Source: Escherichia coli
GTDB taxonomy: Bacteria; Pseudomonadota; Gammaproteobacteria; Enterobacterales; Enterobacteriaceae
Assembly: GCF_003334815.1 (NCBI RefSeq)
Contig: NZ_QOWO01000002.1
Length of the DNA: 64,000 nucleotides
Reading direction: 5' to 3' (one strand)
Shown: in pieces, positions 1 through 64,000 of the stretch
How the letters are laid out: each line of letters starts with the position of its first letter
Numbering within the stretch: the first letter of the stretch is position 1
Notes under the pieces: model-generated
Told to the model about the DNA's origin: nothing
The model's database searches: none
Seen by the model: the letters and a program-made list of their open reading frames with translations, nothing else
Made by a program: the position numbers and the translations under genes

Positions 1-1640
1 AAATTGTGGGTTTTCGCGGTATCAACCGTTTGTCGTTGATGCTGGAACAAAACAACGTCCTGATTGGGGAAAACGCGTGGGGTAAATCCAGCTTGCTGGA
101 CGCCTTAACTCTGCTGCTATCGCCAGAATCAGATCTCTACCATTTTGAGCGCGACGATTTCTGGTTCCCGCCGGGAGATATCAACGGGCGAGAACATCAT
201 CTGCATATTATTTTGACCTTCCGCGAATCGCTGCCAGGCCGACATCGGGTTCGCCGTTATCGGCCGCTGGAAGCGTGCTGGACGCCATGCACCGATGGCT
301 ATCACCGTATTTTTTATCGTCTGGAAGGGGAGAGTGCGGAAGACGGCAGCGTGATGACACTGCGCAGTTTTCTCGATAAAGACGGACATCCGATTGATGT
401 CGAGGATATTAACGATCAGGCACGCCATCTGGTGCGTTTAATGCCGGTGCTGCGCTTGCGTGATGCCCGTTTTATGCGCCGTATTCGTAACGGCACGGTG
501 CCAAATGTCCCTAATGTGGAAGTCACCGCGCGCCAGCTCGATTTCCTCGCCCGTGAGTTATCCTCACATCCGCAAAATCTCTCTGATGGGCAGATTCGTC
601 AGGGACTTTCCGCAATGGTACAGCTGCTTGAGCATTATTTCTCTGAGCAGGGGGCCGGACAGGCGCGATATCGTTTAATGCGGCGGCGAGCCAGCAATGA
701 GCAACGAAGCTGGCGCTATCTGGATATCATCAACCGGATGATTGACCGACCTGGTGGGCGCTCGTATCGGGTTATTTTGCTCGGCCTATTTGCTACTTTG
801 TTGCAGGCAAAAGGCACATTGCGACTGGATAAAGACGCCCGTCCATTGTTGCTGATCGAAGATCCAGAAACCCGTTTACACCCCATTATGCTTTCAGTTG
901 CCTGGCATCTGTTGAATCTTCTGCCATTGCAGCGCATTGCCACCACCAACTCGGGTGAGTTGCTTTCGTTAACGCCGGTAGAGCATGTTTGCCGACTGGT
1001 ACGTGAGTCCTCGCGCGTTGCCGCCTGGCGTCTGGGGCCGAGTGGCTTGAGTACCGAAGATAGCCGACGCATATCCTTTCACATTCGTTTTAACCGTCCG
1101 TCATCGCTGTTTGCACGCTGCTGGTTGCTGGTGGAAGGGGAAACGGAAACCTGGGTTATCAATGAACTGGCGCGTCAGTGCGGACATCATTTTGATGCCG
1201 AAGGGATCAAGGTCATTGAGTTTGCCCAGTCCGGGCTAAAGCCACTGGTTAAATTTGCCCGCCGAATGGGGATTGAATGGCATGTACTGGTCGATGGCGA
1301 TGAAGCAGGGAAGAAATATGCCGCTACGGTACGCAGCCTGTTGAATAACGATCGGGAAGCCGAACGAGAACATTTAACGGCGTTACCGGCGCTGGATATG
1401 GAACATTTTATGTATCGCCAGGGATTTTCCGATGTGTTCCACCGCATGGCGCAAATCCCGGAAAATGTACCGATGAATCTACGCAAAATTATCTCGAAAG
1501 CGATCCATCGCTCTTCCAAACCCGATCTTGCCATTGAAGTGGCAATGGAGGCAGGACGTCGTGGTGTGGACTCCGTACCGACGCTGCTGAAAAAAATGTT
1601 CTCACGCGTGCTGTGGCTGGCGCGCGGTCGCGCGGATTAA
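1..1640 (+). CDS. ybjD: OLD-family ATP-dependent endonuclease-like protein (AAA ATPase N-terminal region), 5' end cut by window edge
   Basis: Frame of ORF 6..1640 is open to position 1 (track start at 6 is a GTG inside the gene); P-loop GENAWGKSSLLD; followed by ybjX and macAB as in E. coli. Confidence 0.85.
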   Translation, partial: IVGFRGINRLSLMLEQNNVLIGENAWGKSSLLDALTLLLSPESDLYHFERDDFWFPPGDINGREHHLHIILTFRESLPGRHRVRRYRPLEACWTPCTDGYHRIFYRLEGESAEDGSVMTLRSFLDKDGHPIDVEDINDQARHLVRLMPVLRLRDARFMRRIRNGTVPNVPNVEVTARQLDFLARELSSHPQNLSDGQIRQGLSAMVQLLEHYFSEQGAGQARYRLMRRRASNEQRSWRYLDIINRMIDRPGGRSYRVILLGLFATLLQAKGTLRLDKDARPLLLIEDPETRLHPIMLSVAWHLLNLLPLQRIATTNSGELLSLTPVEHVCRLVRESSRVAAWRLGPSGLSTEDSRRISFHIRFNRPSSLFARCWLLVEGETETWVINELARQCGHHFDAEGIKVIEFAQSGLKPLVKFARRMGIEWHVLVDGDEAGKKYAATVRSLLNNDREAEREHLTALPALDMEHFMYRQGFSDVFHRMAQIPENVPMNLRKIISKAIHRSSKPDLAIEVAMEAGRRGVDSVPTLLKKMFSRVLWLARGRAD

Positions 1641-2629
1641 CCGCGAAACATCGTGGCCATTTGTGGCTGAATAGCGTCGAGCATCTCATAGCGCCGACGG
1701 TATTCAGCCCGTTTTTTACTGGCGATTTCGGCAATCTCTTTTCGTGCTATCTGTGCTGGAAGGCGGTAATGGCGTTCAGCATCACATACGCCGCCAACCG
1801 ATTCCCAGAAAGCGTTGTAATCAGCGTGGATCTTGCCTTCTTTATCGCGATAACGCAGGCTGCGGTAAATATGCGTTTCATTGCTGACGGCAATAATCTG
1901 CTCTACCTGCAAACGTTGGGCAAACAGACAGGCCGCTTCCATCACGAGGCGTTTGGGAAATAGCCCGTGGCAGGCTTTCGTCGCATTCTGGATTTCCTGA
2001 TGTGGAATTTCCCATTTTGCGCCTTGCAGTCCGCCAATAAACATCGTTCTTTTCCCCTGATATTCACACAGGGTAAACGTGATCTCTGCCAGAGGAATAC
2101 CTTCGCTGTTGCGGAACAGGATTGTGCTGTCACCTTCTTTATCCATTGAGATCATCATGGTCAGCTCAAGCGTGAACTGCTCGCCGTTTTTGCCTTCCAG
2201 CTTCGCCAGTTGCAGCCCGGGGGTATTCAAATATAAGCTGAATTCTTCCGCCGACATACATTCGCGGAGTAACGCATAATGGTAACGTAACGCCTCCAGC
2301 AATTGCTTACGGCTAAGATTCGCCGCAAGGTAAGGGCGATGCAGACGCACAGGCAGTCGCGGCTGGCGCGTTAACAATACATTGAGATTAGGCCAGTGGG
2401 AAAGTTCGTTCATCCACTCAACGCTTAAACGCGGCATAATCAACGAGCGCAGCAAAAATTTCTGGCGAAAACTACGGCGATGCCAGAATTTACCCGGCCG
2501 ACACTGTCCACGTGCCAGACTAAGAAAAAGTGACAGGCTGCTGAGAGATTCAGATGGCGTAAAGGTCCGTTCAGTTAGCTGCGACATATTCATGAAATCA
2601 ATGGTTATACATGGCGTCGATTTCACCAT
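1637..2629 (-). CDS. ybjX: DUF535/VirK-like protein YbjX
   Basis: 330-aa ORF; sequence recognised as YbjX; divergent from macA. Confidence 0.85.
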   Translation of the reverse strand: MVKSTPCITIDFMNMSQLTERTFTPSESLSSLSLFLSLARGQCRPGKFWHRRSFRQKFLLRSLIMPRLSVEWMNELSHWPNLNVLLTRQPRLPVRLHRPYLAANLSRKQLLEALRYHYALLRECMSAEEFSLYLNTPGLQLAKLEGKNGEQFTLELTMMISMDKEGDSTILFRNSEGIPLAEITFTLCEYQGKRTMFIGGLQGAKWEIPHQEIQNATKACHGLFPKRLVMEAACLFAQRLQVEQIIAVSNETHIYRSLRYRDKEGKIHADYNAFWESVGGVCDAERHYRLPAQIARKEIAEIASKKRAEYRRRYEMLDAIQPQMATMFRG

Positions 2630-2743
2630 TGCGTATCTTAACCAAACATCAATAGTGTGATTACTAACGTAAATTTTAGGGTTTTGTTGATATTTCGTTG
2701 AAGTTAATGACCCGGATTGGCATATGGAGTATTCAGAAAATTT

Positions 2744-3859
2744 ATGAAAAAGCGGAAAACCGTGAAGAAGCGTTACGTTATTGCGCTGGTGATAGTCATC
2801 GCCGGACTGATTACGTTATGGAGAATTCTTAACGCACCCGTGCCGACTTATCAGACGCTGATTGTGCGCCCCGGTGATTTACAGCAAAGCGTGCTGGCGA
2901 CCGGAAAGCTGGACGCGCTGCGTAAGGTTGATGTGGGCGCGCAGGTCAGCGGTCAGTTGAAAACTCTGTCGGTGGCGATTGGCGATAAAGTAAAAAAAGA
3001 CCAGCTTTTAGGGGTTATTGATCCTGAACAGGCTGAAAACCAGATTAAGGAGGTCGAAGCAACGCTGATGGAGCTACGTGCGCAGCGGCAGCAGGCGGAA
3101 GCGGAGCTGAAACTGGCGCGGGTGACGTATTCCCGTCAGCAACGTCTGGCACAAACGAAGGCTGTTTCACAGCAGGATCTCGACACCGCCGCGACGGAGA
3201 TGGCTGTGAAACAGGCGCAAATTGGCACCATTGACGCGCAAATCAAGCGCAATCAGGCTTCTCTCGATACGGCTAAAACCAATCTCGATTACACTCGCAT
3301 CGTTGCCCCGATGGCCGGGGAAGTCACGCAAATCACCACTCTGCAAGGCCAGACGGTGATTGCCGCACAACAAGCACCGAACATTCTGACGCTGGCAGAT
3401 ATGAGCACCATGCTGGTAAAAGCGCAGGTTTCTGAAGCGGATGTAATCCACCTGAAGCCGGGGCAAAAAGCCTGGTTTACGGTGCTTGGCGATCCACTGA
3501 CGCGCTACGAGGGGCAAATCAAGGATGTACTACCGACGCCGGAAAAGGTTAACGACGCTATTTTCTATTACGCCCGTTTTGAAGTCCCCAACCCCAATGG
3601 TTTGCTGCGGCTGGATATGACTGCGCAAGTGCATATTCAGCTCACCGATGTGAAAAATGTGCTGACGATCCCTCTGTCGGCGTTAGGCGATCCGGTTGGC
3701 GATAATCGTTATAAAGTCAAATTGTTGCGTAATGGTGAAACACGCGAGCGTGAAGTGACGATTGGCGCACGTAACGATACCGATGTTGAGATTGTCAAAG
3801 GGCTTGAAGCGGGCGATGAAGTGGTGATTGGTGAGGCCAAACCAGGAGCTGCACAATGA
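2744..3859 (+). CDS. macA: Macrolide efflux membrane fusion protein MacA
   Basis: ORF 2717..3859; start placed at [11 protein letters not shown] (371 aa); coiled-coil periplasmic adaptor; 4-bp ATGA overlap with macB. Confidence 0.9.
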
Positions 3860-5802
3860 CGCCTTTGCTCGAATTAAAGGATATTCGTCGCAGCTATCCT
3901 GCCGGTGATGAGCAGGTTGAGGTGCTGAAGGGCATCAGCCTCGATATTTATGCGGGTGAGATGATCGCGATTGTTGGCGCTTCGGGTTCCGGTAAATCGA
4001 CCCTGATGAATATTCTCGGCTGTCTGGATAAGGCCACCAGCGGCACCTATCGCGTCGCCGGTCAGGATGTTGCCACGCTGGACGCCGATGCGCTGGCGCA
4101 ACTGCGCCGCGAGCATTTCGGCTTTATTTTCCAGCGTTACCATTTGCTTTCGCATTTAACCGCCGAGCAGAACGTTGAAGTACCCGCCGTCTATGCTGGT
4201 CTTGAGCGGAAACAGCGACTGCTTCGTGCCCAGGAGTTGCTGCAACGGCTGGGGCTGGAAGACCGTACAGAGTATTATCCGGCACAGCTTTCGGGTGGTC
4301 AGCAACAGCGCGTCAGCATCGCGCGGGCATTGATGAACGGTGGTCAGGTAATTCTTGCCGATGAACCAACCGGCGCACTGGACAGCCATTCTGGCGAAGA
4401 GGTGATGGCGATCCTGCATCAGCTGCGCGATCGTGGGCATACGGTGATTATCGTCACCCACGATCCGCAGGTCGCTGCTCAGGCCGAGCGGGTGATCGAA
4501 ATTCGCGACGGCGAAATTGTGCGCAATCCTCCCGCCATTGAAAAAGTGAATGTTACTGGCGGGACGGAACCTGTTGTCAACACGGTGTCTGGCTGGCGGC
4601 AGTTTGTCAGCGGTTTTAACGAGGCGCTGACGATGGCATGGCGGGCGCTGGCAGCGAATAAAATGCGTACTTTACTGACCATGCTGGGGATTATTATCGG
4701 TATTGCGTCGGTGGTTTCCATTGTCGTGGTGGGTGACGCCGCCAAACAAATGGTGCTGGCGGATATTCGTTCTATTGGTACGAATACTATTGATGTCTAT
4801 CCCGGGAAAGATTTTGGCGATGACGATCCGCAATATCAGCAGGCGCTGAAGTACGACGACTTAATCGCCATCCAAAAACAACCGTGGGTCGCCTCAGCCA
4901 CACCTGCCGTCTCGCAAAACCTGCGCCTGCGTTATAACAATGTTGATGTTGCTGCCAGTGCCAATGGCGTGAGCGGCGATTATTTTAATGTCTATGGCAT
5001 GACCTTCAGTGAAGGAAACACCTTTAATCAGGAGCAGCTGAACGGTCGTGCGCAGGTCGTGGTTCTCGACAGTAATACTCGCCGCCAGCTTTTCCCCCAT
5101 AAAGCAGATGTGGTTGGCGAGGTGATTCTGGTCGGCAATATGCCCGCCAGAGTCATTGGTGTGGCGGAAGAAAAACAGTCGATGTTTGGTAGCAGTAAAG
5201 TGCTGCGTGTCTGGCTACCTTACAGCACGATGTCCGGGCGAGTTATGGGCCAGTCGTGGCTTAACTCCATTACTGTCAGGGTGAAAGAAGGATTTGACAG
5301 CGCCGAGGCGGAACAGCAACTCACGCGTTTACTTTCACTGCGCCACGGAAAGAAGGATTTCTTTACCTGGAACATGGACGGCGTCTTGAAAACTGTTGAA
5401 AAGACCACACGTACTTTACAACTGTTTCTGACGCTGGTGGCGGTGATTTCGCTGGTGGTGGGCGGTATTGGTGTAATGAATATTATGCTGGTGTCAGTGA
5501 CCGAGCGGACGCGGGAAATTGGCATTCGCATGGCTGTAGGTGCGCGAGCAAGCGATGTTTTGCAACAGTTCCTGATCGAAGCCGTACTGGTTTGCCTGGT
5601 CGGTGGCGCGTTGGGAATAACACTGTCACTGTTAATTGCTTTCACCTTGCAGCTTTTCTTACCCGGCTGGGAGATTGGTTTTTCACCGTTGGCGCTGCTG
5701 CTGGCGTTTCTCTGCTCGACGGTCACCGGGATTTTATTTGGCTGGTTACCCGCACGAAATGCGGCACGACTGGATCCAGTAGATGCTCTGGCACGAGAGT
5801 AA
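3856..5802 (+). CDS. macB: Macrolide ABC exporter ATPase/permease MacB
   Basis: 648-aa ORF; N-terminal Walker [18 protein letters not shown] signature; C-terminal FtsX-like permease. Confidence 0.93.
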
Positions 5803-5812
5803 TTTTTGAGAT

Positions 5813-5843
5813 AAAAATGCCAGCCGATCGGGCTGGCATTTTG
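5813..5843. terminator. Bidirectional Rho-independent terminator between macB and cspD
   Basis: Perfect hairpin aaaatgccagcc-gatc-ggctggcatttt flanked by T/A runs on both strands. Confidence 0.6.
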
Positions 5844-5874
5844 CCTTTAGGATGTACACAATGAGACAGAAGAG

Positions 5875-6099
5875 CTATGCGACTGCCGCTTCTACTTCGA
5901 CGGGCACAATAACACTGGCGTGATTGCCTTTTGGCCCCTGGTGGACATCAAACTGAACGGATTGTCCAGCTTTTAGCGTTCTGTAACCATCCATCTGAAT
6001 GGTGGAATAATGAGCGAAAATATCTTCGCCGCCGCCTTCAGGGCAGATGAAACCAAACCCTTTGGCATTGTTGAACCACTTAACAGTACCCTTTTCCAT
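5875..6099 (-). CDS. cspD: Cold-shock-domain protein CspD (stationary-phase replication inhibitor)
   Basis: ORF 5875..6129; start placed at MEKGTVKWFNNAKGFGFI (74 aa); canonical CSD motifs. Confidence 0.92.
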   Translation of the reverse strand: MEKGTVKWFNNAKGFGFICPEGGGEDIFAHYSTIQMDGYRTLKAGQSVQFDVHQGPKGNHASVIVPVEVEAAVA

Positions 6100-6421
6100 G
6101 CTTCGACATCCTTCGCAAATCTTATACAAGTAAGATGGAATAAACCGGGGTCAGAGAGGGGGCTGTTCAAAACCTCGCCAACTCTAGAAATACAATTTAG
6201 AGAATTAGGGCGAGCCGTCAAGCATTTGACAGGGGACAAGGGGCAGGTATGAATCAAAAATTTGAAGCAGTTAACGCTATTGACAGGAATGTGACAGATG
6301 TCGCTGATGCCAACGATAGATGATAGTTATCTATCATGTGGAGTAGATTGGTCAGGCAAATAAGCTCTTGTCAGCGGCAGGGCGTTCTGCCGATAACCGT
6401 AACCGAAGATGATAACTGACA

Positions 6422-6742
6422 ATGGGTAAAACGAACGACTGGCTGGACTTTGATCAACTGGCGGAAGAAAAAGTTCGCGACGCGCTAAAACCGCCATCTA
6501 TGTATAAAGTGATATTAGTCAATGATGATTACACTCCGATGGAGTTTGTTATTGACGTGTTACAAAAATTCTTTTCTTATGATGTAGAACGTGCAACGCA
6601 ATTGATGCTCGCTGTTCACTACCAGGGGAAGGCCATTTGCGGAGTCTTTACCGCCGAGGTTGCAGAAACCAAAGTGGCGATGGTGAACAAGTACGCGAGG
6701 GAGAATGAGCATCCATTGCTGTGTACGCTAGAAAAAGCCTGA
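6422..6742 (+). CDS. clpS: ClpS, N-degron adaptor for ClpAP
   Basis: 106-aa ORF recognised as ClpS; immediately upstream of clpA. Confidence 0.93.
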
Positions 6743-6772
6743 ATGCAGGCATAAAAATTGGGGGAGGTGCCT

Positions 6773-9049
6773 ATGCTCAATCAAGAACTGGAACTCAGTT
6801 TAAATATGGCTTTCGCCAGAGCGCGCGAGCACCGTCATGAGTTTATGACCGTCGAGCACTTGTTACTGGCGCTGCTCAGTAACCCATCTGCCCGGGAGGC
6901 GCTGGAAGCGTGTTCTGTGGATTTGGTTGCGCTCCGTCAGGAACTGGAAGCCTTTATTGAACAAACCACACCCGTTCTGCCTGCCAGTGAAGAGGAGCGC
7001 GACACACAGCCGACGCTGAGTTTTCAGCGTGTACTGCAACGTGCGGTCTTCCATGTCCAGTCCTCCGGTCGCAATGAGGTTACCGGTGCAAACGTTCTGG
7101 TCGCTATCTTTAGCGAACAGGAGTCGCAGGCGGCATATCTGTTGCGTAAACATGAAGTCAGCCGTCTCGATGTGGTGAACTTTATCTCTCATGGCACGCG
7201 TAAAGACGAGCCGACACAGTCTTCTGATCCTGGCAGCCAGCCAAACAGCGAAGAACAAGCTGGTGGGGAGGAACGTATGGAGAATTTCACGACGAACCTG
7301 AATCAGCTTGCGCGCGTGGGCGGAATCGACCCACTGATTGGTCGTGAGAAGGAGCTGGAGCGTGCTATTCAGGTTCTCTGCCGTCGCCGTAAAAACAACC
7401 CGCTGCTGGTGGGGGAATCTGGTGTCGGTAAAACCGCGATTGCGGAAGGTCTTGCCTGGCGAATTGTTCAGGGCGATGTGCCGGAAGTGATGGCTGACTG
7501 TACGATTTACTCTCTCGATATCGGTTCTCTGTTAGCGGGCACAAAATATCGCGGCGACTTTGAAAAACGTTTTAAAGCGTTGCTCAAGCAGCTGGAGCAG
7601 GACACTAACAGCATCCTGTTTATTGATGAGATCCACACCATTATCGGTGCGGGTGCAGCGTCTGGTGGTCAGGTCGATGCGGCTAACCTAATCAAACCGT
7701 TGCTCTCCAGCGGTAAAATTCGTGTAATTGGTTCGACAACCTATCAGGAGTTCAGCAACATTTTCGAGAAAGACCGTGCTCTGGCGCGTCGCTTCCAGAA
7801 AATTGATATTACTGAACCGTCGATCGAAGAAACTGTTCAAATCATCAATGGCCTGAAACCGAAGTATGAAGCGCACCACGACGTGCGTTATACCGCAAAA
7901 GCGGTGCGTGCGGCGGTAGAGCTGGCGGTGAAATACATTAACGATCGTCATCTGCCGGATAAAGCCATTGATGTTATCGACGAAGCGGGCGCTCGCGCAC
8001 GCCTGATGCCGGTAAGCAAACGCAAGAAAACCGTTAATGTGGCGGATATTGAGTCCGTGGTGGCCCGTATTGCACGCATTCCAGAGAAGAGTGTTTCTCA
8101 GAGTGATCGTGATACCCTGAAAAACCTCGGCGATCGCTTGAAAATGCTGGTCTTCGGTCAGGATAAAGCCATTGAGGCGCTGACTGAAGCCATTAAGATG
8201 GCGCGTGCAGGTTTAGGTCACGAACATAAACCGGTTGGTTCGTTCCTGTTTGCCGGCCCTACCGGGGTCGGGAAAACAGAGGTGACGGTACAGCTTTCGA
8301 AAGCTTTGGGCATTGAGCTTCTGCGCTTTGATATGTCCGAGTATATGGAACGCCATACCGTCAGCCGTCTTATTGGTGCGCCTCCGGGATACGTTGGTTT
8401 TGATCAGGGCGGTTTGCTGACTGATGCGGTCATCAAGCATCCACATGCGGTGCTGCTGCTGGACGAAATCGAGAAAGCGCACCCGGACGTGTTCAATATT
8501 CTGTTGCAGGTGATGGATAACGGTACGCTGACCGATAACAACGGACGCAAAGCAGACTTCCGTAACGTGGTGCTGGTGATGACCACCAACGCCGGGGTAC
8601 GGGAAACTGAGCGCAAATCCATTGGTCTTATCCACCAGGATAACAGCACCGATGCGATGGAAGAGATCAAGAAGATCTTTACACCGGAATTCCGTAACCG
8701 TCTCGACAACATTATCTGGTTTGATCATCTGTCAACCGACGTGATCCATCAGGTGGTGGATAAATTCATCGTCGAGTTGCAGGTTCAGCTGGATCAGAAA
8801 GGTGTTTCTCTGGAAGTGAGCCAGGAAGCGCGTAACTGGCTGGCCGAGAAAGGTTACGACCGGGCAATGGGCGCTCGTCCGATGGCGCGTGTCATCCAGG
8901 ACAACCTGAAAAAACCGCTCGCCAACGAACTGCTGTTTGGTTCGCTGGTGGACGGCGGTCAGGTCACCGTCGCGCTGGATAAAGAGAAAAATGAGCTGAC
9001 TTACGGATTCCAGAGTGCACAAAAGCACAAGGCGGAAGCAGCGCATTAA
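6773..9049 (+). CDS. clpA: ClpA, ATP-dependent Clp protease ATPase/chaperone subunit
   Basis: ORF 6758..9049; start placed at [11 protein letters not shown] (758 aa); two AAA+ modules ([16 protein letters not shown]). Confidence 0.95.
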
Positions 9050-9074
9050 TCTGATTGTTAGGTAGGTTGGTCAA

Positions 9075-9111
9075 GTCCGTAATCTCGAAAGAGGTTACGG
9101 ACTTTTTGTTT
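9075..9111 (+). terminator. Probable Rho-independent terminator of clpA
   Basis: Hairpin gtccgtaatctc-gaaa-gaggttacggac (one mismatch) followed by TTTTTGTTT. Confidence 0.5.
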
Positions 9112-9261
9112 ATGGGGTGGAGGAGGTTCAGACCCTTTTTTTAATGATGATGGTAAGTTGTTGATAATTAGTGCTGCGGGAAGGTAAGGATAAAAAAGGG
9201 TGCTGCAGGAGAATGGGATGGTTTTGCTTTATTAACAACGGGCTAAACGTGTAGTATTTGA

Positions 9262-9349
9262 GTTCACTGCCGTACAGGCAGCTTAGAAATTCACAGGTAA
9301 CATACTCCACCCGCCCACCATGTTCACTGCCGTACAGACAGATAAAATG
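9262..9349 (+). CRISPR. Orphan type I-F (Ypest-type, CRISPR4-like) mini-array: 2 repeats, 1 spacer, no adjacent cas genes
   Basis: 28-bp repeat GTTCACTGCCGTACAGGCAGCTTAGAAA at 9262-9289; 32-bp spacer ttcacaggtaacatactccacccgcccaccat at 9290-9321; degenerate terminal repeat GTTCACTGCCGTACAGACAGATAAAATG at 9322-9349. Confidence 0.7.
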
Positions 9350-9350
9350 C

Positions 9351-9380
9351 GAAAAAAAAGCTCGCACTTTCGTACGAGCT
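9351..9380 (-). terminator. Rho-independent terminator of serW
   Basis: On minus strand, hairpin agctcg-(loop)-cgagct followed by an 8-U run. Confidence 0.55.
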
Positions 9381-9392
9381 CTTCTTTAAATA

Positions 9393-9480
9393 TGGCGGTG
9401 AGGGGGGGATTCGAACCCCCGATACGTTGCCGTATACACACTTTCCAGGCGTGCTCCTTCAGCCACTCGGACACCTCACC
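9393..9480 (-). tRNA. serW: tRNA-Ser (anticodon GGA), 88 nt including CCA
   Basis: Reverse complement reads GGTGAGGTGTCCGAGTGGCTGAAGGAGCACGCCTGGAAAGTGTG...GGTTCGAATCCCCCCCTCACCGCCA; long variable arm typical of class II tRNA-Ser. Confidence 0.93.
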
Positions 9481-9668
9481 AAATTGTTTTGCTACCAAAC
9501 CTCATGGGTGGCAACGGGGCGCTACTATAGGGAGTTGGAGTAAAACGGTCAAGAAGAATTTTAATGATAATTATTGTTTGCTCATACTGTAAACAAGTTG
9601 TGCAGTATATCTACATCGAGACAAGTTACGGACTTATACTTCCAAAGTACTTCATACATATCACAAAA

Positions 9669-9697
9669 TAAAAAGGCCGGTTAAACCGACCTTTTAC
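9669..9697 (-). terminator. Rho-independent terminator of infA
   Basis: Minus-strand hairpin aaggtcgg-ttta-accggcctt followed by TTTTTATTTT. Confidence 0.55.
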
Positions 9698-9733
9698 TCG
9701 TTCTTTCTCTTCGCCCATCAGGCGGTAAAACAA

Positions 9734-9955
<222 letters not shown>

Positions 9956-10236
9956 ATCCTCTGGGGTATCACTACCGTAATTTGAACCGGCAAGATAATG
10001 CCGAAGTTCTGTAAATAAGTAAAGATTTGCGCGCTAAATCGCAACAAACAGGTTCGGCACATTACTCCGAAAACACACGGCTAAGCCGCACCAAAAGCGC
10101 AACGTATAAGGGAGCGGTGAGATAAACGATGGGCGTTACCTGACGCGAAAAATTCCTTATCGGCAGCGGGGTAATGAGCGTAACCAACTCTGCGACCGCA
10201 ATTATAACACTCTGGGGAGAAATGTGCCGAAAACAT

Positions 10237-10941
10237 TCATTCTTGTGGTGAAAACAAGCATCGTGGTACCCAGAAATTATTCGGCAATCGTCCGAGGCGC
10301 ATTTGATTGAGATAATTAAGGTAATCCCGGCGGGGAATTTCGCAGGCACCAAGCGATGCTGTGTGATCGTTAAGGACCTGGCAGTCGATAAGCTTACCGC
10401 CATGACCGATAAATTCCTCACAGAATACCAGAAGCGCCGTTTTAGACGCATTTTCCATCCGGCTGAACATGGACTCGCCACAAAATAGCGTTCCCTGGGC
10501 CACGCCGTACATACCGCCGACAAGCTCATCTTCACGCCAGACTTCAATGGCGTGGGCATGGCCGAGTTCGTGAAGGCGATGGTAGGCTTCGACCACGCCA
10601 CGCGTGATCCAGGTTCCTTCTTCGCGATCGCTGGCACAGCCTTCAATGACCTGACCAAAAGCGTAATTCATCGTGACACGATAGGGCGAGCGTTTATGAA
10701 ATCGCTTCATACTACGGCTGATATGCAGTGATTCTGGCCATAGCACCGCGCGGGGATCGGGCGACCACCAGAGGATGGGGTCGCCTGGAGAAAACTACGG
10801 AAAAATACCACGCTGGTAAGCCATTAACAGGCGCGCAGGGCTAAGATCGCCCCCAAGTGCCAGCAGGCCGTTAGGCTCACGTAATGCGCCTTCCGGGGAA
10901 GGGAAGGCTATTGAATGGCGAGAAAGCTGAACCAGGCGCAT
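10237..10941 (-). pseudogene. aat: Leucyl/phenylalanyl-tRNA-protein transferase (L/F-transferase) interrupted by an in-frame TAG at codon 49
   Basis: Minus-strand frame from ATG (complement of 10939-10941) reads [68 protein letters not shown], then continues into the 169-aa track ORF 10237..10746; stop is complement of 10795-10797. Confidence 0.8.
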
Positions 10942-10982
10942 GACCGCAAAACTCCACGCAAGTCGGATCGTTCAATAATAGC

Positions 10983-12704
10983 TTACAAACCCTGCTTGAA
11001 CTGGTAATAACGCCCCTGTCTGGCAAGCAGTTCTGCGTGAGTACCTTGCTCAATAATTTGCCCGTTGTCCATCACTATTATTTGTTGGAAACGAGAGAGT
11101 CCGCGAAGTCGATGGGTGACCATTAACACCGTTTTCTCACGCATCATTTCTGCAAGCAATTCAAGGATCTGGCTTTCGGTTGTGGCATCTAAGCCTTCGG
11201 TAGGTTCATCCAGCAACACCAGTGGCGCATCATGTAACAGCGCACGGGCGATAGCCAGACGGCGCAGTTCACCACCGGAGAGCTGGCGTCCGCCTTCACC
11301 TAACCAACTGTTGAGACCTGCATCCTCGAGCAGCTTTTCCAGGCCAACGCGACGCAAGATCTCCGACAGAGCCTCATCACTACTGCCAGGCGAGGCGAGT
11401 AAAAGATTATCACGCAGCGTGGCGCTAAACAGATGCACTCGCTGAGGAACAACGCTGATGGTCTGTCGTAGAGCCGCTTCATTCAGGCTGGCTATGGGGC
11501 TATCGTTAAGCAAAATCTCGCCCTGTTGCGGGTCCCATGCGCGGGTCAGCAGTTGTAACAGTGTTGATTTGCCGCATCCGGTTCGCCCGAGAATCGCTAT
11601 ATGTTCCCCGGCGTTTACCTGAAGAGAAATCCCTTTAAGTGCCTGTTGAGATTGCTCCGGATAAGTGAACTGAACATCCCGTAACGTCAGCGAAACGCGA
11701 TCGGCAACACGAGTTTGGGTATCAGGAAAGGTGACCTCCGGTTTTTGATCCGTTAAGTCAGAGATACGTACGGCAGAGGCAATGACTTGCCCCAGATGCT
11801 GAAATGCACCCGTTACTGGTGCCAGTGCTTCAAACGCGGCTAACGCGCAGAAGACAAACAGGGCAATTAACGCGCCGGGTTGAGCATTGCCGCCAACGCC
11901 GCCAGACGCCATCCACAGCATCAGGATCACCGCTAACGCGCCAATGAGCAGCATTATCGCTTGCGACAATGCGGTCAGTTCAGATTGACGGCGTTGCGCT
12001 TCCAGCCATTGAATTTCTGTATTCTCTAGTTGCGTGCGATAACGATCGCTGGCACCAAAAATGGTCAGCTCAGCTTGCCCTTGCAGCCAGGCCGTCAGTT
12101 GTTGGCGATACTGTCCGCGAAGATGAGTCAGATTTTGCCCGGTGCTTTTTCCCGCACGATAAAACAGCGGTGGCATCAAGAAAAGCGTCAGTAACATAAT
12201 GCCGCCCAGCGTAAAGGCGAGGGTGAAATCAAGGAAACTTAACCCGATTGTCACCACCATAATCACCACAAAAGCGCCCACCAGCGGCGAGATAACGCGC
12301 AGGTAAAGATGATCGAGCGTATCAACATCCGCCACCACGCGATTGAGCAATTCGCCCTGACGATAGCGCGCCAGTCCGGCAGGGGAGAGGGGCAGCAATT
12401 TGCTGAAGGTGTAAATGCGCAGATGCTGCAACACGCGGAAAGTCGCGTCGTGACTTACCAGACGTTCAAAATAGCGCCCGGCAGTACGGGTGATTGCTGC
12501 GCCACGCACGCCCGCAGCGGGTAGCATATAGTTGAAGCTGTACAGTCCGGCAACCCCCGCAACCGCTGAGGCCGAGAGGAACCAGCCGGAAAGTGTCAAC
12601 AGACCGATACTGGCGAGCAGCGTCACAATTGCCAGCACAATACCAAGACTTAACATCCATTTATGACGTTTATACAGTGCCAGATAGGGTAGCAAAGCGC
12701 GCAT
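10983..12704 (-). CDS. cydC: Glutathione/cysteine ABC exporter subunit CydC
   Basis: 573-aa ORF; TM domain plus C-terminal ABC ATPase (GRTGCGKST, LSGGELRR). Confidence 0.92.
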   Translation of the reverse strand: MRALLPYLALYKRHKWMLSLGIVLAIVTLLASIGLLTLSGWFLSASAVAGVAGLYSFNYMLPAAGVRGAAITRTAGRYFERLVSHDATFRVLQHLRIYTFSKLLPLSPAGLARYRQGELLNRVVADVDTLDHLYLRVISPLVGAFVVIMVVTIGLSFLDFTLAFTLGGIMLLTLFLMPPLFYRAGKSTGQNLTHLRGQYRQQLTAWLQGQAELTIFGASDRYRTQLENTEIQWLEAQRRQSELTALSQAIMLLIGALAVILMLWMASGGVGGNAQPGALIALFVFCALAAFEALAPVTGAFQHLGQVIASAVRISDLTDQKPEVTFPDTQTRVADRVSLTLRDVQFTYPEQSQQALKGISLQVNAGEHIAILGRTGCGKSTLLQLLTRAWDPQQGEILLNDSPIASLNEAALRQTISVVPQRVHLFSATLRDNLLLASPGSSDEALSEILRRVGLEKLLEDAGLNSWLGEGGRQLSGGELRRLAIARALLHDAPLVLLDEPTEGLDATTESQILELLAEMMREKTVLMVTHRLRGLSRFQQIIVMDNGQIIEQGTHAELLARQGRYYQFKQGL

Positions 12705-14471
12705 TTAAATCTCCTCCTGACGATGGGCCAGTAATGTGGCGAATGGGCCACCAGCCACACTTAATTCCGCGTAACGTCCTTGCTCAATAATCCGGCCATC
12801 CTGCATAACCCAAATGACATCCCAGTCAGCAAGATCTTCTAACTGGTGGGTGACCATTAACGTTGTCTGGCGCAGAGAGGCGGCATTCAGCGCCTCCATT
12901 ACGCGCTGTTCACTGTGAGCATCAAGGCTGGCAGCGGGTTCATCCAACAGTAATAGCGAACAGGGATTTAGTAACGCACGGGCCACCGCCACGCGCTGCG
13001 CCTGCCCCACGGAAAGGCGGGCAGCCTGGTCGCCAACAGGCGTATCAACGCCTTGTGGGAGGAGCGGTAGAAACTCGCTGACCCAGGCGTTATCCAGCGC
13101 TGCTTGTAATTCTTGTTCGCTGGCATCAGGTCGCGCCAGTAGTACGTTATCCCGCAATGTTGCTGCCGGTAATTGTGGGTTTTGCCCAACCCAGGAGAGA
13201 TGTTTACGCCATGATTCTGGTGATAAATCGCGTAATTCTATCCCGTTGATTCGTAGCGATCCCTGATATGAGAGAAAACCAGAAAGCGCGTTCAGCAGTG
13301 AGCTTTTACCTGAACCGCTGCGACCAACCAACACCGCACGTTGGCCTGCTGGCAAAGTAAAGTTCAGCGGTCCGGCCAGCGTTTTACCTTCCGGCGACGT
13401 GATAAACAGCTCCTCGGCCTCAATGGTCACCGGATCGGTCGATGCTAATTCCGCCTCACCACGTTGCGGATGGGCGAGCGGGGTTTCCATAAACGTTTTC
13501 AGACTGTCAGCTGCGCCAACAGCCTGGGCTTTAGCATGATAAAACGTACCGAGATCGCGTAATGGCTGGAAAAACTCTGGCGCAAGGATCAGGGCCAGAA
13601 AACCCGCAGCCAGCGTCACACCGGTATCGTAGTGACCAAAATCCAGCTCGCCGAGATAGGAAAAACCAAAGTAGACCGCCACCAGAGCAATTGACAGCGA
13701 GGTAAAAAATTCGAGAATGCCGGAGGATAAAAACGCCAGCCGTAGCACTTCCATTGTCCGTTGGCGGAAATCTTCCGAAGCAGAACGAATACTTTCAATT
13801 TCAGCTTCACCACGACCAAAAATACGCAATGTTTCCATGCCGCGCAGGCGATCGAGGAAATGCCCACTTAAGCGAGCAAGAGCGAGAAAGTTACGTCGGT
13901 TAGCATCGGCAGCCCCCATTCCAACCAGCGCCATAAACAACGGAATTAACGGTGCAGTGCCCAGCAGAATGAGCGCCGCAGCCCAGTTAGAGGGGAAGAT
14001 TGCCACCACAATCAGCAACGGCACCGACACTGCCAGCGCCATTTGCGGCAGATAGCGTGCATAGTAATCATGCATATCGTCAATTTGCTCGAGTACCAGC
14101 GTCGCCCAGCTCCCCGCAGGTTTACCCTGAATCCACGCTGGCCCTGCTTGTTGCAGACGGTCGAGAACCTGACGGCGGATGGCAAAGCGGATATGCTGCC
14201 CGGCGTGATAACCCACCCGTTCGCGTAACCAGACCACCCATGCGCGCAGTACAAAGGTCAGAACCAGTAACGTAAAGGGAAGCAGCAGGGCTTCACGGGG
14301 AATATTCTCCATAATCATATGTTGCAGAATTCGCGCCATGAACCAGGCCTGGGCAATGATCAATATGCCGCTCACAAAGCCCAGCAGACGAGAAATATTC
14401 AGCCAACGTTGGGAGATGACGCTTTGCTGTTTTAACCAGCGGGTTAACTCTTTTTGACGAGATTTATTCAT
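12705..14471 (-). CDS. cydD: Glutathione/cysteine ABC exporter subunit CydD
   Basis: 588-aa ORF; ABC exporter with GRSGSGKSS Walker A; abuts cydC. Confidence 0.92.
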   Translation of the reverse strand: MNKSRQKELTRWLKQQSVISQRWLNISRLLGFVSGILIIAQAWFMARILQHMIMENIPREALLLPFTLLVLTFVLRAWVVWLRERVGYHAGQHIRFAIRRQVLDRLQQAGPAWIQGKPAGSWATLVLEQIDDMHDYYARYLPQMALAVSVPLLIVVAIFPSNWAAALILLGTAPLIPLFMALVGMGAADANRRNFLALARLSGHFLDRLRGMETLRIFGRGEAEIESIRSASEDFRQRTMEVLRLAFLSSGILEFFTSLSIALVAVYFGFSYLGELDFGHYDTGVTLAAGFLALILAPEFFQPLRDLGTFYHAKAQAVGAADSLKTFMETPLAHPQRGEAELASTDPVTIEAEELFITSPEGKTLAGPLNFTLPAGQRAVLVGRSGSGKSSLLNALSGFLSYQGSLRINGIELRDLSPESWRKHLSWVGQNPQLPAATLRDNVLLARPDASEQELQAALDNAWVSEFLPLLPQGVDTPVGDQAARLSVGQAQRVAVARALLNPCSLLLLDEPAASLDAHSEQRVMEALNAASLRQTTLMVTHQLEDLADWDVIWVMQDGRIIEQGRYAELSVAGGPFATLLAHRQEEI

Positions 14472-14535
14472 TGCACGCTTAGCAGGTGAGTTATCAGAAT
14501 TATTTGCAGAGCAATGTTACAACGGGGAAAAAATA

Positions 14536-14566
14536 AAGGCGACCCATAGTCGCATGGTGTCGCCTT
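14536..14566 (-). terminator. Rho-independent terminator downstream of trxB
   Basis: Stem aaggcgac(ccat)...(atgg)tgtcgcctt with a T-run on the minus strand. Confidence 0.55.
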
Positions 14567-14593
14567 CTTTACTTTTGTTACTGATTTGTAAAA

Positions 14594-15676
<1,083 letters not shown>

Positions 15677-16103
15677 TCAAATTCTCCCGTCATTATCACC
15701 TCTGCTACTTAAATTTCCCGCTTTATAAGCCGATTAAATGATGAATAAACGCCCCTGTTAATGAATATCTGGCATGTTGTACTAAAAATCGATGTTTTGC
15801 TTTGACAATCCCCTGGTGTTTTGCGAAAACATTCGAGGAAGAAAAAAAACAGTATTCTTATATGCGCATAACCATGCATGTAAATACCATGTTTACCGTG
15901 CTAGTGAAATCTACGTATGGCGTGGACAGACGCCATTCGTGATGTCGATAGCTGCCACAAGGCAACGGTCTTCTCACCGTAGACCCAGGCATTGCGCGCC
16001 GTGAATCTTCATGATTTCGGTCTATCGTGACGGGTAGCGACTCTGAACAGTGATGTTTCAGGGTCAGACAGGAGTAGGGAAGGAATACAGAGAGACAATA
16101 ATA

Positions 16104-16598
16104 ATGGTAGATAGCAAGAAGCGCCCTGGCAAAGATCTCGACCGTATCGATCGTAACATTCTTAATGAGTTGCAAAAGGATGGGCGTATTTCTAACGTCG
16201 AGCTTTCTAAACGTGTGGGACTTTCCCCAACGCCGTGCCTTGAGCGTGTGCGTCGGCTGGAAAGACAAGGGTTTATTCAGGGCTATACGGCGCTGCTTAA
16301 CCCCCATTATCTGGATGCATCACTTCTGGTATTCGTTGAGATTACTCTGAATCGTGGCGCACCGGATGTGTTTGAACAATTCAATACCGCTGTACAAAAA
16401 CTTGAAGAAATTCAGGAGTGTCATTTAGTATCCGGTGATTTCGACTACCTGTTGAAAACACGCGTGCCGGATATGTCAGCCTACCGTAAGTTGCTGGGGG
16501 AAACCCTGCTGCGTCTGCCTGGCGTCAATGACACACGGACATACGTTGTTATGGAAGAAGTCAAGCAGAGTAATCGTCTGGTTATTAAGACGCGCTAA
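16104..16598 (+). CDS. lrp: Leucine-responsive regulatory protein Lrp
   Basis: ORF 16050..16598; start placed at MVDSKKRPGKDLDRIDRNIL (164 aa); AsnC/Lrp HTH. Confidence 0.95.
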   Translation: MVDSKKRPGKDLDRIDRNILNELQKDGRISNVELSKRVGLSPTPCLERVRRLERQGFIQGYTALLNPHYLDASLLVFVEITLNRGAPDVFEQFNTAVQKLEEIQECHLVSGDFDYLLKTRVPDMSAYRKLLGETLLRLPGVNDTRTYVVMEEVKQSNRLVIKTR

Positions 16599-16732
16599 CA
16601 CGGAACAGGTGCAAAATCGGCGTATTTTGATTACACTCCTGTTAATCCATACAGCAACAGTACTGGGGTAACCTGGTACTGTTGTCCGTTTTAGCATCGG
16701 GCAGGAAAAGCCTGTAACCTGGAGAGCCTTTC

Positions 16733-19700
16733 TTGAGCCAGGAATACACTGAAGACAAAGAAGTCACATTGACAAAGTTAAGTAGCGGCCGCCGCCTTCT
16801 GGAGGCGTTGCTGATCCTTATTGTCCTGTTTGCCGTCTGGTTGATGGCTGCCTTACTAAGCTTTAACCCTTCGGACCCCAGCTGGTCGCAAACGGCCTGG
16901 CATGAACCTATCCATAATTTAGGTGGGATGCCCGGTGCGTGGTTGGCAGATACGCTGTTCTTTATTTTTGGCGTGATGGCTTACACCATTCCCGTCATTA
17001 TTGTCGGCGGTTGTTGGTTTGCCTGGCGTCATCAGTCCAGCGACGAATACATTGATTATTTTGCCGTTTCGCTACGCATCATTGGCGTTTTGGCGCTCAT
17101 CCTTACCTCCTGTGGTCTGGCGGCAATCAACGCTGACGATATCTGGTATTTTGCCTCCGGTGGCGTCATTGGCAGCTTACTAAGCACTACGCTACAACCA
17201 CTGCTACACAGTAGCGGGGGAACTATTGCGCTGCTCTGCGTTTGGGCAGCGGGCCTGACGTTGTTCACCGGTTGGTCATGGGTGACCATTGCTGAAAAAC
17301 TCGGCGGCTGGATTTTAAACATTCTCACCTTCGCCAGTAATCGTACCCGTCGCGATGATACCTGGGTCGATGAAGATGAGTATGAAGACGACGAAGAGTA
17401 TGAAGATGAAAATCACGGCAAACAGCATGAATCACGCCGTGCCCGTATTCTTCGCGGCGCGCTAGCGCGTCGTAAACGGTTGGCGGAAAAATTCATTAAT
17501 CCGATGGGGCGGCAAACAGACGCTGCGTTGTTCTCCGGTAAGCGGATGGATGATGACGAAGAGATTACCTACACTGCACGCGGTGTGGCTGCCGACCCGG
17601 ACGACGTCCTATTTTCGGGCAATCGTGCAACGCAGCCAGAATATGACGAATACGATCCATTATTAAACGGTGCGCCAATTACCGAACCTGTCGCTGTAGC
17701 AGCTGCTGCTACCACGGCGACACAAAGCTGGGCTGCGCCGGTTGAACCTGTGACTCAGACGCCGCCTGTTGCCTCTGTTGATGTTCCACCTGCGCAACCT
17801 ACAGTAGCCTGGCAGCCTGTACCGGGTCCACAAACGGGAGAGCCGGTTATTGCTCCTGCACCGGAAGGTTACCCACAGCAGTCACAATATGCGCAGCCTG
17901 CAGTGCAATATAATGAGCCGCTGCAACAACCAGTACAGCCGCAGCAGCCGTATTATGCACCTGCAGCTGAACAACCTGCGCAACAGCCGTATTATGCCCC
18001 TGCGCCAGAACAACCGGTGGCAGGTAACGCCTGGCAAGCCGAAGAGCAGCAATCCACTTTTGCTCCACAGTCTACATACCAGACTGAGCAAACTTATCAG
18101 CAGCCAGCCGCTCAGGAGCCGTTGTACCAACAGCCGCAACCCGTTGAACAGCAGCCTGTTGTGGAGCCTGAACCCGTTGTAGAAGAGACAAAACCCGCGC
18201 GTCCGCCGCTTTACTACTTTGAAGAAGTTGAAGAGAAGCGAGCCCGTGAACGTGAACAACTTGCGGCCTGGTATCAACCGATTCCAGAACCGGTTAAAGA
18301 ACCAGAACCGATCAAATCTTCGCTGAAAGCACCTTCTGTTGCAGCAGTACCTCCAGTAGAAGCCGCTGCCGCTGTTTCCCCGCTGGCATCTGGCGTGAAA
18401 AAAGCGACACTGGCGACGGGGGCTGCCGCAACCGTTGCCGCGCCAGTCTTCAGTCTGGCAAATAGCGGTGGACCGCGTCCTCAGGTCAAAGAGGGGATTG
18501 GTCCGCAGTTGCCACGACCGAAACGTATCCGCGTGCCAACTCGTCGTGAACTGGCGTCTTACGGTATTAAGCTGCCCTCACAGCGTGCGGCGGAAGAAAA
18601 AGCCCGTGAAGCCCAGCGCAATCAGTACGATTCTGGCGATCAGTACAACGATGATGAAATCGATGCGATGCAGCAGGATGAACTGGCACGTCAGTTCGCC
18701 CAGACACAGCAGCAACGCTATGGCGAACAGTATCAACATGATGTGCCCGTAAACGCAGAAGATGCAGATGCTGCGGCAGAGGCTGAACTGGCTCGTCAGT
18801 TTGCGCAAACTCAACAACAACGTTATTCCGGCGAACAACCGGCTGGGGCGAATCCGTTCTCGCTGGATGATTTTGAATTTTCGCCAATGAAAGCGTTGCT
18901 GGATGATGGTCCACACGAACCGTTGTTTACGCCAATTGTTGAACCTGTACAGCAGCCGCAACAACCGGTTGCACCGCAGCAGCAATATCAGCAGCCGCAA
19001 CAACCAGTTCCGCCGCAGCCGCAGTATCAGCAGCCACAACAGCCGGTTGCGCCGCAGCCACAATATCAGCAGCCGCAACAACCGGTTGCGCCACAGCAGC
19101 AATATCAGCAGCCGCAACAACCGGTTGCGCCGCAGCAGCAGTATCAGCAGCCACAACAGCCAGTTGCGCCACAACCGCAGGATACCCTGCTTCATCCGCT
19201 GTTGATGCGTAATGGCGACAGCCGTCCGTTGCATAAACCGACGACGCCGCTGCCTTCTCTGGATTTGCTGACACCGCCGCCGAGCGAAGTGGAGCCGGTA
19301 GATACCTTTGCGCTTGAACAAATGGCTCGCCTGGTGGAAGCGCGTCTGGCTGATTTCCGTATTAAAGCCGATGTCGTCAATTACTCTCCGGGGCCGGTTA
19401 TCACTCGCTTTGAATTGAACCTGGCACCGGGCGTAAAAGCGGCGCGCATTTCTAACTTGTCACGGGACCTTGCCCGTTCACTTTCGACGGTGGCGGTGCG
19501 TGTCGTTGAAGTTATTCCTGGCAAACCCTATGTAGGTCTGGAGTTACCGAATAAAAAACGACAAACCGTTTATCTGCGCGAAGTTTTGGATAACGCCAAA
19601 TTCCGCGATAATCCGTCGCCATTAACCGTGGTGCTGGGTAAAGATATCGCCGGTGAGCCGGTGGTTGCCGATCTGGCGAAAATGCCGCACTTGTTGGTTG

Positions 19701-20722
19701 CGGGGACTACCGGTTCCGGTAAATCTGTCGGTGTGAACGCGATGATCCTGAGCATGCTTTATAAAGCACAGCCAGAAGATGTGCGTTTCATCATGATCGA
19801 CCCGAAAATGCTGGAGCTTTCGGTTTATGAAGGCATTCCGCATCTGTTAACGGAAGTCGTTACTGATATGAAAGATGCCGCCAACGCGCTGCGCTGGTGT
19901 GTTAACGAGATGGAGCGTCGGTATAAACTGATGTCTGCGCTGGGTGTGCGTAATCTGGCGGGTTATAACGAAAAAATTGCTGAAGCCGATCGCATGATGC
20001 GTCCGATTCCAGACCCGTACTGGAAGCCGGGTGACAGTATGGATGCCCAGCATCCGGTGCTGAAAAAAGAACCATACATTGTGGTGTTGGTTGACGAATT
20101 TGCCGACCTGATGATGACGGTAGGTAAAAAAGTGGAAGAGCTGATAGCACGTCTGGCGCAAAAAGCCCGTGCCGCGGGTATCCACCTCGTACTGGCAACT
20201 CAGCGTCCATCGGTTGATGTTATTACTGGTCTGATTAAAGCGAATATTCCGACCCGTATCGCCTTTACCGTATCCAGTAAGATTGACTCACGTACCATTC
20301 TTGATCAGGCTGGCGCGGAATCACTGCTGGGTATGGGGGATATGCTCTACTCTGGGCCGAACTCCACGTTGCCGGTACGTGTCCATGGTGCTTTTGTTCG
20401 CGATCAGGAAGTTCATGCCGTGGTGCAGGACTGGAAAGCGCGTGGTCGCCCACAGTATGTTGATGGCATCACCTCCGACAGCGAAAGCGAAGGTGGTGCG
20501 GGTGGTTTCGATGGCGCTGAAGAACTGGATCCGTTGTTCGATCAGGCGGTGCAGTTTGTCACTGAAAAACGCAAAGCGTCAATTTCTGGCGTACAGCGTC
20601 AGTTCCGCATTGGTTATAACCGTGCAGCGCGTATTATCGAACAGATGGAAGCGCAGGGGATTGTCAGCGAACAGGGGCACAACGGTAATCGTGAAGTGCT
20701 GGCCCCACCGCCGTTTGACTAA
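16733..20722 (+). CDS. ftsK: DNA translocase FtsK (N-terminal membrane domain, PQ-rich linker, C-terminal motor and gamma domain)
   Basis: 1329-aa ORF starting at TTG 16733; Walker A GTTGSGKS; long Pro/Gln-rich linker. Confidence 0.95.
18949..19182 (+). repeat. In-frame tandem repeat in the FtsK linker, about 6 copies of a 39-bp unit encoding [10 protein letters not shown](Q/P)QY
   Basis: Direct repetition of cagcagccgcaacaaccggttgcgccgcagcagcaatat with minor variants. Confidence 0.85.
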
Positions 20723-20736
20723 CTAATGCATCGTAT

Positions 20737-20768
20737 GCCGGATAAGGCGCGGTAGCGTCGCATCCGGC
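20737..20768. repeat. REP (repetitive extragenic palindromic) element downstream of ftsK
   Basis: gccggataaggcg-cggtagc-gtcgcatccggc imperfect palindrome typical of E. coli REP units. Confidence 0.6.
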
Positions 20769-20880
20769 ACTCTATCAACTGAAAATTCAGTATTTTCTTC
20801 TTTCCTCAAGCTGATTATTAGCCTGGAATAGAGAGTAGAGGGAACTCCCGATCGGGAGTGACGTAATTTGAGGAATAATG

Positions 20881-21492
20881 ATGAAAAAAATTGCCATCAC
20901 CTGTGCATTACTCTCAAGCTTAGTAGCAAGCAGCGTTTGGGCTGATGCCGCAAGCGATCTGAAAAGCCGCCTGGATAAAGTCAGCAGCTTCCACGCCAGC
21001 TTCACACAAAAAGTGACTGACGGTAGCGGCGCGGCGGTGCAGGAAGGTCAGGGCGATCTGTGGGTGAAACGTCCAAACTTATTCAACTGGCATATGACAC
21101 AACCTGATGAAAGCATTCTGGTTTCTGACGGTAAAACACTGTGGTTCTATAACCCGTTCGTTGAGCAAGCTACGGCAACCTGGCTGAAAGATGCCACCGG
21201 TAATACGCCGTTTATGCTGATTGCCCGCAACCAGTCCAGCGACTGGCAGCAGTACAATATCAAACAGAATGGCGATGACTTTGTCCTGACGCCGAAAGCC
21301 AGCAATGGCAATCTGAAGCAGTTCACCATTAACGTGGGACGTGATGGCACAATCCATCAGTTTAGCGCGGTGGAGCAGGACGATCAGCGCAGCAGTTATC
21401 AACTGAAATCCCAGCAAAATGGGGCTGTGGATGCAGCGAAATTTACCTTCACCCCGCCGCAAGGCGTCACGGTAGATGATCAACGTAAGTAG
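20881..21492 (+). CDS. lolA: Periplasmic lipoprotein chaperone LolA
   Basis: ORF 20878..21492; signal peptide [21 protein letters not shown]; start at second Met (203 aa). Confidence 0.9.
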
Positions 21493-21502
21493 AGGCACCT
21501 GA

Positions 21503-22846
21503 GTGAGCAATCTGTCGCTCGATTTTTCGGATAATACTTTTCAACCTCTGGCCGCGCGTATGCGGCCAGAAAATTTAGCACAGTATATCGGCCAGCAACA
21601 TTTGCTGGCTGCGGGGAAGCCGTTGCCGCGCGCTATCGAAGCCGGGCATTTACATTCTATGATCCTCTGGGGGCCGCCGGGTACCGGCAAAACAACTCTC
21701 GCTGAAGTGATTGCCCGCTATGCGAACGCTGATGTGGAACGTATTTCTGCCGTCACCTCTGGCGTGAAAGAGATTCGCGAGGCGATCGAGCGCGCCCGGC
21801 AAAACCGCAATGAAGGTCGCCGCACTATTCTTTTTGTTGACGAAGTTCACCGTTTCAACAAAAGCCAGCAGGATGCATTTCTGCCACATATTGAAGACGG
21901 CACCATCACTTTTATTGGCGCAACCACTGAAAACCCGTCGTTTGAGCTTAATTCGGCACTGCTTTCCCGTGCCCGTGTCTATCTGTTGAAATCCCTGAGT
22001 ACAGAGGATATTGAGCAAGTACTAACTCAGGCGATGGAAGACAAAACCCGTGGCTATGGTGGTCAGGATATTGTTCTGCCAGATGAAACACGACGCGCCA
22101 TTGCTGAACTGGTGAATGGCGACGCGCGCCGGGCGTTAAATACGCTGGAAATGATGGCGGATATGGCCGAAGTCGATGATAGCGGTAAGCGGGTCCTGAA
22201 GCCTGAATTACTGACCGAAATCGCCGGTGAACGTAGCGCCCGCTTTGATAACAAAGGCGATCGCTTTTACGATCTGATTTCCGCACTGCATAAGTCGGTA
22301 CGTGGTAGCGCACCCGATGCGGCGCTGTACTGGTATGCGCGAATTATTACCGCTGGTGGCGATCCGTTATATGTCGCGCGTCGCTGTCTGGCGATTGCGT
22401 CTGAAGACGTCGGTAATGCCGATCCACGGGCGATGCAGGTGGCAATTGCGGCCTGGGATTGCTTTACTCGCGTTGGCCCGGCGGAAGGTGAACGCGCCAT
22501 TGCTCAGGCGATTGTTTACCTGGCCTGCGCGCCAAAAAGCAACGCTGTCTACACTGCGTTTAAAGCCGCGCTGGCCGATGCTCGCGAACGCCCGGATTAT
22601 GACGTGCCGGTTCATTTGCGTAATGCGCCGACGAAATTAATGAAGGAAATGGGCTACGGGCAGGAATATCGTTACGCTCATGATGAAGCAAACGCTTATG
22701 CTGCCGGTGAGGTTTACTTCCCGCCGGAAATAGCACAAACACGCTATTATTTCCCGACAAACAGGGGCCTTGAAGGCAAGATTGGCGAAAAGCTCGCCTG
22801 GCTGGCTGAACAGGATCAAAATAGCCCCATAAAACGCTACCGTTAA
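21503..22846 (+). CDS. rarA: Replication-associated recombination protein RarA (MgsA), AAA+ ATPase
   Basis: 447-aa ORF with GTG start; Walker [10 protein letters not shown]; recognised as RarA/YcaJ. Confidence 0.92.
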
Positions 22847-22915
22847 TGTTATCGTTGCGGTAATGTTGTTACTGTATCCCTGTGGTCGCAGGCTGTGGCC
22901 ACATCTCCCATTTAA

Positions 22916-24229
<1,314 letters not shown>

Positions 24230-24249
24230 TACCCAATTTTTCTGAATCT

Positions 24250-24277
24250 AAAAAGCGCCTGCGGGCGCTTTTTTTGT
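24250..24277 (+). terminator. Rho-independent terminator of serS
   Basis: aaaaagcgcc-tgcg-ggcgc followed by TTTTTTTG. Confidence 0.7.
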
Positions 24278-24467
24278 CTCCCTTTGATACCGAACAATAA
24301 TTACTCCTCACTTACACGTAATACTACTTTCGAGTGAAAATCTACCTATCTCTTTGATTTTCAAATTATTCGATGTATACAAGCCTATATAGCGAACTGC
24401 TATAGAAATAATTACACAATACGGTTTGTTACTGGAATCAATCGTGAGCAAGCTTGAGTGAGCCATT

Positions 24468-26912
24468 ATGAAAACGAAAATCCCTGATGCGGTATTGGCT
24501 GCTGAGGTGAGTCGCCGTGGTTTGGTAAAAACGACAGCGATCGGCGGCCTGGCAATGGCCAGCAGCGCATTAACATTACCTTTTAGTCGGATTGCGCACG
24601 CTGTCGATAGCGCCATTCCAACAAAATCAGACGAAAAGGTTATCTGGAGCGCCTGTACAGTTAACTGTGGTAGTCGCTGCCCGCTACGTATGCACGTCGT
24701 GGACGGTGAAATCAAATATGTCGAAACGGACAATACCGGCGATGACAATTACGACGGCCTGCACCAGGTTCGCGCCTGCCTGCGTGGGCGTTCCATGCGT
24801 CGCCGTGTCTACAATCCGGACCGCCTGAAATATCCGATGAAACGAGTCGGGGCGCGCGGTGAAGGCAAATTCGAGCGCATTAGCTGGGAAGAAGCCTACG
24901 ACATCATCGCGACCAATATGCAGCGCCTGATCAAAGAGTACGGCAACGAGTCTATCTATCTGAACTATGGCACCGGTACGCTGGGCGGCACCATGACCCG
25001 CTCCTGGCCGCCGGGAAATACCCTGGTCGCGCGGCTGATGAACTGCTGCGGCGGCTATCTGAACCATTACGGCGACTACTCCTCCGCGCAAATTGCGGAA
25101 GGTTTGAACTATACCTACGGCGGCTGGGCAGATGGCAACAGCCCGTCGGATATCGAAAACAGTAAGCTGGTAGTGCTGTTTGGTAATAACCCTGGCGAAA
25201 CGCGAATGAGTGGCGGTGGGGTGACTTACTATCTTGAACAGGCACGCCAGAAATCTAATGCCCGCATGATCATCATCGATCCGCGCTATACCGACACCGG
25301 TGCCGGGCGCGAAGATGAGTGGATCCCTATTCGTCCGGGAACAGATGCCGCACTGGTTAACGGTCTGGCGTACGTCATGATCACTGAAAACCTGGTGGAT
25401 CAGGCATTCCTCGATAAATATTGCGTTGGCTACGATGAGAAAACCCTGCCAGCCAGTGCGCCGAAAAATGGCCACTATAAAGCTTATATTCTGGGTGAAG
25501 GGCCAGATGGCGTGGCTAAAACGCCGGAATGGGCCTCGCAAATCACTGGTGTTCCGGCAGACAAAATCATCAAATTGGCTCGTGAAATCGGTAGTACCAA
25601 ACCGGCGTTTATCAGCCAGGGATGGGGCCCGCAGCGTCACGCTAACGGTGAAATCGCAACCCGTGCTATCTCGATGCTGGCGATTCTGACCGGTAACGTT
25701 GGTATTAACGGAGGCAACAGCGGCGCGCGTGAAGGTTCATACAGCTTACCGTTTGTCCGTATGCCGACCTTGGAAAACCCGATCCAGACCAGCATTTCGA
25801 TGTTTATGTGGACCGATGCCATTGAACGTGGCCCGGAAATGACGGCGCTGCGTGATGGTGTACGCGGGAAAGATAAGCTGGATGTGCCGATCAAAATGAT
25901 CTGGAACTATGCCGGTAACTGCCTGATTAACCAGCATTCTGAAATCAACCGTACCCATGAAATCCTTCAGGATGATAAGAAGTGCGAGCTGATTGTGGTT
26001 ATCGACTGCCACATGACCTCATCGGCGAAATATGCTGACATCCTGCTGCCTGACTGCACCGCTTCCGAACAGATGGACTTTGCGCTGGATGCATCCTGCG
26101 GGAATATGTCTTACGTGATTTTCAACGATCAGGTGATTAAACCGCGCTTTGAATGTAAGACCATCTATGAAATGACCAGCGAACTGGCAAAACGTCTTGG
26201 CGTTGAGCAACAGTTTACTGAAGGCCGTACCCAGGAAGAGTGGATGCGGCATCTGTATGCCCAGTCGCGGGAAGCGATTCCTGAACTGCCAACGTTTGAA
26301 GAGTTCCGCAAGCAGGGGATCTTTAAAAAGCGCGACCCACAAGGGCATCACGTTGCTTATAAAGCCTTCCGTGAAGATCCGCAGGCAAACCCACTGACTA
26401 CGCCATCGGGCAAAATTGAGATTTATTCGCAGGCGCTGGCTGACATTGCCGCTACCTGGGAATTGCCTGAAGGCGATGTGATCGATCCACTGCCGATCTA
26501 CACGCCGGGCTTTGAAAGTTATCAGGATCCGCTGAACAAACAGTATCCGCTGCAGCTTACAGGTTTCCACTATAAATCTCGCGTTCACTCAACTTACGGC
26601 AACGTTGATGTGCTGAAAGCGGCTTGCCGTCAGGAAATGTGGATCAACCCGCTTGATGCCCAAAAACGCGGTATCCACAACGGCGATAAAGTCAGGATCT
26701 TTAACGATCGTGGTGAGGTTCATATTGAGGCGAAAGTGACGCCACGAATGATGCCGGGTGTGGTCGCACTGGGTGAAGGTGCCTGGTATGACCCGGATGC
26801 AAAACGTGTCGATAAGGGTGGTTGTATTAACGTACTGACCACTCAACGTCCGTCTCCTCTCGCTAAGGGGAATCCGTCACATACAAACCTTGTTCAGGTT
26901 GAAAAGGTGTAA
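24468..26912 (+). CDS. dmsA: Anaerobic DMSO reductase catalytic subunit DmsA (molybdopterin; Tat signal)
   Basis: 814-aa ORF; twin-arginine signal SRRGLVKTTAIGGLAMA; Cys cluster CTVNCGSRC. Confidence 0.95.
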   Translation: MKTKIPDAVLAAEVSRRGLVKTTAIGGLAMASSALTLPFSRIAHAVDSAIPTKSDEKVIWSACTVNCGSRCPLRMHVVDGEIKYVETDNTGDDNYDGLHQVRACLRGRSMRRRVYNPDRLKYPMKRVGARGEGKFERISWEEAYDIIATNMQRLIKEYGNESIYLNYGTGTLGGTMTRSWPPGNTLVARLMNCCGGYLNHYGDYSSAQIAEGLNYTYGGWADGNSPSDIENSKLVVLFGNNPGETRMSGGGVTYYLEQARQKSNARMIIIDPRYTDTGAGREDEWIPIRPGTDAALVNGLAYVMITENLVDQAFLDKYCVGYDEKTLPASAPKNGHYKAYILGEGPDGVAKTPEWASQITGVPADKIIKLAREIGSTKPAFISQGWGPQRHANGEIATRAISMLAILTGNVGINGGNSGAREGSYSLPFVRMPTLENPIQTSISMFMWTDAIERGPEMTALRDGVRGKDKLDVPIKMIWNYAGNCLINQHSEINRTHEILQDDKKCELIVVIDCHMTSSAKYADILLPDCTASEQMDFALDASCGNMSYVIFNDQVIKPRFECKTIYEMTSELAKRLGVEQQFTEGRTQEEWMRHLYAQSREAIPELPTFEEFRKQGIFKKRDPQGHHVAYKAFREDPQANPLTTPSGKIEIYSQALADIAATWELPEGDVIDPLPIYTPGFESYQDPLNKQYPLQLTGFHYKSRVHSTYGNVDVLKAACRQEMWINPLDAQKRGIHNGDKVRIFNDRGEVHIEAKVTPRMMPGVVALGEGAWYDPDAKRVDKGGCINVLTTQRPSPLAKGNPSHTNLVQVEKV

Positions 26913-26922
26913 GGAGTAACCG

Positions 26923-27540
26923 ATGACAACCCAGTATGGATTTTTTATTGATTCCAGCCGTTGCACCGGTTGCAAAACCTGCGAGCTGGCCTGTAAAGAC
27001 TACAAAGATTTGACGCCAGAAGTCAGCTTCCGCCGCATTTATGAATATGCTGGCGGCGACTGGCAGGAAGATAACGGTGTCTGGCACCAGAACGTGTTTG
27101 CCTACTATCTGTCGATTTCATGTAACCACTGCGAAGATCCGGCTTGTACTAAAGTCTGCCCGAGCGGTGCGATGCATAAACGTGAAGATGGTTTTGTTGT
27201 GGTCGATGAAGATGTGTGCATTGGCTGCCGCTACTGCCATATGGCTTGCCCGTATGGCGCACCGCAATATAACGAAACGAAAGGCCATATGACCAAATGC
27301 GATGGTTGTTATGACCGTGTTGCGGAGGGTAAAAAGCCGATCTGTGTTGAATCTTGTCCGCTGCGGGCGCTGGATTTCGGCCCTATCGACGAGCTGCGTA
27401 AAAAACATGGCGATCTGGCGGCCGTTGCGCCGTTGCCGCGAGCTCACTTTACCAAACCGAATATTGTGATCAAACCCAATGCCAATAGCCGCCCGACCGG
27501 GGATACCACTGGCTATCTGGCAAACCCGAAGGAGGTGTGA
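26923..27540 (+). CDS. dmsB: DMSO reductase iron-sulfur subunit DmsB
   Basis: 205-aa ORF with four ferredoxin-type Cys clusters. Confidence 0.95.
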   Translation: MTTQYGFFIDSSRCTGCKTCELACKDYKDLTPEVSFRRIYEYAGGDWQEDNGVWHQNVFAYYLSISCNHCEDPACTKVCPSGAMHKREDGFVVVDEDVCIGCRYCHMACPYGAPQYNETKGHMTKCDGCYDRVAEGKKPICVESCPLRALDFGPIDELRKKHGDLAAVAPLPRAHFTKPNIVIKPNANSRPTGDTTGYLANPKEV

Positions 27541-27541
27541 G

Positions 27542-28405
27542 ATGGGAAGTGGATGGCATGAATGGCCGCTGATGATCTTCACGGTCTTCGGGCAATGTGT
27601 AGCAGGTGGTTTTATCGTTCTGGCTTTGGCGCTGCTCAAAGGCGACCTGCGAGCAGAAGCCCAGCAGCGTGTTATCGCCTGCATGTTTGGTTTATGGGTG
27701 CTGATGGGCATTGGCTTTATCGCCTCTATGCTCCATCTTGGTTCACCAATGCGCGCTTTTAACTCGCTCAACCGGGTAGGGGCTTCAGCACTCAGTAACG
27801 AAATCGCCAGCGGTTCGATCTTTTTTGCCGTAGGCGGCATCGGCTGGTTGCTGGCAATGCTGAAAAAGCTGTCACCGGCATTGCGTACGCTGTGGCTGAT
27901 AGTGACGATGGTTCTTGGCGTCATCTTTGTCTGGATGATGGTGCGTGTGTATAACAGCATTGATACCGTTCCGACCTGGTACAGCATCTGGACGCCGATG
28001 GGCTTCTTCCTGACGATGTTTATGGGCGGCCCGTTACTGGGTTACCTGTTGTTGAGTCTGGCTGGCGTCGATGGCTGGGCGATGCGTCTGCTGCCAGCAA
28101 TTTCTGTACTGGCACTGGTAGTGAGTGGCGTGGTGTCAGTGATGCAGGGCGCAGAGCTGGCGACTATTCATAGTTCTGTGCAGCAGGCCGCAGCGCTGGT
28201 GCCGGACTATGGTGCGCTGATGTCCTGGCGGATCGTGCTTTTGGCCGTTGCCCTGTGCTTGTGGATTGCACCACAGCTAAAAGGTTATCAGCCTGCGGTT
28301 CCGCTACTTTCTGTATCATTCATTCTGCTTCTGGCAGGGGAATTAATCGGTCGCGGCGTATTCTATGGTTTGCATATGACCGTGGGGATGGCCGTCGCAA
28401 GCTAA
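27542..28405 (+). CDS. dmsC: DMSO reductase membrane anchor subunit DmsC
   Basis: ORF 27479..28405; start placed at MGSGWHEWPLMIFTVF (287 aa); polytopic membrane protein. Confidence 0.9.
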   Translation: MGSGWHEWPLMIFTVFGQCVAGGFIVLALALLKGDLRAEAQQRVIACMFGLWVLMGIGFIASMLHLGSPMRAFNSLNRVGASALSNEIASGSIFFAVGGIGWLLAMLKKLSPALRTLWLIVTMVLGVIFVWMMVRVYNSIDTVPTWYSIWTPMGFFLTMFMGGPLLGYLLLSLAGVDGWAMRLLPAISVLALVVSGVVSVMQGAELATIHSSVQQAAALVPDYGALMSWRIVLLAVALCLWIAPQLKGYQPAVPLLSVSFILLLAGELIGRGVFYGLHMTVGMAVAS

Positions 28406-28412
28406 TCATAAC

Positions 28413-28434
28413 AACCGGGGTTTCGGCCCCGGTT
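28413..28434. terminator. Bidirectional terminator between dmsC and ycaC
   Basis: Perfect hairpin aaccgggg-tttcgg-ccccggtt followed by CTCTTTTATTT. Confidence 0.55.
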
Positions 28435-28439
28435 CTCTT

Positions 28440-29066
28440 TTATTTCTGCTTCGTTAACGTGTCATAACTGGTCATCAAATTACGATAATCAGGAATGTGG
28501 TTAGAGAACAACGTCGCCAGTCCTTCAATATCATTACGCCAGTCGCGATGCAGCTCGCACGCCACGCCGAACCATGTCATCAATTGCGCACCAGCTTGCG
28601 ACAAGCGATCCCATGCCGAATGCCGGGTAATTTCATTAAAGGTCCCTGACGCGTCAGTCACGACAAAGACGTCAAACCCTTCTTCAATGGCTGAAAGCGC
28701 CGGGAATGCCACGCAAACTTCGGTTACCACACCGGCAATAATTAACTGTTTTTTACCTGTCGCTTTGACAGCTTTTACAAAATCTTCGTTATCCCAGGCG
28801 TTAATATTTCCCGGGCGAGCAATGTAAGGTGTATCGGGGAATTGTGCTTTCAGTTCTGGAACTAATGGGCCGTTAGGACCGGTTTCAAAACTGGTGGTAA
28901 GAATAGTTGGTAAGTTGAAATACTTAGCCAGGTCACCCAGCGCCAGCACGTTATTTTTAAACTTATCGGGTTCGATATCCCGTACAAGGGAAAGTAAACC
29001 AGCCTGGTGATCAACAAGCAAAACGGCAGCATCATTTTTATCAAGACGAACATACGGTTTGGTCAT
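28440..29066 (-). CDS. ycaC: Isochorismatase-family hydrolase YcaC
   Basis: 208-aa ORF recognised as YcaC. Confidence 0.88.
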   Translation of the reverse strand: MTKPYVRLDKNDAAVLLVDHQAGLLSLVRDIEPDKFKNNVLALGDLAKYFNLPTILTTSFETGPNGPLVPELKAQFPDTPYIARPGNINAWDNEDFVKAVKATGKKQLIIAGVVTEVCVAFPALSAIEEGFDVFVVTDASGTFNEITRHSAWDRLSQAGAQLMTWFGVACELHRDWRNDIEGLATLFSNHIPDYRNLMTSYDTLTKQK

Positions 29067-29379
29067 CCTCTTCTCCTTTCGAGAGTCAGTGGTACGTCTG
29101 AAATCGATCAGACGCGATGCATTGCTCTGAAAGCATAGACGGGAAATATGAGTTTGCTGTGACCATGAAATTTTTCGACTGAACGAAGCGTATGAAATTT
29201 GTGTTAGTTCAATAAAAACAATCAGATGAGACTAATCATCTCTTCAGCATTAGCGTTATGAATGAGTAATATAAATCGATAATACCGCCGCTGGGATATC
29301 GCGTATTTTCACCCATTGACAATGTTTTTGGCGGTGGCATGATGCGCATGAAATTTGAACTTCCTCACGGTTTTAATTC

Positions 29380-30528
29380 ATGTCCACGTATACCCAGCCT
29401 GTCATGCTTTTGCTGTCTGGCCTGCTTTTGTTGACTCTGGCGATTGCGGTGTTAAATACACTCGTGCCGCTTTGGCTCGCCCAGGAACACATGTCCACAT
29501 GGCAGGTAGGCGTTGTCAGCTCATCCTATTTTACCGGCAACCTTGTCGGTACATTGCTGACAGGGTATGTCATTAAGCGCATTGGCTTTAACCGCAGCTA
29601 TTATCTGGCCTCCTTCATTTTTGCCGCTGGCTGTGCCGGCCTTGGCCTGATGATTGGATTCTGGAGCTGGTTGGCTTGGCGTTTTGTCGCGGGCGTCGGC
29701 TGTGCCATGATTTGGGTGGTTGTTGAGAGCGCGCTGATGTGCAGTGGGACGTCACGTAACCGTGGGCGTTTGCTTGCTGCGTATATGATGGTTTATTACG
29801 TGGGAACGTTTTTAGGCCAGTTACTGGTCAGCAAAGTTTCAACCGAGCTGATGTCCGTATTGCCGTGGGTTACAGGTTTGACGTTGGCAGGGATCTTACC
29901 GCTGTTGTTTACGCGTGTGCTGAATCAGCAGGCTGAAAACCATGATTCGACGTCAATTACGTCAATGCTAAAACTCCGTCAGGCGCGGCTTGGCGTGAAT
30001 GGCTGCATTATCTCAGGAATCGTTCTGGGATCTCTATATGGCCTGATGCCGCTGTACCTCAATCACAAAGGGGTGAGCAATGCCAGCATTGGTTTCTGGA
30101 TGGCGGTACTGGTCAGTGCGGGTATCCTTGGACAATGGCCGATTGGACGTCTGGCGGATAAGTTTGGTCGACTGCTGGTGTTGCGTGTTCAGGTCTTTGT
30201 CGTCATTCTCGGCAGTATCGCGATGCTTAGCCAGGCGGCGATGGCCCCAGCGTTATTCATCCTCGGTGCCGCTGGCTTTACGCTATATCCGGTGGCGATG
30301 GCATGGGCTTGCGAGAAAGTTGAACATCATCAACTGGTGGCGATGAACCAGGCCTTACTGTTGAGCTATACTGTGGGAAGTCTGCTTGGCCCGTCATTTA
30401 CCGCTATGCTAATGCAGAATTTCTCCGATAATTTATTGTTTATCATGATCGCCAGCGTATCGTTTATCTATTTGCTGATGCTGCTGCGCAACGCCGGTCA
30501 TACGCCGAAACCCGTTGCTCACGTGTAA
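29380..30528 (+). CDS. ycaD: MFS transporter YcaD
   Basis: 382-aa hydrophobic ORF, 12-TM MFS pattern. Confidence 0.88.
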
Positions 30529-30737
30529 ATGAATTCAAGCAGAGTGTGAACTTACTGTTTCACACTCTGCTTTTTTGTTTCTTCTATCTGACTTGCTTTA
30601 TTCCAAATTTTATTCGTTTAAAAATAAAATGTGCAGCAGGTTATAATTTTGCATTTCGCTATTTCCGCACTTCTTATTTGCCGCGCATAATCCCTCGTTT
30701 TACAGATGCCCCTTTAATTTTGGCGAAGGATTTGTCT

Positions 30738-32168
30738 ATGGCTGGGAATGTTCAGGAAAAACAGTTGCGATGGTACAACATTGCGCTGATGTCTTTTATC
30801 ACTGTCTGGGGTTTTGGCAACGTTGTTAATAACTATGCCAACCAGGGGCTGGTGGTTGTTTTTTCATGGGTGTTTATCTTTGCACTCTATTTCACACCTT
30901 ATGCGCTAATTGTTGGTCAGTTAGGCTCGACCTTCAAAGATGGGAAGGGCGGGGTCAGTACCTGGATTAAACACACGATGGGACCCGGACTGGCTTATCT
31001 CGCCGCGTGGACCTACTGGGTGGTGCATATTCCCTATCTGGCACAAAAACCCCAGGCAATTCTGATTGCGCTCGGTTGGGCGATGAAAGGCGACGGTTCG
31101 CTAATCAAAGAATATTCAGTCGTAGCGTTACAGGGGTTAACGCTGGTGCTGTTTATCTTCTTTATGTGGGTTGCTTCACGCGGTATGAAATCGCTGAAAA
31201 TCGTCGGTTCTGTGGCAGGGATTGCTATGTTTGTTATGTCGCTCCTGTATGTGGCGATGGCGGTAACCGCGCCTGCAATTACTGAAGTGCATATTGCGAC
31301 CACAAACATTACCTGGGAAACGTTCATTCCTCATATCGACTTTACCTACATTACCACTATTTCAATGCTGGTTTTCGCGGTTGGCGGAGCAGAGAAGATT
31401 TCTCCTTACGTTAATCAAACGCGCAACCCAGGAAAAGAATTTCCAAAAGGGATGTTATGCCTGGCGGTGATGGTTGCGGTTTGTGCCATTCTGGGCTCGC
31501 TGGCGATGGGGATGATGTTTGATTCGCGTAATATCCCGGATGACTTAATGACCAACGGTCAGTATTACGCCTTTCAGAAGCTGGGCGAGTATTACAACAT
31601 GGGTAATACTTTAATGGTGATTTACGCCATTGCGAATACCCTGGGACAAGTAGCGGCGCTGGTATTCTCGATTGATGCCCCGCTTAAAGTGCTATTAGGT
31701 GATGCTGACAGCAAATATATTCCAGCCAGTTTATGTCGTACCAACGCTTCTGGTACGCCCGTTAATGGCTATTTTCTGACCCTGGTACTGGTGGCGATTC
31801 TGATTATGCTGCCGACTCTCGGCATTGGTGATATGAACAATCTCTATAAATGGCTGTTGAACCTTAATTCGGTAGTGATGCCGCTGCGTTATTTATGGGT
31901 ATTTGTTGCATTTATTGCAGTCGTTCGCTTGGCGCAGAAATATAAACCAGAATATGTCTTTATTCGTAATAAGCCTCTGGCAATGACCGTCGGGATTTGG
32001 TGTTTTGCCTTTACCGCCTTTGCCTGTTTGACGGGGATCTTCCCGAAAATGGAAGCCTTCACTGCAGAGTGGACCTTCCAGTTGGCGCTGAATGTTGCAA
32101 CGCCGTTTGTGCTGGTAGGATTAGGACTGATATTCCCGCTGCTGGCGCGTAAAGCGAATAGTAAATAA
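30738..32168 (+). CDS. ycaM: APC-family amino acid transporter YcaM
   Basis: ORF 30546..32168; start placed at MAGNVQEKQLRWYNIALMSF (476 aa). Confidence 0.85.
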   Translation: MAGNVQEKQLRWYNIALMSFITVWGFGNVVNNYANQGLVVVFSWVFIFALYFTPYALIVGQLGSTFKDGKGGVSTWIKHTMGPGLAYLAAWTYWVVHIPYLAQKPQAILIALGWAMKGDGSLIKEYSVVALQGLTLVLFIFFMWVASRGMKSLKIVGSVAGIAMFVMSLLYVAMAVTAPAITEVHIATTNITWETFIPHIDFTYITTISMLVFAVGGAEKISPYVNQTRNPGKEFPKGMLCLAVMVAVCAILGSLAMGMMFDSRNIPDDLMTNGQYYAFQKLGEYYNMGNTLMVIYAIANTLGQVAALVFSIDAPLKVLLGDADSKYIPASLCRTNASGTPVNGYFLTLVLVAILIMLPTLGIGDMNNLYKWLLNLNSVVMPLRYLWVFVAFIAVVRLAQKYKPEYVFIRNKPLAMTVGIWCFAFTAFACLTGIFPKMEAFTAEWTFQLALNVATPFVLVGLGLIFPLLARKANSK

Positions 32169-33077
32169 TTATTGTGGTCGGTGACGCTGACTCTGGCAGA
32201 TCTGACCCGTTTTTACATAATCGAGAAATGCGCGCAAGCCGCAGGACATATACTGGCGGTTTGGATAATAGATCTGGAAGCCTGGACGCTCTGTGCTCCA
32301 GTCTTCCAGTACACATTCTAAACGACCAGTATCAAGGTACTCCTTGATCTGTTCATAGAGCAGATACCCGATACCAGCACCCATCAAAACGGCCTCCAGT
32401 TCAGCATCAACATCATCCAGAATGATATTTCCTGCGACAGCAATTTCCAGCTCCTTTGCAAATTGCCAGTGGAAAGGTTTGCCGCTGGGATAACGAAAAA
32501 CAACACATTGATGATTAAGCAGATCATGAGGATGGCGGGGTTTGCCATATCTTGCAAAGTACTCTGGCGTTGCTGCTACACATAATTTCACTGGCGGGCC
32601 GATCGCCACGCTGATCATATCTTTTTCGACGATGCAACTAAGTCGAACGCCAGCGTCAAAGCCCTGTTGGACGATATCGACAAGAGAGTCGTCAGTTGTG
32701 AGCTCGACTTTAATATCAGGATATTCACGTGTGAAACCAACCAGTAAAGACATTAAAAATATACGTGCAGCTACCCGGGCGGCATTGATTTTGAGCGTTC
32801 CTGTCGGTGTCAGACGAAAATCATTCATCTCATCTAACATGATCTGAATTTCGTCGAAAGCTGGGCGCAATCGTTCATAGAGATTAGAACCCGCTTCCGT
32901 TAACGATACGCTTCGGGTTGTCCGATTGAATAAGCGAATTTTAAGACGTTGTTCCAGTGTTTTAATACTATGGCTAATGGCGGACGAGGATAAGCCTAAC
33001 TCATCGCCCGCTGCACGAAAGCTTTGATTACGGGCCACGGCAAAGAAAGTGGCAAAGTCAGACATATTCATCCGCAT
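32169..33077 (-). CDS. ycaN: LysR-family transcriptional regulator YcaN
   Basis: 302-aa ORF; N-terminal HTH MSDFATFFAVARNQSFRAAGDELGLSSSAISHSIKTLE; divergent from ycaK. Confidence 0.88.
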   Translation of the reverse strand: MRMNMSDFATFFAVARNQSFRAAGDELGLSSSAISHSIKTLEQRLKIRLFNRTTRSVSLTEAGSNLYERLRPAFDEIQIMLDEMNDFRLTPTGTLKINAARVAARIFLMSLLVGFTREYPDIKVELTTDDSLVDIVQQGFDAGVRLSCIVEKDMISVAIGPPVKLCVAATPEYFARYGKPRHPHDLLNHQCVVFRYPSGKPFHWQFAKELEIAVAGNIILDDVDAELEAVLMGAGIGYLLYEQIKEYLDTGRLECVLEDWSTERPGFQIYYPNRQYMSCGLRAFLDYVKTGQICQSQRHRPQ

Positions 33078-33176
33078 TAGTGAAAATCCTTCATTAACTC
33101 ATCCTGAATCATCACGTTTACAGGATTATGCCGCCTGCGTAAAGTGCGCTCCAGAACTTAACGTGGAGGTAAAATT

Positions 33177-33767
33177 ATGCAGTCTGAACGTATTTATTTG
33201 GTATGGGCCCATCCTCGTCATGATTCATTGACCGCACATATTGCTGATGCGATCCATCAGCGGGCAATGGAGCGGAAAATACAGGTGACGGAACTCGATT
33301 TATATCGGCGTAATTTCAACCCAGTGATGACGCCGGAAGATGAACCAGACTGGAAGAATATGGATAAACGTTATTCTCCAGAGGTTCATCAGCTTTATTC
33401 AGAGCTGCTTGAACATGACACGTTAGTGGTGGTTTTTCCTCTCTGGTGGTACAGCTTCCCGGCAATGCTAAAAGGATATATTGACAGAGTATGGAATAAT
33501 GGGCTGGCTTATGGAGATGGGCACAAATTACCATTCAATAAAGTTCGTTGGGTGGCGCTGGTTGGAGGAGACAAAGAATCATTTGTCCAGATGGGCTGGG
33601 AAAAAAATATAAGCGATTATTTAAAAAATATGTGCAGTTATCTTGGTATTGAAGATGCCGATGTCACTTTCTTGTGTAATACAGTGGTATTCGATGGGGA
33701 AGAACTTCACGCGAGCTATTATCAGTCGTTATTATCTCAGGTACGGGATATGGTAGATGCACTATAA
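33177..33767 (+). CDS. ycaK: Flavodoxin-like NAD(P)H oxidoreductase YcaK
   Basis: 196-aa ORF recognised as YcaK. Confidence 0.85.
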   Translation: MQSERIYLVWAHPRHDSLTAHIADAIHQRAMERKIQVTELDLYRRNFNPVMTPEDEPDWKNMDKRYSPEVHQLYSELLEHDTLVVVFPLWWYSFPAMLKGYIDRVWNNGLAYGDGHKLPFNKVRWVALVGGDKESFVQMGWEKNISDYLKNMCSYLGIEDADVTFLCNTVVFDGEELHASYYQSLLSQVRDMVDAL

Positions 33768-33806
33768 GATGTGTTAAAAACGCTGTAGCAGAATGAAGCG
33801 CGGAAT

Positions 33807-33840
33807 AAAAAAGCGGCAACTCAATAAAGTTGCCGCTTTA
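33807..33840. terminator. Bidirectional terminator between ycaK and pflA
   Basis: aaaaaagcggcaac-tcaataaa-gttgccgcttt hairpin with flanking A/T runs. Confidence 0.55.
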
Positions 33841-33848
33841 CGGGGAAA

Positions 33849-34589
33849 TTAGAACATTACCTTATGACCGTACTGCTCAAGAATGCCTTTCACGCGTTCC
33901 ATGGTCTCTTTCTTCGGTGGTTTAACACCGTCGAGTTTGTACTCTTCACCCATTGCCACCCATTTGTGTTTGCCCAGCTCGTGGTAGGGGAGAAGCTCGA
34001 TTTTCTCAACGTTGCCCATATCACGGGTAAATTCACCGAGGCGATGCGCTGAATCGTCATCGTCAGACCAGCCTGGGACAACAACGTAGCGGATCCACAC
34101 CTTCACATTTTTGTTCGCCAGATATTTAGCGAACTCCAGCGTGCGGTGGTTGGAAACTCCAACCAGATTTTGGTGGATCTCGTCGTTCATCTGTTTGAGA
34201 TCGAGCATTACCAGGTCGGTTACTTCCAGCAGTTCATCAATCACCGGATCGTAACGACGAACAAAACCGTTGGTGTCCAGACAGGTATGAATGCCTTCTT
34301 TTTTGCAGGCGCGGAACCAGTCACGAACAAACTCAGCTTGCAGGATTGCTTCACCGCCGGATGCGGTAACGCCGCCGCCGGAAGCGTTCATAAAGTGGCG
34401 ATAGGTCACCACTTCCTTCATCAAATCTTCAACGGTAACTTCTTTACCGCCATGCGTGTCCCAGGTGTCGCGGTTATGACAATACAGGCAGCGCATCAGG
34501 CAGCCCTGGAAAAAGGTGATAAAGCGAATACCTGGGCCGTCTACGGTTCCACAGGATTCAAAGGAGTGAATGCGACCAATAACTGACAT
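33849..34589 (-). CDS. pflA: Pyruvate formate-lyase activating enzyme (radical SAM)
   Basis: ORF 33849..34616; start placed at [20 protein letters not shown] (246 aa); CxxxCxxC radical-SAM motif. Confidence 0.95.
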
Positions 34590-34711
34590 TGCGGTGTTTC
34601 TCCAGATGTGGCCCATCTGAGGCCGTGTTGGTGCGCAGCTCGAAGGCTACGTCGAGTCTGTTTTGGCAGTCACCTTAAAGTATAGATAGCTGACAAAAAA
34701 GGCTCTCGCGC

Positions 34712-34740
34712 TAAAAAAGGCCCCACTTTCGTGGAGCCTT
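34712..34740 (-). terminator. Probable Rho-independent terminator of pflB
   Basis: Minus-strand hairpin ggctccac-gaaa-gtggggcc followed by TTTTTT. Confidence 0.5.
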
Positions 34741-34780
34741 TATTGTACGCTTTTTACTGTACGATTTCAGTCAAATCTAA

Positions 34781-37063
<2,283 letters not shown>

Positions 37064-37117
37064 GTAACACCTACCTTCTTAAGTGGATTTTTTATTTACT
37101 GCGTACTTCGACAACCA

Positions 37118-37975
37118 TTAATGGTGGTCGTTTTCACGCAGGTAAATGACCCAGTATGTCAACCCAACCAACAAACCACCACCGATAATGTTGCCGATCG
37201 TAACCGGAATCAGGTTATCAGTGATGAAATTCATCACGGTCAGGTGAGAAAAATTTTCCGGTGCAGAACCGACTGCGGTCCAAAATTCCGGGGATGCGAA
37301 GTCGCGGATTACAATACCCATCGGGATCATAAACATGTTTGCGATACTGTGCTCAAAACCGCTGGCAACAAACATCGCGACCGGCAGCACCATAATGAAC
37401 GCTTTGTCCATCAGGCTGCGGCCAGAATAACTCATCCATACTGCCAGACATACCATCAGGTTTGCCAGGATACCAAGACAGACGGCCTCAATAAAAGTAT
37501 GGTGCACTTTGTGGTCGGCGGTTTGTAGGACGTTTAGTCCCCATTGACCATTTGCGGTCATATACTCGCCGGAAAGCCACATTAAAAGTACAAACAGCAG
37601 TGCGCCGACCAGGTTGCCAAAATAGACATTTAGCCAGTTTTTCGCCAACTGACCCCAGGTGATGCGCCCACTCGCCTTAGCAACAACAATCAACACGGTG
37701 GAAGTAAAGAGATCGGCTCCGCAGACAACACAAAGAATCAGCCCCAGAGAGAAGCAAATGCCGCCAACCAGTTTTGCCATGCCGAAGGGCATTGTGCCTG
37801 TGCCAGTGGTTGCTGTGATATAGAAGACGAATGCGATTGAGATGAAAACACCGGCGGTAATCGCCAGATAGAAAGTCTTAAGCGGATGTTTCGTTGCTTT
37901 ATAGACACCCGCCTCTTCGGCCACTTTGGCCATTGCAGCAGGAAGTAAAAGATCAAAAGGGTTGTCAGCTTTCAC
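37118..37975 (-). CDS. focA: Formate channel FocA
   Basis: ORF 37118..38149; start placed at GTG giving MKADNPFDLLLPAAMAKVAEEAG (285 aa). Confidence 0.9.
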   Translation of the reverse strand: MKADNPFDLLLPAAMAKVAEEAGVYKATKHPLKTFYLAITAGVFISIAFVFYITATTGTGTMPFGMAKLVGGICFSLGLILCVVCGADLFTSTVLIVVAKASGRITWGQLAKNWLNVYFGNLVGALLFVLLMWLSGEYMTANGQWGLNVLQTADHKVHHTFIEAVCLGILANLMVCLAVWMSYSGRSLMDKAFIMVLPVAMFVASGFEHSIANMFMIPMGIVIRDFASPEFWTAVGSAPENFSHLTVMNFITDNLIPVTIGNIIGGGLLVGLTYWVIYLRENDHH

Positions 37976-38035
37976 ACTAACTCTCTCTTTATTAAGTCGG
38001 CGACGAGATACTAACAAAGCATTATAGATGAGAAA

Positions 38036-38049
38036 TTGATATAGATCAT
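38036..38049. promoter_or_regulatory. FNR-type site (TTGAT-N4-ATCAT) upstream of focA-pflB
   Basis: ttgatatagatcat is a 9/10 match to the FNR/CRP-family consensus TTGAT-N4-ATCAA, about 60 bp upstream of focA start. Confidence 0.45.
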
Positions 38050-38304
38050 ATCTCGCCTGGCTTATAGGCCCGTAACTCGCATGGTTTTTATGCAAATACG
38101 GAGTAAATATTTGATTATCCAAATAAAAATAAATTTTAAAAATTAACAAATGAGTTGAATTTTTTCCGCATCCTCCGCTAAAACAGTTAATTAAAAGGGA
38201 GCATCAGGCGAATAAAGTAACAATATCGATCGTATTTATTAAATACAAATTACCGATATTTAACCTTATAATTACAATTATTTTATTAATGCAAATATAT
38301 GTAA

Positions 38305-38330
38305 AGCGGGGCATTAAAAAAACGCCCCGT
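38305..38330 (-). terminator. Probable terminator of ycaO
   Basis: Hairpin gcggggc-attaaaaaaa-cgccccg immediately 3' of ycaO. Confidence 0.4.
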
Positions 38331-38380
38331 AATATAACTCAGACTAATCATTAAGCCTACATTGCGTAGGCTATTTGATT

Positions 38381-40141
38381 TTATTTTGCCCAGAATGCTG
38401 CTTTGGCGCGCTGCAGCTTTTCGTAGGCCTTCAACAACGACTGATGTGCAGCAAACGCGTGCAGATCGCTATCTACCGGTTGCAGGCCGTAAAACGCCGC
38501 TTCGCCGCTCATTGCCGCACTGGCGGCTTCTACGGCATCTGCGCCGTACATGCGAACAAACGCATTCAGATATTGCAGCGGCTGGCGATCTTCTTCCTGT
38601 GCCAGTAATAACAACGTTTGCAGGCAGCGATAATAGTTGGCGCGTTCCGGACTAAATACTGATGAGTTAAACTCCATCGTCCATTCGGTCCAGACCAGAG
38701 CCTGTTCCAGATCGCCACCAGCCAGCGCCAGCATGGCTTTTAATTCACCGATACGCAGGGTGTACCAACCGTTATCCGACCCGGTCGCCAGACCCAACAG
38801 CTCACGCACGCGGGTAAAGTCATCAAAACCTTCTTCATCCAGTTGCTCGATGAGGTTCAGGTAATCTTCTTTTTCCCACTCGCTGCCTGGTAGCGAAAGA
38901 ATCGTTTCACGTAAATGGCTGCCCATACTGTTATTCGCGAGCCACAGATCTTCAGCCGGATAAATATCGGACATGCCAGGCACGATAATACGGCAAGCAT
39001 AAACGCCCAGATGCTCGTAATCGGCAATATAAACTTCTTTATCTTCTTTGTTGAAGATAGCCATCAGTGTGGCGAACTCTTCTTCCGTGGTGCCGGAGAA
39101 ATTCCAGTCCACAAACGGATAATCGGCATCCTGCTTGAACAGGTCCCAGGAGATTAAACCGCTGGAATCGATAAAGTGCGTTTCGAGGTTGGTATGTTCA
39201 GCGACTTCTTCATCATCGAAGGTTGGCGGAGTAAACACATCCAAATCTTTCAGGCCACGACCTTGCAGCAGCTCGGTCACGGTACGTTCCAGTGCTACGC
39301 CAAAATCAGGATGCGCACCGAAAGAGGCAAAGCAGGTACCGTTAGCAGGATTGAACAGTACCACGCAAATCACCGGATACTGGCCGCCAAGCGAACCGTC
39401 ATAAGCGAAGATTGGGAAACCCTCCGCTTCCAGCGTTTCGATGGCTTCAACTACTGCTGGGTAACGCGCCAGCACGTCTGCCGGGATCTCTGGCAGGCTG
39501 ATGCTTTCAGCAATAATGCGGTTTTTCACGTAGCGTTCGAAAACTTCAGACAATCCCTGAACGCGTGCTTCGTTGCGGGTATTACCTGCGGACATACCGT
39601 TGGAGACGTACAGGTTACCAATGATATTCATCGGAATATAAACGGTCTGATTGTCGGACTGACGCGTAAACGGCAGGCCGCAAATACCACGATCTTCGTT
39701 ACCGGATTGTAGGTCAATCAGCATGCTGCCGGTCAGTTCATTCTCCGGATCATAAAACGCGCGCAGACGGTCATCGAGCAGCCCTTCTGGCACATCGTCA
39801 TTTTCGGTCAGTGGGAACCATTTTTCGTTGGGATAATGCACGAACGGACCGTTGGCGATGGTTTCGCCCAGCCAGAAGTCCGCAAAAAAGTAGTTGGTTG
39901 AGAGACGCTCGAAATATTCACCGAGTGCAGAAGCCAGCGCCGCTTTCTTGGTTGCGCCTTTACCGTTGGTAAAACACAGTGCGCACTCTTTGTCGCGAAT
40001 ATGTACAGACCAGACGTTAGGCACGGGATTCAGCCAGGAGGCCTCTTCAATCTGAAAGCCGAGGTCTGAAAGTTTTTGCTGGAAGCGAGCGATGGAATCT
40101 TCCAGAGCGGCATCTTTGCCGGGGATAAATGTTTGCGTCAT
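38381..40141 (-). CDS. ycaO: YcaO-domain protein (ribosomal protein S12 methylthiolation accessory factor)
   Basis: ORF 38381..40174; start placed at MTQTFIPGKDAALEDSIARF (586 aa). Confidence 0.9.
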   Translation of the reverse strand: MTQTFIPGKDAALEDSIARFQQKLSDLGFQIEEASWLNPVPNVWSVHIRDKECALCFTNGKGATKKAALASALGEYFERLSTNYFFADFWLGETIANGPFVHYPNEKWFPLTENDDVPEGLLDDRLRAFYDPENELTGSMLIDLQSGNEDRGICGLPFTRQSDNQTVYIPMNIIGNLYVSNGMSAGNTRNEARVQGLSEVFERYVKNRIIAESISLPEIPADVLARYPAVVEAIETLEAEGFPIFAYDGSLGGQYPVICVVLFNPANGTCFASFGAHPDFGVALERTVTELLQGRGLKDLDVFTPPTFDDEEVAEHTNLETHFIDSSGLISWDLFKQDADYPFVDWNFSGTTEEEFATLMAIFNKEDKEVYIADYEHLGVYACRIIVPGMSDIYPAEDLWLANNSMGSHLRETILSLPGSEWEKEDYLNLIEQLDEEGFDDFTRVRELLGLATGSDNGWYTLRIGELKAMLALAGGDLEQALVWTEWTMEFNSSVFSPERANYYRCLQTLLLLAQEEDRQPLQYLNAFVRMYGADAVEAASAAMSGEAAFYGLQPVDSDLHAFAAHQSLLKAYEKLQRAKAAFWAK

Positions 40142-40270
40142 GAAAATCACTTTAGTCGTACGGAAAGCGCGCAATAATACGGGTTTTATCTCAAAGGCGC
40201 TATCACCGCCGCCATGCCGATGAACTGTTGACTATGCTTTTAGCGGATAAACCACGTTAAGAGCATAAAA

Positions 40271-40963
40271 ATGAAGGCGTTCGATCTCCACCGTATGGCA
40301 TTTGATAAAGTGCCTTTTGATTTCCTTGGCGAAGTTGCACTACGTAGTCTTTATACCTTTGTACTGGTCTTTTTGTTCCTCAAAATGACCGGAAGACGCG
40401 GTGTGCGGCAGATGTCGCTGTTTGAAGTTTTAATCATTCTGACGCTGGGATCAGCGGCGGGAGATGTGGCGTTTTATGATGATGTGCCGATGGTCCCGGT
40501 ACTTATCGTCTTTATTACTCTGGCGTTGTTATACCGCCTGGTAATGTGGTTGATGGCGCACAGTGAAAAACTGGAAGATCTTCTGGAAGGCAAGCCAGTT
40601 GTCATTATTGAAGATGGCGAGCTGGCCTGGTCGAAACTCAATAACTCCAACATGACGGAATTTGAGTTCTTTATGGAGCTACGATTGCGTGGCGTGGAGC
40701 AGCTGGGGCAGGTACGTCTGGCGATTCTCGAAACCAACGGGCAAATCAGTGTCTATTTCTTTGAAGATGACAAGGTGAAACCGGGTTTACTTATTTTACC
40801 CAGTGATTGTACGCAGCGTTACAAAGTGGTGCCGGAGTCGGCGGACTATGCCTGTATTCGTTGTAGTGAAATCATTCATATGAAAGCGGGGGAAAAACAA
40901 TTATGTCCGCGCTGTGCAAATCCAGAATGGACGAAGGCAAGTCGGGCAAAACGGGTGACCTGA
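40271..40963 (+). CDS. ycaP: DUF421 inner-membrane protein YcaP
   Basis: 230-aa ORF recognised as YcaP. Confidence 0.85.
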   Translation: MKAFDLHRMAFDKVPFDFLGEVALRSLYTFVLVFLFLKMTGRRGVRQMSLFEVLIILTLGSAAGDVAFYDDVPMVPVLIVFITLALLYRLVMWLMAHSEKLEDLLEGKPVVIIEDGELAWSKLNNSNMTEFEFFMELRLRGVEQLGQVRLAILETNGQISVYFFEDDKVKPGLLILPSDCTQRYKVVPESADYACIRCSEIIHMKAGEKQLCPRCANPEWTKASRAKRVT

Positions 40964-41161
40964 CAGTAAAAACATCGGCTTTTTGCTAATAATCCGAGAG
41001 ATTCTTTTGTGTGATGCAAGCCACATTTTTGCCCTCAACGGTTTTACTCATTGCGATGTGTGTCACTGAATGATAAAACCGATAGCCACAGGAATAATGT
41101 ATTACCTGTGGTCGCAATCGATTGACCGCGGGTTAATAGCAACGCAACGTGGTGAGGGGAA

Positions 41162-42250
41162 ATGGCTCAAATCTTCAATTTTAGTTCTGGTCCGGCAATG
41201 CTACCGGCAGAGGTGCTTAAACAGGCTCAACAGGAACTGCGCGACTGGAACGGTCTTGGTACGTCGGTGATGGAAGTGAGTCACCGTGGCAAAGAGTTCA
41301 TTCAGGTTGCAGAGGAAGCCGAGAAGGATTTTCGCGATCTTCTTAATGTCCCCTCCAACTACAAGGTATTATTCTGCCATGGCGGTGGTCGCGGTCAGTT
41401 TGCTGCGGTACCGCTGAATATTCTCGGTGATAAAACCACCGCAGATTATGTTGATGCCGGTTACTGGGCGGCAAGTGCCATTAAAGAAGCGAAAAAATAC
41501 TGCACGCCTAATGTCTTTGACGCCAAAGTGACTGTTGATGGTCTGCGCGCGGTTAAGCCAATGCGTGAATGGCAACTCTCTGATAATGCTGCTTATATGC
41601 ATTATTGCCCGAATGAAACCATCGATGGTATCGCCATCGACGAAACGCCAGACTTCGGCGCAGATGTGGTGGTCGCCGCTGACTTCTCTTCAACCATTCT
41701 TTCCCGTCCGATTGACGTCAGCCGTTATGGTGTAATTTACGCTGGCGCGCAGAAAAATATCGGCCCGGCTGGCCTGACAATCGTCATCGTTCGTGAAGAT
41801 TTGCTGGGCAAAGCGAATATCGCGTGTCCGTCGATTCTGGATTATTCCATCCTCAACGATAACGGCTCCATGTTTAACACGCCGCCGACATTTGCCTGGT
41901 ATCTATCTGGTCTGGTCTTTAAATGGCTGAAAGCGAACGGCGGTGTAGCTGAAATGGATAAAATCAATCAGCAAAAAGCAGAACTGCTATATGGGGTGAT
42001 TGATAACAGCGATTTCTACCGCAATGACGTGGCGAAAGCTAACCGTTCGCGGATGAACGTGCCGTTCCAGTTGGCGGACAGTGCGCTTGACAAATTGTTC
42101 CTTGAAGAGTCTTTTGCTGCTGGCCTTCATGCACTGAAAGGTCACCGTGTGGTCGGCGGAATGCGCGCTTCTATTTATAACGCCATGCCGCTGGAAGGCG
42201 TTAAAGCGCTGACAGACTTCATGGTTGAGTTCGAACGCCGTCACGGTTAA
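41162..42250 (+). CDS. serC: Phosphoserine/phosphohydroxythreonine aminotransferase
   Basis: 362-aa [29 protein letters not shown]...; PLP-dependent class V aminotransferase. Confidence 0.96.
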
Positions 42251-42269
42251 TGCCGAAATTTTGCTTAAT

Positions 42270-42295
42270 CCCCACAGCCAGCCTGTGGGGTTTTT
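42270..42295 (+). terminator. Intercistronic hairpin/attenuator between serC and aroA
   Basis: ccccacag-ccagc-ctgtgggg followed by TTTTTATTT. Confidence 0.5.
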
Positions 42296-42320
42296 ATTTC
42301 TGTTGTAGAGAGTTGAGTTC

Positions 42321-43604
42321 ATGGAATCCCTGACGTTACAACCCATCGCTCGTGTCGATGGCACTATTAATCTGCCCGGTTCCAAGAGCGTTTCTAACCG
42401 CGCTTTATTGCTGGCGGCATTAGCACACGGCAAAACAGTATTAACCAATCTGCTGGATAGCGATGACGTGCGCCATATGCTGAATGCATTAACAGCGTTA
42501 GGGGTAAGCTATACGCTTTCAGCCGATCGTACGCGTTGCGAAATTATCGGTAACGGCGGTCCATTACACGCAGAAGGTGCCCTGGAGTTGTTCCTCGGTA
42601 ACGCCGGAACGGCAATGCGTCCGCTGGCGGCAGCTCTTTGTCTGGGTAGCAATGATATTGTGCTGACCGGTGAGCCGCGTATGAAAGAACGCCCGATTGG
42701 TCATCTGGTGGATGCGCTGCGCCTGGGCGGGGCGAAGATCACTTACCTGGAACAAGAAAATTATCCGCCGTTGCGTTTACAGGGCGGCTTTACTGGCGGC
42801 AACGTTGACGTTGATGGCTCCGTTTCCAGCCAATTCCTCACCGCACTGTTAATGACTGCGCCTCTTGCGCCGGAAGATACGGTGATTCGTATTAAAGGCG
42901 ATCTGGTTTCTAAACCTTATATCGACATCACACTCAATCTGATGAAGACGTTTGGTGTTGAAATTGAAAATCAGCACTATCAACAATTTGTCGTAAAAGG
43001 CGGGCAGTCTTATCAGTCTCCGGGTACTTATTTGGTCGAAGGCGATGCATCTTCGGCTTCTTACTTTCTGGCAGCAGCAGCAATCAAAGGCGGCACTGTA
43101 AAAGTGACCGGTATTGGACGTAACAGTATGCAGGGTGATATTCGCTTTGCTGATGTGCTGGAAAAAATGGGCGCGACCATTTGCTGGGGCGATGATTATA
43201 TTTCCTGCACGCGTGGTGAACTGAACGCTATTGATATGGATATGAACCATATTCCTGATGCGGCGATGACCATTGCCACGGCGGCGTTATTTGCAAAAGG
43301 CACCACCACGCTGCGCAATATCTATAACTGGCGTGTTAAAGAGACCGATCGCCTGTTTGCGATGGCAACAGAACTGCGTAAAGTCGGCGCGGAAGTGGAA
43401 GAGGGGCACGATTACATTCGTATCACTCCTCCGGAAAAACTGAACTTTGCCGAGATCGCGACATACAATGATCACCGGATGGCGATGTGTTTCTCGCTGG
43501 TGGCGTTGTCAGATACACCAGTGACGATTCTTGATCCCAAATGCACGGCCAAAACATTTCCGGATTATTTCGAGCAGCTGGCGCGGATTAGCCAGGCAGC
43601 CTGA
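42321..43604 (+). CDS. aroA: 3-phosphoshikimate 1-carboxyvinyltransferase (EPSP synthase)
   Basis: 427-aa [38 protein letters not shown]... Confidence 0.96.
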
Positions 43605-43650
43605 ATGAACAACGGGCAATAAATAGCCAAATCTTTCTTTATCAAAACGT

Positions 43651-43663
43651 CGGCACATTGTCG
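43651..43663. repeat. Left copy of 13-bp target-site duplication (cggcacattgtcg) flanking IS4
   Basis: Identical 13-mer directly abuts both IS4 termini (43651-43663 and 45090-45102). Confidence 0.85.
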
Positions 43664-45089
43664 TAATGCCAGTCAGTTAAGCAACTGACTGGCTCTTTTT
43701 CGGGGCTGTGGGGTATTTCCAGGGCCTCTCCTTTACCACTCTCGGGAAGGCCCTTTCCCTTCTTGTCGGTAATTTCACAAGTTGTCCCATACTTGCAAGA
43801 TCGCGCATCAGCTCCGGTATACGTCCCGGTGAAGCGCCCTGCAATGTCATCAGCATTCTCATCACCATTCCGCATGATTCTGAGAAACTCAGTTGATTCG
43901 GCCAGTAACCTTTCAGATGTTCCGCCATTTTAATTATCTGATATCTCACCAGATTATAAGCCAGTAAGACACCCCACAGCTCTTGCTCCACAAGCTCCGG
44001 TTTTTTACTTCTCAGCGTCAGCCTGCTCAGTTGCATCGTCTGTTTTATCTCCCTGTATCCCAGTTCGATTTCCCAGCGATGACTGTACAGATCCGCCATT
44101 TCTCCTCCGGGGAAGCGCATGGCGTCCGTCATCGACGTCAGCAGATGGCAGACTTTTCCTTTGCGCGTCACGGTCAGCAGGCGGGCAGTCACTTCATTTC
44201 CCAGTCCCGGCCACTTTTTTCGTGCCTGCGGGCTGGTTTTCAGCTTCACCAGATGATCGCCTTTACCCAGTTTTCTGATCTCTTCATATTGCGCTCCCTT
44301 TCTGAGAGGTATCATCCAGTGGCGGTGTTCTCCCGCCAGGCTCCAGGCATTTAACAGTCCCAGTGAGTAATAACCTTTATCCATTAACGTCAGAGTGTTA
44401 TCGCCGGTTTGTTCTATAAGTTGCTCAGCAAGCTCATTTTCGCTGTTCTTCATCGTGCCGAAGGCTGCAGCCGTCAGCAGATGGCTGGTCAGTTCCATCT
44501 GGCAGACCATTTTGACCTGCGGGTAGAGCGCCGGGTTCCCGGCATGTGTCTGGCGGGGGAAGGCTGCATCGTTCTCTGGTGTATCCGGTGTGCGCCAGAA
44601 CACACCATCGATGGCCAGCAGGGTCAGGCCGCACCAGTGCGGATGCGGCGTGGCGTTATGCCAGAGCTGCGCTGTTTTCGTGAACACGCGGCGGACAGCC
44701 TCACTTCCCAGGCGCTGGCGGGCCTGAATAACGGCACTGGGGGCAACGAAGGGGCGATTGCCCGGCAGCATGATGTCCAGGCGATTCACAATCTGGTGAA
44801 GAGGTTCTTTACGCTCAAGCGCCATGCCAACAATACACCAGACCATCATTTCGAGGGGAAGACGGCGCTTGCGTAGCGTTACAGTACCTGATTCGGCAAG
44901 GCAACGAGAGATGAGTTCGGGGTCGAGGTAATCCCCCAGAGAAGTCAGTGGGTTACGCAGAGAATCGTAACGGGATACCAGATCAAGAGCCTGTCCAATG
45001 TGCATAAAAAAATCCGGAAACAAGTGAGCGTTTCCGGATTCTTACACAGCCACTGGATCGGTCAACTGATCCTTAACTGATCGGCATTA
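43664..45089 (-). mobile_element. IS4: Insertion sequence IS4 (1426 bp), complete
   Basis: Encodes the IS4 transposase InsG; 18-bp imperfect terminal inverted repeats taatgccagtcagttaag and taatgccgatcagttaag (16/18); length 1426 bp; 13-bp direct duplication of target. Confidence 0.92.
43677..45005 (-). CDS. insG: IS4 transposase (DDE family)
   Basis: ORF 43677..45023; start placed at [24 protein letters not shown] (442 aa); recognised as IS4 InsG. Confidence 0.93.
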
Positions 45090-45102
45090 CGGCACATTGT
45101 CG
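45090..45102. repeat. Right copy of 13-bp target-site duplication (cggcacattgtcg) flanking IS4
   Basis: Identical to 43651-43663; followed by gcgtttttttt, the 3' remainder of the interrupted aroA terminator. Confidence 0.85.
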
Positions 45103-45211
45103 GCGTTTTTTTTCGGACCTTGTGAGTCATTTTGATTAATGGTAGCGTCGCTTGTCAATGTAAGTTGTTGATACATAATATTTATATATGATTAATCAAC
45201 GGATGATTCAC

Positions 45212-45976
45212 ATGAAGAATACTAAATTACTGCTGGCGATTGCGACCTCTGCAGCATTACTGACAGGGTGTCAAAATACCCACGGTATTGATACCAATAT
45301 GGCTATCAGCTCCGGTTTAAATGCCTATAAAGCAGCAACATTAAGCGATGCCGATGCAAAAGCGATTGCCAATCAGGGCTGTGCCGAAATGGACAGCGGC
45401 AATCAAGTCGCAAGTAAATCCAGCAAGTACGGTAAACGTCTGGCAAAAATCGCCAAAGCATTGGGTAACAATATTAATGGCACGCCGGTCAACTATAAGG
45501 TTTATATGACCAGCGACGTCAACGCATGGGCGATGGCGAACGGCTGTGTTCGTGTCTACAGTGGCCTGATGGACATGATGAATGACAACGAAATTGAAGG
45601 CGTTCTGGGCCATGAACTGGGCCACGTCGCGTTGGGTCACTCGCTGGCTGAAATGAAAGCTTCTTATGCGATCGTTGCCGCACGCGATGCCATTTCAGCT
45701 ACCAGCGGTGTGGCTTCCCAGCTTTCCCGCTCACAATTAGGTGATATCGCAGAAGGCGCTATCAATGCTAAATACTCCCGTGATAAAGAGTCCGAAGCAG
45801 ATGATTTCTCCTTTGATCTGTTGAAGAAACGTGGCATCAGCACCCAGGGGCTGGTTGGCAGCTTTGAAAAACTGGCTAGCCTGGATGGCGGTCGCACCCA
45901 GTCCATGTTTGACTCTCACCCACCATCAACAGAGCGTGCGCAACACATCCGTGATCGTATCGCCTCTGGTAAGTAA
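45212..45976 (+). CDS. loiP: M48-family metalloprotease lipoprotein YcaL (LoiP)
   Basis: ORF 45188..45976; start placed at MKNTKLLLAIATSAALLTGCQ (lipobox); HELGH zinc motif. Confidence 0.9.
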   Translation: MKNTKLLLAIATSAALLTGCQNTHGIDTNMAISSGLNAYKAATLSDADAKAIANQGCAEMDSGNQVASKSSKYGKRLAKIAKALGNNINGTPVNYKVYMTSDVNAWAMANGCVRVYSGLMDMMNDNEIEGVLGHELGHVALGHSLAEMKASYAIVAARDAISATSGVASQLSRSQLGDIAEGAINAKYSRDKESEADDFSFDLLKKRGISTQGLVGSFEKLASLDGGRTQSMFDSHPPSTERAQHIRDRIASGK

Positions 45977-45991
45977 ATCATTGTCATCTTT

Positions 45992-46014
45992 CGGGCTGGT
46001 CTTCTGCCAGCCCG
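45992..46014 (+). terminator. Possible terminator hairpin after ycaL
   Basis: cgggctgg-tcttctg-ccagcccg; no strong T-run, so weak. Confidence 0.35.
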
Positions 46015-46148
46015 CTATAATTGCGCAATAAATCCCCATCTGAATACAGACAAAACTGGTTTTTGCACACAACGTTAACGATTTGTGGCGTCGGCGCGTA
46101 TAATGCGCGCGGTTATGTTAACGGTACGCCTGTTTTAAGGAGATAAAG

Positions 46149-46832
46149 ATGACGGCAATTGCCCCGGTTATTACCATTGATGGCCCAAGCGGTGCAGGGA
46201 AAGGCACCTTGTGTAAGGCTATGGCGGAAGCGTTGCAATGGCATCTGCTGGACTCGGGTGCAATTTATCGCGTACTGGCATTGGCGGCATTACATCACCA
46301 TGTTGATGTTGCGTCGGAAGATGCGCTGGTACCGCTGGCATCCCATCTGGATGTACGTTTTGTGTCGACCAATGGCAATCTGGAAGTGATCCTCGAAGGG
46401 GAAGATGTCAGCGGCGAAATTCGTACTCAGGAAGTGGCGAATGCAGCTTCACAAGTCGCGGCATTCCCACGCGTTCGTGAAGCATTATTGCGTCGCCAAC
46501 GCGCGTTTCGCGAATTACCAGGTCTGATTGCCGATGGCCGCGACATGGGAACGGTGGTATTCCCTGATGCACCAGTGAAAATTTTCCTTGACGCCTCCTC
46601 GGAAGAACGTGCGCATCGCCGCATGCTACAGTTGCAGGAGAAGGGCTTTAGTGTTAACTTTGAGCGCCTTTTGGCCGAGATCAAAGAACGCGACGACCGC
46701 GATCGTAACCGAGCGGTAGCGCCACTGGTTCCGGCAGCCGATGCTTTAGTGTTGGATTCCACCACCTTAAGCATTGAGCAAGTGATTGAAAAAGCGCTAC
46801 AATACGCGCGCCAGAAATTGGCTCTCGCATAA
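46149..46832 (+). CDS. cmk: Cytidylate kinase
   Basis: 227-aa ORF; P-loop GPSGAGKGT. Confidence 0.95.
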
Positions 46833-46942
46833 GCGACCGAATTTGCAGTACCCCCGTTGCAATGGAATGACAGCGGGTATGTTAAACAACCCCATCCGGC
46901 ATGGAGCCAGGTGGACGTTAAATATAAACCTGAAGATTAAAC

Positions 46943-48616
46943 ATGACTGAATCTTTTGCTCAACTCTTTGAAGAGTCCTTAAAAGAAATCGAAACCCGCC
47001 CGGGTTCTATCGTTCGTGGCGTTGTTGTTGCTATCGACAAAGACGTAGTACTGGTTGACGCTGGTCTGAAATCTGAGTCCGCCATCCCGGCTGAGCAGTT
47101 CAAAAACGCCCAGGGCGAGCTGGAAATCCAGGTAGGTGACGAAGTTGACGTTGCTCTGGACGCAGTAGAAGACGGCTTCGGTGAAACTCTGCTGTCCCGT
47201 GAGAAAGCTAAACGTCACGAAGCCTGGATCACGCTGGAAAAAGCTTACGAAGATGCTGAAACTGTTACCGGTGTTATCAACGGCAAAGTTAAGGGCGGCT
47301 TCACTGTTGAGCTGAACGGTATTCGTGCGTTCCTGCCAGGTTCTCTGGTAGACGTTCGTCCGGTGCGTGACACTCTGCACCTGGAAGGCAAAGAGCTTGA
47401 ATTTAAAGTAATCAAGCTGGATCAGAAGCGCAACAACGTTGTTGTTTCTCGTCGTGCCGTTATCGAATCCGAAAACAGCGCAGAGCGCGATCAGCTGCTG
47501 GAAAACCTGCAGGAAGGCATGGAAGTTAAAGGTATCGTTAAGAACCTCACTGACTACGGTGCATTCGTTGATCTGGGCGGCGTTGACGGCCTGCTGCACA
47601 TCACTGACATGGCCTGGAAACGCGTTAAGCATCCGAGCGAAATCGTCAACGTGGGCGACGAAATCACTGTTAAAGTGCTGAAGTTCGACCGCGAACGTAC
47701 CCGTGTATCCCTGGGCCTGAAACAGCTGGGCGAAGATCCGTGGGTAGCTATCGCTAAACGTTATCCGGAAGGTACCAAACTGACTGGTCGCGTGACCAAC
47801 CTGACCGACTACGGCTGCTTCGTTGAAATCGAAGAAGGCGTTGAAGGCCTGGTACACGTTTCCGAAATGGATTGGACCAACAAAAACATCCACCCGTCCA
47901 AAGTTGTTAACGTTGGCGATGTAGTGGAAGTTATGGTTCTGGATATCGACGAAGAACGTCGTCGTATCTCCCTGGGTCTGAAACAGTGCAAAGCTAACCC
48001 GTGGCAGCAGTTCGCGGAAACCCACAACAAGGGCGACCGTGTTGAAGGTAAAATCAAGTCTATCACTGACTTCGGTATCTTCATCGGCCTGGACGGCGGC
48101 ATCGACGGCCTGGTTCACCTGTCTGACATCTCCTGGAACGTTGCAGGCGAAGAAGCAGTTCGTGAATACAAAAAAGGCGACGAAATCGCTGCAGTTGTTC
48201 TGCAGGTTGACGCAGAACGTGAACGTATCTCCCTGGGCGTTAAACAGCTCGCAGAAGATCCGTTCAACAACTGGGTTGCTCTGAACAAGAAAGGCGCTAT
48301 CGTAACCGGTAAAGTAACTGCAGTTGACGCTAAAGGCGCAACCGTAGAACTGGCTGACGGCGTTGAAGGTTACCTGCGTGCTTCTGAAGCATCCCGTGAC
48401 CGCGTTGAAGACGCTACCCTGGTTCTGAGCGTTGGCGACGAAGTTGAAGCTAAATTCACCGGCGTTGATCGTAAAAACCGCGCAATCAGCCTGTCTGTTC
48501 GTGCGAAAGACGAAGCTGACGAGAAAGATGCAATCGCAACTGTTAACAAACAGGAAGATGCAAACTTCTCCAACAACGCAATGGCTGAAGCTTTCAAAGC
48601 AGCTAAAGGCGAGTAA
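46943..48616 (+). CDS. rpsA: 30S ribosomal protein S1
   Basis: 557-aa ORF with six S1 repeats; highly biased codon usage. Confidence 0.97.
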
Positions 48617-48775
48617 TTCTCTGACTCTTCGGGATTTTTATTCCGAAGTTTGTTGAGTTTACTTGACAGATTGCAGGTTTCGTCCTGTAATCAAGCACTA
48701 AGGGCGGCTACGGCCGCCCTTAATCAATGCAGCAACAGCAGCCGCTTAATTTGCCTTTAAGGAACCGGAGGAATC

Positions 48776-49060
48776 ATGACCAAGTCAGAATTGATAGAAA
48801 GACTTGCCACCCAGCAATCGCACATTCCCGCCAAGACGGTTGAAGATGCAGTAAAAGAGATGCTGGAGCATATGGCCTCGACTCTTGCGCAGGGCGAGCG
48901 TATTGAAATCCGCGGTTTCGGCAGTTTCTCTTTGCACTACCGCGCACCACGTACCGGACGTAATCCGAAGACTGGCGATAAAGTAGAACTGGAAGGAAAA
49001 TACGTTCCTCACTTTAAACCTGGTAAAGAACTGCGCGATCGCGCCAATATTTACGGTTAA
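48776..49060 (+). CDS. ihfB: Integration host factor beta subunit
   Basis: 94-aa [36 protein letters not shown]... Confidence 0.96.
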
Positions 49061-49086
49061 GTTTTTTACTCAAACTTGAACGAGAG

Positions 49087-49112
49087 AAAAGCACCTGTCG
49101 GGTGCTTTTTTC
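49087..49112 (+). terminator. Rho-independent terminator of ihfB
   Basis: aaaagcacc-tgtc-gggtgc followed by TTTTTTCATTT. Confidence 0.7.
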
Positions 49113-49267
49113 ATTTCTCTAATCTGGAACTGGAAGCTGCCTCGCAGAGTTTTGAACAGTTTTCACCCTTTCGTTAAATTCTTCTGAATATGCCTCGGGG
49201 AACGCAAAATTCCCACCAGACAACCGCTCAACAAAGTTGCACACTTTCCATAAACAGGGAGGGGTGC

Positions 49268-61274: not shown

Positions 61275-64000
61275 TGATTGAACGCGGTAAATTTCGCTCA
61301 CTGACGCTGATTAACTGGAACGGCTTTTTTGCCCGAACTTTTGACCTTGACGAGCTGGTCACGACGCTTTCTGGCGGTAACGGGGCGGGTAAATCCACCA
61401 CCATGGCGGCGTTCGTTACGGCGCTGATCCCCGACCTGACCCTGCTGCATTTCCGTAACACTACGGAAGCCGGGGCCACCAGCGGTTCGCGCGATAAAGG
61501 TCTGCACGGTAAGCTGAAAGCGGGTGTCTGTTATTCGATGCTCGACACCATTAACTCGCGCCACCAGCGCGTGGTGGTCGGTGTGCGTCTGCAACAGGTT
61601 GCCGGACGCGATCGTAAAGTGGATATCAAGCCGTTTGCCATTCAGGGACTGCCGATGTCGGTGCAGCCGACACAGCTGGTGACCGAAACCCTGAACGAAC
61701 GCCAGGCGCGCGTGCTGCCGCTTAACGAGCTGAAAGACAAGCTCGAGGCGATGGAAGGCGTGCAGTTTAAACAGTTCAACTCCATTACTGATTACCACTC
61801 GCTGATGTTCGATCTGGGCATCATCGCGCGTCGTCTGCGCTCCGCATCTGACCGTAGCAAATTCTATCGTCTGATCGAAGCTTCGCTGTATGGCGGGATC
61901 TCCAGTGCCATTACCCGTTCTCTGCGCGACTACCTGTTGCCAGAAAACAGCGGCGTGCGTAAAGCGTTCCAGGACATGGAAGCGGCGCTGCGTGAAAACC
62001 GTATGACGCTGGAAGCGATTCGTGTCACCCAGTCGGACCGCGACCTGTTTAAGCATCTGATCAGCGAAGCCACCAACTACGTGGCGGCGGACTACATGCG
62101 TCACGCCAACGAGCGCCGTGTCCATCTCGACAAAGCCCTGGAGTTTCGTCGCGAGCTACATACTTCGCGTCAGCAACTGGCGGCTGAGCAGTACAAACAC
62201 GTCGATATGGCGCGTGAGCTGGCAGAGCACAACGGTGCCGAAGGCGATCTGGAAGCGGATTATCAGGCGGCCAGTGATCACCTGAACCTGGTGCAAACCG
62301 CACTGCGTCAGCAGGAGAAGATCGAACGCTACGAAGCGGATCTCGATGAGCTGCAGATCCGTCTGGAAGAGCAAAATGAAGTGGTGGCAGAAGCCATCGA
62401 ACGCCAGGAAGAGAATGAGGCTCGTGCGGAAGCTGCCGAACTGGAAGTGGACGAGCTGAAAAGCCAGCTTGCTGACTACCAGCAGGCGCTGGACGTCCAG
62501 CAAACGCGCGCGATCCAGTATAACCAGGCGATTGCTGCGCTTAATCGTGCCAAAGAACTGTGCCATCTGCCGGACTTAACCGCCGACTGCGCCGCCGAAT
62601 GGCTGGAAACCTTCCAGGCGAAAGAGCTGGAAGCGACTGAAAAAATGCTCTCTCTTGAGCAGAAAATGAGCATGGCGCAAACCGCGCACAGCCAGTTTGA
62701 GCAGGCTTATCAGCTGGTGGTGGCAATCAACGGCCCACTGGCGCGTAACGAGGCGTGGGATGTCGCTCGCGAACTATTGCGCGAAGGGGTCGATCAGCGT
62801 CACCTGGCAGAGCAGGTTCAGCCGCTGCGGATGCGATTAAGCGAACTGGAACAGCGTCTACGCGAGCAGCAAGAAGCTGAGCGTCTGCTGGCAGATTTCT
62901 GCAAACGTCAGGGCAAGAATTTTGATATCGACGAACTGGAAGCCCTGCATCAGGAACTGGAAGCACGCATTGCCTCTCTTTCCGATAGCGTGTCTAACGC
63001 CCGTGAAGAGCGCATGGCACTGCGCCAGGAGCAGGAACAGCTGCAGTCTCGCATTCAGAGTTTGATGCAGCGTGCGCCGGTTTGGCTGGCAGCGCAAAAC
63101 AGTCTCAACCAGTTGAGCGAACAGTGCGGCGAAGAGTTTACCTCCAGCCAGGACGTCACCGAATATCTGCAACAGTTGCTGGAGCGTGAGCGAGAGGCGA
63201 TTGTTGAACGCGATGAAGTGGGCGCGCGCAAAAACGCCGTCGATGAAGAGATCGAACGTTTAAGCCAGCCTGGCGGCTCTGAAGATCAGCGTCTGAACGC
63301 GCTGGCGGAGCGTTTTGGTGGTGTGCTGCTGTCAGAAATTTATGACGACGTTAGCCTGGAAGATGCGCCGTACTTCTCAGCGCTGTATGGCCCGTCACGC
63401 CACGCCATCGTGGTGCCAGATCTGTCACAGGTAACTGAACACCTGGAAGGCTTGACCGATTGCCCGGAAGATCTCTATCTGATCGAAGGAGATCCGCAGT
63501 CATTCGATGACAGCGTGTTCAGCGTTGATGAGCTGGAAAAAGCGGTAGTGGTGAAAATCGCCGATCGTCAGTGGCGTTATTCACGTTTCCCGGAAGTGCC
63601 GCTGTTTGGTCGTGCTGCGCGTGAAAGCCGTATTGAAAGCCTCCATGCCGAGCGTGAAGTGCTTTCCGAACGCTTCGCCACGCTCTCCTTTGATGTACAG
63701 AAAACTCAGCGTCTGCATCAGGCGTTCAGCCGCTTTATCGGCAGTCATCTGGCGGTTGCGTTTGAGTCTGACCCGGAAGCAGAAATCCGTCAACTGAACA
63801 GCCGTCGCGTCGAACTGGAGCGGGCGTTAAGTAATCATGAAAATGATAACCAGCAGCAGCGTATTCAGTTTGAGCAGGCGAAAGAGGGCGTTACGGCGCT
63901 GAACCGCATTCTGCCGCGTCTCAACCTGTTGGCTGATGACAGCCTGGCGGATCGCGTCGATGAAATCCGCGAACGTCTGGATGAAGCCCAGGAAGCCGCG
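61274..64000 (+). CDS. mukB: Condensin SMC-like ATPase MukB, 3' end truncated by window edge
   Basis: Frame from ATG 61274 (TAATG overlap with mukE stop) reads [19 protein letters not shown]...GGNGAGKST (Walker A) then long coiled-coil; open to window end. Confidence 0.93.

What the first reader, a model, noticed from the sequence alone, without database searches (positions are those of the whole stretch)
1..1640. Conserved but functionally uncharacterised OLD-family nuclease-like gene ybjD
The product has an N-terminal ABC/AAA-type ATPase P-loop (GENAWGKSSLLD) and belongs to the OLD (overcoming lysogenization defect) family, whose members elsewhere act in phage defence or abortive-infection systems, often with partner genes. 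Here it is a stand-alone core gene next to ybjX and macAB with no obvious helicase or methylase partner. Its physiological role is, to my knowledge, not established.
Basis: partly seen in the sequence, partly recalled or inferred. Interest (0 to 1): 0.3.

Follow-up and report, generated by a model that had tools for sequence, protein, structure and literature searches.

The report
E. coli ybjD, stand-alone OLD nuclease
This is the known E. coli core gene ybjD, a stand-alone OLD-family ATPase-nuclease that a 2026 paper named oldB; its natural role is still unknown, and its most conserved part, the nuclease site, is the part the published anti-phage effect does not need.

Summary
Window 1-1640 (+) is E. 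coli ybjD. The window edge removes its first 7 codons, and it differs from K-12 MG1655 by one synonymous base. Pfam finds DUF2813 (an ABC-type ATPase, E 8e-156) followed by OLD-like_TOPRIM (E 8e-16). An AlphaFold model (pLDDT 88.8) matches GajA and Thermus OLD over the full length.

The gene has no partner: no helicase, reverse transcriptase or methylase lies next to it. It is present in 5425 of 5426 complete E. coli genomes. The lysO-(aqpZ)-ybjD-(ybjX)-macAB order holds out to Yersinia and Proteus. Close relatives are absent from phages and from genuine plasmids. dN/dS is about 0.02-0.06.

Across 115 diverse relatives the invariant residues are mostly the two-metal nuclease site: E385, E387, D440, E474 and K513, with E389, D438 and D472 at 90% or more.

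The gene is already known. Schiltz 2019 placed it in Class 1 OLD. A May 2026 micropublication reported weak anti-phage effects on overexpression that did not need the Toprim domain, and no knockout phenotype.

My best reading is an ATP-gated nuclease kept for a conserved cellular or surveillance role. It does not behave like a mobile defence gene. Interest is low to moderate.

The parts
1..1640 (+). ybjD (oldB) coding sequence. It is cut at the 5' end by the window edge (codon 8 starts at nt 3). The stop codon is at 1638-1640.
3..1106 (+). N-terminal ABC-type ATPase region (Pfam DUF2813), full-length residues 8-375
   Evidence: E 8.1e-156. A family profile matches TsOLD, GajA, PtuA and Rad50/SMC/RecN/RecF heads.
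66..92 (+). Walker A / P-loop GENAWGKSS (G29-S37; K35)
   Evidence: K35 is K in 103 and R in 10 of 117 relatives. E30 is invariant.
459..821 (+). Helical insertion within the ATPase (about residues 160-280), the presumed dimerisation domain. It evolves fastest and has the lowest model confidence.
   Evidence: helices 162-277; pLDDT below 50 at 167-175 and 223-241; highest dN in residues 51-280. Calling it the TsOLD/GajA dimerisation domain is an inference from PMC7049728 and PMC10568477.
846..881 (+). Walker B and D-loop, LLLIEDPETRLH (E293, D294, E296, H300)
   Evidence: E293 is E in 104 of 117, E296 in 108, H300 in 115. These correspond to Ts E276 and H283 by motif (PMC7049728).
942..953 (+). 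H-loop position, TTNS. The usual histidine is Asn323 in E. coli.
   Evidence: N 74, H 18, Q 13, Y 9 of 117. Schiltz 2020 already noted His-to-Asn exchange in Class 1 OLDs.
1107..1301 (+). Toprim core (Pfam OLD-like_TOPRIM), carrying E385-G-E387-x-E389 (nt 1134-1148) and D438-G-D440 (nt 1293-1301)
   Evidence: E385, G386, E387 and D440 are invariant; E389 and D438 are conserved at 90% or more.
1395..1628 (+). C-terminal helical region carrying D472-x-E474 (nt 1395-1403) and K513-P514 (K513 at nt 1518-1520). These are the presumed metal-B ligands and the catalytic lysine.
   Evidence: E474, K513 and P514 are invariant; D472 is 96% conserved. The assignment to metal B and the lysine rests on the shared pattern with Bp T506/E508/K562 and P2 D541/E543/K550. 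It was not checked by superposition.
1637..2593 (-). ybjX (VirK/YbjX family), the convergent neighbour. Its stop codon overlaps the ybjD stop within TTAA (1637-1640). It is not a conserved partner.
   Evidence: ybjX is absent from 21 of 80 syntenic loci and is only 44-77% identical outside Escherichia, against 67-91% for YbjD. The pair is listed as a convergent excludon in PMC12288877.

Best explanation
ybjD encodes a stand-alone (Class 1 by context) OLD-family enzyme. It has an ABC-type ATPase head with a helical insertion, presumed to be a dimerisation domain, fused to a Toprim nuclease with a complete two-metal active site.

Proposed mechanism:
- ATP binding at the head (K35) holds the protein in a restrained state.
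- Loss of nucleotide binding, or a still unknown cue, releases an activity that is harmful to the cell.
- The Toprim site then nicks or degrades nucleic acid. DNA is the most likely substrate.

The gene is ancient, single-copy and vertically inherited in Enterobacterales, with recognisable orthologues in Aeromonas and Vibrio. It is not a mobile defence cassette. Selection acts at least as strongly on the nuclease half as on the ATPase half. The function being maintained therefore needs the nuclease and is probably a conserved cellular one, such as nucleic-acid surveillance or processing. The Toprim-independent anti-phage effect seen on overexpression is probably a by-product of the ATPase/DNA-binding half.

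Shown here: architecture, invariant residues, purifying selection, synteny, and absence from phages and plasmids. Shown in the literature: the overexpression, knockout and mutant phenotypes. Inferred: dimerisation, ATP gating, the substrate and the cellular role.
For: - Domains and fold.
- Invariant E385, G386, E387, D440, E474, K513 and P514, with E389, D438 and D472 at 90% or more, across 115 relatives that are 27-54% identical to YbjD (apart from two close orthologues).
- dN/dS is 0.015-0.06. dN is lower in residues 378-552 than in 1-377 in all 8 species pairs.
- The gene is present in 5425 of 5426 E. coli genomes. It is a single full-length piece in 59 of 60 evenly sampled genomes.
- Synteny holds in 80 of 80 loci (78 Enterobacteriaceae, plus Samsonia and Brenneria), and also in Yersinia and Proteus.
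- Identity falls with phylogenetic distance: 75-91% in Enterobacteriaceae, 67-68% in Pectobacteriaceae, 64% in Yersinia, 56% in Proteus, 45% in Aeromonas and 43% in Vibrio.
- All 7 sampled contexts of relatives at 35-53% identity sit among housekeeping genes with no helicase, reverse transcriptase or methylase.
- No phage carries a close relative. Plasmid records at 42% identity or more are very large records, most without plasmid-like mobility typing, or carry chromosomal neighbours; I read them as chromosomes, chromids or chromosomal fragments. Listed OLD genes on ordinary-sized plasmids are at most 32% identical over part of the length.
- Literature (PMC13261556): the K35A mutant is more toxic, the Toprim deletion keeps the phage phenotype, the ATPase deletion loses it, and the knockout has no phenotype.
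- Precedents: ATP inhibits GajA cleavage, and the archaeal OLD protein Cran1 has a non-defence role.
Against: - No biochemical data exist for YbjD.
- The only phenotypes reported are anti-phage and toxicity effects, so a defence role cannot be excluded.
- The gene is dispensable in the laboratory (Keio knockout; IS1 insertions in NCM3722-type K-12 strains).
- It has not been shown that K35A toxicity depends on the nuclease.
- The H-loop Asn and the degenerate signature motif leave open whether ATP is hydrolysed at all.
- No regulatory clue was found: there is no LexA or PhoP box above chance and no clear promoter.
Confidence: 0.5

Rival explanations
1. YbjD is a dedicated single-gene anti-phage defence system (Class 1 OLD, 'OldB'). 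It senses infection and blocks phage replication, as Vc OLD and P2 Old do.
For: It belongs to the OLD family. Its strongest PADLOC hits are GajA and Old models. Overexpression reduces plaquing of Bas18 and Bas20 and shrinks plaques of Bas64-68 at a non-toxic inducer level (PMC13261556).
Against: - The knockout shows no change against 68 BASEL phages.
- The phenotype needs neither the Toprim domain, nor the three catalytic acidic residues, nor K35, yet the nuclease residues are the invariant ones.
- The gene is core, syntenic and vertically inherited under strong purifying selection, and is not in a defence island.
- Close relatives are absent from phages and genuine plasmids.
Confidence: 0.3
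2. The Toprim domain targets RNA, for example tRNA, as in P2 Old, PARIS AriB and RNase M5. YbjD would then be a stress- or infection-triggered translation shut-off enzyme.
For: P2 Old cleaves host tRNA once activated (cited in PMC13261556). The OLD active site mirrors that of RNase M5 (PMC6755086). Overexpression is toxic.
Against: YbjD does not kill recBC(ts) cells as P2 Old does. It is only about 28% identical to P2 Old over the Toprim region. TsOLD, Bp/Xcc OLD, GajA and Vc OLD all cut DNA.
Confidence: 0.12
3. YbjD is a decaying remnant of a Gabija system, an orphan GajA that lost GajB, and has no current function.
For: The best PADLOC model is a GajA model, PDLC00094, at 260 bits against 78 bits for the P2-type Old model. 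Class 2 OLDs nest within Class 1 in published trees (PMC12796447).
Against: No GajB/UvrD-like gene lies next to it in E. coli, in 80 syntenic loci, or in 7 distant contexts. dN/dS is 0.015-0.06 and the catalytic site is invariant. The gene is a single full-length piece in 59 of 60 sampled E. coli genomes.
Confidence: 0.02

Closest known systems
Thermus scotoductus OLD (Class 1; PDB 6P74)
   Same: Stand-alone gene with an ABC ATPase, a helical insertion and a Toprim domain. It is the best PDB match of the family profile (E 4.5e-22) and has a Foldseek E-value of 1.4e-17. Shared motifs: Glu at Walker B, His in the D-loop, a degenerate signature motif, and metal-A E/DxD.
   Different: Identity is only about 17% in the Foldseek alignment. 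TsOLD lacks a C-terminal helical bundle and uses Arg in place of the lysine. YbjD has four C-terminal helices and an invariant K513. The YbjD H-loop residue is Asn, not His.
Bacillus cereus GajA (Class 2 OLD, Gabija)
   Same: Same architecture, with the top Foldseek hits (E about 1e-19) and a profile match of E 8.6e-21. A PADLOC GajA model is the best defence-model hit (260 bits). ATP restrains GajA cleavage, which fits the higher toxicity of K35A.
   Different: GajA works in a 4:4 complex with the helicase GajB, encoded next to it. YbjD has no such neighbour anywhere in its clade. Gabija is an accessory, mobile system, whereas ybjD is a core gene.
Phage P2 Old (the founding Class 1 member)
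   Same: Single-gene OLD with the same set of ATPase and metal A, metal B and lysine motifs.
   Different: About 28% identity, and only over residues 252-440. P2 Old is phage-borne and kills recBC mutants, whereas YbjD does not.
Cran1 (archaeal Class 5 OLD)
   Same: An OLD-family ATPase-nickase with a conserved cellular role that is not in defence. It is a precedent for a chromosomal 'domesticated' OLD.
   Different: Cran1 is archaeal, essential and cell-cycle regulated. ybjD is dispensable. Sequence relatedness was not tested here.
Vibrio cholerae Vc OLD (Class 1)
   Same: A stand-alone bacterial OLD that acts independently of RecBCD and nicks DNA.
   Different: Vc OLD needs its ATPase residues, protects at native level, and lies in a divergent clade that a phage inhibitor counters. 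The chromosomal Vibrio orthologue of YbjD is found next to ushA in Vibrio sp. HDW18, with an identical context for relative P0126. That it is a different gene from Vc OLD is my inference; the two were not compared directly.

Membership tests
OLD family (ATPase-Toprim nucleases) | N-terminal ABC-type ATPase with Walker A and Walker B | tested here: met
   Pfam DUF2813, AAA_15 and AAA_21. GENAWGKSS and LLLIED are conserved. The family profile hits TsOLD, GajA, Rad50 and SMC heads.
OLD family (ATPase-Toprim nucleases) | C-terminal Toprim domain with the invariant Glu and DxD (metal A) | tested here: met
   PF20469 at E 7.7e-16. E385 and D440 are invariant and D438 is 98% conserved.
OLD family (ATPase-Toprim nucleases) | Second metal site (acidic or hydroxyl residue, x, Glu) plus a catalytic Lys or Arg | tested here: inconclusive
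   E389, D472-x-E474 and K513 are invariant or nearly so, and they fit the Bp and P2 pattern.
OLD family (ATPase-Toprim nucleases) | Overall fold with a helical dimerisation insert in the ATPase | tested here: met
   The AF2 model has pLDDT 88.8, with helices at 162-277. It gives full-length Foldseek matches to GajA and TsOLD at E 1e-19 to 1e-17. Dimerisation itself was not tested.
OLD family (ATPase-Toprim nucleases) | Metal-dependent nuclease activity and ATP binding or hydrolysis | not testable with these tools
   No biochemical study of YbjD was found.
Class 1 OLD (stand-alone) | Single gene without an adjacent UvrD-like helicase, reverse transcriptase/ncRNA, or split ATPase and Toprim genes | tested here: met
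   The neighbours are aqpZ, ybjX and macAB. The same holds in 80 syntenic loci and in Yersinia, Proteus and Vibrio, and in 6 metagenomic or genomic contexts. Rfam finds no retron ncRNA.
Gabija GajA (Class 2 OLD) | Adjacent gajB (UvrD/PcrA/Rep-like helicase) gene | tested here: not met
   No helicase gene lies next to ybjD or any sampled relative, despite the strong hit to GajA model PDLC00094.
Typical anti-phage defence gene | Patchy, accessory distribution in defence islands or mobile elements, with horizontal transfer | tested here: not met
   Present in 5425 of 5426 genomes. The locus is fixed across Enterobacterales. Absent from phages and genuine plasmids. omega is 0.015-0.06.
Typical anti-phage defence gene | Protection at native expression that is lost on deletion | not testable with these tools
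   Literature: the Keio knockout shows no change against the BASEL phages, and effects appear only on overexpression (PMC13261556).

The most novel reading that the evidence does not exclude
The YbjD/DUF2813 clade is a domesticated OLD nuclease that has been inherited vertically since before Enterobacterales, Aeromonadales and Vibrionales diverged. It performs a conserved nucleic-acid-processing or genome-maintenance task that depends on the nuclease, making it a bacterial counterpart of archaeal Cran1. The published anti-phage effect would then be an overexpression by-product of its ATPase/DNA-binding half.
Probability: 0.35. Interest if true: 0.55.

Novelty: already known. Interest (0 to 1): 0.3.

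Why it matters
What stand-alone OLD nucleases do in cells has been an open question since the family was defined. ybjD is the copy carried by the best-studied bacterium. It is unusual among OLD genes in being a fixed, strongly constrained core gene. The only published phenotype does not need the Toprim domain, yet selection is strongest on the nuclease site. That mismatch says the real function has not been found, and it points to specific experiments at the native locus. If the role turns out to be cellular, it would extend the non-defence side of the OLD family from archaea to bacteria.

Tried and rejected
- **Partner gene:** I found no helicase, reverse transcriptase or methylase next to ybjD in E. 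coli, in 80 syntenic loci, or in 7 distant contexts.
- **ybjX as partner:** rejected. It is missing from 21 of 80 loci and diverges much faster than ybjD.
- **Orphan-GajA decay:** rejected on the selection data.
- **SOS regulation:** no LexA box lies near ybjD. The two one-mismatch hits in the locus are inside hcp and macB, and the count is at chance level.
- **PhoP box:** hits are at chance level.
- **Promoter and terminator scan:** uninformative.
- **NCBIfam:** only sub-threshold P-loop hits, and no curated family.
- **Literature:** 'DUF2813' returned no papers and 'b0876' and 'STM0939' nothing functional. One search on 'OLD family/core genome/housekeeping' returned only irrelevant papers.
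- **Giant relatives (1000-1867 aa):** I checked whether they were Rad50-like coiled-coil versions. By eye the extra length is two low-complexity inserts, so I dropped the idea.
- **Salmonella screen:** Schiltz 2020 cites a transposon screen in which 'old' is conditionally essential under temperature stress. I could not verify that this refers to the ybjD orthologue.
- **Active-site geometry:** AF2 model coordinates could not be read, so I could not check that the conserved residues cluster in three dimensions.

Full report
**What is there**

Window 1-1640 (+) holds one uninterrupted reading frame ending in TAA at 1638-1640. It is E. coli ybjD. The K-12 gene (552 aa) begins 21 nt upstream of the window, so the first seven codons are cut off. 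The window copy differs from MG1655 by a single synonymous base.

Pfam finds DUF2813 over residues 1-368 of the window protein (E 8e-156) and OLD-like_TOPRIM over 369-433 (E 8e-16). The quoted P-loop also gives weak AAA_15, AAA_21, AAA_29 and SMC_N hits.

**Surroundings**

- aqpZ (-) lies upstream, outside the window.
- ybjX (-, VirK/YbjX family) is convergent, and its stop codon overlaps the ybjD stop within TTAA at 1637-1640.
- macA, macB, cspD, clpS and clpA follow.
- No helicase, methylase or reverse transcriptase gene is nearby, and Rfam finds no retron ncRNA.
- The ybjD-ybjX pair is listed among convergent 'excludons' in PMC12288877.

**Anatomy**

An AlphaFold2 model built on 115 relatives is confident (pLDDT 88.8, pTM 0.87). 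It shows three parts: an ABC-type head split by a helical insertion (about residues 160-280, the least confident and fastest-evolving part), a Toprim core, and four C-terminal helices.

Foldseek matches GajA and Thermus OLD over the full length (E 1e-19 to 1e-17). The retron Eco8 OLD, PtuA and SMC/Rad50 heads follow. A family profile ranks TsOLD (4.5e-22) and GajA (8.6e-21) about equally.

Across 115 relatives that are 27-54% identical to YbjD (apart from two close orthologues), the invariant columns are E30, H367, R379, W381, E385, G386, E387, G418, D440, G443, E474, K513 and P514. E389, D438, D472, H300 and E296 are conserved at 90% or more. This set corresponds to:
- the metal-A triad (E385, D438, D440);
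- a metal-B-type set (E389, D472, E474);
- a lysine (K513), following the pattern defined for Bp OLD, TsOLD and P2 Old.

The metal-B and lysine assignment rests on that pattern and has not been checked by superposition.

In the ATPase, K35 is K or R in 113 of 117 relatives. Walker B is 'IED', the D-loop has His300, and the H-loop histidine is Asn323 in E. coli and in most relatives. Schiltz 2020 had already noted that substitution in Class 1 OLDs.

**Population and evolution**

- ybjD is present at 95-100% identity in 5425 of 5426 complete E. coli genomes. It is a single full-length piece in 59 of 60 evenly sampled genomes. The exception is an IS1 insertion in NCM3722-type K-12 strains.
- A scan of one genome per species returned at least 585 genomic stretches encoding a relative. 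The 80 best are all Enterobacteriaceae, apart from Brenneria and Samsonia.
- In those 80 loci ybjD is always present, in the order lysO-(aqpZ)-ybjD-(ybjX)-macA. ybjX is missing from 21 of them and is far more divergent.
- The same synteny holds in Yersinia (hcp-lysO | ybjD | ybjX | macAB-cspD) and in Proteus (lysO | ybjD | macA).
- Identity falls in step with phylogenetic distance: 75-91% in Enterobacteriaceae, 67-68% in Pectobacteriaceae, 64% in Yersinia, 56% in Proteus, 45% in Aeromonas and 43% in Vibrio.
- The Vibrio orthologue and an independent relative (P0126) share the same terC-ushA context.
- Other relatives at 35-53% identity sit among housekeeping genes such as thiL-pgpA/dxs, cysS/nrdAB and hslUV, again without a partner.
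- No phage carries a close relative; P2 Old is 28% identical over part of the length.
- Plasmid records at 42% identity or more are very large records or carry chromosomal neighbours, so I read them as chromosomes, chromids or chromosomal fragments. Listed OLD genes on ordinary-sized plasmids are at most 32% identical over part of the length.
- Nei-Gojobori dN/dS is 0.015 against E. albertii and 0.03-0.06 against more distant genera, where dS is saturated. dN is lower in residues 378-552 than in 1-377 in all eight comparisons.

**What is already known**

Schiltz et al. 2019 used YbjD as the query that defined the OLD classes, and placed E. coli in Class 1.

Atahualpa et al. (MicroPubl Biol, May 2026, PMC13261556) reported the following:
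- ybjD is transcribed in K-12.
- The Keio knockout does not change plating of 68 BASEL phages.
- Arabinose-induced expression reduces plaquing of Bas18 and Bas20 and shrinks plaques of Bas64-68.
- Deleting the Toprim domain, or mutating its three acidic residues, changes nothing.
- Deleting the ATPase domain abolishes the effect.
- K35A keeps the effect and is more toxic.
- Unlike P2 Old, YbjD does not kill recBC(ts) cells.

They proposed the name oldB. The gene, its family and its class are therefore known, while the physiological role is not.

**Interpretation**

Identity as an OLD-family ATPase-Toprim nuclease is close to certain. I think the most likely mechanism is a homo-oligomeric, nucleotide-gated nuclease. 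ATP binding restrains it, which fits the K35A toxicity and the GajA precedent. The two-metal Toprim site then cuts nucleic acid, most likely DNA.

The new point from this analysis is a mismatch. The published phenotype does not need the Toprim domain, yet the Toprim site is the most conserved part of a vertically inherited, strongly constrained core gene. Selection must therefore be acting on a nuclease-dependent function that the plaque assays did not capture.

ybjD does not have the distribution of a defence gene: it is fixed rather than patchy, it is not in an island, and it is not on mobile elements. DefenseFinder's figure of 0.45% of genomes for Class 1 OLD evidently does not count this clade; that is my inference. 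I therefore favour a conserved cellular or surveillance role (0.5) over dedicated phage defence (0.3). An RNA-targeting variant is possible (about 0.1). A decaying Gabija remnant is effectively excluded.

**Verdict**

Interest is low to moderate, at 0.3. It rests on the open physiological role and on the conflict between what is conserved and what the published phenotype requires. Point mutants at the native locus and simple biochemistry would resolve that conflict.

Noticed in passing
window 9262-9289 (+): A single CRISPR direct repeat (Rfam CRISPR-DR4, 50 bits) sits between clpA and tRNA-Ser(GGA) at 9393-9480. From my own knowledge this looks like the vestigial type I-F CRISPR repeat found at the clpA-infA locus in E. 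coli strains that lack I-F cas genes.
   Followed up: no
window 24243-24377 (-): Full-length match to the enterobacterial sRNA family STnc130 (140 bits).
   Followed up: no
window 1637-1640: The ybjD and ybjX stop codons overlap within TTAA and no terminator lies between the two genes. The pair is listed as a convergent 'excludon' in PMC12288877. ybjX is nevertheless lost in Klebsiella, Raoultella and other genera while ybjD stays.
   Followed up: partly
NZ_CP011495.1 and four other K-12-derived genomes (hits H1-H5): An IS1A element splits ybjD into two annotated fragments in NCM3722, WG1, CY598, CY706 and CY708, so the gene is dispensable in the laboratory.
   Followed up: no
proteins P0150, P0162, P0163, P0165, P0170, P0175 and others; locus L007 6001-10449: These relatives of YbjD are 1000-1867 aa long and share a near-identical N-terminus (MYLQSAEI.NF.GIRHL). 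They carry two large low-complexity inserts, one after about residue 63 and one between about residues 492 and 498 in the C-terminal helical region. The only source examined (L007, for P0175) is a metagenome scaffold, and the source organism is unknown.
   Followed up: partly
plasmids collection, hits H15-H31: Some of these 'plasmid' records are 4-5 Mb long (for example NZ_OL790696.1, NZ_CP141089.1 and the Proteus and Aeromonas records), and others are smaller records in which ybjD sits next to its chromosomal neighbour ybjX. I take them to be mislabelled chromosomes or chromosomal fragments, which inflates apparent plasmid carriage.
   Followed up: partly
PMC6737244, gene-expression table: ybjD (UTI89_C0880) is listed at 1.31 among genes that change after treatment of UPEC with a cathelicidin-derived peptide, alongside arnF, marR and evgS. 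This may hint at a link to envelope stress.
   Followed up: no

Follow-up and report, generated by a model that had tools for sequence, protein, structure and literature searches.

A K-12-type orphan type I-F CRISPR array with a spacer against cas1f between clpA and serW of Escherichia coli

The segment at 9262-9349 of the window (the whole stretch of E. coli DNA analysed here, 64,000 nt) is the known orphan anti-cas array of E. coli K-12, an element that has already been described, down to its locus and strain type. Judged from its sequence, the single spacer is an acquired spacer directed against cas1f. The array consists of a leader, an intact repeat, a spacer derived from an Escherichia cas1f and a decayed repeat, and probably acts by conditional self-directed interference. 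A CRISPR array can thus outlive its own cas genes and work against them, and such an anti-cas array would limit re-acquisition of an immune system that the lineage apparently does better without. The anti-cas idea was proposed in 2010 (PMC2886076) and, as summarized in two reviews, was tested in 2016 for the same E. coli locus (PMC8616872, PMC5972030). The window adds a confirmed instance in the K-12 form together with small comparative details, namely a spacer nearest to cas1f of the genus Escherichia, a seed position at which no current E. coli allele matches the spacer, and a damaged terminal hairpin.

Table 1. Features of the clpA-infA region of the window. Positions are numbered from the first base of the window.
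Feature	Position	Strand	Description	Sequence
clpA, upstream flank	6773..9049	+	ORF end 9049; start inferred from the annotated clpA length of 2277 nt	
clpA intrinsic terminator hairpin	9073..9104	+	14-bp stem plus T tail; upstream limit of the CRISPR leader	
CRISPR leader	9105..9261	+	Shares homology with the leader of CRISPR4.1, the cas-linked array next to clpA in I-F-positive strains	
Repeat 1 (R1)	9262-9289	+	Perfect type I-F repeat (CRISPR-4 / Rfam CRISPR-DR4)	GTTCACTGCCGTACAGGCAGCTTAGAAA
Predicted mature crRNA, 60 nt, given Cas6f	9282-9341	+	8-nt 5' handle, spacer and 20-nt 3' R2 hairpin; inferred from the I-F processing rule	CUUAGAAA (5' handle)
Spacer, 32 nt	9290-9321	+	Anti-cas1f; antisense to cas1f codons 33-43	TTCACAGGTAACATACTCCACCCGCCCACCAT
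Repeat 2 (R2)	9322-9349	+	Degenerate terminal repeat	GTTCACTGCCGTACAGACAGATAAAATG
serW terminator hairpin	9352-9387	- (strand call)	Starts 3 nt past R2; same stem on the + strand, then T-rich	CTTCTTTAAAT (T-rich, + strand)
serW, tRNA-Ser(GGA), downstream flank	9393..9480	-	ARAGORN, Rfam tRNA, LF82 annotation; separated from the array by the cas operon in cas-positive strains	
infA	9734-9952	-	Beyond serW	

The original prediction described two 28-bp I-F repeats, the second degenerate at its 3' end, on either side of one 32-nt spacer of the length expected for I-F arrays, and this description held throughout. The repeat-spacer-repeat geometry is 28/32/28 nt with a start-to-start spacing of 60 nt, as in the LF82 arrays. 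R1 matched Rfam CRISPR-DR4 (RF01317) at 28/28 positions with 50.1 bits (gathering score 35), and its sequence is that of all 33 repeats of the LF82 I-F arrays. It folds into the hairpin CUGCC-GUACA-GGCAG, with a 5-bp stem and a 5-nt loop. R2 matches R1 at 19/20 of its first 20 nt, while its last 8 nt are ATAAAATG in place of CTTAGAAA. Besides the 3' degeneration, R2 has a stem substitution, G17A, which is added to the original description. One stem base pair is lost, and the predicted hairpin has an energy of -1.4 kcal/mol versus -8.6 kcal/mol for R1.

There are only two copies of the repeat and the second is imperfect, as might be expected from a chance direct repeat or from a REP-like or terminator-related repeat family unconnected with CRISPR. 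Such an origin is extremely improbable. In pattern searches of the 64 kb the 28-mer occurred once and the 20-nt core twice, against 0.00 and 0.02 expected by chance, and none of the shuffles gave two or more matches. The full-length CRISPR-DR4 match above the gathering score and the identity with the 33 LF82 repeats also argue against it. A scan allowing up to four mismatches found no I-F repeat copies in the 64-kb window beyond R1 and R2, and the same scan found no I-E repeats there. The repeat falls in the I-F family and no larger non-CRISPR family was found to contain it, the two points on which the original prediction had staked itself.

Gene names in the window were assigned because of the ~98% synteny with the annotated LF82 chromosome. 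Window positions 1-9289 are 98.3% identical to the macA-macB-cspD-clpS-clpA region of LF82, and no base differs from E. coli K-12 NEB 5-alpha in the 632 nt surrounding the array. The gene order is clpA - array - serW - infA, so that the array lies between clpA and serW, where it was originally placed. The hairpin that follows R2 is probably a bidirectional terminator that also ends the CRISPR transcript, as its stem and T-rich flank on the + strand suggest. Three ORFs, 9128-9367 (-), 9283-9498 (-) and 9320-9592 (+), overlap the tRNA and the repeats and were regarded as spurious. Low Rfam scores near the array (sX4, Thr_leader and Plastid-psbl-rps4) were far under their gathering scores, overlap the tRNA and the terminator, and were rejected. 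Elsewhere in the window, 24243-24377 (-) matches the enterobacterial sRNA STnc130 over its full length (Rfam RF02084, 140 bits, gathering score 55). Some E. coli genomes have an 'RtT sRNA' annotation and ~180 extra bases in the clpA-serW intergenic region, both absent from the window.

The original prediction also stated that the window contains no cas genes. For I-F this was borne out, since tblastn with the six LF82 Cas proteins identified no I-F cas genes in the 64-kb window (best E = 0.049). The sole related match to Cas1f was the spacer itself (9322-9290). Because adjoining I-F cas genes are absent from the 64-kb window, the array was classified as an orphan and not as part of a complete CRISPR-Cas system. 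The K-12 genome with the identical locus has a single spacer match, so it has no cas1f protospacer.

The cas-positive strain LF82 has the locus order clpA - leader - 10-repeat array - cas1f-cas3f-csy1-csy2-csy3-cas6f - serW - leader - 23-repeat array - infA. By blastn, homology between the window and LF82 is unbroken across clpA and the leader up to precisely the final base of R1, where it breaks off; it starts again at the serW terminator and once more at infA. Compared with LF82 the window lacks two segments, one of 9.1 kb (the cas operon plus nine spacer units) and one of 1.6 kb (the second array with its leader). Between serW and infA, at 9549-9669, the clpA terminator arm and the leader recur as short, imperfect copies: 9616-9635 matches the terminator arm at 9085-9104 in 17/20 positions, and 9559-9586 is 71% identical to the leader at 9139-9166. 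Window positions 9581-9669 have no LF82 counterpart, and LF82 has its second leader and 23-repeat array there; this stretch and the nearby copies may be the scar of the second array. An I-F system caught in decay was observed in E. coli APEC IMT5155 (NZ_CP005930.1; retrieved locus L003, 1-1730). There cas1f is truncated by the IS66-family element ISCro1 and annotated as a pseudogene; the adjacent array is still present, as is the protospacer region.

Whether the spacer is an anti-cas spacer had been left undecided in the original prediction, and is now settled. The spacer matches LF82 cas1f at 30/32 positions on the antisense strand, in codons for NGGRVEYVTSE (L001, 12001-12032). A 30/32 match by chance within the 9-kb locus was estimated at ~1e-11. 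The dinucleotide CC lies directly 5' of the protospacer in LF82, in the second E. coli cas1f allele and in Escherichia whittamii. For E. coli CRISPR-4 the I-F PAM has been defined as a leader-proximal CC when read on the strand identical to the spacer, and as GG when read on the target strand (PMC3506596). Comparison with phages and plasmids, which had been proposed along with that against I-F cas genes, yielded nothing meaningful. Among phages there was only a 17-nt chance match in phage Lw1, and among PLSDB plasmids only a weak 22/25 match (E = 9, not significant) that happens to sit in a Vitreoscilla cas1f.

Since cas1f adjoins the array in cas-positive strains, a match to cas1f could in principle mean that the 32-nt segment is a scrap of the gene, left between two repeats when the cas operon was deleted. 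The orientation and the PAM effectively refute this reading, to which we give next to no weight. The segment corresponds to the antisense strand, whereas cas1f runs in the direction of the array, and a spacer inverted relative to the neighbouring cas1f must have been acquired. The segment is also exactly 32 nt long, it is directly preceded in cas1f by the I-F PAM, and it originates ~100 nt inside the gene and not at a deletion edge. Finally, sister arrays hold cas3f spacers derived from both strands, which also have CC PAMs.

Having identified the segment as an acquired anti-cas1f spacer, we compared it with the known cas1f alleles. With spacer positions numbered from the PAM side, the two mismatches with LF82 cas1f fall at 4 and 6. 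Among 5426 complete E. coli genomes, 241 carry cas1f, and each has either these two or three mismatches to the spacer. The 5' region of the gene is of the LF82 type in 201 genomes, and 40 genomes have an allele 97% identical to the LF82 type. An example of this second allele (L002) matches the spacer at 29/32 positions, the third mismatch being at position 10. A chimeric query, in which the window spacer was placed in its cas1f context, still left two mismatches to the best E. coli cas1f (98.2% of 112 nt).

Cas1f genes outside E. coli were examined with a wobble-degenerate scan in which one genome represented each species; it gave at least 120 loci. The Cas1f motif GGRVEYVTxEG is widely conserved among them. 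At its variable residue most taxa have Asp (GAY), and Escherichia has Ser (AGC or AGT); the TGT (Cys) codon implied by the spacer occurs in none of the at least 120 loci listed. The best non-E. coli match among those listed is cas1f of E. whittamii Sa2BVA5, which has a CC PAM and agrees with the spacer at 30/32 positions, all but 6 and 28. All matches listed from outside Escherichia are at 27/32 or lower, for example Yersinia pestis with 26/32. In E. whittamii a 42-repeat I-F array (L112, 10566-13062) occupies the same clpA-proximal site with cas1f beyond it, and this cas1f is ~83% identical to that of LF82.

The search of the complete E. coli genomes and of the at least 120 loci listed from other species identified no perfectly matching cas1f, the best being 30/32. 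A perfect source may exist unseen, or the spacer may have mutated after capture. The spacer of the O157:H7 form of the array, which begins TTCACTGG, matches both LF82 and E. whittamii at 31/32 positions, and the R2 of this form keeps GGCAG. Compared with this form, the K-12 form appears to be derived, with T6A in the spacer and G17A in R2. Most simply, the spacer would have been taken from a cas1f of the Escherichia type in which this codon is AGT, with T6A arising afterwards in the K-12 form.

Matches to the spacer were found in 2579/5426 complete E. coli genomes. The exact spacer is in ~1433/5426, and another 888 genomes fall in the 95-99% identity band, which is made up of one-mismatch variants, such as that of O157:H7, and truncated 26-nt matches. 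The exact spacer or a near variant is thus present in ~2,300/5426 complete genomes (>40%), and the remaining matches fall in cas1f. In the sampled members of the exact and 95-99% groups the match lies in unannotated DNA, with one annotated as CRISPR. The spacer is next to clpA in all four loci that were retrieved (L124, L125, L130 and the array L127). No cas1f-bearing genome examined had the anti-cas1f spacer as well, a count that leaves aside at most three genomes with two matches. The top candidates for cas1f and the exact spacer in one genome were rejected as alignment artefacts, their arrays being without the spacer.

Other sampled cas-less E. coli arrays at the same site have one or two spacers. 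Spacers that share 29-31 of 32-33 nt with LF82 cas3f, where a CC PAM adjoins the match, occur there alone or beside the anti-cas1f spacer. The terminal repeat has GGCAG in O157:H7 and AVS0501, and GACAG in the K-12-type array and three other sampled arrays. In E. coli Combat13F7 (L125, 400-427) the anti-cas1f spacer is reduced to 28 nt (TTCACAGGTAACATACTCCACCCACCAT) by a 4-nt internal deletion and follows a 33-nt spacer that matches cas3f, so that in some lineages the anti-cas1f spacer is itself in decay.

The way in which such an array would act can be proposed in steps. Alone it should be without effect, since no I-F Cas proteins are encoded nearby. The array would be transcribed from its leader. 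If a mobile element then introduced an entire I-F cas operon, the resident crRNA would be loaded by the Cas6f and Csy proteins made from it. In I-F processing, Cas6f cleaves after G20 of every repeat, from which the mature crRNA in Table 1 is predicted. The crRNA would pair with the sense strand of the incoming cas1f beside the GG/CC PAM. Cas2-3 would then degrade the incoming DNA, or primed spacer acquisition would reinforce the attack, and the I-F system would fail to establish.

The K-12 form has several features that could limit this activity. A seed mismatch in type I systems, here at position 4, should weaken direct interference and favour priming. The G17A change is in the only downstream repeat and, to judge by the predicted fold, may impair crRNA processing and Csy assembly. 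Because of the position-4 seed mismatch and the weakened R2 hairpin, the K-12-type array may be weak, or may act mainly by priming, against LF82-type cas1f, and may act more directly against alleles like that of E. whittamii. The K-12-type variant is probably still functional. A bolder version of the same argument is that the array, with its T6A and G17A changes, is a functionally weakened derivative of an ancestral anti-cas1f array, and that cas1f acquired the position-4 mismatch as a means of escape, through which I-F systems could coexist with spacer-bearing lineages or invade them. We consider this version unlikely. If true, the locus would be the trace of a continuing arms race in which an anti-cas spacer and its cas target oppose each other, and not a static barrier.

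The same features could be read as signs that the array is an inert fossil, the decaying relic of an ancestral I-F system that gives no protection any more; its spacer would be the trace of ancient self-targeting that favoured loss of cas. The stem-breaking G17A in R2, the derived T6A, the position-4 seed mismatch shared by all E. coli cas1f alleles of the 241 complete genomes, and the minimal array of a single spacer would all fit. A promoter scan also identified no sigma-70 consensus promoter on the + strand of the leader, so that the sequence by itself does not speak for transcription of the array. Against this, the leader is strongly conserved, with ~85 nt before R1 invariant in an alignment of the window, LF82, O157:H7 and AVS0501 (B2-like). 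The same spacer is kept in the large share of genomes given above, and cas-matching spacers are retained in all of the sampled sister arrays. The T6A change should be neutral, as position 6 is unpaired in type I crRNA-target duplexes. The view that self-targeting led to loss of cas is that of Diez-Villasenor 2010, as quoted in PMC2886076 and PMC8616872. Native orphan arrays are described as constitutively expressed and as active in reviews (PMC8616872, PMC5972030), and the persistence of the spacers has been argued to imply selection (PMC2886076). We therefore regard the fossil reading as unlikely and prefer conditional interference.

The original prediction had linked the array with published cas-less CRISPR4 arrays at the clpA-infA locus, and the literature supports that membership (PMC3903273, PMC2886076). 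Touchon & Rocha 2010 found CRISPR3, located between clpS and aat, in all E. coli (PMC2886076). In strains without Ypest (I-F) cas genes it was very short, all of its spacers matching Cas1, Cas3 or Csy2 of this subtype, and they proposed it as an "anti-CRISPR", arguing that the persistence of these spacers implies selection. The Mojica group named the single array of cas-less strains CRISPR4.1-2, at the CRISPR-III locus (Almendros et al. 2014, PMC3903273). Almendros et al. 2016 (Nat Microbiol 1:16081, PMID 27573106), as summarized in the reviews PMC8616872 and PMC5972030 by the same group, reported that native orphan arrays give interference and primed adaptation against plasmids with I-F cas genes. 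The reviews describe how resident crRNAs direct the newly arrived I-F Cas proteins onto the cas genes that entered with them, with priming of spacer acquisition adding to the loss of the plasmid. In a survey of 2025 such spacers occurred in 91% of UPEC strains without cas-F, two of the spacers being directed against cas1f (PMC12736100).

Compared with the orphan array CRISPR4.1-2 / CRISPR3, the window array has the same locus, 28-nt repeat, leader, one-spacer layout, degenerate terminal repeat and cas1f-matching spacer, and there is no difference in kind. The cas-linked CRISPR4.1 of I-F-positive E. coli (LF82, ED1a) has a homologous leader and identical repeats at the same site downstream of clpA. 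In LF82, however, CRISPR4.1 has 10 repeats and spacers that are not aimed at cas genes, whereas the window has one anti-cas1f spacer. The terminal repeat of LF82 has an intact GGCAG hairpin while R2 of the window is damaged, and the adjacent cas1f-cas3f-csy1-3-cas6f operon and the second, 23-repeat array past serW are both absent from the window. The cytotoxic chromosomal self-targeting by the I-F system of Pectobacterium (PMC3630108) likewise involves a spacer against a sequence of its own species with a correct PAM. Unlike that case, the target here is absent from the 64-kb window and presumably from the genome, and the spacer should be non-toxic and conditional on entry of the cognate cas genes.

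What the first reader, a model, noticed from the sequence alone, without database searches (positions are those of the whole stretch)
10237..10941. aat (L/F-tRNA-protein transferase) carries an in-frame amber codon at position 49
On the minus strand the frame from the aat ATG reads ...[17 protein letters not shown]...; the homologous position is Trp (TGG) in the Aat sequence as I recall it, so this is a single G-to-A nonsense change (complement of 10795-10797). The rest of the gene is intact and in frame. Aat makes the secondary N-degrons (Leu/Phe added to N-terminal Lys/Arg) recognised by ClpS-ClpAP, both encoded 1-4 kb upstream and apparently intact. A null aat would disable that branch of the N-degron pathway while leaving primary N-degron recognition in place. 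Alternatives are a sequencing error, an amber-suppressor background, or reinitiation at the internal GTG at 10746 giving an N-terminally truncated, probably inactive protein.
Basis: partly seen in the sequence, partly recalled or inferred. Interest (0 to 1): 0.6.

Follow-up and report, generated by a model that had tools for sequence, protein, structure and literature searches.

The report
Natural amber-stop knockout of E. coli aat
A single G-to-A change turns the conserved Trp49 codon of the E. coli aat gene into a stop codon; the change is real and inherited in a small natural lineage, but it is an ordinary loss of a dispensable gene rather than a new kind of biology.

Summary
It is the only nonsense or frameshift difference from K-12 across 62.5 kb of aligned window. 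Trp49 is conserved in 124 of 130 divergent Aat homologs, inside a G-[IVL]-F-P-W motif.

It is not a sequencing error. Three independently assembled public datasets match the window at 100% over 7–12 kb, TAG included. None of 5,426 complete E. coli genomes matches the window's aat allele exactly.

Stops at codon 49 also occur on other E. coli backgrounds (TAG and TGA) and in Klebsiella. A control shows that nonsense alleles at Trp68 and Trp111 are at least as frequent, so codon 49 is not a hotspot.

No suppressor tRNA lies in the window, the stop context is TAG-T, and downstream restart codons have weak ribosome-binding sites.

Best reading: a heritable null allele that removes the Leu/Phe-addition branch of the ClpS–ClpAP Leu/N-degron pathway. 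clpS and clpA are identical to K-12.

The parts
10237..10941 (-). aat (leucyl/phenylalanyl-tRNA--protein transferase) reading frame, interrupted once; effectively a pseudogene
   Evidence: With codon 49 restored, the protein scores 312.8 bits against the TIGR00667 aat equivalog (cut-off 143.55). The gene order cydD-cydC-aat-infA-serW matches K-12.
10795..10797 (-). Premature amber codon TAG replacing Trp49 (TGG); the mutated base is 10796
   Evidence: The stop context is TAG-T. Trp is present at this column in 124 of 130 homologs.
10795..10941 (-). Residual 48-residue N-terminal fragment ORF, including the stop
   Evidence: The exact 48-aa product has been called as a gene in public assemblies. 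It has no family hit on its own.
10237..10746 (-). Downstream in-frame ORF from GTG66 (169 aa); a hypothetical restart product lacking residues 1-65
   Evidence: Shine-Dalgarno pairing is -2.7 kcal/mol against -5.9 for the native aat start. ATG78 (10710) scores +1.0 and ATG91 (10671) scores -1.9.
10551..10551 (-). Second difference from K-12 inside aat: S131A (TCC to GCC)
   Evidence: It is shared with strain 52F4, which has TGG at codon 49. It is absent from the TAG-carrying loci L007 and L012.
6422..6742 (+). clpS, the N-recognin adaptor that reads primary N-degrons; intact
   Evidence: There is no difference from K-12 DNA between window 3964 and 10551. Annotation was transferred.
6773..9049 (+). 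clpA, the unfoldase partner of ClpS; intact
9734..9952 (-). infA, the essential gene downstream of aat; intact
10201..10230 (-). Promoter-like site immediately downstream of the aat stop, upstream of infA
   Evidence: TCGGCA-18-TATAAT preceded by TG, matching 10 of 12 positions. This is a consensus match only. It suggests that infA expression does not depend on read-through from aat.
9393..9480 (-). serW tRNA-Ser (anticodon GGA), the only tRNA in the window; not a suppressor
   Evidence: It is identical to K-12.

Best explanation
The window comes from a natural phylogroup-A-like E. coli that is close to K-12 and NCTC86 in this region but is not either strain. In it, a spontaneous G:C-to-A:T transition converted the conserved Trp49 codon of aat to amber. 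Translation stops after 48 residues, so no functional L/F-transferase is made and aat is a pseudogene. As a result, proteins whose N-terminus is a secondary destabilising residue (Arg, Lys, and in special cases Met or Thr) can no longer receive the Leu or Phe that ClpS recognises. [quoted passage not shown] Direct recognition of N-terminal Leu, Phe, Tyr and Trp by the intact ClpS-ClpA system is unaffected. The allele is inherited and found in several independent samples. It is one of many sporadic null alleles of this dispensable gene. Shown: the mutation, its reality, its heritability, the conservation of the lost residue, and the intact partner genes. Inferred: the absence of protein and the pathway consequence.
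For: (1) TAG replaces TGG at codon 49. It is the only nonsense or frameshift change among 18 SNPs against K-12 in 62.5 kb, with no indels outside one IS4 insertion, so the assembly is clean.

(2) The identical allele on identical flanks (0 differences over 7.2-12.4 kb) is present in NCBI assembly GCA_965212685.1 and in Logan assemblies of SRR3951465 and SRR3823859. The SRR3823859 contig is seen in 5 samples.

(3) The TAG also occurs on the ancestral sub-haplotype (L007 = GCA_002522095.1, L012 = SRR3974853). These lack the window's two extra derived substitutions at 10551 and 12179, so the null allele has either persisted while the lineage diverged or arisen twice.

(4) Trp49 is present in 124 of 130 homologs of 41-61% identity, within G-[IVL]-F-P-W. 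The first 69 residues are identical between the E. coli and Klebsiella-like loci despite about 77% DNA identity.

(5) The restored protein is a clear TIGR00667 equivalog and is identical, apart from S131A, to the crystallised E. coli enzyme in 2DPS, 2CXA and 2Z3K.

(6) The window holds no suppressor tRNA. The in-frame restarts have weak ribosome-binding sites.

(7) The role of Aat/LFTR in attaching Leu or Phe to N-terminal Arg, Lys or Met, and the viability of aat-null strains, is documented in bioRxiv 10.1101/2021.07.26.453911. Engineered in-frame stop codons are the standard way to make aat-null strains (PMC12258705).
Against: No read-level data or protein-level data could be examined. The rest of the genome could not be searched for an amber-suppressor tRNA. 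Low-level natural read-through of UAG, or weak reinitiation at GTG66, could leave trace activity. The pathway consequence is inferred from published deletion strains and has not been measured in this strain.
Confidence: 0.85

Rival explanations
1. The TAG is a sequencing or assembly error, and the strain really has TGG and a working aat.
For: None of 5,426 complete E. coli genomes has this aat allele. A single-base substitution is the smallest possible artefact.
Against: The same base, on flanks identical over 7-12 kb, appears in three separately generated datasets: one NCBI assembly and two SRA runs assembled by Logan, one of whose contigs recurs in 5 samples. The window has no indels and no other disrupted gene against K-12 over 62.5 kb. 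The site is not in a homopolymer and is not a Dam or Dcm motif; the context is CCGTGG.
Confidence: 0.03
2. The amber codon is suppressed or read through efficiently, so that useful amounts of full-length Aat are still made.
For: The rest of the frame is intact, and the gene has not decayed beyond one extra missense change, S131A. The whole genome could not be checked for suppressor tRNAs.
Against: The only tRNA in the window is wild-type serW. The window differs from K-12 by 18 SNPs and an IS4, so it is not a K-12 laboratory derivative, which is where supE and supF alleles are common. This is an inference. From established knowledge (Poole, Brown and Tate 1995, recalled and not re-checked here), UAG followed by U is an efficient termination context in E. 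coli. Most suppressors would insert Gln, Tyr, Ser or Leu at a position that is Trp in 95% of homologs. The stop is not conserved in relatives, which argues against programmed recoding.
Confidence: 0.05
3. Translation reinitiates downstream at GTG66, ATG78 or ATG91 and yields an N-terminally truncated protein that keeps part of the activity.
For: The 169-aa GTG66 product still scores 260 bits against TIGR00667. It would keep the R76/R80/K83/R84 tRNA-docking cluster (PMC4105747) and the GNAT-like C-terminal part. Gene callers do predict 144-157-aa C-terminal fragments in such alleles.
Against: GTG66 lies 51 nt past the stop and has weak Shine-Dalgarno pairing: -2.7 kcal/mol against -5.9 for the native start. 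ATG78 and ATG91 are weaker still. Any such product lacks residues 1-65, including the near-invariant GxFPW motif and W58 (130/130) and W59 (110/130). ATG78 and ATG91 products would also lose part or all of the positive cluster.
Confidence: 0.05
4. Codon 49 is a mutational hotspot, or loss of aat is positively selected, which would explain why stops at W49 recur in E. coli (TAG and TGA) and in Klebsiella.
For: Stops at codon 49 occur on at least five distinct backgrounds: K-12-like TAG, L011 TAG (99.2% identity), L010 and L013 TGA (about 98% identity), and Klebsiella-like TAG in three assemblies.
Against: The look-up could only find stops at codon 49, so it was biased towards them. In the matched control, blocks with contigs of at least 5 kb numbered 27 for W49*, 36 for W68* and 61 for W111*, each on many backgrounds. 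Fragment lengths that do not correspond to any stop are equally abundant, which reflects contig breaks. The site is not a Dcm CCWGG motif. Recurrence at this sampling depth is what a dispensable gene would be expected to show.
Confidence: 0.07

Closest known systems
E. coli K-12 aat (b0885), L/F-transferase or LFTR; crystal structures 2DPS/2DPT, 2CXA and 2Z3K-2Z3P
   Same: Same gene at the same position (cydDC-aat-infA-serW). The DNA is 99.7% identical. The restored protein is identical to the crystallised enzyme except for S131A.
   Different: Codon 49 is TAG instead of TGG, so only a 48-residue peptide is expected. There is also an S131A substitution.
Laboratory aat-null strains: the Keio-type aat deletion used in bioRxiv 10.1101/2021.07.26.453911, and the BL21 aat- strain made by inserting in-frame stop codons (PMC12258705)
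   Same: The expected functional outcome is the same: no LFTR, loss of docking of LFTR-dependent ligands to ClpS, and viable cells. The BL21 strain uses the same principle of premature stop codons.
   Different: This allele arose naturally, is a single amber codon, and sits in a wild-type-like non-K-12 background. Its phenotype has not been measured.
Other natural aat nonsense alleles in public data: W68*, W111*, W59*, Q149* and W49* (TGA) in E. coli, and W49* (TAG) in Klebsiella
   Same: Same class of event: a G:C-to-A:T transition at a Trp or Gln codon of aat with intact neighbouring genes.
   Different: They have different positions and/or backgrounds. The window's haplotype (TAG plus A131 plus the synonymous cydC change at 12179) was found in only three of the retrieved datasets.

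Membership tests
Leucyl/phenylalanyl-tRNA--protein transferase (Aat/LFTR; TIGR00667, PF03588) | Sequence matches the curated equivalog model above its cut-off | tested here: met
   The restored protein scores 312.8 bits against a cut-off of 143.55. E-value against PDB 2DPS is 6e-166.
Leucyl/phenylalanyl-tRNA--protein transferase (Aat/LFTR; TIGR00667, PF03588) | Orthologous genomic position (cydD-cydC-aat-infA) | tested here: met
   Gene order is identical to K-12, NCTC86 and NMBU-W12E19.
Leucyl/phenylalanyl-tRNA--protein transferase (Aat/LFTR; TIGR00667, PF03588) | Uninterrupted reading frame encoding the full-length enzyme of about 234 residues | tested here: not met
   There is a TAG at codon 49. 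The locus is therefore the aat gene but not a functional member of the family.
Leucyl/phenylalanyl-tRNA--protein transferase (Aat/LFTR; TIGR00667, PF03588) | Conserved G-[IVL]-F-P-W motif, including Trp49 | tested here: not met
   Trp is present in 124 of 130 homologs; here the codon is a stop. The structural role of Trp49 could not be checked, because the structure papers are not held.
Leucyl/phenylalanyl-tRNA--protein transferase (Aat/LFTR; TIGR00667, PF03588) | Transfers Leu or Phe from aminoacyl-tRNA to N-terminal Arg or Lys | not testable with these tools
   Needs an enzyme assay or an in vivo reporter.
Pseudogene by nonsense mutation | Premature stop at a codon that is a sense codon in close orthologs | tested here: met
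   TGG in K-12, NCTC86, NMBU-W12E19 and 52F4. None of the 4,499 complete genomes matched by the 71-nt probe has the stop.
Pseudogene by nonsense mutation | The allele is reproducible in independent sequence data, so it is not an artefact | tested here: met
   L014, L016 and L017 are 100% identical to the window, TAG included.
Pseudogene by nonsense mutation | No suppression or rescue of the stop in the host | tested here: inconclusive
   The window holds no suppressor tRNA and the restart sites are weak, but the rest of the genome is unavailable.
Programmed stop-codon recoding or read-through | The stop codon is conserved at that position among orthologs | tested here: not met
   Orthologs have Trp at this position. 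Stops there are rare and sporadic, and occur as either TAG or TGA.
Mutational hotspot (for example 5-methylcytosine deamination at Dcm CCWGG sites) | The site lies in the hotspot motif and recurs more often than comparable sites | tested here: not met
   The context is CCGTGG, which is not CCWGG. Blocks with contigs of at least 5 kb number 27 for W49*, 36 for W68* and 61 for W111*.

The most novel reading that the evidence does not exclude
Loss of aat is not neutral decay but is repeatedly favoured in gut Enterobacteriaceae. Independent nonsense alleles at W49, W59, W68, W111 and Q149 in many E. coli backgrounds, and at W49 in Klebsiella, would then reflect parallel adaptive shutdown of the secondary-N-degron branch, for example to stabilise LFTR-dependent substrates such as PATase, AldB, AccD or SufD under some host or stress condition. 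The window's lineage, in which the null allele has either persisted through further divergence or arisen twice, would be one such case.
Probability: 0.08. Interest if true: 0.5.

Novelty: new member of a known kind. Interest (0 to 1): 0.15.

Why it matters
[quoted passage not shown] Natural lineages that have lost only the LFTR branch while keeping ClpS and ClpA are ready-made comparisons for asking what that branch is for outside the laboratory. Beyond that, the finding mainly matters for annotation: aat should be flagged as a pseudogene in this genome. It reveals no new mechanism.

Tried and rejected
(1) Sequencing error was rejected after finding the identical allele in three independent datasets.

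(2) Codon 49 as a hotspot looked attractive after the first look-up, which found TAG and TGA stops in E. coli and TAG in Klebsiella. It was rejected after the control with other Trp and Gln codons. The raw count of 161 contigs is also inflated by contigs that simply end near the codon (L015, P0018-P0020).

(3) Dcm-site deamination was rejected because the sequence context is wrong.

(4) A K-12 laboratory strain with supE or supF was rejected. The window differs from MG1655 by 18 SNPs and an IS4, and it shares the IS4 site with NCTC86-like natural strains.

(5) The abundant 38-aa frameshift allele P0100 (435 contigs) was considered as evidence that aat loss is common. Most long contigs carrying it also have a fragmented cydC, so they are probably indel-prone assemblies slipping in a G5 run.

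(6) I tried to find the structural role of Trp49. The Suto 2006 and Dong 2007 papers are not held, and full-text searches for Trp49 or W49A together with the enzyme name returned nothing. The conservation analysis was used instead.

(7) I looked for literature on natural aat nonsense alleles and found none.

(8) The exact source assembly was not pinned down. GCA_965212685.1 contig CBDBYT010000006.1 (150 kb) is a candidate but is unproven.

Full report
**1. The observation**

On the minus strand, the frame opening at the ATG at 10941 reads [48 protein letters not shown], then TAG at 10797..10795. It then continues in frame as [10 protein letters not shown]... to the normal stop at 10237. The gene is flanked by cydC (10983-12704, minus) and infA (9734-9952, minus), as in E. 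coli K-12. With codon 49 restored, the protein scores 312.8 bits against the NCBIfam aat equivalog TIGR00667, whose cut-off is 143.55. Apart from S131A, it is identical to the crystallised E. coli enzyme in 2DPS, 2CXA and 2Z3K.

**2. What changed**

The window was aligned base for base with K-12 MG1655. There are 18 substitutions in 62.5 kb, no indels, and one 1,426-bp insertion.

- The substitution at 10796 turns TGG (Trp49) into TAG. It is the only nonsense or frameshift change among the 18.
- The gene carries one more difference, S131A at 10551.
- Strain 52F4 has an aat that differs from the window's at 10796 only.
- NCTC86 also has TGG.
- clpS (6422-6742) and clpA (6773-9049) show no difference at all from K-12.

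**3. Was Trp the ancestral and important state?**

A search of 1.84 billion representative proteins gave 7,115 homologs. I aligned 130 near-full-length ones of 41-61% identity. The residue-49 column is Trp in 124 of them, and it sits in a G(127)-[IVL]-F(127)-P(129)-W motif. W58 and W111 are invariant. The first 69 residues are identical between the E. coli loci and the Klebsiella-like loci, even though the DNA is only about 77% identical. So the stop removes everything from a strongly constrained motif onward. I could not verify the specific structural role of Trp49, because the structure papers are not held.

**4. Real allele or artefact?**

None of 5,426 complete RefSeq E. coli genomes has the window's aat allele; the best is 99.9%. 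None of the 4,499 genomes matched by a 71-nt probe centred on the codon matches it perfectly. The other 927 were not matched by the probe and were not assessed at this codon.

The exact 48-residue N-terminal product has nevertheless been called as a gene in public assemblies. Fetching those contigs gave three datasets that are 100% identical to the window over 7.2-12.4 kb, including TAG and A131:

- NCBI GCA_965212685.1, a 150-kb contig;
- Logan SRR3951465;
- Logan SRR3823859, whose contig is seen in 5 samples.

All neighbouring genes in these loci are full length. Together with the indel-free match of the window to K-12, this excludes a sequencing error for practical purposes.

**5. A small lineage, not a single cell**

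Two further datasets (GCA_002522095.1 and SRR3974853) carry TAG on the ancestral haplotype. They lack the window's derived alleles at 10551 and 12179. Because 52F4 has A131 with TGG, all four combinations of the two aat sites exist. Either one of the two changes arose twice, or recombination separated them. This is an inference and is unresolved. Either way, the null allele is heritable. It has either persisted while further substitutions accumulated, including a missense change inside the dead gene, or arisen more than once.

The window shares its IS4 insertion site next to aroA with 40 complete genomes, including NCTC86. It differs from NCTC86 by 23 substitutions over 9393-64000. It is therefore a natural strain related to K-12 and NCTC86-like strains, not a K-12 laboratory derivative.

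**6. Is codon 49 special?**

The same look-up also returned stops at codon 49 on other backgrounds: TAG in L011 (99.2% identity), TGA in L010 and L013 (about 98% identity), and TAG in three Klebsiella-like assemblies. This looked like a hotspot, but the look-up could only find stops at that codon.

As a control, I looked up the fragments expected from the other transition-accessible nonsense sites.

| Allele | Blocks in all | Blocks with contigs of at least 5 kb |
|---|---|---|
| W49* | 247 | 27 |
| W68* | 149 | 36 |
| W111* | 145 | 61 |

Restricting to contigs of at least 5 kb selects cases where the fragment is an internal stop rather than a contig end. All twenty control loci that I inspected carry real TAG or TGA codons on many different backgrounds. 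Fragment lengths that match no stop (47, 49, 63 and 66 aa) are found on 134-238 contigs, which shows that short contigs simply break in this region. The site is not a Dcm motif. So codon 49 is not a hotspot. Nonsense alleles of aat are scattered over the gene, as expected for a dispensable gene sampled very deeply.

**7. Could the stop be bypassed?**

- The only tRNA in the window is wild-type serW, with anticodon GGA. The rest of the genome is not available to me.
- The stop is followed by T. From established knowledge that I recalled but did not re-check, UAG-U is an efficient termination context in E. coli.
- The in-frame restart candidates are GTG66 (10746), ATG78 (10710) and ATG91 (10671). 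Their Shine-Dalgarno pairing energies are -2.7, +1.0 and -1.9 kcal/mol, against -5.9 for the native aat start and -5.8 for infA.
- A GTG66 product would keep the R76/R80/K83/R84 tRNA-docking cluster (PMC4105747). It would still lack the invariant GxFPW and WW motifs.
- I found no evidence for rescue, though trace activity cannot be excluded.
- infA has a good promoter-like site of its own directly after aat, at 10230-10201. Polarity on this essential gene is therefore unlikely. This is an inference.

**8. Consequence**

LFTR, encoded by aat, attaches Leu or Phe to proteins that begin with Arg or Lys, and in particular cases Met or Thr. That creates the primary degron which ClpS delivers to ClpAP. 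Strains deleted for aat are viable and lose the LFTR-dependent ClpS ligands PATase, AldB, AccD and SufD (bioRxiv 10.1101/2021.07.26.453911). Engineered in-frame stops are a standard way to make aat-null strains (PMC12258705). I therefore infer that this lineage lacks the secondary-degron branch while keeping direct recognition of Leu, Phe, Tyr and Trp. clpP lies outside the window and was not examined.

**9. Verdict**

The feature is a genuine, heritable nonsense allele that makes aat a pseudogene in a small natural E. coli lineage. It is an ordinary event in a dispensable, well-studied gene, and similar alleles already sit unremarked in public databases. Interest is low (0.15). The only more ambitious reading that remains open is that aat loss is recurrently selected in gut enterobacteria. 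My control argues against any special status for this codon but does not test the gene-wide rate; I give that reading a probability of about 0.08.

Noticed in passing
window 43664-45089: A 1,426-bp IS4 insertion (448-aa transposase ORF on the minus strand at 43677-45023), flanked by a 13-bp target duplication CGGCACATTGTCG. It lies between aroA and ycaL and is absent from K-12 MG1655. The same aroA-side junction is present in 40 complete E. coli genomes, including NCTC86.
   Followed up: yes
window 21813, 50877, 56307 (also 10551, 12179, 58889): Alleles derived in the window relative to both K-12 and NCTC86 include three missense changes: rarA A104E, ycaI Q537R and kdsB G170S (kdsB is essential). 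Overall the 18 differences from K-12 comprise 11 non-synonymous changes (including W49*), 6 synonymous changes and 1 intergenic change. That is a high non-synonymous share, typical of very recent divergence. The effects were not assessed.
   Followed up: partly
window 18950-19183 (inside ftsK): A self-similar stretch: two 192-195-nt segments offset by 39 nt match at about 87% in the BLAST comparisons with K-12 and NMBU-W12E19. This suggests imperfect 39-nt tandem repeats in the ftsK linker region.
   Followed up: no
L006, L008, L009 (SRR12783059, GCA_900085685.1, GCA_023062875.1), codon 49 of aat: Klebsiella-like loci (77-82% DNA identity to the window) carry the same Trp49-to-TAG change. The Aat N-terminus (residues 1-69) is 100% identical to that of E. 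coli. I did not determine whether these three are one clone.
   Followed up: partly
L018-L037 (aat codons 111 and 68): Real TAG or TGA stops at Trp111 and Trp68 of aat occur in many different E. coli backgrounds, including complete chromosomes and gut metagenome scaffolds. Sporadic natural aat knockouts are therefore not rare.
   Followed up: partly
L040-L047 (aat codons 29-31, G5 run): A frameshift product of 38 aa (P0100) is recorded on 435 contigs. In most of the long contigs that carry it, the neighbouring cydC is also broken into pieces, which points to homopolymer indel errors in long-read assemblies. At least one short-read contig (L043) has an intact cydC, so some cases may be real.
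   Followed up: partly
aat codons 47-50 in Logan contigs (P0018-P0020, L015): Hundreds of short public contigs end within a few bases of codon 49: fragments of 47 aa on 206 contigs, 49 aa on 134 contigs, and 50 aa. These are probably assembly-graph breaks at a nearby common polymorphism (codon 47 is TTT or TTC) in mixed samples. They inflate naive counts of truncated aat.
   Followed up: partly
L038 1-9392 and L039 22337-23569 (NCTC86): NCTC86 has a genomic island inserted at serW in place of the clpA side of the window. The island carries an Ag43-family adhesin, a CbtA/YeeU toxin-antitoxin pair and an antirestriction gene. NCTC86 also has an annotated internal stop in ycaQ. The window has neither.
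   Followed up: no

Follow-up and report, generated by a model that had tools for sequence, protein, structure and literature searches.

A 39-bp coding repeat in the linker of Escherichia coli FtsK: identity with the typing locus CVN001/ms07, copy-number variation and assembly behaviour

What is a block of near-identical 39-bp repeats doing inside the coding sequence of a DNA translocase? The block lies in a stretch of 64,000 nucleotides of Escherichia coli DNA, which is called the window here. In principle it could be an error of assembly, a marker that differs between strains, a functional module of the protein or its opposite strand, or a spacer of tolerable length, and we consider each of these in turn as the evidence that bears on it is presented.

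The repeat array and its host gene

The host gene was identified from a list of open reading frames and their translations. It encodes 1329 aa from a TTG start, and in length and position it equals the RefSeq ftsK CDS of a K-12 MG1655 record, from which the window differs at 2 of 10,801 nt. In the RefSeq annotation of that record trxB and lrp lie upstream and lolA, rarA and serS downstream. The domains encoded downstream of the array, the RefSeq annotation and the lrp-ftsK-lolA synteny identify the product as an FtsK/SpoIIIE DNA translocase, and together with the Pfam domain positions the annotation and synteny bear out the original prediction that the array sits in the FtsK linker.

16733-20722, plus strand: ftsK CDS, stop codon included
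18950-19183, plus strand: 39-bp tandem array, six in-frame units of 13 codons, FtsK aa 740-817
18950, 18989, 19028, 19067, 19106 and 19145, plus strand: starts of the six units, in the ftsK frame
19184-20719, plus strand: C-terminal motor of FtsK, aa 818-1329
FtsK aa 840-940: FtsK_alpha (Pfam, E 9e-30)
FtsK aa 948-1161: FtsK_SpoIIIE, P-loop (Pfam, E 4.5e-88)
FtsK aa 1264-1324: FtsK_gamma (Pfam, E 2.4e-28)

The array is thus placed between the N-terminal region of FtsK and the Pfam C-terminal domains, and the motor begins at the codon directly after it: residue 818 is where the 512-aa chain of PDB 2IUS starts to align, and the alignment runs on to the C-terminus, so that the crystallised E. coli construct excludes the array. 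The linker of E. coli FtsK, FtsK_L, spans ~600-650 aa, is unstructured and rich in P and Q, and differs between species in length and composition (PMC5357621, PMC5345879), and it helps to place the motor and touches other divisome proteins (PMC5345879, PMC5357621). The array is part of that region, the descriptions of which by Bigot 2004 and Dubarry 2010 are summarised in PMC5357621. This literature handles the linker whole or in large sub-regions, of which the array is one 78-aa piece, and we found no function attributed in it to that piece itself.

About six near-identical in-frame units had been claimed at 18949-19182. Six units are there, with the in-frame array shifted by one base to 18950-19183. 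Tandem Repeats Finder recovers a period of 39 at 18950-19170 (5.7 copies, 88% matches, score 344), and the unit listing and a lag-39 test agree: identity at lag 39 is 0.872, against 0.50 +/- 0.03 (maximum 0.65) when the codons of these 234 nt were shuffled 10,000 times, so that neither chance nor composition can account for the array. Each unit encodes a 13-residue peptide with a consensus ending in (Q/P)QY, except that the sixth, the last and most diverged, ends in D rather than Y. Stretches of as many as 32 nt are identical between adjacent units, and codon differences among units are mostly silent (52 synonymous and 19 non-synonymous, as pairwise counts). The encoded 78 aa comprise 39 Q and 22 P (78% Q+P). 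Tandem Repeats Finder also scores a 117-bp, three-unit period at 94%; the unit distance matrix, in which units 1 and 4 are 2 nt apart, units 2 and 5 3 nt and units 3 and 6 6 nt, lends only weak support to a higher-order duplication of three units.

Could the functional product instead be an antisense sRNA, or an ORF that overlaps the array on the opposite strand or in a different frame? Mechanical ORFs do cross the array (18578-19321 and 18927-19274 on the minus strand, 18903-19205 on the plus strand), and a scan of 16000-21500 against Rfam gave a minus-strand match to isrG (RF01390) at 18885-19174 (E ~2e-6). However, stop codons are absent from the array in 5 of 6 frames, which explains the overlapping ORFs on both strands and alone yields long spurious ones. 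The isrG match, at 30.8 bits, falls below the gathering threshold of 100 and aligns CUG/GCN-rich repeats with many non-canonical pairs, and we judge it compositional. The ftsK frame, by contrast, is preserved by all natural length variants, and we give almost no credence to a product encoded in another strand or frame.

Identity as a typing locus, copy-number variation and assembly breaks

The array is already known: it is the long-established E. coli marker CVN001, also called ms07. The CVN001 primers and the allele formula, (size - 250)/39, were taken from Table 1 of PMC8143711, and the ms07 primers, 39-bp unit and offset of 353 from Table 1 of PMC4644529, both of them secondary to the original descriptions; the entry in the latter reads 'ms07(CVN001)'. 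All four primers match the window exactly and at a single place.

18837-18855, plus strand: CVN001 forward primer site
19262-19281, minus strand: CVN001 reverse primer site
18690-18709, plus strand: ms07 forward primer site
19257-19276, minus strand: ms07 reverse primer site

The predicted CVN001 amplicon, 18837-19281, is 445 bp long, and (445-250)/39 gives allele 5; the predicted ms07 amplicon is 587 bp long, and (587-353)/39 gives 6 units. One unit is already contained in the published CVN001 offset, so that the allele number falls one short of the count of 13-aa units. CVN001 is said to have been used in generic E. coli MLVA by Lindstedt et al. 2007, and ms07, along with a locus named ms06, reportedly in Shigella/E. 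coli MLVA by Gorge et al. 2008. With flanking primers on opposite strands, a 39-bp period, whole-number alleles and variation between strains, the array of the window and CVN001/ms07 are the same locus and differ in nothing. Neither PMC8143711 nor PMC4644529 names the host gene of the typing locus, and its placement in ftsK therefore rests on the primer mapping presented here. The expectation that the array would make a useful strain marker is accordingly borne out by primers that flank it exactly.

Copy number had also been expected to vary between strains, and comparison with other E. coli ftsK alleles confirms that it does. BLAST finds the locus in all 5,426 complete E. coli genomes, and those complete genomes in which units were counted carry 1 to 9 of them, always in frame. 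In a targeted panel of 20 complete genomes, chosen for diversity, we found arrays of 1, 3, 4, 5, 6, 7 and 9 units, as well as a partial unit of five codons (QQPQY) and the loss of a single codon, none of which disturbs the frame; annotated FtsK length in this panel runs from 1277 to 1394 aa. A second, systematic sample of 59 genomes was measured with two 150-nt flanks as the query, array length being the span between the matched pieces. A BLAST query that contained the array was rejected for this purpose, since it misses alleles longer than its own and leaves offset alignments unjoined. The flank-only sample gave the following alleles.

5 units: 1 of 59 genomes
5.38 units: 1 of 59 genomes
6 units: 22 of 59 genomes
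6.38 units: 1 of 59 genomes
7 units: 27 of 59 genomes
8 units: 4 of 59 genomes
9 units: 3 of 59 genomes

The six-unit allele of the window is thus the second most common in the sample, with frequencies that are rough because evenly spaced sampling follows BLAST rank and the clinical bias of RefSeq. All 79 natural alleles examined (20 + 59) differ by multiples of 3 nt. Alleles look stable by lineage: all sampled rows of O157:H7 have a 7-unit span, and the K-12-type allele recurs in 1474-1475 records at >=99% identity.

A separate observation concerns a second 39-bp VNTR in ftsK, ms06, which the original prediction had missed and which emerged when Tandem Repeats Finder was run over the whole gene.

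17940-18015, plus strand: ms06, second 39-bp array of the linker, 2 units
17832-17851, plus strand, and 18113-18132, minus strand: ms06 primer sites (primers from PMC4644529 Table 1), 301 bp, 2 units

Three other complete ftsK genes have 3 or 4 units of ms06. In the 20-genome panel, the remainder of FtsK length beyond the CVN001 array is always 0, 39 or 78 nt, which corresponds to ms06 with 2, 3 or 4 units, as was confirmed in three full ftsK genes. With CVN001/ms07, ms06 shares its location in the linker, its 39-bp in-frame units, its P/Q-rich composition and its polymorphism (2-4 units for ms06); unlike it, ms06 has another unit sequence and fewer copies and lies ~1 kb upstream, in mid-linker. 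Both ftsK linker arrays are established VNTR loci, and the window types as CVN001 allele 5, ms07 = 6 and ms06 = 2, a ready-made strain marker.

The array had also been flagged as a potential trouble spot for assembly. This proved correct. The same 981-bp contig occurs in at least 6 independent assemblies and maps to window positions 18004-18984, stretching from the last unit of ms06 as far as the first unit of CVN001, inside which it ends; contigs of this length underlie protein cluster P0049 (90 members). Contigs of 0.5-1.3 kb from E. coli, Salmonella and Klebsiella yield many further clusters, annotated 'DNA translocase FtsK, partial', that begin or end within the array. Of the six assemblies inspected, several come from metagenomes, in which a mixture of strains breaks contigs as well; what we conclude is accordingly that assembly graphs fragment at this locus, which does not imply failure in each isolate assembly.

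These breaks in short-read and metagenome assemblies, and the many one-unit 'alleles' on short contigs that may be collapses, speak for the reading that the array of the window is itself a collapsed or expanded artefact of assembly. Against this, the 801 bp of window positions 18600-19400 recur at 100% identity in many independent complete genomes, a K-12 MG1655 record among them, and match 1474 records at >=99%, and the window protein of 1329 aa equals the RefSeq annotation. Identity with so many complete genomes means that the copy number of the window is no assembly artefact, and we regard that explanation as exceedingly improbable. The practical consequence lies elsewhere: the ftsK array is a predictable point of breakage or collapse for short-read assemblies of E. 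coli and Salmonella, leaving FtsK annotated as 'partial', and annotation pipelines and cgMLST schemes should expect 39-bp length differences in ftsK.

The array site and an upstream motif pair in other genera

The 39-bp ftsK VNTR of Salmonella, SENTR2 = STTR7, has 9.3 copies in the reference strain (PMC2430564). It is orthologous to the E. coli array: it occupies the same site between the EPLFTP and HPLLMRNG islands, in the same 13-codon register and with the same consensus. It differs in having more copies (7-9 in the sequences seen), species-specific synonymous codons (for Val, for example, GTA as against GTT in E. coli), and first and last units unlike those of E. coli.

Across genera, a protein search with FtsK residues 640-900 matched mostly fragments, which limits the naming of species. 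Among the proteins that span the site, invariant islands bracket it, FSPMK..GPxEPLFTP before and a 15-residue island after. Between these islands, Escherichia-type proteins have 1-7 units and Salmonella-type proteins 8-9; a few others show 13-aa units of related sequence (HYQQPAQPVAPQQ) or another period. In Klebsiella-type and several other sequences the interval is P/Q-rich but aperiodic and 47-84 aa long, and in an Edwardsiella sequence it measures just 24 aa. DNA sequences show the array in the same place and register in a Salmonella-type locus (7.4 copies) and in a third lineage (3.5 copies). Within species, units differ on average by 4.0-4.8 nt per 39, whereas units of E. coli differ from those of the Salmonella-type locus by 6.8; units closer within than between species, together with species-specific synonymous codons, are the signature of concerted evolution.

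A second, shorter duplication had been noted ~200 bp upstream of the array. It is real, and the pair sits 124-270 bp upstream, but it is not of the slippage type.

18680-18721, plus strand: first copy of the motif ELARQFAxxQQQRY, aa 650-663
18785-18826, plus strand: second copy, aa 685-698, identical to the first at 14 of 14 aa

The two copies are 105 bp (35 codons) apart, and hence dispersed rather than tandem, and 8 of their 42 nt differ, all at third codon positions and all synonymous. In Salmonella-, Klebsiella- and other enterobacterial sequences the pair is present and keeps L, R/F, Q, R and Y at invariant positions, and Edwardsiella has a recognisable, diverged pair. Both copies fall in predicted helices with pLDDT 70-80 in an AlphaFold2 model built on an alignment of 17 sequences. 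A full-text literature search for the peptide string ELARQFA gave no match. The motif pair is old, conserved across Enterobacteriaceae and under selection, a predicted helical pair and not a slippage-prone repeat.

A length-tolerant tether and competing readings

Several properties of the array are those of a disordered P/Q-rich linker. Its composition is one; the Pfam scan of FtsK places no domain over it; it varies by genus between conserved flanks; and in an AlphaFold2 model of aa 601-900 the segment aa 719-821 has pLDDT <50 and no secondary structure, a prediction that draws on an alignment of only 17 sequences and is weak by itself. Taken together with the polymorphism, these properties lead us to conclude that the array is very probably a coding minisatellite in an unstructured P/Q-rich linker, a spacer that tolerates changes in length, gains and loses units by slippage or unequal exchange, and is kept homogeneous in each species. 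For biology this adds nothing new, because the FtsK linker has already been described as an unstructured tether of variable length.

The flexible tether links the membrane-anchored N-terminal domain with the hexameric C-terminal motor, the array being its last stretch before the motor, and each 39-bp unit lengthens it by 13 residues, half of them Q and over a quarter P. For the changes in length we infer the following mechanism. Replication slippage or unequal sister-strand exchange would gain or lose whole units, or partial units bounded by microhomology; deletion from one short internal CCGCA(A/G) repeat to another could produce the partial variants. The identical 32-nt stretches of neighbouring units are quite sufficient for slipped-strand mispairing or unequal sister exchange. 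Since the units are 39 nt (13 codons) long, gain or loss of a unit keeps the reading frame, and if the tether tolerates the change in length, as we suppose, alleles of 1-9 units can persist in nature. The same process of exchange would keep units more alike within species than between them. Near-neutrality of these length changes is likewise presumed, and we found no experiment on E. coli unit number in the literature. In S. Enteritidis, an 84-bp indel in the ftsK linker was swapped between two strains and survival in egg white, the sole phenotype tested, was unchanged (PMC6137255).

Not everything about the array is what a pure inert-spacer model predicts. The mostly synonymous differences among units, and the retention of the 13-aa unit in both Escherichia and Salmonella, suggest that the peptide sequence is under some constraint, which such a model does not predict. 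The concentration of alleles at 6-7 units (49/59) could reflect selection on length, or may simply result from common descent and from the uneven way in which RefSeq samples the species.

This is the evidence on which a functional module has to be judged. The units might form a multivalent module for binding or self-association, for example as Tyr-spaced P/Q 'stickers' or as polyproline-II ligands for a divisome partner, with unit number setting a valency that is under selection. The synonymous excess (52 vs 19), the identical consensus unit in Escherichia and Salmonella and the cluster at 6-7 units argue for it and are the reason that we keep it as the main rival; parts of the linker, moreover, interact with FtsQ, FtsL, FtsI and FtsZ according to a review (PMC5357621, citing Dubarry 2010). 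Yet natural complete genomes make do with as few as 1, 3 or 4 units, the unit is absent from the site in Klebsiella-type sequences and other genera although the flanking islands are invariant, concerted evolution can by itself keep units alike, and in the literature we found no partner reported for the array segment. On balance we think a binding module unlikely, and prefer the length-tolerant spacer.

Polymorphism within the species, sufficient for subtyping, might alternatively point to a contingency locus, in which changes in copy number adaptively tune or toggle FtsK activity. But all observed lengths are multiples of 3, which leaves no on/off switching of the frame, alleles track lineages, as the uniform O157:H7 span and the recurrent K-12-type allele illustrate, and the Salmonella allele swap was without effect in the assay used. 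An adaptive switch is therefore, in our estimation, very unlikely. A phase-variable on/off locus in the strict sense, which would call for a unit not divisible by 3 or for a promoter site, was considered and discarded, the unit here being 39 nt. A plasmid counterpart, such as a traD-like repeat, was likewise considered; 10 of 10 matches in a PLSDB search were ftsK itself, in chromosomal pieces filed as plasmids.

Beyond the spacer reading, one may speculate that unit number in both linker arrays is non-neutral and that the ELARQFAxxQQQRY pair is an uncharacterised docking site of the linker, a combination that we hold to be a long shot. If it were true, the number of units would determine how far the septum-motor tether reaches, or its valency, subtly tuning the coupling of division to chromosome clearance, and the peak at 6-7 units would reflect stabilising selection. 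In the motif pair, key positions are invariant from Escherichia to Edwardsiella.

Other repeats in the FtsK linker

The linker of FtsK carries further repetition besides the six-unit CVN001/ms07 array, at the following window positions in the plus-strand ftsK reading frame.

Repeats and primer sites in the ftsK linker
17378-17406: 9-bp tandem repeat GAGTATGAA, 3.2 copies, TRF score 37
17832-17851 and 18113-18132: ms06 primer sites
17940-18015: ms06, 39-bp in-frame tandem array, 2 units of 13 aa
18680-18721 and 18785-18826: the two copies of a 14-aa motif

The ms06 array is an already published VNTR, for which other complete genomes have 3 or 4 units as against the 2 of the window, and because this number varies, ftsK alleles differ in length beyond what CVN001 contributes. 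The 14-aa motif pair looks like a functional motif of the linker: its copies differ at 8 of 42 nucleotides, exclusively at synonymous sites, and are kept together throughout the Enterobacteriaceae. Structure modelling places the pair within predicted helices, and the searchable literature yielded no reference to it. The 9-bp repeat, near the start of the linker, codes for part of an acidic stretch.

The CVN001/ms07 array in public records

In several public 'complete' genomes ftsK is in pieces or is frameshifted locally within the array; these cases comprise one related locus (L031, 1-4344) and four FtsK protein clusters (P0039, P0010, P0042 and P0080). One frameshifted array, for example, reads as an odd peptide running into ...SPQPQY. 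All three forward frames of the array are free of stops, and because they are open, indel errors within it create no stop codon and can go unseen as odd peptides. A single-unit array ending in QQQD is seen in ten protein clusters from short contigs (P0014, P0015, P0017, P0019, P0020, P0022 and others), unlike the one-unit allele of the complete genome L007, which ends in PQPQD. In the short contigs, longer arrays may have collapsed in the de Bruijn graph, in which case these versions are not real alleles.

Ten E. coli records filed in PLSDB as plasmids (H101-H110) also contain ftsK with the array. Judged by their size and content (NZ_OL790696.1, for instance, is 4.8 Mb and CP099174.1 is 1.3 Mb), these appear to be chromosomes, whole or in part, to which the plasmid label was wrongly given.

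Single-base differences from MG1655 and weak Rfam matches

Codon 6 of ftsK (window position 16749) reads ACT (Thr) here and ATT (Ile) in the K-12 MG1655 record. Most records share the window's allele, its exact 61-mer being present in 5048 of 5427; the source is therefore very near K-12, yet distinct from the MG1655 record. At rarA codon 104 (21813) the window has GAA (Glu) versus GCA (Ala) in MG1655. A 61-nt query centred on this position matches none of the 5,426 complete genomes of E. coli exactly, and the best match carries one mismatch; the Glu codon is therefore either a non-synonymous variant private to this strain, an error of sequencing or a mutation acquired in the laboratory.

Two Rfam matches fall below their gathering thresholds. 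A minus-strand match to isrG, a Salmonella sRNA family, covers 18885-19174 at 30.8 bits (threshold 100) and was judged compositional, its alignment being CUG/GCN-rich with many non-canonical pairs. A weak minus-strand match to naRNA4 (20737-20772; 26.8 bits, threshold 59.5, E ~0.1) lies in the ftsK-lolA spacer just past the ftsK stop codon, and is possibly a REP-like element or a terminator hairpin.

Follow-up and report, generated by a model that had tools for sequence, protein, structure and literature searches.

The ycaO-focA intergenic region

The DNA analysed here is a 64,000-nucleotide stretch of Escherichia coli (the window), and all positions refer to it unless stated otherwise. Positions 34000-41000 of the window were aligned with the genome of E. 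coli K-12 MG1655 (NC_000913.3) and showed 0 mismatches, and published coordinates were converted as window = NC_000913.3 - 916,491 = U00096.2 - 915,714. All of the relevant genes (pflA, pflB, focA and ycaO) lie on the minus strand, and the layout around the region is as follows.

33849-34616, minus strand: pflA
34781-37063, minus strand: pflB
37118-37975, minus strand: focA, with a GTG start at 37975-37973
37987-37981 and 37975-37973, minus strand: Shine-Dalgarno sequence GAGAGAG and focA GTG (RefSeq annotation; invariant in the alignment described below)
38381-38383, minus strand: ycaO stop codon

The products of focA and pflB are a formate channel and pyruvate formate-lyase, and the operon yields formate and acetyl-CoA in fermentation. 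Given that the focA GTG and the ycaO stop flank the interval, 37976-38380 is exactly the 405-bp ycaO-focA intergenic region. Its GC content is 0.309, compared with 0.511 for the whole window, with a trough of 0.235 at 38100-38299. No other 405-bp stretch of the window is as AT-rich, which bears out an earlier reading of this DNA from its letters alone (the sequence-only reading), where the region had been described as strongly AT-rich.

An open reading frame that extends focA 174 nt upstream to a TTG (37118-38149, minus strand, 343 aa) was rejected as an artefact of an open leader frame; it would span both promoters and the FNR site described below, whereas the conserved GTG at 37975 is the true start codon. 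The focA orthologue of Klebsiella is annotated 42 nt shorter (816 versus 858 nt).

When the 521 nt around the site (37900-38420) were compared with complete E. coli genomes, a match over at least 80% of the length was found in 5422 of 5426, many of them 100% identical, with 1230 E. coli records falling in the 95-99% identity band. Of 5425 E. coli records, 5395 carried the 71-nt core promoter (38000-38070) at 100% identity. Five matches to the 521-nt query were on plasmids, one record contained at least 40 matching pieces, and in four genomes no match reached 80% of the query's length; the plasmid and absent cases are possibly cloned pfl promoter fragments or IS-disrupted alleles.

A complete FNR dyad upstream of focA

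The sequence-only reading had pointed to an FNR-type palindrome within this region, at the following position.

38036-38049, minus strand: FNR site 1, centre 38042.5, 67.5 bp upstream of the focA GTG

On the plus strand the site reads TTGATATAGATCAT, and both its coordinates and its agreement with the FNR consensus TTGAT-N4-ATCAA at 9 of 10 positions proved to be as claimed. The term "half-site palindrome" used for it was right in that the motif is a real FNR motif and wrong as to "half-site", since a full 14-bp dyad is present. The coding (minus) strand reads ATGATCTATATCAA, so the mismatched half-site is the promoter-distal one.

The consensus match alone is no evidence for a functional site, because matches with at most one mismatch are not more frequent in the 64-kb window than in shuffled sequence (3 found, 2.4 expected; 44 of 100 shuffles were equal or better). 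A scan with an FNR matrix, which had been suggested together with the motif, was more telling. Using a symmetric position weight matrix (PWM) built from 62 other ChIP-bound FNR sites (Myers et al. 2013), with FNR site 1 left out, the site scored 16.8 bits and outscored every other 14-mer of the 64 kb, the best of which reached 13.2. A consensus count against shuffles can thus miss a true site that is found by PWM, ChIP data and phylogenetic footprinting. Another of the three consensus matches, TTGATACCGAACAA at 24284-24297, lies between serS and an 814-aa dmsA open reading frame and coincides with the dmsA FNR ChIP peaks at 939,992 and 940,035 (U00096.2; Myers 2013, PMC3688515); FNR ChIP peaks are thus present at two of the window's three consensus matches, although their number is not above chance. 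The next-best PWM matches in the window are GTGATATTAGTCAA (13.2 bits) at 6509-6522 and GTGATTTACAGCAA (12.9 bits) at 2874-2887.

Occupancy by FNR and FNR-dependent expression

To relate the dyad to published data, we compared it with genome-wide FNR binding. Table S6 of Myers et al. 2013 (PMC3688515) holds the entry 953750, 14.37, TTGATATAGATCAT, focA, "at FNR ChIP-seq peak +", and since 953,750 (U00096.2) corresponds to window 38036, this entry is FNR site 1 base for base. The FNR ChIP-seq summit at 953,741 corresponds to window 38027, 15 bp from the centre of FNR site 1 (PMC3688515). In addition, an Fnr ChIP-exo region with 25-fold enrichment, labelled "Activation, Known", lies over the site (Federowicz et al. 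2014, PMC3974632). A lack of FNR ChIP signal had been named in the sequence-only reading as a result that would speak against the motif; ChIP-seq and ChIP-exo are both positive. Enrichment of IHF, H-NS or Fis over FNR site 1 is not reported in Table S6 (Myers 2013, PMC3688515).

In Table 1 of the same study, focA-pflB is classed as directly activated by FNR, with two FNR motifs under the focA peak and the best of them at -40.5 from the EcoCyc start (Myers 2013, PMC3688515). Both sigma70 occupancy and expression of focA-pflB are higher without oxygen, and in the fnr mutant focA is expressed at 0.145 of the wild-type level (a drop of about 7-fold) and pflB at 0.21 (Myers 2013, PMC3688515), in line with the anaerobic induction by FNR that had been attributed to the operon.

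Conservation of the dyad across Enterobacterales

With a degenerate DNA pattern based on the N-terminus of focA, 83 loci were found in a one-genome-per-species collection of Enterobacterales, including Salmonella, Citrobacter, Klebsiella, Enterobacter, Buttiauxella, Hafnia, Edwardsiella, Sodalis, Winslowiella and other genera. The E. coli window and the 75 loci with at least 420 nt upstream were aligned, giving 76 sequences.

The dyad of FNR site 1 is kept in all 76, as ATGAT..ATCAA in 67, as ATGAT..GTCAA in 8 and as ATGAA with a spacer longer by 1 nt in one. The 4-base spacer occurs in nine forms among the 76 species, and half-sites that are kept around a variable spacer mark a site for a dimeric protein. 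The A of the distal half-site, where E. coli departs from the consensus, is itself invariant (76/76).

The P6 promoter and an overlapping TATAAT promoter

Downstream of FNR site 1, two -10 elements were recognized.

38008-38016, minus strand: extended -10 of promoter P6, TGTTAGTAT; TGnTAG(T/A)AT in 76/76 species
38021-38026, minus strand: TATAAT, a perfect -10 of an overlapping promoter, between FNR site 1 and the P6 -10

The P6 hexamer TAGTAT (38013-38008) has a TG one base upstream and is therefore an extended -10. Wherever the script matched the dyad, the first base of this hexamer is 29.5 nt away from the dyad centre, and this constant distance is exactly class II geometry. With FNR at -41.5, TAGTAT occupies -12 to -7 and the start is 38001 (G), and with FNR at -40.5 the start is 38002; we infer the position of the P6 start from the EcoCyc-derived -40.5 (Myers 2013) together with the conserved geometry. 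At the -35 position P6 has only a poor element, AATTTC, which is what a class II promoter should show.

The TATAAT hexamer is found in 66 of the 76 species and as TATACT in nine. A start at 953,726 (U00096.2), equal to window 38012, was reported with its 50 upstream nt, which end in ATGATCTATATCAATTTCTCATCTATAATGCTTTGTTA (Kim et al. 2012, PMC3415461). It is the only single-base start for this region in the retrieved data sets, and the centre of FNR site 1 lies at -30.5 from it, not at -41.5. Aerobic growth is presumably the condition in which this start is active. Where a -35 of the TATAAT promoter would be expected, there is the distal half-site ATGATC, and given this overlap and the -30.5 placement, FNR should occlude that promoter. 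The TATAAT promoter with start 38012 is presumably P6A, a name that goes back to Kaiser and Sawers in 1997, who reportedly described "overlapping promoters" here. The FNR site at P6 of the pfl operon of E. coli K-12 is said to have been described by Sawers and Bock in 1989.

No match to a focA-region start was found in the start-site data of Ettwiller 2016. A generic sigma70 scan of the region returned neither P6 nor the TATAAT promoter, such a scan being uninformative for activator-dependent promoters.

The distance of the motif had been judged compatible with a class II promoter, and a placement outside -35 to -70 of every mapped promoter had been named as evidence to the contrary. The comparison with the EcoCyc P6 start puts the centre at -40.5. 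The class II placement thus stands for P6, but it does not hold for the overlapping promoter that starts at 38012, which the sequence-only reading had missed and for which the site is at -30.5.

An upstream array of ArcA sites and probable IHF and FNR sites

Upstream of FNR site 1, the alignment and published data outline a further set of elements.

38104-38140, minus strand: putative IHF site, with a conserved A/T tract, TTAAAATTTATTTTT, in front of the core AATCAAATATTTA (38116-38104)
38155-38168, minus strand: probable FNR site 2, CGGAAAAAATTCAA, 6/10 to the consensus
38181-38196, plus strand: ArcA box, AGTTAATTAA on the plus strand, with a conserved TTTTAATTAAC block
38235-38288, minus strand: ArcA-P multi-direct-repeat site, TAATAAAATAATTGTAATTATAAGGTTAAATATCGGTAATTTGTATTTAATAAA, with a conserved core TTGTAAnnAnnAAGGTTAAAT

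When a second strong FNR site was sought by PWM in the intergenic region, nothing else in E. coli scored above 4 bits, and the weak candidate at 38155-38168 was seen through the cross-species comparison only. Its 3' half (A/T)TCAA, conserved as (A/T)TCAAC, is kept in 75 of the 76 species, the common 5' half being nnGAA, and Klebsiella and Raoultella carry ATGAAAAAAATCAA at this position. From its centre to that of FNR site 1 the distance is exactly 119 bp in 73/76 species. A conserved -10-like TATTTT (38131-38126) begins 30.5 nt downstream of its centre; on this ground 38155-38168 is probably FNR site 2, with a start of promoter P7 probably near 38119-38120. The two motifs counted under the focA peak in Table 1 agree with this assignment (Myers 2013, PMC3688515).

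A different position for P7, near 38270, was considered from a promoter-like match and a sigma70 peak. The match is a sigma70-like TTTACA-17-AATAAT at 38305-38277, the only one given by the sigma70 scan, with hexamers that are poorly conserved in the 76-species alignment, and the peak is a further one for sigma70 in the ChIP data, higher without oxygen, at 954,032, equal to window 38318 (Myers 2013, PMC3688515). This position was not adopted, because the hexamers are poorly conserved and the ArcA repeats would cover the start. The peak at 38318 lies near TTTACA-17-AATAAT, about 200 bp upstream of the P7 predicted here, and may reflect a further promoter, the limited resolution of ChIP or the true P7.

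The IHF core AATCAAATATTTA is an exact match to WATCAANNNNTTR and is found at a fixed 72.5-73.5 nt from the centre of FNR site 1 in about 70 of the 76 species, within a highly conserved block. An involvement of IHF in focA-pflB control is known from reviews. In focA-pflB control the place of IHF is between P6 and P7, and ArcA acts from a point further upstream than P7, with which the probable assignment of FNR site 2 and P7 made here also agrees.

Conserved ArcA-type boxes were found at 38196-38184 (the reverse complement of AGTTAATTAA), 38222-38213 and 38277-38258, and they coincide with published ArcA calls. ArcA motif matches in the ArcA region lie at 38103-38117, 38181-38195, 38250-38264 and 38261-38275, the second of these being 953,895-909 in the published coordinates (Federowicz 2014, PMC3974632). 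A predicted four-repeat ArcA site at 953,949-954,002 corresponds to 38235-38288 and lies under the ArcA ChIP peak at 953,965 (Park 2013, PMC3798270); under this peak there are at least two TGTTA-like repeats with 11-bp spacing, as looked for in an ArcA-P site, and the core repeats are conserved. A role of ArcA at focA-pflB, named along with that of FNR, is thus matched by ArcA ChIP signal covering the region. The ArcA and IHF sites, for which the sequence-only reading had suggested a scan, are not at the motif; they lie 60-250 bp further upstream.

Recurrent adaptive insertions of IS1 and IS5 in mouse-gut E. coli have been reported at -174, -201, -203 and -212 from focA, and these insertions raise anaerobic focA expression (Lourenco et al. 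2016, PMC5094792). In the window they fall at 38149-38187, clustered between the upstream ArcA repeats and the block of FNR site 2 and IHF.

Hairpins at the 3' end of ycaO

A ycaO 3' hairpin had been suspected in the region, and two were found downstream of the ycaO stop.

38307-38329, minus strand: probable ycaO terminator hairpin, CGGGGCGUU-UUUUU-AAUGCCCCG, -15.7 kcal/mol, z = -3.8
38354-38372, minus strand: second hairpin, AGCCUAC-GCAAU-GUAGGCU, directly after the ycaO stop, -10.2 kcal/mol, z = -4.2

The hairpin at 38307-38329 is present in 71 of the 76 species, with stems that differ while the pairing is kept (GGGGCG/CGCCCC, GGGGCA/TGCCCC, GGGGCC/GGCCCC). It is followed by a run of at least five T in 62/76 species; E. 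coli instead has CUUUACAU / CTTTACAT, and it is because of the tail CUUUACAU that the minus-strand scan made no terminator call here. The hairpin at 38354-38372 is not conserved across species and was called terminator-like on the plus strand by the scan. A well-conserved TATATTAC stands directly before the probable terminator hairpin (window 38277-38340).

An Rfam match to DapZ, a family of sRNAs derived from 3' UTRs, extended over both hairpins with 25 bits against a gathering threshold of 56; this sub-threshold match was rejected as terminator-hairpin resemblance. The ycaO mRNA is 3.8-fold up in the fnr mutant (Myers 2013, PMC3688515).

Alternative explanations and a proposed mechanism

Taken together, 38036-38049 is almost certainly the primary FNR site of P6, a promoter of focA-pflB in E. 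coli. It might be objected that a palindrome of A and T is easily met by chance in the most AT-rich region of the window and need have no regulatory role, and the consensus count (3 versus 2.4 in shuffles) fits this objection. The PWM score, however, is the highest in 64 kb, FNR ChIP signal lies at the exact coordinate, expression depends on FNR, and all 76 species keep the half-sites whereas spacer and flanks drift, so that ChIP and conservation exclude a chance match for practical purposes. Equally negligible is the probability that the protein bound here is not FNR but a relative from the CRP/FNR family, for instance CRP. The distal ATGA is neither of FNR type (TTGA) nor of CRP type (GTGA), and in the CRP register TATGA-N6-TCAAT agrees with TGTGA-N6-TCACA at 7/10 positions, yet the proximal half is of perfect FNR type (TTGAT on the plus strand), ChIP-seq and ChIP-exo are positive for FNR itself, and expression is fnr-dependent.

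A third explanation accepts FNR as the ligand and assigns it another role: FNR would mainly repress the TATAAT promoter (start 38012), and anaerobic induction would come from ArcA or an upstream promoter and not from class II activation of P6. The only single-base start retrieved is indeed 38012, where the site at -30.5 has a repressing position, the perfect TATAAT is present in 66/76 species, and the distal ATGATC takes its expected -35 position. Loss of fnr nevertheless lowers focA expression about 7-fold and does not raise it, sigma70 occupancy goes up anaerobically, and the extended -10 TGTTAGTAT is invariant at the exact class II distance, which together make this account very improbable. 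Since activation and occlusion are compatible, occlusion is probably an added effect, not an alternative.

For P6 itself, sequence, in vivo FNR occupancy, FNR-dependent expression, geometry and conservation, all shown here or in the cited data, form the basis of the mechanism. Without oxygen, dimeric [4Fe-4S]-FNR binds the dyad ATGATCTATATCAA, the centre of which is about 41 bp from the P6 start on its upstream side. The bound FNR overlaps the non-existent -35 and probably recruits RNA polymerase to the extended -10 TGTTAGTAT, which is class II activation. The same dimer sits at -30.5 of the activator-independent TATAAT promoter and should occlude the start at 38012. As FNR would activate P6 and occlude the TATAAT promoter, initiation would move from a basal aerobic start to a strong anaerobic one, 10-11 nt further downstream. 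Upstream, IHF, the weak FNR site 2 and several ArcA-P repeats at fixed spacing may modulate the same promoters through a bent complex, and the nucleoprotein-complex model of focA-pflB regulation is consistent with such an array.

These observations can also be read jointly, though only tentatively and with the odds rather against it: the distal ATGAT, in place of TTGAT, would be selected and not the product of decay, perfect consensus would be counter-selected, and one 14-mer would act as a conserved two-promoter switch between a basal aerobic and an induced anaerobic start in a nucleoprotein scaffold of fixed geometry. The A kept in 76/76 species, its overlap with the -35 position, the rigid 119 bp and the IHF site in between are the points behind this proposal. 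Parts of such a switch or scaffold go back to proposals made for E. coli during the 1990s, so that even if the proposal is true, its only new element is the order-wide invariance and its quantitative meaning.

Comparison with known systems

The FNR site at focA-pflB is already known and well studied, and the site described here is that known element itself, not a relative of it. The 14-mer and the coordinate are identical to those at P6 of focA-pflB in E. coli K-12, and there is no difference at what is the same locus (Myers 2013, PMC3688515). The site serves mainly as a positive control, in which a textbook class II FNR site was recovered by a reading of sequence only, and it advances no open question. 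Only two observations are mildly new: the imperfect distal half-site is invariant throughout the order, and the probable second site lies at a rigid 119 bp from the first.

Like dmsA, narG, nirB and yfiD, in which FNR binds near -41.5, P6 has a 14-bp dyad at -40.5/-41.5, a poor -35 and anaerobic induction, and like other class II FNR promoters it depends on a good -10. Unlike those of dmsA, narG, nirB and yfiD, the P6 promoter combines an extended -10 with a second promoter, activator-independent and overlapping, that lies 10-11 nt upstream, and unlike other class II FNR promoters it lies inside a larger array of ArcA, IHF and a probable second FNR site with a rigid 119-bp spacing. The yfiD (grcA) promoter likewise has two FNR sites upstream of a glycyl-radical-enzyme gene and co-regulation by ArcA, the second site at focA being a predicted one. 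The two systems differ in the strength and spacing of these sites: yfiD has two strong sites in Table S6 (17.25 and 13.87), the first bases of which are 53 bp apart (PMC3688515), whereas focA has a single site above the Table S6 threshold, and its probable second site is weak and 119 bp away.

Follow-up and report, generated by a model that had tools for sequence, protein, structure and literature searches.

The ycaO gene of Escherichia coli is very probably a stand-alone gene for uL16 Met82 thioamidation, with ycaP as an unrelated neighbor

Analysis of a 64,000-nucleotide stretch of E. coli DNA (contig NZ_QOWO01000002.1, hereafter the window) indicates that ycaO very probably encodes the enzyme for thioamidation of uL16 at Met82 as a stand-alone gene, and that the divergent ycaP is an unrelated neighbor. 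A sequence-only reading of this DNA had described the role of YcaO as incompletely defined and centered on S12, a view that has since been superseded. Rice et al. (Biochemistry 2026, PMC13063428) assigned E. coli YcaO as an ATP/Mg-dependent enzyme that forms a backbone thioamide at uL16 Met82, using deletion, co-expression and in vitro reconstitution. In that study, ribosomes of the ΔycaO strain contained uL16 without the thioamide, co-expression of YcaO with uL16 resulted in complete modification, and full-length uL16 was modified in vitro only in the presence of Na2S, MgCl2 and ATP, the sulfide used there being non-physiological. YcaO bound full-length uL16 with a Kd of 9.8 nM, and AlphaFold3 prediction of the YcaO–uL16 complex gave an ipTM of 0.8–0.87 (PMC13063428). 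YcaO had earlier been predicted as a candidate enzyme (PMC7550191), and the YcaO–uL16 enzymology rests on the one 2026 paper (PMC13063428). Deletion of ycaO alone leaves growth normal in both LB and M9.

The ycaO CDS is located at 38381..40141 on the minus strand and encodes 586 aa, as in the RefSeq CDS on identical DNA. The mechanical ORF extends over 38381..40174 (minus strand, 597 aa from a TTG); RefSeq begins translation at the ATG at 40141, yielding a protein equal in length to PDB chain 4Q84_A. The ycaP CDS is located at 40271..40963 on the plus strand, encodes 230 aa, and is divergent from ycaO. The region 38000–41200 showed 100.0% DNA identity to MG1655, and, used as a query, produced matches in every one of 5426 complete E. 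coli genomes, with at least 80% query coverage in 5422. The encoded YcaO was 100% identical to E. coli cluster representatives, matched PDB 4Q84/4Q85/4Q86 across residues 1–586 (1356 bits), and is the same 586-aa protein as E. coli K-12 YcaO (UniProt P75838), the gene showing no differences. ycaO and ycaP are ordinary, universally conserved E. coli genes. Both were found in the ORF list and among the RefSeq CDSs where the sequence-only reading had placed them, and their identities, sizes and families (YcaO; DUF421 membrane protein) agreed with the ORFs and the domain searches. The same reading had described ycaO as convergent with focA, which is wrong: focA (37118–37975) is also on the minus strand, with ycaO upstream of it, and the genes are in the tandem order ycaO, focA, pflB, pflA. 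The source strain carries an IS4 between aroA and ycaL, and is therefore not MG1655.

YcaO contains an ATP-dependent amide-activating YcaO domain (residues 59–391; Pfam PF02624, 4e-75) and a YcaO_C domain (residues 407–581; Pfam PF18381, 3.5e-65). The protein passed the equivalog threshold of NCBIfam NF040716 ('YcaO_for_S12') with a score of 917.2 bits (cut-off 700), residues 4–577 aligning with profile positions 1–570 of 571. The ATP/Mg-binding glutamates E75, E78, E199 and E202 are all present, and were invariant or nearly so in an alignment of 21 sequences extending down to 39% identity; E202A is an inactive YcaO variant (PMC13063428). YcaO is strongly acidic, with a computed pI of 4.38 and 92 Asp+Glu versus 42 Lys+Arg, and most of its full-length relatives have a pI of 4.3–5.7. 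A pI of 4.4 is a hallmark of uL16-modifying YcaOs (PMC13063428), and the acidity described there (pI about 4.4, complementary to the basic uL16) is found in this protein. YcaO thus shows the family score, the domains and glutamates, the acidity and the stand-alone gene of the uL16-thioamidating group. As far as the sequence can inform, these checks agree with the uL16 role, and nothing in the sequence contradicts it.

In the proposed mechanism, folded uL16 would be held by YcaO through a large acidic surface, and the uL16 loop with Arg81–Met82 would enter the active site. ATP/Mg2+ would activate the backbone carbonyl of Met82, giving an O-phosphorylated hemiorthoamide-type intermediate, as extrapolated from the YcaO family, and a sulfide equivalent would take the place of the carbonyl oxygen. 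The product is very probably the thioamide beside the peptidyl-transferase center that is visible in 2-Å ribosome maps. The reaction very probably requires no neighboring gene, and proceeds without a precursor peptide, an E1-like/RRE partner or TfuA.

We considered the possibility that the main job of YcaO is instead to help RimO methylthiolate S12 at Asp88 (also numbered Asp89), which appears quite improbable. This role is the source of the name used by RefSeq and NCBIfam, and Strader et al., as relayed in PMC13063428, copurified YcaO with tagged uS12 and observed a decrease in methylthiolation from 99% to 84% in ΔycaO (also PMC3347575). However, the decrease is minor and may be indirect, RimO on its own modified an S12 peptide substrate analog in vitro, and S12 modification was wholly lost in ΔrimO (PMC13063428). 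The AlphaFold3 ipTM values were also non-confident for YcaO–uS12 (0.31) and YcaO–RimO (0.16), compared with 0.8–0.87 for uL16 (PMC13063428). Because of the copurification and the decrease, to the extent that they are conveyed by the citing paper, YcaO may have a minor second role in S12 in addition to uL16 thioamidation.

Comparison of YcaO with the OsmC/YcaO fusions (TIGR03549; Bacteriovoracaceae, Halobacteriovorax) showed that their YcaO and YcaO_C part is 53% identical to the E. coli protein over its whole length and likewise acidic (pI 4.72). They differ in an N-terminal OsmC-like domain of ~147 residues with three invariant cysteines, which is absent from E. coli YcaO. The latter scored 681.9 bits against TIGR03549, compared with a cut-off of 900, and aligned with profile positions 148–722 only, and is thus not a member of the fusion family. 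The fusion could point to sulfur delivery, with a free-standing E. coli OsmC-family thiol protein as the persulfide carrier or redox partner of YcaO, an idea to which we give little credence. No OsmC-like sequence was found in the window or at any unfused ycaO locus, and OsmC is not mentioned in PMC13063428. Two long YcaO fusions were rejected as a clue to sulfur supply on the basis of their domain content, P0211 containing no recognizable additional Pfam domain, and P0264 containing PDZ, Peptidase_S41 and peptidoglycan-binding domains.

The neighborhood of ycaO was compared over 80 loci, ranging from Enterobacterales to Methylophaga and Bacteriovoracaceae. No neighbor was conserved over these loci, and synteny was lineage-specific only. 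The ycaO–focA–pfl linkage reaches Aeromonas, and Grimontia too, with a different transporter. The linkage was known in Gammaproteobacteria from Watson et al. 2020, who regarded it as functionally unrelated. Since no neighbor is conserved, the ycaO locus offers no candidate for sulfur supply.

Pfam searches of YcaP revealed YetF_N (residues 22–92; PF20730, 9.5e-5) and the YetF C-terminal (DUF421) domain (residues 97–170; PF04239, 7.9e-17), and hydrophobic segments are present at about residues 18–40, 48–68 and 66–98. With a YetF_N transmembrane part followed by the YetF C-terminal domain, YcaP belongs to the YetF/DUF421 family; no NCBIfam model was matched. Its C-terminal CxxC...CxxC motif (C195, C198, C212 and C215) is kept in 99–100% of 109 orthologues, and gave weak Pfam matches to zinc ribbons. 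AlphaFold2 prediction from a shallow alignment was of low confidence (pLDDT 52.6, pTM 0.31). YcaP is an inner-membrane protein of the YetF/DUF421 type, whose soluble domain is cytoplasmic and whose C-terminal tail is probably a zinc ribbon.

YcaP has YetF_N and the YetF C-terminal domain in common with Bacillus subtilis YetF/YdfS (DUF421, PDB 3C6F; spore inner membrane), and by analogy with these proteins it most likely assembles into oligomers in the membrane and thereby influences membrane properties. However, it resembles YetF only weakly (E = 4.7e-6 with 3C6F, across 64 residues), it has the additional CxxC...CxxC tail, and its host is a non-sporulating Gram-negative bacterium. The role of YetF in spore wet-heat resistance (PMC10126465) is not directly transferable to YcaP. 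In the literature, ycaP features only as a linked genetic marker, and is also listed, with its function unknown, among the YciT ChIP-exo targets.

The divergent arrangement of ycaO and ycaP across a 129-bp spacer (40142..40270) could suggest a functional pair, in which YcaP might, for instance, bring sulfur or metal to YcaO through its CxxC...CxxC tail. The conservation of the four cysteines would be in line with such a function, in which YcaP would fill the place of the sulfur donor of YcaO. We nevertheless consider this pairing very improbable, as ycaP adjoins ycaO in only ~20 of ~45 loci of the Enterobacterales and in no locus from other orders. It is missing beside ycaO in Cedecea, Mangrovibacter, Pantoea, Erwinia, Yersinia, Photorhabdus, Pectobacterium, Edwardsiella and Budvicia, and lies ~2 kb away in Hafnia and Serratia silvae. 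In addition, YcaO from Klebsiella pneumoniae and YcaO from Pseudomonas aeruginosa, each co-expressed in E. coli with the uL16 of its own species, thioamidated that uL16 (PMC13063428). Because the adjacency is limited to part of the Enterobacterales, ycaP is not regarded as a partner of the uL16-thioamidating YcaO.

YcaO enzymes are also found in other systems. The methanogen McrA-glycine YcaO (TIGR03266; Methanocaldococcus jannaschii MJ1094, PDB 6PE3) shares the YcaO catalytic domain with the E. coli enzyme and carries out the same chemistry, the ATP-dependent exchange of a backbone O for S on a folded protein. The two are distant (39.1 bits versus a cut-off of 365; PDB E = 7e-4), and the methanogen enzyme acts on short McrA-derived peptides, whereas E. 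coli YcaO requires full-length folded uL16. No tfuA neighbors ycaO, E. coli lacks a TfuA homologue (PMC13063428), and the protein falls outside the McrA-type TfuA-associated family. The TOMM/azoline cyclodehydratases (SagD, TIGR03604) share the ATP-binding fold and amide activation with E. coli YcaO, but form a heterocycle rather than a thioamide. No E1-like/RRE partner, precursor or dehydrogenase gene lies near E. coli ycaO, and with 43.7 bits versus 219.25 the protein falls outside this family as well.

The proteins flanking ycaO are FocA, PflB, PflA, YcaK, YcaN, SerC, AroA and LoiP/YcaL, and no precursor ORF, E1-like/ThiF protein or TfuA was found near the gene. Among ORFs of at least 20 aa, no conserved small ORF was detected in the two ycaO-flanking spacers, including the divergent spacer at 40142..40270, or downstream of ycaP. 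A 43-aa antisense ORF at 40092–40223 was rejected as a gene, as stops interrupt it in most relatives. The sequence-only reading had noted a lack of RiPP precursor and partner genes nearby, and these ORF and neighbor checks bear it out. YcaO was 54–99% identical over the 80 loci, which belong to several orders and have differing flanks outside the Enterobacterales/Aeromonas block, and this broad conservation is in keeping with a fixed housekeeping substrate. A cryptic RiPP (azoline or thioamide peptide) cluster with an overlooked short precursor gene, for which the YcaO domain would be a hallmark and the weak SagD and McrA-type matches a further hint, has next to no likelihood, given this conservation, scores far under the curated cut-offs, spacer ORFs that are antisense overlaps or A+T-rich runs only, and the absence of an adjacent E1-like/ThiF, dehydrogenase, TfuA, transporter or protease gene.

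Transcription signals around ycaO were examined by folding and by alignment of the spacers. Downstream of the gene, a first hairpin with a 7-bp stem directly follows the stop codon (38354..38372, minus strand), and a terminator-like hairpin, with a 9-bp G+C-rich stem followed by UUUACAUAUAUUU, is located at 38307..38329 (minus strand). The fold of 38285–38385 (minus strand) had an energy of -30.1 kcal/mol (z = -4.2), equaled by none of 200 shuffles. A consensus promoter/terminator scan returned sites no more numerous than in shuffles, and missed the hairpin at 38307..38329 because its stem, loop and T-run criteria were not satisfied; folding recovered the hairpin. Its presence fits the assignment of ycaO by Rend-seq as a simple transcription unit with one promoter and one terminator (PMC9122600).

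Just upstream of the ycaO start, alignment of 19 spacers revealed a 46-nt block (40142..40187, minus strand) kept across Enterobacterales, the remaining spacer being variable. The block contains a -10-like TATTAT (40175–40180) followed by a G+C-rich TGCGCGC, and TATTAT occurs at a similar distance from the ycaO start in Aeromonas and Pasteurellaceae. As an RNA structure the block gave no signal (z = +0.69), and an Rfam search of 36500–42500 at a permissive threshold (E <= 1) gave no match. Because no RNA-structure signal was present, the block was read as a promoter/leader, and probably comprises the ycaO promoter and a short leader. ycaO is monocistronic, with its own putative promoter and terminator-like hairpin.

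The locus itself brings nothing new, and its interest lies in how the gene is described. As a database name, "S12 methylthiotransferase accessory factor" misleads, and reliance on older knowledge leaves ycaO under-described. The substrate of YcaO, which had long been open, was settled in 2026 as uL16 Met82.

Comparison with MG1655 (E. coli K-12) showed 100.0% identity over window positions 38000-41200, and this segment was matched in 5426 of the 5426 complete E. coli genomes searched, with at least 80% query coverage in 5422. The RefSeq gene order of MG1655 on the identical DNA is ycaM, ycaN, ycaK, pflA, pflB, focA, ycaO, ycaP, serC, aroA, ycaL, cmk, rpsA. ycaO (38381-40141, minus strand) encodes 586 aa from the annotated ATG at 40141, beyond which the mechanical ORF extends to a TTG at 40174; PDB chain 4Q84_A, also 586 aa, matches YcaO end to end. 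ycaP (40271-40963, plus strand) is a 230-aa ORF divergent from ycaO, with 129 bp between them. The sequence-only reading of the two genes was confirmed apart from one orientation error: it described ycaO and focA (37118-37975) as convergent, and both lie on the minus strand in tandem. ycaO-ycaP is an already known, well-characterised core E. coli gene pair.

Insertion sequences were observed around this region. In E. coli KFu015 (NZ_CP147130.1) the match to positions 38000-41200 is in two pieces, with an IS1A-family transposase annotated under it together with ycaO, ycaP and serC, which illustrates insertion of an IS within or close to ycaO-ycaP. In the window itself, aroA and ycaL are separated by an IS4 element of 1426 bp (43664-45089), which encodes its transposase on the minus strand (ORF 43677-45023) and is bordered by a target-sequence repeat of up to 13 bp. 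MG1655 lacks IS4 at this site, and the aroA/IS4 junction is whole in only 40 of the 5426 complete genomes, for example NCTC86; the window is therefore not MG1655 DNA.

YcaO contains a YcaO domain (residues 59-391, Pfam 4e-75) and a YcaO_C domain (residues 407-581, 3.5e-65), has a computed pI of 4.38, and passes the NCBIfam equivalog NF040716 (917 bits, cut-off 700). It scored under the cut-offs of the NCBIfam models for TOMM/SagD (43.7 bits, cut-off 219), McrA thioamidation (39.1 bits, cut-off 365) and the OsmC-YcaO fusion (682 bits, cut-off 900). The ATP/Mg-site glutamates E75, E78, E199 and E202 are all present, and are invariant or nearly so in an alignment of 21 sequences with identity down to 39%.

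A 2-A ribosome map revealed a thioamide at Met82 of ribosomal protein uL16, with YcaO as the prime candidate for the enzyme (Watson et al., eLife 2020, PMC7550191), and Rice et al. (Biochemistry 2026, PMC13063428) assigned the modification to YcaO. In the latter study, a proteome-wide AlphaFold3 screen picked out uL16, with the Met82 loop in the YcaO active site, and ribosomes from the ycaO deletion strain lacked the thioamide. Co-expression of YcaO led to full modification of uL16, and ATP-site variants to incomplete modification. Purified MBP-YcaO thioamidated full-length uL16 only with Na2S, MgCl2 and ATP, and did not modify 11- and 21-residue peptides; a Kd of 9.8 nM was reported, and the YcaO proteins of K. 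pneumoniae and P. aeruginosa each thioamidated their own uL16 (PMC13063428). Because the window protein is the very protein studied there, uL16 thioamidation is its established function. The reaction would proceed through a phosphorylated intermediate, as expected from the family mechanism.

These two papers (PMC7550191, PMC13063428) change the interpretation of ycaO. The earlier account, ATP-dependent backbone modification with a link to S12 methylthiolation and an incompletely defined role, holds in part and is out of date given the assignment of uL16 thioamidation (PMC13063428). According to that study the S12 link is weak: S12 modification fell only from 99% to 84% in the ycaO deletion strain, RimO by itself modified an S12 peptide substrate analog in vitro, and the predicted YcaO-uS12 and YcaO-RimO interfaces were non-confident (PMC13063428).

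A RiPP cluster at this locus is rejected, as neither a partner gene nor a conserved small ORF was found. The flanking proteins are FocA, PflB, PflA, YcaK (NAD(P)H oxidoreductase), YcaN (LysR regulator), SerC, AroA and LoiP/YcaL, and include no E1-like/ThiF protein, TfuA, dehydrogenase or RiPP-type transporter; E. coli has no TfuA homologue (PMC13063428). Small ORFs of at least 20 aa in three spacers were antisense overlaps or A+T-rich runs, and the longest in the ycaO-ycaP spacer (43 aa, 40092-40223) is broken by stop codons in most relatives. Rfam gave no match at E <= 1. Identification of the neighbours and the small-ORF search thus bear out the earlier statement that no RiPP precursor or partner lies nearby, and nothing besides ycaO belongs to the system.

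To place ycaO in context, 80 loci with YcaO relatives (54-99% identity) were compared, from Enterobacterales, Aeromonas, Pasteurellaceae, Grimontia, Shewanella, Pseudoalteromonas, Methylophaga and Bacteriovoracaceae. ycaP adjoins ycaO only in Escherichia, Citrobacter, Enterobacter, Kluyvera-like genera and Rahnella; Hafnia and Serratia silvae have it displaced by some 2 kb. No ycaP was found at the ycaO loci of Cedecea, Pantoea, Erwinia, Yersinia, Photorhabdus, Pectobacterium, Edwardsiella and Budvicia, or at any locus of the set outside Enterobacterales. Given this patchy adjacency, ycaP is an incidental neighbour of ycaO. The order ycaO, focA, pflB is maintained in most Enterobacterales loci and in Aeromonas. 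In Grimontia hollisae (Vibrionaceae; locus L066) the place of FocA between ycaO and pflB-pflA is taken by a multi-pass membrane protein of 522 aa (10156-11724), so that a ycaO-[transporter]-pfl layout is retained with another transporter. Clustering of neighbours at non-enterobacterial loci found no family common beyond single lineages. The ycaO/focA-pfl synteny in Gammaproteobacteria was noted previously, and was considered not to reflect a functional relationship, since transcription of focA-pfl is independent (PMC7550191).

YcaP contains YetF_N (residues 22-92) and YetF C-terminal/DUF421 (residues 97-170) Pfam domains, with three hydrophobic segments in its first ~98 residues; no NCBIfam model matches it. 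Its C-terminal tail carries a CxxC...CxxC pair (residues 195-198 and 212-215; window 40853-40918). Across 109 orthologues (77-99% identical) the four Cys are each retained in 99-100% of sequences, and residues around them vary. This pattern suggests that the YetF/DUF421 membrane protein carries an added zinc ribbon; zinc-ribbon matches in Pfam are marginal only. The AlphaFold2 model (31 close orthologues) was too poor for use (pLDDT 52.6). The sole relative with a solved structure is YetF of B. subtilis (3C6F, E = 4.7e-6). In B. subtilis, full wet-heat resistance of spores requires YetF and YdfS, both located in the spore inner membrane (PMC10126465), and no E. coli counterpart to this role was found in the literature for YcaP, which is mentioned as a linked marker or among functionally uncharacterised YciT ChIP-exo targets.

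Bacteriovoracaceae and Halobacteriovorax have abundant fusions of OsmC, YcaO and YcaO_C (P0123 and its relatives P0271-P0389), a known family (TIGR03549). P0123 (locus L082, 6001-8190; 729 aa, pI 4.72), 53% identical to E. coli YcaO, is the one full-length relative among the 50%-identity representatives that has an N-terminal OsmC domain. Three Cys in the OsmC part are conserved in 120 of 120 fusion sequences, which are mutually at least 67% identical. OsmC is not mentioned in PMC13063428, and no OsmC-like gene lies near unfused ycaO at any locus. As a weak Rosetta-stone hint of a sulfur or redox partner, it is conceivable, with low probability, that an OsmC-family thiol protein takes part with uL16-type YcaO. 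The distant YcaO relative P0264 (1105 aa, 30% identical) has an unusual architecture, a fusion with PDZ, Peptidase_S41 and peptidoglycan-binding domains, which is unrelated to the window.

Upstream of focA, an FNR-like site (TTGATATAGATCAT, 38036-38049, ~60 bp from the start) with one mismatch to TTGAT-N4-ATCAA is in line with the anaerobic control known for focA-pfl, and is expected in the pfl regulatory region. ycaO was treated in Rend-seq as a simple unit with one promoter and one terminator (PMC9122600). Two hairpins lie 3' of its stop codon, of which the second (38307-38329; z = -4.2), with a G+C-rich stem of 9 bp and then a U-rich tail, looks like the terminator. Upstream of ycaO, Enterobacterales share a conserved block of 46 nt (40142-40187, minus strand), and the remaining spacer is not conserved. 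In this block a -10-like TATTAT/TATCAT precedes a G+C-rich TGCGCGC; no RNA-structure signal was detected in it, and TATTAT is maintained at a similar distance from the ycaO start in Aeromonas and Pasteurellaceae. From these features we infer a ycaO promoter with a G+C-rich discriminator, stringent-type in appearance, which would be consistent with a ribosome-modifying enzyme controlled by growth rate or the stringent response.

Follow-up and report, generated by a model that had tools for sequence, protein, structure and literature searches.

The terminator between rpsU and dnaG, within the rpsU-dnaG-rpoD operon, is a leaky intrinsic terminator internal to an operon and fixes transcript ratios. 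An internal terminator is already known from the serC(pdxF)-aroA operon of Escherichia coli K-12 as well, where RNase T2 protection by Man, Pease and Winkler reportedly assigned 80-90% of the serC transcripts to a single-gene class ending between serC and aroA, and where the co-transcripts are said to end at a second Rho-independent terminator past aroA. The sources for the K-12 internal terminator are Duncan & Coggins 1986 (Biochem J 234:49) and Man, Pease & Winkler 1997 (J Bacteriol 179:3458). The two genes have been described as forming one bicistronic mRNA, and the action of GcvB on the serC 5' UTR lowers the mRNAs of serC and aroA to a similar extent (PMC11878033). A full-text literature search, the coverage of which did not extend to the primary papers, returned no paper describing the terminator site. 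From the genome-wide 3'-end catalogue of Adams et al. 2021 (PMC7815308 supplements), serC, aroA, ycaL and cmk are all missing, and downstream of rpsA it records no 3' end; since the neighbouring genes are missing as well, this catalogue is silent, rather than negative, on serC-aroA. Neither serC nor aroA occurs in the SMRT-Cappable-seq supplements (Yan 2018).

In the 64-kb stretch of E. coli DNA that was analysed (hereafter the window), the gene order ycaP-serC-aroA-ycaL-cmk is that of K-12, and the element between serC and aroA occupies the same locus and has the same sequence as the K-12 internal terminator, so that in the element itself there is no difference between the two; compared with K-12, the one change is at the operon's distal end, where an IS4 element splits the aroA terminator in this strain. 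As at rpsU-dnaG, a hairpin and a U-tract stand between co-transcribed genes, an alternative fold is lacking, and the gene needed in larger amounts is the upstream one. The genes and the sequence are, however, unlike those of rpsU-dnaG, and serC and aroA serve separate pathways, that of serine and vitamin B6 in the one case and that of chorismate in the other. The element resembles the trp and pyrBI leaders, T-boxes and riboswitches in that termination would take place ahead of a downstream biosynthetic gene, but it has no antiterminator, no conserved leader peptide and no Rfam family, and, unlike the regulated attenuators, it follows a full-length gene and not a leader. With REP/BIME elements, such as the one at malE-malF, it shares the potential of an intercistronic hairpin to stabilise the upstream mRNA segment, whereas it differs from them in being single-copy, in having a T-run and in lacking the REP consensus. 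The positions of the features discussed below are collected in Table 1.

Table 1. Features of the serC-aroA junction and of the IS4-bearing distal end of the operon, in window coordinates.
Feature	Position	Strand	Evidence or remark
serC (3-phosphoserine/phosphohydroxythreonine aminotransferase), promoter-proximal	41162..42250	+	362-aa ORF; RefSeq annotation of 99.9-100% identical matches
serC stop codon TAA	42248-42250	+	
27-codon ORF	42250-42333	+	ATG overlaps the serC stop (TAATG); spans the terminator; ends 10 nt inside aroA
U-rich stretch, 19 nt, from serC stop to hairpin	42251..42269	+	sequence; TGCCGAAATTTTGCTTAAT
Terminator hairpin, perfect 8-bp stem, 6 G-C pairs, 5-nt loop	42270..42290	+	consensus scan, folding, covariation
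Hairpin 5' arm CCCCACAG	42270-42277	+	
Hairpin loop CCAGC	42278-42282	+	
Hairpin 3' arm CTGTGGGG	42283-42290	+	
U-tract TTTTTATTT, expected transcript release site	42291..42299	+	sequence, consensus scan
Remaining spacer from U-tract to aroA ATG, CTGTTGTAGAGAGTTGAGTTC		+	
aroA ribosome-binding site GAGAGT, 7 nt upstream of ATG	42308..42313	+	alignment A1
aroA (EPSP synthase), promoter-distal, expected to be reached by read-through only	42321..43604	+	427-aa ORF; annotation
aroA terminator 5' remnant, including first duplication copy (43651-43663)	43644..43663	+	3' stem base and T-run lost
IS4, 1,426 bp	43664..45089	-	'IS4-like element IS4 family transposase' annotation; terminal inverted repeats; target duplication
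IS4 aroA-proximal hairpin, 11-bp stem, then TCTTTTT	43668..43700	+	consensus scan; folding
IS4 transposase ORF, 448 codons	43677-45023	-	
aroA terminator 3' remnant: second duplication copy, GCG, 8 T	45090..45113	+	-4.2 kcal/mol

From the stop codon of serC to the ATG of aroA (42321) there is a gap of 70 nt, in which the hairpin lies 19 nt past the serC TAA and 30 nt ahead of the aroA ATG, with the U-tract starting at the base right after the stem. When folded alone, the hairpin has a free energy of -14.1 kcal/mol (z = -3.5); for the entire 70-nt spacer the value is -18.7 kcal/mol (z = -2.0). The arrangement is non-random: when the spacer was shuffled 20,000 times with its dinucleotides preserved, no shuffle reproduced a hairpin with a T-run, for which the minima were set at 8 bp of stem, 6 G-C pairs within it and, behind it, 6 T in 8 positions. 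The coordinates, the folding and the shuffles confirm exactly what the first-pass annotation had noticed at this place, namely a perfect 8-bp stem and then a T-run between serC and aroA. A comparable terminator filter, applied to both strands of the window, returned five sites only, of which the four on the plus strand are each preceded by a long open frame that ends 8-63 nt before the site, and for the single minus-strand site this distance is 366 nt. On the opposite strand, the serC-aroA stem is followed by ATTAAGCA and not by a T-run, which indicates that the terminator works one way only. The features by which intrinsic terminators are recognised are present together: a G+C-rich stem-loop (a stem of about 5-12 bp and a short loop), a U-rich tract that directly follows the stem on the transcribed strand, a location downstream of a stop codon, in sense orientation and within a transcribed region, and conservation of the structure rather than of the sequence in relatives. 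A consensus scan of the serC-aroA spacer gave no match to a promoter that would belong to aroA itself.

The element is very probably a Rho-independent (intrinsic) terminator internal to the serC-aroA operon, at which most serC transcripts would be released. Taken together, the co-transcription of the two genes, the one-directional terminator and the lack of a promoter match in the spacer imply that transcription from the serC promoter mostly stops at approximately 42294-42300. In the mechanism that we propose, RNA polymerase would initiate upstream of serC and transcribe the G+C-rich inverted repeat located 19 nt past the stop codon, and the nascent 8-bp hairpin would fold while the weak rU:dA hybrid of UUUUUAUUU occupies the active site. 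The majority of the complexes would release a monocistronic serC mRNA in the interval just given, and a minority would read through to yield a serC-aroA bicistronic mRNA, on which a conserved ribosome-binding site of its own, GAGAG, would serve the translation of aroA; a single promoter would in this way supply serC message in fixed excess over that of aroA. As a 3'-terminal structure, the hairpin should also shield the short serC transcript from 3' exonucleases. That transcripts end at this hairpin, and that they do so with partial efficiency, we infer from these features or take from the literature. The proposal in the first-pass annotation of a partial terminator setting the serC:aroA ratio thus appears well founded, being in agreement with the canonical sense-strand anatomy, the conservation, the absence of a promoter match in the spacer and the co-transcription. 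A terminator at this position would explain how one promoter serves two demands, for serine and vitamin B6 as against chorismate. To what has been known from K-12 for decades, the present analysis makes the modest additions of a compensatory maintenance across the Enterobacterales, of near-invariance in about 5,400 E. coli genomes and of the probable replacement of the aroA terminator by an IS4 end; these leave the current understanding unchanged, and the finding is correct but ordinary.

Within E. coli, the junction hardly varies. A 120-bp segment spanning it (window 42221-42340) is present in every one of 5,426 complete E. coli genomes, with 100% identity in K-12 XL1-Blue and O157:H7, and the 38-nt core, which consists of the hairpin and the T-run, is at least 99% identical in approximately 5,405 of the 5,415 matching records. 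The most divergent E. coli alleles have 95.8% identity over the 120 bp, with changes confined to serC third-codon positions, and elsewhere in the spacer ahead of the hairpin and in aroA; the stem, the T-run and the ribosome-binding site show no change in these alleles. Among the matches to the junction, five come from records that carry a plasmid label.

For the comparison with relatives, one genome per species was searched with AroA, which gave 80 loci. serC is located immediately upstream of aroA in about 50 species of Enterobacterales; in the same 80-locus scan, this was not so in Vibrionaceae, Orbaceae and Pasteurellaceae. The spacers analysed for hairpins were those of 50 Enterobacterales, 30-400 nt long, and every one (50/50) contains a hairpin of -10 kcal/mol or better, with a stem that in 48 of the 50 is equalled by no more than 5% of shuffles. 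Within the Enterobacteriaceae, represented by 20 genera, the hairpins are in all cases (20/20) CCCC...GGGG-based, with free energies of -12 to -18.5 kcal/mol, and in all cases are followed by a T-rich tail (5-7 T in 8); the median distance from the end of the hairpin to the aroA ATG is 31 nt. In the alignment of these 20 genera (A1), 94.4% of the stem cells are paired, versus 38-66% in slid controls, in which the 3' pairing partners were shifted along the alignment. Two of the stem pairs show double (compensatory) changes, with G-C turning into A-U in five sequences, and RNAalifold recovers the terminator helix only. The GAGA of the aroA ribosome-binding site is invariant in the same alignment, and the GT that follows is nearly so. 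A CM-derived alignment (A2) was left out of the pair counts because it mixes in minus-strand matches of the palindrome.

Outside the Enterobacteriaceae, other forms of the junction occur. In Photorhabdus and Xenorhabdus (loci L035, L039, L042, L044 and L045), the stable hairpin directly adjoins the serC stop codon and no T-run follows it, and the spacer to aroA is about 90-130 nt long; given the missing T-run, the hairpin may act differently in some Morganellaceae. The gap between serC and aroA reaches 0.8-1.2 kb in Budvicia (L037), in a Psychromonas MAG (L074) and in Edwardsiella ictaluri (L075). A gap of this size could fit an inserted gene, which in Psychromonas may be hisC-like, and a hisC-like gene in the serC-aroA gap has been described for some lineages in a study of synteny (PMC1173090).

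As the hairpin begins only 19 nt past the serC stop codon, it is conceivable that the ribosome finishing serC hinders its folding and in this way modulates the efficiency of the terminator: a lead ribosome trailing the polymerase closely would promote read-through into aroA, and a lagging one would leave termination complete. We consider such tuning rather unlikely, and it would in any case refine the explanation by an internal terminator and not replace it. The precedent is lambda tR2, which, when placed after a reporter gene, terminates with an efficiency that goes from near 0 to about 0.9 as the distance from the stop codon grows, with the maximum beyond 27-30 nt and with an efficiency of either 0.12 or 0.8, depending on sequence, at 17-18 nt; below approximately 27-30 nt, the effect of distance is due to the lead ribosome interfering with hairpin folding (PMC4824070). 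In the 20 Enterobacteriaceae genera, the distance from the serC stop codon to the hairpin has a median of 17 nt and is mostly 15-21 nt, despite the poor conservation of the spacer sequence in between, and because these values fall in the range tuned at lambda tR2, read-through into aroA might follow the coupling of serC transcription and translation, although we would give this no great weight. In Erwiniaceae, Yersiniaceae and Pectobacteriaceae, however, the distance is 25-200 nt, beyond the sensitive range, and the hairpin persists all the same, which argues that tuning is not essential, and a short spacer could merely reflect the compactness of the genome. If ribosomes did tune the terminator, the serC:aroA ratio would not be fixed and would respond to translational capacity or to the supply of charged tRNA. 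In a less likely variant of the same idea, coupling-dependent read-through would be mediated by the 27-codon ORF that bridges the two genes in Escherichia. This ORF has also been considered in its own right, as a device by which ribosomes that re-initiate on it would open the hairpin and be brought to the start of aroA, and it is indeed retained in E. albertii and in the divergent E. coli alleles. Nevertheless, it is absent from 17 of the 19 other Enterobacteriaceae, all of which retain the terminator and the ribosome-binding site, and on this ground it was rejected as a conserved feature; moreover, it has no Shine-Dalgarno sequence of its own, and aroA possesses its own invariant GAGAG, which speaks against delivery from upstream and makes a role of this kind most improbable. 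Among the genera sampled, the ORF was seen only in E. coli and E. albertii.

A different possibility is that the hairpin serves mainly in mRNA processing or stability, with a single RNA being cut in the AU-rich spacer and the serC half being protected from 3' exonucleases, in the manner of the REP elements of malE-malF. A stable hairpin bordered on both sides by AU-rich single strands would suit such a role, as would the hairpins without a T-run in some Morganellaceae, yet the T-run that directly follows the stem in 20 of 20 Enterobacteriaceae would not be required if the hairpin were a stabiliser and no more, the element is single-copy and not a dispersed REP-type repeat, and the literature attributes the short serC transcript to termination; we regard processing as the main function as quite improbable. 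The 38-nt core occurs at a median of one place per E. coli genome, and a dispersed palindrome of the REP/BIME type, which would be found in many copies, was rejected for this reason; in the 64-kb window, a covariance model built on the spacer (R1) hits the sense strand once, from which it likewise follows that the element is not a dispersed repeat. The first-pass annotation had named an attenuator next to the partial terminator. A signal-responsive attenuator, in which a leader peptide, a riboswitch or a protein would toggle between terminator and antiterminator folds, might be expected from the position between genes of two amino-acid pathways, and the minimum free energy fold of the single sequence does lengthen the base of the stem by pairing 42263-42269 with 42312-42318. 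This extended stem was rejected, as RNAalifold does not find it conserved; RNAalifold gives the terminator helix alone and no conserved, mutually exclusive antiterminator. Furthermore, the stretch ahead of the hairpin, counted from the serC stop codon, is just 19 nt long, neither a conserved leader ORF nor a sensor RNA family was found, the sole spanning ORF being limited to Escherichia, and an Rfam scan of window positions 40000-48000 at E <= 1 gave no match. With none of these signs of regulation found, the attenuator is not borne out, and we see hardly any chance that the element is one. The plain, one-directional internal terminator is the reading that we retain.

At the distal end of the operon, the disruption of a downstream terminator by IS4 that the first-pass annotation had described is real. 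The 13-bp sequence CGGCACATTGTCG, which is single-copy within the aroA terminator hairpin of K-12, flanks IS4 here as a direct repeat (43651-43663 and 45090-45102), so that the element and its target duplication split the aroA terminator in two. The insertion has the attributes of IS4, that is, a length of about 1.4 kb, imperfect terminal inverted repeats (the ends being TAATGCCAGTCAGTTAAG and CTTAACTGATCGGCATTA), a duplication in the range of 11-13 bp and a single transposase ORF, and it is found at the aroA terminator in 40 of the 5,426 complete E. coli genomes, including that of NCTC86. The K-12 aroA terminator (L081:3923-3957) reads AAAACGUCGGCA-CAU-UGUCGGCGUUUU, followed by more U residues (8 T after the hairpin), and folds with -14.0 kcal/mol; the upstream remnant in this strain (window 43644-43672) has -3.8 kcal/mol (z = -0.3) and no T-run. 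Four bases into IS4, another hairpin begins, with -18.7 kcal/mol (z = -5.4), which judging from its fold and from the T-rich sequence behind it probably substitutes as the terminator for aroA transcripts, and these would be expected to stop approximately 35-45 nt later than in K-12. The insertion probably lengthens the aroA 3' UTR slightly and leaves the internal terminator unaffected. The suggestion that IS4 alters the 3' processing of the operon can accordingly be kept for the distal aroA end and has to be dropped for the internal terminator, which is base for base that of IS4-free strains. The hairpin in the IS4 end is oriented such that it could block outside transcription from entering IS4.

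Another insertion sequence is associated with the two terminators in E. coli P31_YH1_02.21 (L082, NZ_CP085063), where copies of IS200C in the same orientation are located at about 3079, which corresponds to window 42298/42299, and at about 5167. IS200C adjoins the T-run of the serC terminator (...GGGGTTTTTATT joined to GTGCACAG) and also that of the aroA terminator (...GGCGTTTTTTTT joined to GTGCACAG). In this strain, the terminator and the hairpin of the IS200 left end both separate the serC promoter from aroA. The presence of IS200C immediately after the T-runs of both terminators in one strain suggests, on the basis of these two insertions, that IS200 targets the T-runs of terminators.

Follow-up and report, generated by a model that had tools for sequence, protein, structure and literature searches.

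The window, by which we mean the whole 64-kb stretch of E. coli DNA that was analysed, carries an insertion sequence between aroA and ycaL. The coordinates of the features at this locus are collected in Table 1. The element is a complete copy of IS4, 1426 bp in length, with its transposase encoded on the minus strand. Its termini, TAATGCCAGTCAGTTAAG and the reverse complement of CTTAACTGATCGGCATTA, match at 16 of 18 positions, and across positions 1-1426 it is 99.9% identical to RefSeq E. coli copies annotated as "IS4-like element IS4 family transposase". The comparison of the ends and the full-length identity therefore bear out the original prediction, made from the sequence, of a complete 1426-bp IS4 with 16/18 terminal inverted repeats. 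The open reading frame (43677-45023, minus strand) scores 303 bits with the NCBIfam model NF033592, for which the cut-off is 115. It encodes the Pfam domains Nterm_IS4 (PF13006) and DDE_Tnp_1 (PF01609), and the Y-2-R-3-E-6-K (YREK) signature is found at residue 307. The transposase is a single frame with no frameshift, reading 442 amino acids from an ATG at 45005 to a stop codon at 43677-43679. Membership in IS4 follows from the length, the ends, the 13-bp target site duplication (TSD), which falls in the 11-13 bp typical of IS4, the domains, the signature and the 99.9% nucleotide identity to annotated copies, well above a threshold of 95%. With its reading frame and ends intact, this full-length copy is, to judge by its sequence, apparently functional. 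An element covering at least 80% of IS4 is found in 2,480 of 5,426 complete E. coli genomes.

In comparison with IS4 of E. coli K-12 (insG; ISfinder IS4, IS4 family, IS4 subgroup), the window copy has the same length, ends and transposase, and a TSD within the range of 10-13 bp published for the IS4 family (PMC2266710), but its location differs and it bears two private substitutions. One of these, a T at 43935 (IS position 272) where eight other IS4 copies have a C, causes the change M357I in the transposase. IS position 524 is polymorphic (A or T) among the copies compared.

A perfect 13-bp direct repeat, CGGCACATTGTCG, flanks the element at 43651-43663 and 45090-45102. The repeat does not reach any further in either direction, and there is no other copy on either strand of the window; the chance that a 13-mer would abut both ends of IS4 is about 4^-13.

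Two further features of the window lie away from this locus. A residual type I-F-like CRISPR array is present at 9262-9348, with clpA (6758-9049) on one side and a tRNA gene (9396-9480, minus strand) on the other. It has a single good repeat at 9262-9289 (Rfam CRISPR-DR4, 50 bits), a spacer of 32 nt and a second repeat that is degenerate, and no cas genes were found near it. At 24243-24377 on the minus strand, between the serS and dmsA regions, there is a full-length match (140 bits) to the enterobacterial sRNA STnc130.

Table 1. Features of the occupied aroA-ycaL locus, with positions in the window.
Feature	Position	Strand	Basis
aroA CDS, final gene of serC-aroA; the insertion lies downstream	42321..43604	+	ORF list; annotation in matching RefSeq loci
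Left terminator remnant: A-tract, 5' stem arm, loop, top of 3' arm, left TSD	43644..43663	+	sequence, fold
IS4	43664..45089	- (strand of transposase)	full-length 99.9% identity; IR 16/18
Terminal inverted repeat IRR (transposase 3' end), adjoins aroA	43664..43681	.	end comparison
IS4-borne hairpin 43668-43693 (11 bp) and TCTTTTT 43694-43700, terminator-like in the direction of aroA	43668..43700	+	fold, terminator scan
IS4 transposase (InsG-type)	43677..45005	-	442 aa; RefSeq-style TTG start 45023
15-bp leader hairpin (45043-45008) with U7 immediately ahead of the transposase AUG	45006..45043	-	fold
Transposase promoter-like site, TTGACC-16-AAGAAT, overlapping GATC sites	45038..45065	-	sequence match
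Terminal inverted repeat IRL (transposase 5' end), adjoins ycaL	45072..45089	.	end comparison
Right terminator remnant: right TSD 45090-45102, rest of 3' arm, T8 45106-45113	45090..45113	+	sequence, fold, terminator scan
Promoter-like site, native, upstream of ycaL, untouched by the insertion	45152..45181	+	consensus match only
ycaL CDS (metallopeptidase YcaL)	45212..45976	+	ORF list; annotation in matching loci

The interrupted hairpin downstream of aroA

Excision of IS4 together with one copy of the repeat restores the sequence ...ATCAAAACGTCGGCACATTGTCGGCGTTTTTTTTCGG..., which is predicted to fold into a hairpin with a 12-bp stem and a 3-nt loop, followed by T8 (-14 kcal/mol, z = -3.8); none of 200 shuffled sequences folds as well. 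aroA ends with its stop codon at 43604, and the stem begins 40 nt beyond it. This empty site is present with 100% identity over 399 bp in K-12 MG1655, C600, ATCC 8739, strain C and many others, and is covered to at least 80% in 4,902 genomes. The canonical form of the hairpin and its position suggest that it is the terminator of the serC-aroA operon, and a literature search for serC-aroA with terminator returned no paper.

These data may be compared with what had been proposed from the sequence. An insertion into an intrinsic-terminator-like hairpin after aroA agrees with the reconstructed fold and its T8, with the distance from the stop codon corrected from about 45 bp to 40 nt. The belief that K-12 lacks an IS at this junction proved right for MG1655, and the suggested alignment to reference genomes recovered the single-copy empty site both there and in many other genomes. 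Empty-site genomes have one copy of the 13-mer, so that the flanking repeat is a true duplication of a single-copy target. On the downstream side, the right remnant does keep the T-run, as had been stated, but not most of the stem: a 5-bp hairpin, 5 of the 12 native pairs, is all that is left in front of T8. The native sequence that remains upstream of the ycaL ATG (45212), estimated earlier at about 110 bp, measures 109 bp and includes the promoter-like site.

Transcription at the two ends of IS4

Only 5 nt inside the element, on the strand of aroA, lies a perfect 11-bp hairpin (43668-43693) which overlaps the stop codon and the last codons of the transposase. Its predicted stability exceeds that of the native hairpin (-18.7 kcal/mol, z = -5.9, versus -14 kcal/mol). 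The terminator scan reports this hairpin and, further on at 43744-43759, another terminator-like site that is weaker. The TTTT that follows the hairpin is kept in 27 of 29 diverged IS4 versions, which are 75-82% identical overall, and the next 50 nt diverge; the retained TTTT also encodes Lys-Lys near the C-terminus of the transposase, and its conservation may reflect codons and the inverted repeat. If this hairpin serves as a terminator, aroA transcripts would end at 43694-43700, about 20 nt further downstream than natively, where they would stop just past 43675.

The earlier reading of this locus was that aroA transcripts probably enter IS4 antisense to the transposase gene, since the terminator has been split. 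In that event the resulting RNA might damp transposase expression. The native lower stem and T-run are in fact separated from the 5' arm, and because the T-run after the IS-borne hairpin is itself interrupted (TCTTTTTC), some read-through is plausible. Against this stand the greater predicted stability of the hairpin that takes the place of the native one, its T-rich tail, the weaker site that follows it and the retention of TTTT in diverged relatives. On balance the predicted hairpin and its TCTTTTT make read-through from aroA into IS4 doubtful and its extent likely reduced, and we regard it as unlikely. In the interpretation that we favor, the aroA mRNA would probably be terminated at the hairpin carried by the IS, with no antisense run through the transposase gene, as the folding predictions suggest. 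The insertion probably leaves the expression of both aroA and ycaL largely intact.

At the other end of IS4, the hairpin in the transposase leader has a predicted energy of -18.8 kcal/mol (z = -5.45). Comparison of six diverged copies shows it to be 98.6% paired and to include two compensatory pairs. Because the 5' arm and the -10 hexamer of the promoter-like site overlap, the hairpin would be complete only in transcripts that enter from outside. In insertions of the opposite orientation, the leader hairpin with its U7 would stop or mask such read-in transcripts. Taken with the hairpin at the aroA-facing end, this suggests a model in which IS4 would be insulated from read-in in either orientation.

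It is of interest to compare this arrangement with that of IS10 and IS50, the elements of Tn10 and Tn5, in which protection from external read-through transcription is provided by fold-back structures confined to read-in transcripts. These elements share with IS4 a relationship within the IS4 family, and the IS4 leader hairpin would likewise be complete only in transcripts started outside. IS4 differs in that its hairpin ends in U7 and looks terminator-like, going beyond a mask of the ribosome binding site alone, and in that a second hairpin with a T-run is present at the opposite end. A separate observation concerns the IRL end (45030-45089, minus strand), where the inverted repeat and the -35 element are overlapped by three GATC (Dam) sites and by a motif, GATCAGTT, that is present twice. 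By analogy with IS10 and IS50, this suggests methylation-dependent control.

The presence of inward-facing, terminator-like hairpins at both ends, combined with the target preference described below, raises the idea that IS4 is built to live inside terminators. We offer this tentatively, as something that may be so but on which we would not insist. If it is true, the upstream gene would regain a 3' hairpin whichever way IS4 is oriented, and transcription from outside would be kept out of the element. Insertions would then be near-neutral, which would account for the occupancy in two orientations, described below, in about 2% of E. coli genomes.

The target pattern of IS4

The insertion specificity of IS4 has been called spectacular, and a strong target selectivity of the IS4 subgroup has been published (PMC2266710). 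Selective insertion into extragenic palindromes is also a property of IS1397, ISKpn1 and ISRm22, which target REP sequences and of which ISRm22 is in the IS4 family (PMC1525189). IS4 resembles these elements in entering extragenic palindromic hairpins with high selectivity, but its targets are individual, varied, terminator-like pseudo-palindromes, as well as coding sites, and not a repeated REP family. Eight new insertions of IS4 were reported in mutation-accumulation lines of K-12 (Lee et al. 2016).

Targets of IS4 that have been described include the pheST attenuator and sites in galT. Mayaux and colleagues are said to have reported in 1984, for IS4 in the pheST attenuator, a pseudo-palindromic consensus AAA-N20-TTT; the string AAAN20TTT was not found in the literature that we searched. 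The element in the E. coli B lon promoter is IS186, a member of the IS4 family and not IS4. On this ground the statement that places IS4 there (PMC4632034) was set aside as an example of an IS4 insertion.

The window target reads AAAACGT-CGGCACATTGTCG-GCGTTTT and fits AAA-N20-TTT. IS4 sits here in a terminator hairpin, a feature shared with the preference described earlier. Six other E. coli sites were compared with it: lysS-idi (core CGGCAAATGTCG, context ACAACCC...GGGTTTTTT), cgtA-dacB (core CGGCCATATGCCG, context GAAACCC...GGGTTTC), yihL-typA (core GCCAGCGATGGC, context AAAAAAACCT...AGGTTTTTT), a site beside an IS110 remnant (core CCTGATGATTG), and two positions in coding sequence, within fiu (core CCCACGCCGGGG, context AAAAAACGCA...ACGTTTTT) and within ygeA (core CGCCCTGTGCGC). 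The seven distinct sites, two of them intragenic, have a common layout of A-tract, core and T-tract, and all fit the described preference.

A wider set of flanks was obtained by scanning for the 30-nt IS4 terminus in one genome per species, which yielded 67 loci. Overall there were 66 unique flanks from many Enterobacterales, belonging to IS4 and close relatives, and from these the pattern was derived independently of the AAA-N20-TTT consensus, with which it agrees. The layout is an A-tract, 5-7 nt, a duplicated core of 11-13 bp, 5-7 nt and a T-tract. Inspection of the 66 flanks reveals A at 74-86% in positions -20 to -17, a C/G-rich arm from -15 to -9, an AT-rich loop from -8 to -5, and G at 74% in position -4 and at 81% in position -1. 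Watson-Crick complementarity extends over all four outer pairs of the duplicated core in 41% of sites, compared with 1.3% of offset controls, and the A-tract is present in 80% of sites, compared with 7.7% of offset controls.

The same scan shows that IS4-like elements have multiplied in some Enterobacterales other than E. coli. Those with the exact 30-nt terminus number 16 in Kosakonia oryziphila REICA_142, and an IS4-like expansion was also seen in Budvicia diplopodorum, Silvania hatchlandensis, Buttiauxella sp. A111 and Dryocola boscaweniae; these expanded copies outside E. coli are mostly at contig ends of draft assemblies. A contig labelled Chryseobacterium sp. 18061 and one of Citrobacter sp. 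18056 from the same project share an identical IS4 flank, and a 1.4-kb contig labelled "Oscillospiraceae MAG" is, at 90% identity, essentially a single IS4 copy. Both cases appear to reflect cross-contamination or mis-binning and not a real host range.

A target matrix trained only on the 59 flanks from outside E. coli was applied to the window with IS4 removed. The aroA-ycaL site ranks 13th of 62,509 positions, which makes it approximately the seventh locus, at +4.2 SD. The top site is the intergenic hairpin of pflB-pflA (near 34734; 34700-34760), where synthetic junction queries detected no IS4 in either orientation in 5,426 genomes. Either further determinants make this hairpin a poor target or it is a site that is counter-selected. 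The loose string AAA-N20-TTT occurs 31 times in the window. Together, these loose matches and the empty pflB-pflA hairpin mean that the target rule is descriptive and not sufficient. A stricter palindrome criterion (A4-N17-20-T4 with at least 5/6 complementary arms) was tried and abandoned, as it misses the aroA site, which has two G·U wobble pairs.

Recognition of terminators as such was also considered as the primary rule and was rejected, given the two sites in coding sequence. The use of fiu and ygeA sites with the same layout indicates that IS4 reads a pattern of sequence or shape. In strain ECONIH1 the siderophore-receptor gene fiu is interrupted by IS4 (TSD CCCACGCCGGGG), and fiu-IS4 junctions in both orientations occur in at least 16 E. 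coli genomes, at least eight for each orientation, making this a gene-disrupting hot spot. The amino-acid racemase gene ygeA is split (TSD CGCCCTGTGCGC) in several unrelated strains, XDL among them.

We propose that the IS4 transposase would prefer a target with two-fold symmetry, composed of an A-tract, about 6 nt, a core of 11-13 bp, about 6 nt and a T-tract. The core would be cut with a stagger and so become duplicated, and a terminator hairpin with an upstream A-run would be the commonest natural instance of this pattern. Since the aroA-ycaL terminator fits it, this site would have been hit many times independently in E. coli, always between the same two bases of each strand and in either orientation.

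Recurrence at the aroA-ycaL junction

In searches with the left junction, and with the entire 2.2 kb of the occupied locus, IS4 was found at the exact site and in the orientation of the window in 40 of 5,426 complete E. coli genomes, among them NCTC86, IAI39 and CE10. A synthetic query in which the IS was inverted identified 68 of the 5,426 genomes with IS4 at the same site in the other orientation. Both counts include clonal relatives, such as several NCTC86 assemblies, and overstate the number of independent events. The insertion had been proposed, with reservation, to be specific to this strain, and this is contradicted by the occupation of the site in 40 and 68 genomes.

The window and eight occupied loci that were fetched from other genomes were compared, the orientation being assigned by BLAST with internal IS sequence. 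In all nine loci the insertion bonds and the frame of the 13-bp duplication are identical, irrespective of orientation. The duplication matches the allele of the local background, which is either CGGCACATTGTCG or CGGCACATTGCCG, with T or C at position 11. The flanks differ at up to approximately 200 of 4,800 nt (about 4%) and the IS copies at 0-17 of 1,426 nt (about 1%). For example, NCTC86EC and isolate 30348_1#195 have no IS differences and 200 flank differences. Single nucleotide polymorphisms (SNPs) in the flanks are found within 25 nt of the junction. Between the window and NCTC86EC there is a single nucleotide difference in 4.8 kb of flank and there are two in the IS; the window copy is one that is shared with the NCTC86 lineage.

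A different kind of copy is present at this site in MS20645, which has a B2-like background. This IS4 is 1424 bp long and frameshifted, and it is the most diverged copy that was examined, with 13-17 differences. This suggests that it is an older insertion which is now decaying.

Flanks that are up to about 4% diverged around IS copies that are at most about 1% diverged imply backgrounds more divergent than common descent of the insertion would allow, and a recurrent hot spot at the junction. For the nine loci, the parsimonious reading of the sequences would be several independent insertions, about five in number. A contrary explanation needs no transposition hot spot and posits one or two ancient insertions that were inherited or spread by homologous recombination. 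Clonal relatives probably make up many of the 108 occupied genomes, which speaks for this explanation. However, the two orientations at the same bonds and a duplication that carries the local allele are difficult to reconcile with it, SNPs as close as 25 nt to the junction argue against recombinational import of an occupied allele, the IS copies are far more alike than their flanks, and the same target architecture is found at 66 unrelated sites. We consider such a history very improbable. Recurrence might instead be due to selection, for example for altered expression of ycaL or aroA, and not to target choice by the transposase. This would fit with the occupation of aroA-ycaL in about 2% of genomes when the best matrix site, pflB-pflA, is never occupied, although purifying selection against insertion at pflB-pflA would account equally well for this contrast. 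Both orientations are found, the region upstream of ycaL is intact, and the pattern is used at many unrelated loci and in many species, including sites where a gene is disrupted, so that selection is also an improbable cause, if less so than ancient descent. We therefore return to target choice, and hold with considerable confidence the explanation as a whole: a full-length IS4 transposed into the hairpin of the aroA terminator by virtue of its target preference, and brought with it what we infer to be a substitute terminator.

Much of this was known. The element and the type of target have been described, and the insertion is already annotated in public RefSeq genomes (NCTC86, IAI39 and CE10). 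Our literature search found no paper that joins IS4 with aroA or ycaL or with intrinsic terminators, nor any on IS-borne replacement terminators for IS4. The aroA-ycaL hot spot and the replacement terminators carried by the IS are modest extensions of known biology.

The window copy is thus a routine IS4 that marks an NCTC86-like lineage. The terminator between aroA and ycaL is a natural and recurrent hot spot for IS4 in two orientations, and could serve as a typing marker. For annotation pipelines and operon predictions, read-through at such insertions is not to be assumed. The hot spot may also provide a test bed for the way in which a DDE transposase reads a symmetric target composed of A-tract, hairpin and T-tract, and could be used to test whether the hairpins borne by an IS replace the terminators that it destroys.
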